Assembly: GCA_016748015.1 (NCBI GenBank) | Contig: JAAOMT010000242.1 | Location: 1 to 11,160 of the forward strand | Direction of reading: 5' to 3' | Length of the DNA stretch: 11,160 bases | Source: Geosiphon pyriformis uo1 | Taxonomy: Eukaryota > Fungi > Glomeromycota | In this document: positions 1-11,160 of the stretch, piece by piece | How the letters are laid out: each line of letters begins with the position of its first letter | How positions within the stretch are numbered: position 1 is the stretch's first letter | Program-made: the position numbers and the translations under genes | The notes under the pieces: model-generated | Told to the model about the DNA's origin: nothing | Seen by the model: the letters and a program-made list of their open reading frames with translations, nothing else | Databases searched by the model: none

Positions 1-590
1 GCTAATAAAGAACAATGGCTATGATTGAAGCCTAAAGTTTGTAAGCTGATTCAAGAAAAAATTGTAATTTCTCAATCTAAACTTTCAAATTAACATCAAG
101 GCCATAATGTAATACTTAAAGAAATTAACAAAACACTCAAATTGTTGATTCCTTCTACACCTTTACAACAGCATTAGGAAATTGCAACATTTAACTGTAT
201 CAAATTTAAGAGATTGTATACTAACTTCTTTAATGTCATCAGATATTCTAAAAGTAAAATATACAGGTCTTGTACATGTTTTAGCTTTATTGCTGAATCA
301 AATTAATTTTGAGTTCAGATAAAAAAAACACAGTTTGTAAATCCAAATGTCTCTAATTGTGTTTTTCATGATATTGGTCATAAATAGATATTAAGCAAAG
401 AAATGAAAAAATTCAGTAAAATTACATGAATGAAAAAAATAGACTTTCTTAAAACAAGACAAATTAAGAAAACATTGTTAGGTACTTGGAAACCAATTCC
501 AGTAACAAGTGAAGAAACAGATCATCAAAAAATGTAAATTTGTTAATAAAATTACAACTATTATCTATTATTAACTCTCTAATACTTCTT
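1..590 (+). pseudogene. Decayed ORF of unknown function, 5'-truncated by the window; probably a relic of another repeat or transposon
   Basis: Frame +1 reads as protein-like sequence for about 178 codons (ANKEQWL*LKPKVCKLIQEKIVISQSKLSN*HQGHNVILKEINKTLKLLIPSTPLQQH*EIATFNC...GTWKPIPVTSEETDHQK). Its internal stops (TGA, TAA, TAG) are each one transition from CGA, CAA or TGG. There is an apparent frameshift near 535. I recognise no family, and the 3' end is approximate. Confidence 0.5.
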
Positions 591-1017
591 TTAAGTGATC
601 ATATTTTCAAAGCTTATCAAGTTAATTGTATGACAGCCTAATAAATATCCTTTAAGAAGTTAAAAATATATTGTATTGTGTACAGTTTTGTTTATGTTGA
701 GTTGGATGTATTACTATTTATAATTAGCATTTTTAAAACATGATATGTTGAGTCTATATCCAAATTTTCATTCTGTGTAATTATGTTTGGATTATGAAAA
801 GCATTCAACATGGATTTATTTGTCCCAAAAAAGTTGATTTTTAATACATCTTTAAAACTATCAGTCAAACTTTTGCTCACTAATACTAAATATTGATCAA
901 ATAATGAATATAATTGCTAGTATAGAGCCCTTTTTTAATCACGGATGCCAAAGTTGGTGTGAAAATGTATTTATTGGATATATATTAGAATCTTTATGCT
1001 CTGAGTTTTGTTACTGG

Positions 1018-1515
1018 TCACATTTCTTTTCTTAAAGAAAGGTAAATTTGAACTCTGTTCCCAGTTGATTTGGTCGAACAATGTCCTATTAACAAACTTG
1101 TTTCTAGAGAATCCCATTGGACCATTATTCTTGTTTGTAGATCTGTTAATTCCTTTTTCCAATATGGAAAAAAAGTAATCTTGTTAGCCAAAGTTTGATC
1201 TAGAGTAACTTTATCAATACTTGTAGCAACAGCCTCCAAAACACTACTAGCCTCTAAAGCACCACCAGTCTCCAAAGCACCAAGAACAATAGTACTATAC
1301 CATATGTCAACTATTATTAAAACTCTCATAATATCCGCAAACAAGCCAGATATAATAGTTCTATTATTGTCTTCTAATGACAGTAGTAGCTTATAAAGAA
1401 GAAGAGTAATTGAATGTTGTAATATTTCAGAAATTTTGTTTAGTGTTCTATAATTGTTTCCAGAAACTTCTCTAATTTTTTTTACTACTATAAAAAGAAT
1501 GATTTCTGTTGACAA
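1018..1515 (-). CDS. Possible hypothetical ORF or gene fragment (165 aa, non-ATG start)
   Basis: Longest ORF in the track and unusual for this AT content. It contains an in-frame 6-aa repeat (LGALET-GGALEA-SSVLEA). No recognisable domain. Confidence 0.25.
   Translation of the reverse strand: MSTEIILFIVVKKIREVSGNNYRTLNKISEILQHSITLLLYKLLLSLEDNNRTIISGLFADIMRVLIIVDIWYSTIVLGALETGGALEASSVLEAVATSIDKVTLDQTLANKITFFPYWKKELTDLQTRIMVQWDSLETSLLIGHCSTKSTGNRVQIYLSLRKEM
1231..1284. repeat. Three imperfect 18-bp tandem repeats
   Basis: agcctccaaaacactact / agcctctaaagcaccacc / agtctccaaagcaccaag. Confidence 0.8.
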
Positions 1516-1787
1516 TCAGAAAATCTCCCTGACTGTACATGTTTGATTAAATATGAGATAACATTTAATGTTTATATTTAATATCATATGATTATAGTGT
1601 AACTATAGAAAGTGAAAATTATTTATATTCTGCTATCATATTTGTGAAAATAAGGAATATAAGGAGATATATATAGTAAAAGTAACTATAAAAAGATAAT
1701 ATTATATATAAATGGTTTTGGTTTTTAAAAAAATGTGATTATAAGAAAATAGTGACTATAACCAGAGGAACTATAGAGAGAGTTCAC

Positions 1788-2071
1788 TGTAACTGGTAAA
1801 AAACCCAGGAATAAGAATAGAACACTCAAAGATTAAGGATAGCTTACCAGAAAAATTACCAGCTATTATGCTAAGAAAAAAATTTGATGGAATTGTGATT
1901 CCAGAAAGTGATAAATAAAACTACACTTGAATCTCTGTCTATTATACAAAAAACTCAATCAAAACTTTTAGACAACCAAAACCTTTAGATATTATCAACC
2001 TAATTCAGTTATCAAGTACCAAGTTATGAGTTTGTTATTTGATTTAAGACTCCAAATAATTACCTGTAACA
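1788..2071 (+). repeat. Candidate 5' LTR (about 284 bp)
   Basis: Ends TTACCTGTAACA at 2071, immediately before the PBS. TGTAACTGGTAA at 1788 matches the reverse complement of that end at 10/12 positions, giving TG...CA termini. A TATA/polyA-like GATAAATAAAA lies at about 1910-1920. The right end is well supported; the left end is not, because no second LTR is available and there is an alternative start at 1009. Confidence 0.45.
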
Positions 2072-2073
2072 TT

Positions 2074-2090
2074 TGGTGCTTCTTGTGAGA
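2074..2090 (+). promoter_or_regulatory. Primer-binding site, probably complementary to elongator tRNA-Met
   Basis: TGGTGCTTCTTGTGAGA starts 2 nt after the LTR-terminal CA. It resembles the reverse complement of eukaryotic elongator tRNA-Met 3' ends (TGGTGC-N5-GTGAGG pattern, recalled from memory). Confidence 0.65.
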
Positions 2091-2135
2091 TATAATTCAA
2101 CAGAAAACCAGCATCAATAACAATCATCTGAAACA

Positions 2136-4279
2136 GTGACAGAATCAGAAGAAATAAGAACAAACCACTTGAAATTTGCAAAATCTTTATTCTAGCATTA
2201 CAAAAGTCATCTCAGATTGACAAATAATAATTGGTCAGCAAAATTAGCTTTTAATTGCTATGTCAATGAAAAGATTATATATTATTTGGGAGGCCAAGGA
2301 GATCCAAAATTTGCCTTTAACAACTTTTTCAGTAAATTACTTCAAAGCATCATACTATCACAAAATTATCTATTTACACCACTAATTACAGAAATAAACA
2401 GAGAAATTAAAAAGTACACTAAACAAAAATTTTTTATTACTTTTGTTAACAAAGACAAAAGAAGATTACAAACACCAGCAGAAATTCCAAAACAAATACA
2501 ATTTGCTACATAGAAGAAACAGAGAGTGGATTCACTTGCTAATTTATTATATCATTACATACTCAGAAGTATTATCAATATAACATCAATAGACAAGTTC
2601 ACCACAAATGTGACAACACCACTAAACAGAATTCCATTCCAAAGTAAACAGAAAAAGCAAAGTTATTAGAAACCTATAGTGACTATTTTAAAAGATTTAA
2701 ATTACAATCTCCAATGCCATTAGAAGTTTGATTACCACTACCACAACCAGATTTTGGAGCTGCTAGTTCTTGAGAATTAACTGACTTTGAAGAAAAGGAA
2801 AATAACAATTAGGAAATTAATTATTTAAACCCAATTCCAGAAAATCTGGAAATTTAAACTTTAATTGTTCCAATTCAGCAAAATCAGAACAATCCAAATC
2901 CCACCATTATTAATCAATCAAACTTATCTCCAGAAATTATAATTAATCCACCATTAATTGTCCTGATTATTAAACAACAACACCAGCTACAACCATCATC
3001 TCAACAACAACTTCAACAGCAACCACCACCACAATTACAACAACAATTCATAATAGTACTAATAATCTATGCACTAATTGCCAAATTAAAAAAATTTACT
3101 AGCAAAGAGGATAATATTCAAACTTGGCTAAATGATGTTACCAAAGCAATAACAGTTAATAATTAGGATAACACCAGAGTTTTTCAAACAATTCCATATT
3201 TCTTGTAAGATACAGTTGACTTGTAGTACCAAAGCTTGGCACAGAAACTCCAAAATTTCAATAATTTCAAAGTAGAATTTTTGAAATATTTTAGTAATAA
3301 CAACAGCATCAATTGATTGGCAAATATCTTTACTACTATTAAACAAGAAAATACTGAAATCATCACTACTTATCTAAAATGCTTCCAACAAAATCTACAC
3401 CAAATTCAAGTCATTGATGCCAGTTATTTTACAGTAGCCCAAATTCTGAATCAATTTATTTACAGATTATGCAGCAGCATCCTACAACATGTACGTCTAT
3501 TACATTTAGCCATACTTTAAGCTGCAGTTACACATGCCAAAAACTTTGAATTAGCTGAACTCAAAGCCAATTATGCTCAAACTGTAAATTTAGTAATAAA
3601 CAGATTATCTGAATTGGATTCCAAATTGAAATAATTTATTAATTCAATTAACCAGAAATTGGAAGAATACTTAGTTAACAATTAGATTATTTATTAATTT
3701 CTACAATGATGTAATAATCAAGAAAACTCGAATTGTTTTCAAAACCAATCATATTTTTTATCATCAACCAATTAACTATAACAGCCAAAAATACTTACCT
3801 GCCATAATTGTAGTAAACTGCCATTATAATGGGAACTCATGATCAGAAAATCAATATTGAAACTTTGATTACTGATTTCAAACTCCATATTACTTACCAA
3901 TTAAGATCAATATTAACTCTATTACCCACAAATAACACAACAACCAATATACATACCTCCAATCTATTAAACACTAGCCTCAGTTATTTATCAACCACAG
4001 TCACCAGTAATGTATCAACAACTACTTATTTTAATACCACTATTAAACTCAGCTCAAATATCATCCAAAAATGCCAGACTAAGAATTACTTACATCCAAT
4101 AAAACTAGAAATTGGCAATAGTAATGTATTAACTGATTCCCAGTTTATCAAGTCAACCATCAGGATCTTGCTAACAGAGTTCAGGAATTGGGTATGTTCA
4201 AAACCCAAATTCCCAGAACTATTTAAGTCTTTTAATGACCCCAGAAAATGCCTCATTCAACAATTAAAAAACCAACTGA
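2136..4279 (+). pseudogene. gag: Gag region (N-terminal extension, Q/P tract, retrotransposon capsid domain at about 3065-3560, broken CCHC knuckle at 3800-3824, Q/P/Y-rich spacer)
   Basis: IAKLKKFTSKEDNIQTWLNDVTKAITVNN*...DL*YQSL...FNNFKVEFLKYF...IKQENTEIITTYLKCF matches the Retrotrans_gag/major homology region pattern. CHNC follows at 3800. It includes track ORFs 2217-2513 and 3317-3520. The start position is inferred. Confidence 0.85.
2975..3046 (+). repeat. CAA/CCA-rich low-complexity tract encoding poly-Gln/Pro in Gag
   Basis: caacaacaccagctacaaccatcatctcaacaacaacttcaacagcaaccaccaccacaattacaacaacaa = QQHQLQPSSQQQLQQQPPPQLQQQ. Confidence 0.8.
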
Positions 4280-4405
4280 ATGCTACTTACCAATAATATA
4301 CCTCTAGTAACTATTACTAATGACAAATTATTGGCTGCTATTTTTTTCTTTGAACTCAAAAAACCATCAGAAACTCTTTTATTCAGTGGAACCACTTTTA
4401 ATACA

Positions 4406-4770
4406 AAACCAATTATCACAATATATACCAATGCTAAAGTCAATGGTCAATTCATCAAATAATCTTAGACAGTAGTTCAGCAGACAGCATCATTACATGA
4501 CAACTTATAGACCAATTAAATCACCAAGTTGATTGTGCTGTCAGTGCCAGAATTATTACCACTAATAGAGCAATAAAAATGCCCATTGGAGAGATTGACA
4601 ACTTCTTTTTCAAAGTCATGGCATCATCATTTCAATCAAAGTATTGGTAATAAAAGCTACACAGTATCAAGCACTCATTGGTAATAACTGGCTGTCCAAA
4701 ACCAATGTAGTACTCAACTGGAACATCTAGAAGCTACAACTTAGCCAAAACAGCCAACACACATAAGTAC
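4406..4770 (+). pseudogene. Retropepsin-type aspartic protease domain (frameshifted)
   Basis: KPIITIYTNAKVNGQFIK, then a 1-nt frameshift, then ILDSSSADSII at 4462 (catalytic LDSG with G>A). The flap reads IITTNRAIKMPIGEI and the C-terminal motif ALIGNNWL starts at 4671. Confidence 0.88.
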
Positions 4771-5039
4771 TAGCAACTTGTAGTCATTTCAAGAGCACCA
4801 TGCCAGCACTGCTAACCAAATTCAAAAAAGAAACAACTAAACCTATTTAAGAAGCCTACCAAGTCTTATAGATTGATATTAACCACAATGAATTGCTGCC
4901 AATACTCTCTTGAAATGATAAGAAAAAAGAGAAAAAAGAAGACAAACTTAAAGAAACCACCACAAAAGAAATAACCAGTGGCTGGGAAAGGTTTTATTTA
5001 ACTGACATTAGACTAAAGCCACTGTATATACTACTTAGA

Positions 5040-5651
5040 TACAAAGACTATAAGAAAAAGCTGTCTTCTATGGGAGCTTGGGTTGTATCTAACAAAGATT
5101 ACTGAATACACATATACTATTACTGTAAGCTGTACTATTGTAAACACTATGGCTATCCAAAAAGACAAGGAAAGTAGAACAACAAATCATGTTTTGCTTA
5201 TGGGGAAACTTTTCTTGGCAAAGGAATATGGAATAACATTCCTGGTTGAAGAGAAACATGCAATATCTTGTGCCAATACATAATCCTTATAAATAATTAG
5301 ATCAGCAAAGAAACATCTTTTAATACTATATAGAACTGTGTTTTATTATACTTGGACAGTTATCTACATGATGAAAATAAGATCTGAAAAATAGCAAAAG
5401 CCAAAGTCAAAGATGTCTTACCTAGTAAAATTCTGGAAATAAAAAACAACCCACCAAAACCAATTGACATTATTCTTATTCTCAATTCAGATGTATTTCT
5501 TGATATCAAAACAGGCCCAGAAAAATTCCACAAACACTACCAAAACCTAGCATTAACCAAGAAAGAACAAAAACAATGGCTAAAACAATTAAATACACAA
5601 TTGTATAGATATTGCCTAATTCCCAATGATTTTGAATATTGTGATGATTGT
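5040..5651 (+). pseudogene. Cys-rich putative zinc-binding domain of unknown function inside Pol
   Basis: Paired Cys motifs, some decayed TGY>TAY: YKDY(5040)...CKLY(5124); CFAY(5190)...CNILC(5259); YRYC-x8-CDDC (5604-5651). The second copy restores several Cys (FLTC, CNALC, CKYC-x8-CDNC). Confidence 0.55.
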
Positions 5652-5735
5652 AATTTTGTTTACAATTCATTACCATGTATGATCTACACAATCTCTGAAG
5701 AAGACAAACCAATCAGCAGCTGCGAAATGGAATCA

Positions 5736-5870
5736 GAATTACTATTCAATTTCAATTCAAACTCTGATGACAATGACAAAAATAATGGTTCCAGTTCAGT
5801 CCAAAATAACAACACTAATAACAACAATTTAAACTCCAATTTAAATCTAGAACAATACATCACACTCCCT
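5736..5870 (+). repeat. Asn/Asp/Ser-rich low-complexity linker, present only in copy 1
   Basis: FNFNSNSDDNDKNNGSSSVQNNNTNNNNLNSNLNL within ORF 5601-5900. The 135 bp are absent from copy 2 at 7432/7433. Confidence 0.75.
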
Positions 5871-5924
5871 AATCTTTCTAAGGAGCAGAAACTAAAATAG
5901 TTCAATAATAATGATAAAAATATT

Positions 5925-6316
5925 ATGTCAAAACATGCACATAATACTAATGCAGAGTTTGATTTAAAATATCCAAGAAAAGATGTCATCAAATTAGAAC
6001 CACATTTGTGCATATGTATTGATCTAAAAGTAGCACTGGAAATTTTAGCAACAATAATGGTTCAACTAGTATTTAGGAGTAGTTTAATGAAAAAAAGAAT
6101 CAACATTAGAGAAAGAATAATTGATGCAGGATATATAGAAAATATCATTGCAATATTACAAAATGACTCAGAAAAAAAATATATTATTGAACCAAATAAA
6201 AAGATAGTACAGACAATATTTTTTTCTTTGGTTAAAATAGCTCAGTTAGTATTAGTAGAAAAAGAGAAAAATTAGAGATGACAGCAAAAGAAATAAGTGA
6301 ATTCAGATTCATAAGT
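5925..6316 (+). pseudogene. dut: Trimeric-type dUTPase domain, copy 1
   Basis: All five motifs are present in order with transition damage: I AEFDL (AGFDL), II RSSL, III RERIIDAGYIENI (GGIIDAGYxGNI), IV KIVQTIF (KIAQAIF), and V TAKEISEFRFIS (TARGxxGFGSTG) after a frameshift near 6265. Confidence 0.9.
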
Positions 6317-6872
6317 AGAATAAACATATTAGTTAACATGGCAAAAGAAGAAGTTATTGACAAGAGAGAAATTATTTCCACCTGTTAATCAATTTTTATT
6401 CTGCCATATGATCAGTACATATTAGTCATAGAAAAAAAAGTAAAGAATCAAGACCAAATTTTTGAAGTAGAAATCACAATTTGTAAATCAGAAAAGATTG
6501 GACTTACCAATTTTTACATACAAGCCAAAAGCCTAAAACACATAAAAATTCCCATTTACAACACAACTAGAAAAGTTATCAAAATACCAAAAAGAATCAT
6601 CATCAAATATATAAGCACAGAAGTTAAGAATTAACTACTAAGTATTATCCCAGATTTTCTACAACTTTGTGAATATATAGATATCACATTACAAACAATA
6701 TACAGACAAAAAAAATATTATTTGCTCCAATCAGAACAATTGGAACAAATGAACTTGGGAAACTTAGATCCACTCTAATGGATACAACTTAAAATATTAC
6801 TTAACAATTTTATTGATATTTTTGCCAGTAAAAATAAATTTGGCCAAACTGATATCATCCAGCATCAAATTA

Positions 6873-8432
6873 AGAACAATAAATCATTTCTTACTTGTGA
6901 GAAAACTTTACTTAACAAAAAAATATAGAATAACATTTTTGGTCAAGAAAAAATGTGTAATGCTTTATGCCAATATACAATTCTTATTAGTGACTAGATA
7001 AGCAGAAGAATGTTTTTTAATACTACAAAAAACCAAGCACTCTTATGCTTGAACAGTTATTTACATAATAAAGATAAGATTTGACAAATAGCAAGTATTA
7101 AAGTTAAAAGTGCTTTACTTAATGAGATATTCACAATTAAAAACAACCCACCAGAACTTATTAAAACCATTTTTATTTCAAACTCAGACAGCTTTGTTGA
7201 CATTTTGAGCAATTCAAAACAATTCTATAAATACTACCAAGATTTAATACTTACTTAAGAAGAACAAAAGCAGTATTTAAAGCAATTAAATACTAGATTC
7301 TGTAAATATTGTCTAATTTTCAATAACTTTAAATATTGTGATAATTGTGATCTTATTTACAATCTACTATTATGTATAATTTATTCAATTTTCAAAAAAA
7401 AAAAATTAATTAGCAATTGTACTTAGAAATCAAATTTATCAATAAAATAGGAACTTAAATAATTCAGTAATAATAATAAAAATATTATGCCAGAATGCAT
7501 ACATAATATAAATACAAAATTTGATTTCAGATATTCAAAAAAAACTGCCATTAGATTAGAATCTCATTCATATACCAGCATATATTTAAAAATAGCACTA
7601 GAAATTTTGGCAATAACAATAATTTAATTAGTGTTTAGATCTAGTTTAGTAAAAAAAAAATTAATATTAAAGAAGAAATAATTAATGCAGAATATGTAAA
7701 AAATATTATTGTAATATTACAAAATAAATTAGAGAAGACATATATTATCAAACCAAATAAAAAAATAACACAGGCAATATTTTTACCTCTGGTAAAAATA
7801 GCTCAATTAGTGTTAATAAAAACAAAAAAAAAGTTAAAAATAACAACAAGAGAAGAAAAATGATTTGAATTAACAAATAAAATAGAAGTATTAATTAATA
7901 TGACAGAAAAAAAACCATTAATTAGAGAGAAATAATTTCTATCAATTAATCAATTTCTATTCTACTATATAACCAATATATATTATCATAAAGAGAAAAG
8001 TAAAAGATTAACTCCAAAATTTAAATTAGAACTTATCATTTATAAATTAAAAAAGATTATTATTATCAATTTTTATATACTAACCAAAAACTATAAACAC
8101 ATTAAAATCTCAATACACAACACAATTGAAAACTTAATTAAAATATTAAATGAAATTATCATTAGATACTTAAGCATTGAAGTTGAAAACCAACTACCAA
8201 CCACCATTCCAAACTTTCTACAACTGTGTAAATATGTAAATATTATATCACAAACAATATATAGATAAAAAAAATATTATTTGCTATAACCAAAACAGTT
8301 AGAGCAAATAAACTTGAGAAACTTAGACTTATTTTAATATATACAGCTCAAAATGCTACTCAACAATTTCATTAATATTTTTGCCAGAAAAAACAAATTT
8401 GGAAGAACTAATATTATTTAGTACTAGATTAA
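6873..8432 (+). repeat. Internal tandem duplication, copy 2 (about 1.56 kb), continuing into RT
   Basis: Colinear with 5176-6872 apart from the 135-bp linker. It ends FARKNKFGRTNII*Y*IK and runs on into TGDTISIK at the RT N-terminus. Confidence 0.92.
7487..7878 (+). pseudogene. dut: dUTPase domain, copy 2 (more decayed)
   Basis: MPECIHNINTKFDFRYSKK...FRSSLVKK...EEIINAEYVKNIIVILQN...KITQAIFLPLVKIAQLV...TTREEK*FELTN, homologous to copy 1 throughout. Confidence 0.85.
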
Positions 8433-8433
8433 A

Positions 8434-9290
8434 ACTGGAGATACAATATCAATTAAATAATAAACATACCAAATACTACCAACCAGCCATAAAATTATCT
8501 GACAAGAAATTAACTAAATATTGAACAATAAGTTAATTTAATTATCAATAGGTTTATAATTATCATCAGTAGTATTTGTCCAAAAAAAAATGAAAGATCT
8601 GCTTTTGTGTAGATTACTGAAAACTTAATAGTATTATTCATAGAAATAGCTATTCAATGCTTCTGGAGGAAAAAAATAGTTCTTAATATTGGACTTAGAT
8701 AGTAATTACTGGCAAATAGCCATAAATTCAACCAATAAAAAAAACAGTATTTACCACTAGAGAAATAAATTTTGAATTTAACATTATGTCTTTTGGCTTA
8801 ACTAATACTTCCACTACTTTTCAATGGTTAATGGAAATTATCTATACAAGATTACTATGGAAATTAATAATAGTTTACTTGGATAACACAAACATATTCT
8901 TTAAAATATTTGATAATTATTTTTATCATCTTTATTATGTATTTAAAAAGTTAAAAAGAATAGGATTAAAGTTGAATACTAATAAGTATTTTTTTGAAAA
9001 AACTGAGCTTAAGTTTTTGGAACATATTATGAGCAAAAACAGCATTAAAACAAATCCAGATAAAATCAAAATAGTTAAAAACTTTCCAGTATCAATAAAC
9101 TTAATAAAGCTAAAAACATTCTTAAAATTTGCTAAATACTACTGTCACTTTATCCAAAATTTTTCCAAACTGGCTCAACCATTTTACTAGCTCTAAGCAA
9201 AGAACATTAAATATAAATAGACTAAAAATCAACAAAAAGTTTTTGACATACTGCAAAGAAAGCTTATTCAAGCTTTAGTATTGATTTATT
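8434..9290 (+). pseudogene. pol: Reverse transcriptase (Ty3/Gypsy type), inactivated
   Basis: SSVVFVQKK, FCVDY*KLN (8603), LDLDSNYWQI (8689), MSFGLTNTSTTFQWLM (8786), YLDN at 8876-8887 (YLDD with G>A), GLKLNTNKYFF...KFLEH, and thumb LKTFLKFAKYYCHFIQNFSKLAQPFY. Confidence 0.95.
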
Positions 9291-9299
9291 CAAATTACA

Positions 9300-9666
9300 G
9301 CAAACTATTTATTATTATTATTAATGTATTAAACCAAATATTAAGAGTTATATGGTCACAAAAAAGAATAGATAAATGAAAACATCTAGTAGCATATGTC
9401 AGCTGAAGTTTAATTTTAGCTAAAAAAAATTATAAAACTCCAGCATCAAAACATTTAACTATCTATTGAATTATTATAAAATAAAAAAAATACTTGAATT
9501 AAAAGTTTGATTTATATATTATTACAAAAAATTGACATCAATCTAAAAGCAAAAATTTAGAAACAATTATTATATAAGATAGAAAATAGAACTATTACTA
9601 TTTAAATATACAGTACATTATAAAAATGGAAAAAAAAATGGAAATATTGACAAATTATTACAAATA
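9300..9666 (+). pseudogene. pol: RNase H domain, inactivated
   Basis: KLFIIIINVLNQILRVIWSQ (about PFIxxTDASxxGLGAILSQ), HLVAYVS*SLILAKKNY (about HPVAYASRSLxxAEKNY), and YKNGKKNGNIDKLLQ (about YRxGKxNxNADxLSR). Confidence 0.88.
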
Positions 9667-9799
9667 AGACAAATCTAAAACCATTTTAACCCAAAAATAT
9701 AATAAAAGATGAATATACAAAAATATCACAACTTCAATATTATATTAATATTTAATAATTCAAGAAGAAATTATCTTAAAAAAAACAAAATTATATAAA

Positions 9800-10915
9800 A
9801 CAACAATCAAAATATTTTATTATTTAACAAAATATATTATATTAAAAAAACAGAAAAAATTCAGATTAACCACTCAAAATAATTACAGAACCAGAAAAAA
9901 AAACAATATTATTTAATATACACTCAAATTCAACTGCCAGACATTTTTATAAAAAAACAATCATAGAAAGAACCAGAAAAAGATACTATTAGTTATTAAT
10001 ATATTTAAAGTTGTAATGCTTATTAAAGAAAATAAAAAATAAAACCCAGTAAATTACTAAAACCAATTAAAGTAAAACAACCATTCAATTAAATTGAAAT
10101 TAACTTAGTCAGATCATTAACAATAATCAGTAAAAACAACCAATATATAATAATAGCTATAAACTATCTCACAAAATAGCCAGAAATTAAAGCAATTCAA
10201 AGAACAGATATAGAATTTATTGTCAAATTTGTATATCAAGATTTAATTTGTCAACACAAATATTCAAAAAATTGTTATTAAATCAAAAAATTCACTTTGT
10301 AAACAAAACATTAACAGAATTAAATTAGAGATTTGAAATTAAAAAACTATTATCATTATCATATTATCTACAAACCAATAACTTAGTCAAAAAGTTTAAC
10401 AAAATATTATTTGAAGTAATAGCCAAGATCAGTCAAAAAAACCAAGACAAATAAAATTTGTTTATAAGACAATAAAGCAAGATACTACATAAACAACATC
10501 ATTTAAACTAGTCTATGATAAAATAGCAATATTATTAGTTGAGATAAAAATTAATATATATTTAACTGAACCAATAACAAAAGCCAACTTTTAAGAAACA
10601 TTGTTAAAAAAAACATATGACTTAATGAAAACTCTAAAAAACAAAAAGCAAAAAACAGCTGATAACATATAAAAATTACAAAAAAAACAACATAATAACT
10701 GGTTACCAAATAAACCAGCTGAATTCAAAATTGAAGACAAAGTATTTTTATATTGTACCAAAATAAAAAAACAATAAAATAGAAAATTTGATCTTAAATA
10801 ATATAGTTTATTTTATATTGAAAATTTTTTGAAAAATAAAGCATATAAGTTAAAATGAAACAACAAAATCTTAGCCAAAGCAGTACATGATAATCAACTA
10901 AAACCATATTACAAT
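9800..10915 (+). pseudogene. pol: Integrase (HHCC zinc finger, DDE core, GPF/Y C-terminal module), inactivated
   Basis: HSNSTARHF (His at 9921 and 9942) and SCNAY (10012). The core reads IEINLVRSL (10093), LLLNQKIHF (10272) and QTNNLVKKFN (10389), with exact D-35-E spacing between 10281 and 10389. The C-terminal module reads FKIEDKVFLY...KFDLK*YSLFYI...AYKL...VHDNQLKPY. Confidence 0.92.
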
Positions 10916-11160
10916 ATAGTATCATTATCTACCAGTAATATTTTACAATTGGAAGTACAACAAATACTAGTCAAACCAGATAAAATTTCACAAAATTTGA
11001 AACCAATCATAATCATTAAAACAAACATGTTAAATTAATTAATCAAAACAGTATATAAAAAATAAATGCACATAATAAAAGCAATAGTAAAAATAAAAAT
11101 TACTAACAACATTCATTTACTTGTACAATAATTTTTACAATTTATCTAACATTAAAAATC

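What the first reader, a model, noticed from the sequence alone, without database searches (positions are those of the whole stretch)
4406..9290. Gypsy retrotransposon with an expanded Pol: protease - Cys-rich domain - dUTPase - linker - RT
Seen: a five-motif dUTPase lies within the Pol frame between protease and RT, and the PR-to-RT spacer is about 2 kb even counting one repeat copy. Known: dUTPases occur in betaretroviruses, non-primate lentiviruses and ERV-L but are rare in LTR retrotransposons. I recall a PR-dUTPase-RT arrangement in the truffle element Tmt1, so the dUTPase alone is not unprecedented. Inference: dUTPase together with a multi-zinc-finger domain, an extended Gag and a post-integrase tail may define a poorly described large Metaviridae lineage that limits uracil incorporation into its own cDNA.
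Basis: partly seen in the sequence, partly recalled or inferred. Interest (0 to 1): 0.8.

Follow-up and report, generated by a model that had tools for sequence, protein, structure and literature searches.

The report
Fungal retrotransposon with zinc-linked dUTPase
This is a dead, two-part copy of a fungal gypsy jumping gene whose family carries an undescribed cysteine-rich module, a dUTPase and what is likely the worn-out remnant of an older dUTPase between its protease and reverse transcriptase, an arrangement that would help keep uracil out of its DNA copies; the dUTPase position itself is already known.

Summary
Real, but a pseudogene, and only partly new. The window is a transition-decayed Ty3/gypsy element (Gag-PR-RT-RH-IN) of a family abundant in Geosiphon pyriformis (29 of 29 hits). 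PR - Cys spacer - dUTPase - linker - RT is the family layout, not a one-off: 17 of 17 gene models with PR before dUTPase carry spacer modules, and an unnamed 1064-aa protein, P0154, holds the layout unbroken with all three CxxC clusters and five dUTPase motifs. In the window the dUTPase is damaged and frameshifted. The 1.6-kb internal repeat is a join of two separately evolved family members (third-position transversion excess; junction bridged by a contig). New here: the post-dUTPase linker is the ordinary gypsy PR-RT spacer domain, and a profile of that domain aligns to the dUTPase core (88%, 0 of 200 shuffles), so the family likely pairs an active with a relic dUTPase. PR-dUTPase-RT is published for fungal, rotifer and planarian elements. 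This scan noted a similar Cys spacer three times before on other DNA. New variant; interest 0.42.

The parts
2065..2085 (+). likely end of the 5' LTR (..TGTAACA) followed by a TGG-starting primer-binding-site-like motif
   Evidence: sequence; no 3' LTR in the window to confirm; tRNA match not tested
2091..2657 (+). N-terminal Gag extension, family-conserved, no Pfam hit (3 stops)
   Evidence: tblastn to Geosiphon models; 10 of 29 models; no family
3059..3820 (+). Gag capsid region, decayed
   Evidence: PF03732 E 1.8e-5; 28 of 29 models
4280..4790 (+). aspartic protease, two frameshifts, triad read as DSS at 4468
   Evidence: tblastn; Asp_protease families in relatives
5040..5651 (+). Cys-rich spacer, copy 1: CxxC...CxxC cluster (5040-5147), CxxC...Cx3C cluster (5190-5273), helical part, CxxC-x8-CxxC cluster (5604-5651); many Cys decayed to Tyr here
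   Evidence: family majority residues; all clusters intact in P0154; no Pfam/NCBIfam/PDB match
5736..5849 (+). Asp/Asn/Ser low-complexity tract, absent from copy 2 (135-nt gap) and from P0154
5901..6320 (+). dUTPase, copy 1 (pseudogene; frameshift at about 6257-6263 before motif 5)
   Evidence: PF00692; motif status against the family
6383..6625 (+). beta-rich linker domain, homologous to the common gypsy PR-RT spacer; likely relic dUTPase fold without catalytic motifs
   Evidence: iterated HMM; hhalign with controls
6626..6872 (+). pre-RT helix and first RT residues of element A, cut at the junction
6872..6873 (.). in-frame junction between element A (5') and element B (3'), with a few bases of microhomology
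   Evidence: contexts; bridged by a 92-nt contig with 0 differences
6873..8431 (+). copy 2 (element B): second and third Cys clusters, dUTPase (7463-~7880), linker; more decayed (GC 0.21 vs 0.28)
8400..9600 (+). reverse transcriptase (YxDD read as YLDN at 8876) and RNase H, decayed
   Evidence: PF00078, PF17919, PF17917; tblastn
9717..10906 (+). integrase with GPY/F region, decayed and frameshifted; about 40-codon tail follows
   Evidence: local HMM, i-E 3e-9 to 3e-5, no minus-strand hits under 0.05; Pfam gave no hit

Best explanation
The window holds a dead Ty3/gypsy retrotransposon, likely joined from two diverged members of a Geosiphon-type fungal family, whose Pol reads protease - three predicted zinc clusters - dUTPase - likely relic dUTPase-fold domain - RT - RNase H - integrase; in the active element the protease would release a zinc-cluster-dUTPase product that likely binds the packaged nucleic acid and destroys dUTP during reverse transcription. 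Shown: domain order, family-wide presence, an unbroken natural copy of the layout (P0154), past purifying selection on the spacer, present decay. Inferred: zinc binding, the cleavage pattern, nucleic-acid tethering (by analogy with the betaretroviral nucleocapsid-dUTPase fusion), enzyme activity, the relic fold (transitive profile match) and the deletion or crossover that made the join.
For: 29 of 29 hits are G. pyriformis gene models; 23 of 29 carry PF00692; 17 of 17 with PR before dUTPase have spacer modules between. P0154: PR, spacer (HMM 194 bits), dUTPase (190 bits), linker, RT in one 1064-aa frame; 30% identical to the window over 553 columns; protease 68% identical to a Geosiphon model. 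Five motifs are the majority residues of the family. Transversions between the copies by codon position: 8/5/20 in the spacer (p 0.0012), 21/14/47 overall (p 7e-6). Junction bridged (34 and 58 bases, 0 differences); another contig carries copy-2 sequence with normal upstream spacer sequence, and another carries copy-1-type sequence on into RT. Linker vs common gypsy spacer 96%; that spacer vs dUTPases 78-90%, also without family rows; five other Pol domains at most 0.2%. Nucleocapsid-dUTPase precedent: PMC4531489 section 9.
Against: Elements L001, L003, L004 have a 51%-identical dUTPase directly behind the protease with no spacer, so the enzyme does not need the module. No structure supports the zinc clusters or the relic fold: models had pLDDT 53 and 40 and no PDB fold match. 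The family's own linker profile matches dUTPase only weakly (1-2%); the relic reading is transitive. The protein search was seeded with a query containing the dUTPase, so its counts are biased towards dUTPase bearers; gene models contain spurious introns, and none of the 29 has an RT Pfam hit. The RT tree does not group the window with P0154 (24% of bootstrap trees), though that grouping is not rejected. The bridging run may be the assembly's own data.
Confidence: 0.6

Rival explanations
1. The Cys-rich module works on its own (for example binding chromatin, RNA or a host silencing factor) and only happens to lie next to the dUTPase.
For: Related dUTPases occur without it (L001, L003, L004). 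The module has acidic stretches rather than the basic make-up of nucleocapsids (sequences). No CCHC knuckle hit in the spacer.
Against: In all 17 informative gene models and in P0154 it lies between protease and dUTPase; the spacer HMM hit only P0154 among the non-Geosiphon proteins held, so no stand-alone form was seen in this small set.
Confidence: 0.3
2. The internal repeat was a working tandem duplication, giving an active element with two dUTPase cassettes.
For: The junction is in frame (frame 2; one in three by chance), and both copies show past selection.
Against: No gene model shows two dUTPase stretches (one stretch in each of the 23); copy 1 ends inside RT and copy 2 starts inside the second Cys cluster; contigs show both halves in their normal context elsewhere; the halves differ in decay (GC 0.28-0.33 vs 0.20-0.22).
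Confidence: 0.07
3. The linker behind the dUTPase is an unrelated beta domain and its likeness to dUTPase is convergent.
For: Shallow family profile: 23 of 100 shuffles scored as high; identity in the deep match is 13%; the AlphaFold model failed.
Against: The deep profile gives 88% over 77 columns, 0 of 200 shuffles, reversed control 0.1%, other Pol domains at most 0.2%, and holds against three unrelated dUTPases.
Confidence: 0.25
4. The repeat is an assembly error.
For: Repeat-rich genome (64% repeats in G. pyriformis, PMC9453076 table); only one run holds the stretch.
Against: A short-read contig crosses the junction without a difference; the copies are 27% diverged, too far apart for allelic collapse.
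Confidence: 0.05

Closest known systems
Fungal dUTPase-bearing Ty3/gypsy elements: PosPlaTy3-5 (Postia placenta), Phanerochaete chrysosporium elements, Tmt1 (Tuber melanosporum) (PMC2864245, passages; PMC5408684)
   Same: dUTPase between protease and RT in a fungal gypsy Pol
   Different: The passages read mention no Cys-rich spacer or second dUTPase-like domain.
Juno, Vesta and TelKA LTR retrotransposons of bdelloid rotifers (PMC5408684, passages)
   Same: PR-dUTPase-RT; Juno adds a zinc knuckle inside Pol
   Different: Juno has one knuckle after the dUTPase; here three Cys clusters in about 280-350 residues precede it. The metagenome elements L002, L004, L005, L006 (CPH..CxxC after the dUTPase) look more like Juno in layout.
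Burro/GYPSM1 giant gypsy of planarians (PMC6431247, passages)
   Same: expanded polyprotein with a 'dUTPase-like' motif between PR and RT
   Different: Animal host, 25 kb, other accessory domains; whether its motif is active or relic was not stated in the passage.
Betaretroviral nucleocapsid-dUTPase fusion of MMTV and MPMV (PMC4531489, section 9)
   Same: zinc-binding module fused N-terminally to a five-motif dUTPase; proposed to bring the enzyme to the site of reverse transcription
   Different: There the module is the Gag nucleocapsid and the fusion lies before the protease; here it is a non-CCHC, partly acidic module after the protease. A functional analogy only.

Membership tests
Ty3/gypsy (Metaviridae) | Pol order PR-RT-RH-IN | tested here: met
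Ty3/gypsy (Metaviridae) | gypsy-type Gag capsid upstream | tested here: met
   PF03732 in the window; PF19259 Ty3_capsid in relatives
Ty3/gypsy (Metaviridae) | paired LTRs, PBS, PPT, target-site duplication | tested here: inconclusive
   LTR-end and PBS-like motif at 2065-2085; no purine tract of 12 or more after 10800 and no 3' LTR inside the window; no genome held
Ty3/gypsy (Metaviridae) | intact catalytic motifs (autonomous element) | tested here: not met
   DSS, YLDN, 65 stops: this copy is dead; this lowers activity, not descent
Trimeric dUTPase (PF00692) | five conserved motifs | tested here: met
   met in family majority residues, P0154 and L001 (TIGR00576 above cut-off); not met in the window's own copies
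Trimeric dUTPase (PF00692) | dUTP hydrolysis, homotrimer | not testable with these tools
   needs an assay
Chromovirus clade | chromodomain after integrase; RT clade | tested here: inconclusive
   no Pfam hit in 10442-11050, but the region is decayed; grouping with a chromodomain-bearing Akanthomyces Pol is 15 log units worse, not rejected (p 0.36)
Tmt1 / PosPlaTy3-5 families | dUTPase between PR and RT | tested here: met
Tmt1 / PosPlaTy3-5 families | RT/IN kinship and same spacer content | not testable with these tools
   no GyDB, REXdb or Repbase sequences on hand
Juno (rotifer) | extra zinc knuckle after the dUTPase | tested here: not met
   Cys clusters lie before the dUTPase; the domain after it is the beta spacer
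Betaretroviral NC-dUTPase | CCHC nucleocapsid fused to dUTPase at the gag-pro junction | tested here: not met
   no zf-CCHC hit in the spacer; position after the protease

The most novel reading that the evidence does not exclude
The ordinary beta-rich spacer between protease and RT of many gypsy elements is a dead dUTPase fold; this fungal family regained an active dUTPase in front of it as a swappable module (the same dUTPase sits in an otherwise distant gypsy lineage) and fused it to a new three-cluster zinc domain, an independent invention of the retroviral nucleocapsid-dUTPase tether.
Probability: 0.35. Interest if true: 0.65.

Novelty: new variant of a known kind. Interest (0 to 1): 0.42.

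Why it matters
The role and origin of dUTPases in retrotransposons is stated as unclear (PMC2864245). P0154 (with spacer) and L001/L004 (without) are natural, nearly intact pairs with 51% identical enzymes, so the question of what the module adds can be tested without rebuilding anything. If the common gypsy spacer (68 of 150 RT relatives here) is a relic dUTPase, then dUTPase capture is old in Metaviridae and 'rare' only because most copies lost their motifs. Practical point: many G. pyriformis 'hypothetical proteins' with a dUTPase domain are fragments of this one element, in a genome that is 41% LTR sequence (PMC11952901).

Tried and rejected
No whole genome is held, so copies could not be counted at DNA level. 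No RNA holder was listed; X2 and X3 hold next to none of the stretch. Word-based searches with the decayed RT found no Geosiphon RT (7 and 2 distant hits). Viral contigs: 0 relatives among 23 and 34 pattern matches. Prokaryote genomes: 1 dUTPase at 32% among 51 matches, so no close bacterial donor was seen; my idea of capture from a fungal endobacterium has no support, but the scan was narrow. Linker vs dUTPase with the shallow family profile: negative; positive only with the deep profile. AlphaFold models of linker and spacer, built on decayed window sequences, were low-confidence; Foldseek on the spacer model gave 0 matches at E 0.001; the linker model was not searched. Homotrimer prediction for the P0154 linker: no answer (score 0.00, alignment not used). 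The protein Atlas gave no result. RT trees: a 12-row tree put the window next to L004 (86/82); 39-row trees did not; none of three groupings was rejected; Geosiphon models with under 85 aligned RT residues were left out of those trees. I dropped the reading that L001-L006 are a sister lineage: their protease is only 22-25% identical. Classic CpA-type RIP is not indicated: C changed at 0.56, 0.66, 0.66 before A, C, T, with no CpG left. Paper searches for Geosiphon + dUTPase and Metaviridae + dUTPase + inactivated gave 0; the Geosiphon genome paper is not held.
Full report
What is in the window. The sequence is AT-rich with almost no CpG (observed/expected 0.03). On the + strand it carries, in order, a likely LTR end with a primer-binding-site-like motif (2065-2085), Gag (PF03732), protease, a Cys-rich spacer, a dUTPase (PF00692 E 2.6e-8), a linker, then a second copy of spacer-dUTPase-linker, RT (PF00078), RNase H and integrase with a GPY/F region (local HMM; Pfam missed it). 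The order PR-RT-RH-IN is that of Ty3/gypsy. The copy is dead: 65 stops along the segments of the path, frameshifts, DSS for the protease triad and YLDN for the RT motif. Of the 12 stops in 4620-6272, 11 fall where the family majority is W, Q or R, as C-to-T decay predicts. The decay is not limited to CpA; CG methylation is reported in a related fungus (10.1101/2021.03.30.436303, passages), and methyl-C deamination as the cause is my inference.

Host and family. Read through with X at stops, 4620-6272 found 29 proteins among 7991 scored candidates, all Geosiphon pyriformis gene models, so the window is likely from that fungus or a close relative. 23 of 29 carry PF00692 and none carries RVT_1; the five without any dUTPase match end before reaching it. 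All 17 models with protease before dUTPase have at least one spacer module between them. These counts are biased by the query and the models have spurious introns, but they exclude a one-off insertion. G. pyriformis is 41.2% LTR sequence (PMC11952901, passages). I recall that the genome paper lists dUTPase among over-represented domains; that paper is not held, so this is memory only.

The dUTPase. Family majority residues give all five motifs (AGFDL, RSSLA, GIIDAGY, EKIAQ, RGIQGFGS; motif numbering recalled, residues). In window copy 1, motifs 1-3 are hit by G-to-A and C-to-T changes, the motif 3 aspartate survives, and motif 5 is frameshifted and lost. So 'five-motif' is true of the family, not of this copy.

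The Cys spacer. Three clusters are conserved: CxxC...CxxC, CxxC...Cx3C and CxxC-x8-CxxC, with a helical stretch between the second and third. No Pfam, NCBIfam or PDB sequence match covers it. Between the two window copies, transversions fall 8/5/20 on codon positions 1/2/3 in the spacer (p 0.0012), 3/3/8 in the dUTPase and 10/6/19 in the linker, while transitions are nearly even. The spacer was therefore kept by selection while the lineages were active. Zinc binding is inferred from spacing alone; the model was poor (pLDDT 53) and matched nothing.

An intact natural copy. A profile search of 1.84 billion representatives returned 150 top hits, 4 with a dUTPase. One, P0154 (1064 aa, unnamed ENA protein, cluster of one), reads protease - all three Cys clusters - five-motif dUTPase - linker - RT without a break and without the decay signature; it ends inside RT. 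Its protease is 68% and its dUTPase 56% identical to Geosiphon models. It lacks the Asp/Asn tract. This shows that the layout is a real coding arrangement, and it makes a rebuilt consensus unnecessary.

Relatives without the spacer. Six metagenome loci (of 190 pattern matches) hold mostly open PR-dUTPase-RT frames. Protease triad to dUTPase is 146 residues there, 421 in P0154 and 495 in the window. Their dUTPase is 51% identical to the family's but their protease only 22-25%, they lack the beta linker, and four have a small CPH..CxxC motif after the dUTPase. The simplest reading is that the dUTPase moved between gypsy lineages as a module; RT trees could neither confirm nor reject one clade, the window's RT being a long, composition-biased branch.

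The linker. Iterating an HMM of the family linker over the proteins held recruited 80 domains from non-Geosiphon proteins, present in 68 of the 150 RT relatives; the three with names, of 10 looked up, are pseudoscorpion retroelement proteins. It is thus the ordinary gypsy PR-RT spacer. A 36-row profile of it aligns to dUTPases over 77 columns (hhalign 88%, score 35; 200 column shuffles mean 9.8, maximum 17.6; reversed 9.2). [quoted passage not shown] The family profile alone is weak against dUTPase, so the relic reading is transitive and has no structural support here. The nearest print mention that I found is 'dUTPase-like' between PR and RT in Burro (PMC6431247, passages; searches).

The repeat. 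Copies 5176-6872 and 6873-8431 are 72.7% identical with 336 transitions and 90 transversions. Copy 1 stops a few codons into RT; copy 2 starts inside the second Cys cluster. Everything from 6873 on is more decayed (GC 0.20-0.22 against 0.28-0.33). A contig crosses the junction with no difference, another continues copy-2 sequence upstream into normal spacer sequence, and another continues copy-1-type sequence into RT. The window is best read as the 5' part of one element joined to the 3' part of another by a deletion or crossover at a short microhomology. The bridging run may be the assembly's own sample.

Mechanism. Shown: layout, conservation, selection, decay. Inferred: in the active element the protease cut Pol; the dUTPase trimerised and lowered dUTP in the particle, as lentiviral dUTPases limit mutation in cells with little host enzyme (PMC4531489, passages); the Cys module stayed fused and held the enzyme on the nucleic acid, as proposed for the betaretroviral nucleocapsid fusion (same paper, section 9). 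I put 0.6 on this account as a whole; the tether is its weakest step, since spacer-less elements exist.

Comparison and novelty. PR-dUTPase-RT is published for Postia, Phanerochaete and Tuber elements (PMC2864245, passages; also PMC2774666), rotifer Juno/Vesta/TelKA (PMC5408684, passages) and Burro; dUTPase domains are also enriched with retroelement domains in Entomophthora muscae (10.1101/2023.09.13.557621, one passage). The Tmt1 and Phanerochaete papers were seen only as reference entries. The supplements of PMC2864245 were not read and Repbase/GyDB could not be searched; either may already hold this layout. Nine paper searches found no description of the three-cluster spacer. Three earlier notes of this scan describe a similar spacer on other DNA; they are unchecked leads, and sequence look-ups did not link them to this family. 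Verdict: a new variant of a known kind; a specialist would find the active-plus-relic pairing and the spacer interesting, not startling. Interest 0.42.

Noticed in passing
L001:1270-1300 and L004:550-570: In the spacer-less elements gag and pol overlap in different frames, as for a -1 frameshift, whereas P0154 runs from a Gag-tail-like Gln/Pro/Tyr region into the protease in one frame; if gag-pol is one frame in this family, dUTPase would be made one-to-one with Gag.
   Followed up: no
window 8876-8895; L004, L005: The RT motif is followed by Thr-Asn (YxDDTN) in L004 and L005 and in decayed form in the window; only 1 of the 150 representatives has YxDD followed by Thr or Ser. A possible lineage marker.
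   Followed up: partly
window 2235-11064: Contigs at depth about 330-480 with about 4% transitions match both halves of the window, while exact contigs lie at about 150-190 and many others near 85-90: the locus may sit in a segment duplicated after decay.
   Followed up: no
window 1018-1515 (- strand): A 165-codon open frame upstream of the element, with an 18-nt tandem repeat at 1230-1282; no Pfam family and no match to the proteins held. Possibly part of another repeat.
   Followed up: partly
window 1972-2133: Several Geosiphon gene models begin with a short peptide that maps to the LTR-end region before Gag: a spliced leader or a gene-calling artefact.
   Followed up: no
window 2091-2657: The conserved Gag N-terminal extension has no family assignment and also occurs in diverged form (25-28% identity) in other Geosiphon gypsy models.
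   Followed up: partly
P0162, P0218 (one search hits): Two more unnamed gypsy Pols with a more distant dUTPase (32-40% identity for P0162) before RT; P0162 has a short CxH..CxxC motif between protease and dUTPase.
   Followed up: partly

What the first reader, a model, noticed from the sequence alone, without database searches (positions are those of the whole stretch)
5040..5651. Unannotated triple zinc-finger-like domain between protease and dUTPase
Reversing G>A damage and comparing the two copies gives three Cys clusters: CxxC-x24-CxxC (5040-5135), CxxC-x19-CxxxC (5190-5273, spacing like MYM/TRASH treble-clef fingers) and CxxC-x8-CxxC (5604-5651; intact in copy 2 at 7301-7348). Several likely Trp codons are interspersed. 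Standard Gypsy Pol has no such domain here. The first cluster lies outside the duplication, so three of its four Cys are inferred from Tyr codons only. Possible roles (speculative) are nucleic-acid or chromatin binding, targeting, or anti-silencing.
Basis: partly seen in the sequence, partly recalled or inferred. Interest (0 to 1): 0.7.

Follow-up and report, generated by a model that had tools for sequence, protein, structure and literature searches.

The report
New zinc-finger module in fungal retrotransposon
A decayed fungal jumping gene carries, between its protease and its dUTPase, a conserved 210-residue module with three four-cysteine motifs and a predicted helical core; it matches no catalogued family and likely tethers the dUTPase to the element's own RNA or DNA.

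Summary
Observation confirmed and extended. The three Cys clusters lie at the stated coordinates, in the protease-dUTPase frame of a decayed Ty3/Gypsy element. Cys, not Tyr, is the family residue: 1437 of 1579 ligand cells in 272 relatives. All 12 Cys are the majority residue in 7 of 7 subfamilies that are 40-69% identical, and an unbroken metagenomic ORF carries all 12. It has no significant Pfam, PHROGs, NCBIfam, PDB or BFVD match; finger 1 superposes weakly on LIM-type treble clefs. Every named relative is a Geosiphon pyriformis gene model. Finger 1 is the only consistently basic finger and was likely swapped between subfamilies. Function is untested: dUTPase tether 0.4, host-protein or chromatin adaptor 0.3, anti-silencing factor 0.15. 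The scan noted Cys-rich inserts at this position in two other genomes; sequence look-ups did not link them to this one. New variant of a known kind; interest 0.5.

The parts
3236..3409 (+). Gag capsid core (Retrotrans_gag)
   Evidence: PF03732, E 4e-5, 24.2 bits vs cutoff 24.1
4406..4770 (+). Aspartic protease, broken by two frameshifts; limits approximate
   Evidence: collinear with the protease of intact ORF P0114 in frames 2, 1, 3 (tblastn E 3e-66); P0114 matches Asp_protease_2
5016..5660 (+). Accessory module, about 210 residues, copy 1; six in-frame stops, five Cys codons read Tyr
5040..5135 (+). Finger 1, CxxC-x24-CxxC; basic; predicted treble clef; likely swapped between subfamilies
5190..5273 (+). 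Finger 2, CxxC-x19-CxxxC; second Cys pair at the start of the first helix of the core in the model
5274..5603 (+). Helical core (four predicted helices), a hypervariable acidic segment and two further helices
   Evidence: pLDDT 84-91 for model residues 81-140; invariant columns; variable segment 10-43% among subfamilies A/B/C
5604..5651 (+). Finger 3, CxxC-x8-CxxC, with a fifth Cys as majority in 6 of 7 subfamilies
5724..5900 (+). Asn/Ser/Asp-rich linker to the dUTPase
   Evidence: sequence; 24-35% identity to P0114
5925..6263 (+). dUTPase, copy 1
   Evidence: PF00692, E 5.5e-7
6873..8440 (+). Second, 72% identical copy of finger 2 to start of RT; lacks finger 1 and 135 nt of the linker
6887..6970 (+). 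Finger 2, copy 2 (first ligand reads Phe, other three Cys)
7301..7348 (+). Finger 3, copy 2, all four Cys intact
8576..9481 (+). Reverse transcriptase and RNase H, decayed
   Evidence: RVT_1 E 2.7e-8, RT_RNaseH_2 E 6.9e-10; tblastn with P0114
10040..10930 (+). Integrase-like remnant, recognised by eye from recalled motifs only
   Evidence: translation; no Pfam or PDB hit

Best explanation
This is a conserved ~210-residue module of three four-cysteine motifs and a predicted helical core, encoded in frame between protease and dUTPase of a fungal Gypsy lineage, which likely binds zinc and likely stays joined to the dUTPase as an arm that holds the enzyme on the element's RNA or new cDNA during reverse transcription. 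Shown: reading frame, position, conservation of the 12 Cys across subfamilies, co-inheritance with the dUTPase, basic finger 1 and acidic remainder. Predicted: treble-clef fold of finger 1 and the helical core. Inferred: zinc binding; cleavage from the protease but not from the dUTPase; three arms per dUTPase trimer; nucleic-acid binding through finger 1; lower uracil incorporation in the cDNA. The module being real and under purifying selection: about 0.95. The tether mechanism: about 0.4.
For: 12 of the 17 Cys columns of P0114 are invariant across 7 subfamily majorities, against 37 of 185 other columns (Fisher p 3e-5; subfamilies are kin and one is a single protein). Identity of subfamily majorities to P0114: module 44-51%, protease 56-67%, dUTPase 53-64%, downstream linker 24-35%. 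P0114 is an unbroken protease-module-dUTPase-RT ORF collinear with window 3920-6260. Module and dUTPase trees share the deep order G,D,E,(F,A,B,C), except that F nests among A/B/C in the dUTPase tree (30 of 71 eligible proteins). Finger 1 is +3 to +7 in 7 of 7 subfamilies, with invariant Lys at columns 11, 12 and 50. Precedent for the logic: the betaretroviral NC-dUTPase fusion is uncleaved, binds nucleic acid and hydrolyses dUTP (PMC1802613, abstract and Introduction); bdelloid Juno elements carry an extra Zn knuckle after their dUTPase (PMC5408684, passage).
Confidence: 0.4

Rival explanations
1. The module is an adaptor that binds a host protein or chromatin mark; it would travel with the cDNA complex and steer nuclear entry or integration, or neutralise a host restriction factor.
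For: Net acidic. Finger 1 superposes best on LIM and Ada2 fingers (rmsd 1.6-2.1 A over 37-40 residues); weak PHD-like Pfam hit in P0255 (E 0.0065, 17.1 bits vs cutoff 29.1). Faster divergence than the enzymes and a likely swap of finger 1.
Against: No significant match to any reader domain. Other non-enzymatic parts also diverge (Gag knuckle region 45-61%, post-dUTPase domain 71-82%). A swap can be a neutral template switch.
Confidence: 0.3
2. The module is a family-specific anti-silencing factor that would recognise its own element's DNA and protect it from methylation-driven decay, working like VANC.
Against: Helices 3-4 are acidic. All matches are at background level. Every named copy seen is decayed. 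A domain inside Pol is an odd place for a nuclear trans-acting factor (inference).
Confidence: 0.15
3. The module is a structural spacer or a passenger captured together with the dUTPase, kept only because it must fold for polyprotein processing.
For: Most fungal Gypsy elements lack it (established knowledge); its range here is one named species plus one metagenomic contig.
Against: 12 Cys and 37 other columns are kept across subfamilies 40-69% identical, while the flanking linkers are not; a dispensable spacer would be expected to shrink or drift.
Confidence: 0.12
4. The motifs are chance products of reading Tyr as Cys in AT-rich, hypermutated DNA.
For: Tyr-allowed patterns are expected 0.19-0.24 times each per window.
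Against: 1437 of 1579 ligand cells are Cys; intact ORF P0114 has all 12.
Confidence: 0.01

Closest known systems
dUTPase-bearing Ty3/Gypsy elements: PosPlaTy3-5 of Postia placenta, elements of Phanerochaete and Tuber (PMC2864245, passages); bdelloid Juno, Vesta, TelKA (PMC5408684, passages)
   Same: dUTPase in Pol; in PosPlaTy3-5 and the bdelloid families it lies between protease and RT; Juno has an extra Zn knuckle next to it.
   Different: The passages read describe no multi-finger, helical module in front of the dUTPase; Juno's is one knuckle behind it.
Betaretroviral NC-dUTPase fusion of M-PMV and MMTV (PMC1802613, abstract and Introduction)
   Same: Zinc-ligand motifs N-terminal to a trimeric dUTPase through a flexible linker; the working model proposed here.
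   Different: That fusion uses Gag nucleocapsid knuckles joined by a frameshift, upstream of the protease. Here the motifs are C4, lie downstream of the protease, include a helical core and are net acidic.
Treble-clef fingers: LIM (TES, LMO2, Isl1, FHL2), Ada2 N-terminal finger, FYVE, GATA
   Same: Model residues 1-45 superpose at rmsd 1.6-2.1 A over 37-40 residues on LIM and Ada2 chains; top Foldseek rows are Isl1 LIM (E 0.12) and GATA1 (E 0.16).
Accessory proteins of transposons: CERV of Cer1 (PMC10309623, passages), VANC (PMC6719617, passages), orchid Gypsy AlkB (PMC9289625, passages)
   Same: Lineage-specific extra functions of a mobile element; CERV has a candidate C4 finger needed for genomic RNA export.
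   Different: These are separate or spliced ORFs; this module is inside the polyprotein. No homology to them was shown, and none was tested directly.

Membership tests
Ty3/Gypsy LTR retrotransposon | Gag with retrotransposon capsid | tested here: met
   PF03732 above cutoff in the window; PF19259 Ty3_capsid listed for relatives
Ty3/Gypsy LTR retrotransposon | Order protease, RT, RNase H | tested here: met
Ty3/Gypsy LTR retrotransposon | Integrase after RNase H | tested here: inconclusive
   integrase-like motifs by eye at about 10040-10930; no Pfam or PDB hit
Ty3/Gypsy LTR retrotransposon | RT closest to Ty3-type RT | tested here: met
   RT part of relative P0114: Ty3-G best among solved structures, E 2e-38
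Ty3/Gypsy LTR retrotransposon | Paired LTRs and target-site duplication | not tested
   the window ends near the integrase-like remnant; no genome held
Treble-clef zinc finger (fold group) | CxxC knuckle, hairpin, second ligand pair at the start of a helix | tested here: inconclusive
Treble-clef zinc finger (fold group) | Binds zinc | not testable with these tools
   inferred from 12 conserved Cys
MYM/TRASH (zf-FCS) finger | Match to the Pfam profile; FCSxxC second half (motif recalled) | tested here: not met
   0 of 17 members at E<=10; second half reads G-x-C-D-x2-C
LIM domain | Two fingers two residues apart with a His ligand (definition recalled) | tested here: not met
   18 profile columns between fingers 1 and 2 and no His ligand; 1 of 17 members at E 3.1
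GATA finger | CxxC-x17/18-CxxC with a basic tail (definition recalled) | tested here: not met
   spacers are 24 and 19
Betaretroviral NC-dUTPase | CCHC nucleocapsid knuckles joined by a gag-pro frameshift | tested here: not met
   C4 motifs downstream of the protease
Betaretroviral NC-dUTPase | Uncleaved fusion that binds nucleic acid | not testable with these tools
   only finger 1 is consistently basic among the fingers
VANC anti-silencing protein | Family-specific demethylation through a tandem motif | not testable with these tools
   definition from PMC6719617 passages; no direct comparison run

The most novel reading that the evidence does not exclude
A previously undescribed retrotransposon accessory protein whose exchangeable first finger sets family specificity: a Pol-embedded counter-defence or targeting factor that let this lineage expand in a genome that erases CpG, and one of several independent zinc-finger captures at the protease-dUTPase slot of fungal Gypsy elements.
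Probability: 0.25. Interest if true: 0.8.

Novelty: new variant of a known kind. Interest (0 to 1): 0.5.

Why it matters
Fixation of an extra domain in an LTR retrotransposon is considered rare (PMC9289625, abstract passage), and few transposon counter-defence factors are known (PMC6719617, passages). This module has no catalogued family, sits in hundreds of gene models annotated as hypothetical fungal proteins, and belongs to a genome in which LTR sequence covers 41.2% (PMC11952901, passage). An unbroken natural relative (P0114) makes it directly testable. If it tethers the dUTPase, retrotransposons and betaretroviruses reached the same solution independently; if it binds a host factor, it points to how fungi restrict these elements.

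Full report
Setting. The window holds a decayed LTR-retrotransposon interior on the + strand: Gag (PF03732 at cutoff), dUTPase, RT and RNase H by Pfam, and a protease collinear with that of an intact relative. CpG is almost absent (o/e 0.03). A 72% identical second copy of 5176-6877 follows at 6873-8440; 341 of 436 differences are transitions, on both strands. No genome is held. All named relatives are Geosiphon pyriformis gene models: 37 of 37, 120 of 120 listed out of 183, 19 of 20 looked up, and 4 of 4 besides the query. The host is therefore likely a Glomeromycotina fungus (inference).

Observation. The three clusters are at the stated places and in the frame joining the protease end to the dUTPase. 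The window has Tyr at 5 of 12 ligands. Alone this was weak: Tyr-allowed patterns are expected about 0.2 times each per window. A profile search of 1.84 billion representatives gave 386 hits at E<=0.001, of which I saw 150. Of 279 proteins aligned, 272 fell into seven subfamilies (97, 112, 32, 10, 10, 10, 1), 40-69% identical. At the 12 ligand columns 1437 of 1579 cells are Cys and 100 Tyr. Contigs of run X1 read the Cys-type base at 5134, 5200 and 5050 in 72%, 83% and 46% of depth; X1 may be the window's source.

Selection. Copies within a subfamily decay after insertion, so the informative test is between subfamilies. Of 202 columns covered in all seven, 49 keep one majority residue, and 12 of these are the ligand Cys: 12 of the 17 Cys columns of P0114 against 37 of 185 others (p 3e-5; the groups are kin, so this overstates independence). 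Against P0114 the module keeps 44-51% identity, protease 56-67%, dUTPase 53-64%, the downstream linker 24-35%. P0114, from an unnamed 19-kb ENA contig, is an unbroken ORF with protease, all 12 Cys, dUTPase and the start of RT; its RT is closest to Ty3 among solved structures. The module is thus part of a polyprotein, not a product of decay or of gene-model stitching. No codon-based test was possible.

Clues to function. Finger 1 is basic in 7 of 7 subfamilies (+3 to +7, invariant Lys at three columns); the first two helices are near neutral and the whole module is acidic (-8 to -20). Module and dUTPase trees agree at depth, apart from F nesting among A/B/C in the dUTPase tree (30 of 71 eligible proteins). 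Among the young subfamilies A, B and C the module is 66-71% identical while protease and dUTPase are 88-94%; the Gag knuckle region is 45-61%. Finger 1 of the window's subfamily A groups with distant subfamily D (99/94), whereas the rest of the module groups A with B and C (100/99) and rejects A+D (p-AU 1e-4). The reverse constraint on finger 1 is not formally rejected (p-AU 0.054; 57 columns; 30 of 54 eligible rows used, P0265 among those left out). Sliding identity shows A closer to D than to B only across the upstream linker and finger 1. Finger 1 was therefore likely exchanged by recombination.

Mechanism. I commit, at 0.4, to a tether: after the protease is released, the module would stay on the dUTPase and hold it on the RNA or cDNA through finger 1, as the uncleaved NC-dUTPase of betaretroviruses binds nucleic acid (PMC1802613, abstract and Introduction). 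The acidity, the LIM-like shape, the fast divergence and the swap fit a host-protein or chromatin adaptor nearly as well (0.3); a VANC-like anti-silencing role gets 0.15 and a structural spacer 0.12. None of these steps was tested.

Comparison and novelty. dUTPase between protease and RT is known in fungal and bdelloid Gypsy elements (PMC2864245 and PMC5408684, passages); PMC3248453 (passages) mentions added domains only in general. CERV of Cer1 has a candidate C4 finger but is a separate product (PMC10309623, passages). Nine paper searches (listings only unless cited) showed no description of this module. Two earlier scan notes report longer Cys/His modules at the same position in other genomes; sequence look-ups found no look-alike to this one, so they may be independent captures; I did not test them. 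The range found is narrow: one named species and one metagenomic contig, with nothing in JGI metagenomes, IMG/VR, GTDB or phages and 236 weaker hits unseen.

Verdict. A real, selected, uncatalogued accessory module in a known kind of element: new variant of a known kind, interest 0.5. The score is held down by the narrow range and the untested function, and held up by the intact relative and the swapped finger.

Noticed in passing
window 6873 (junction) and 6873-8440: Copy 2 begins just before finger 2, right after the first RT residues of copy 1. It shares a K-T-x-F variant with P0079 that copy 1 lacks, so it may be a second element joined on rather than a duplication in place.
   Followed up: partly
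window 6280-6870 and 7870-8430: A ~135-residue domain between dUTPase and RT with no Pfam match; 27-31% identical to P0114 across subfamilies. It resembles, from memory, the degenerate dUTPase-like domain of other Gypsy Pol proteins.
   Followed up: no
window 4950-5750, run X1: At least 38 joints with internal deletions of up to about 300 nt among related contigs, each listed one in a single contig: many internally deleted copies.
   Followed up: no
whole window: CpG o/e is 0.03, yet the Cys-to-Tyr and Trp-to-stop changes occur at TpG or GpG, i.e. non-CpG transitions: a RIP-like or non-CpG-methylation process may act in this host.
   Followed up: partly
G. pyriformis gene models P0003-P0280: Hundreds of 'hypothetical proteins' are decayed copies of this element, apparently stitched around stops; they would inflate gene-family counts for dUTPase and aspartic proteases.
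   Followed up: partly
window 1018-1515, minus strand: A 165-codon stop-free frame upstream of the Gag region with short repeats (LGALETGGALEASSVLEA); not examined.
   Followed up: no
window 1596-1780: Three copies of a 17-nt motif about 84 nt apart upstream of gag, possibly part of the LTR or leader.
   Followed up: no
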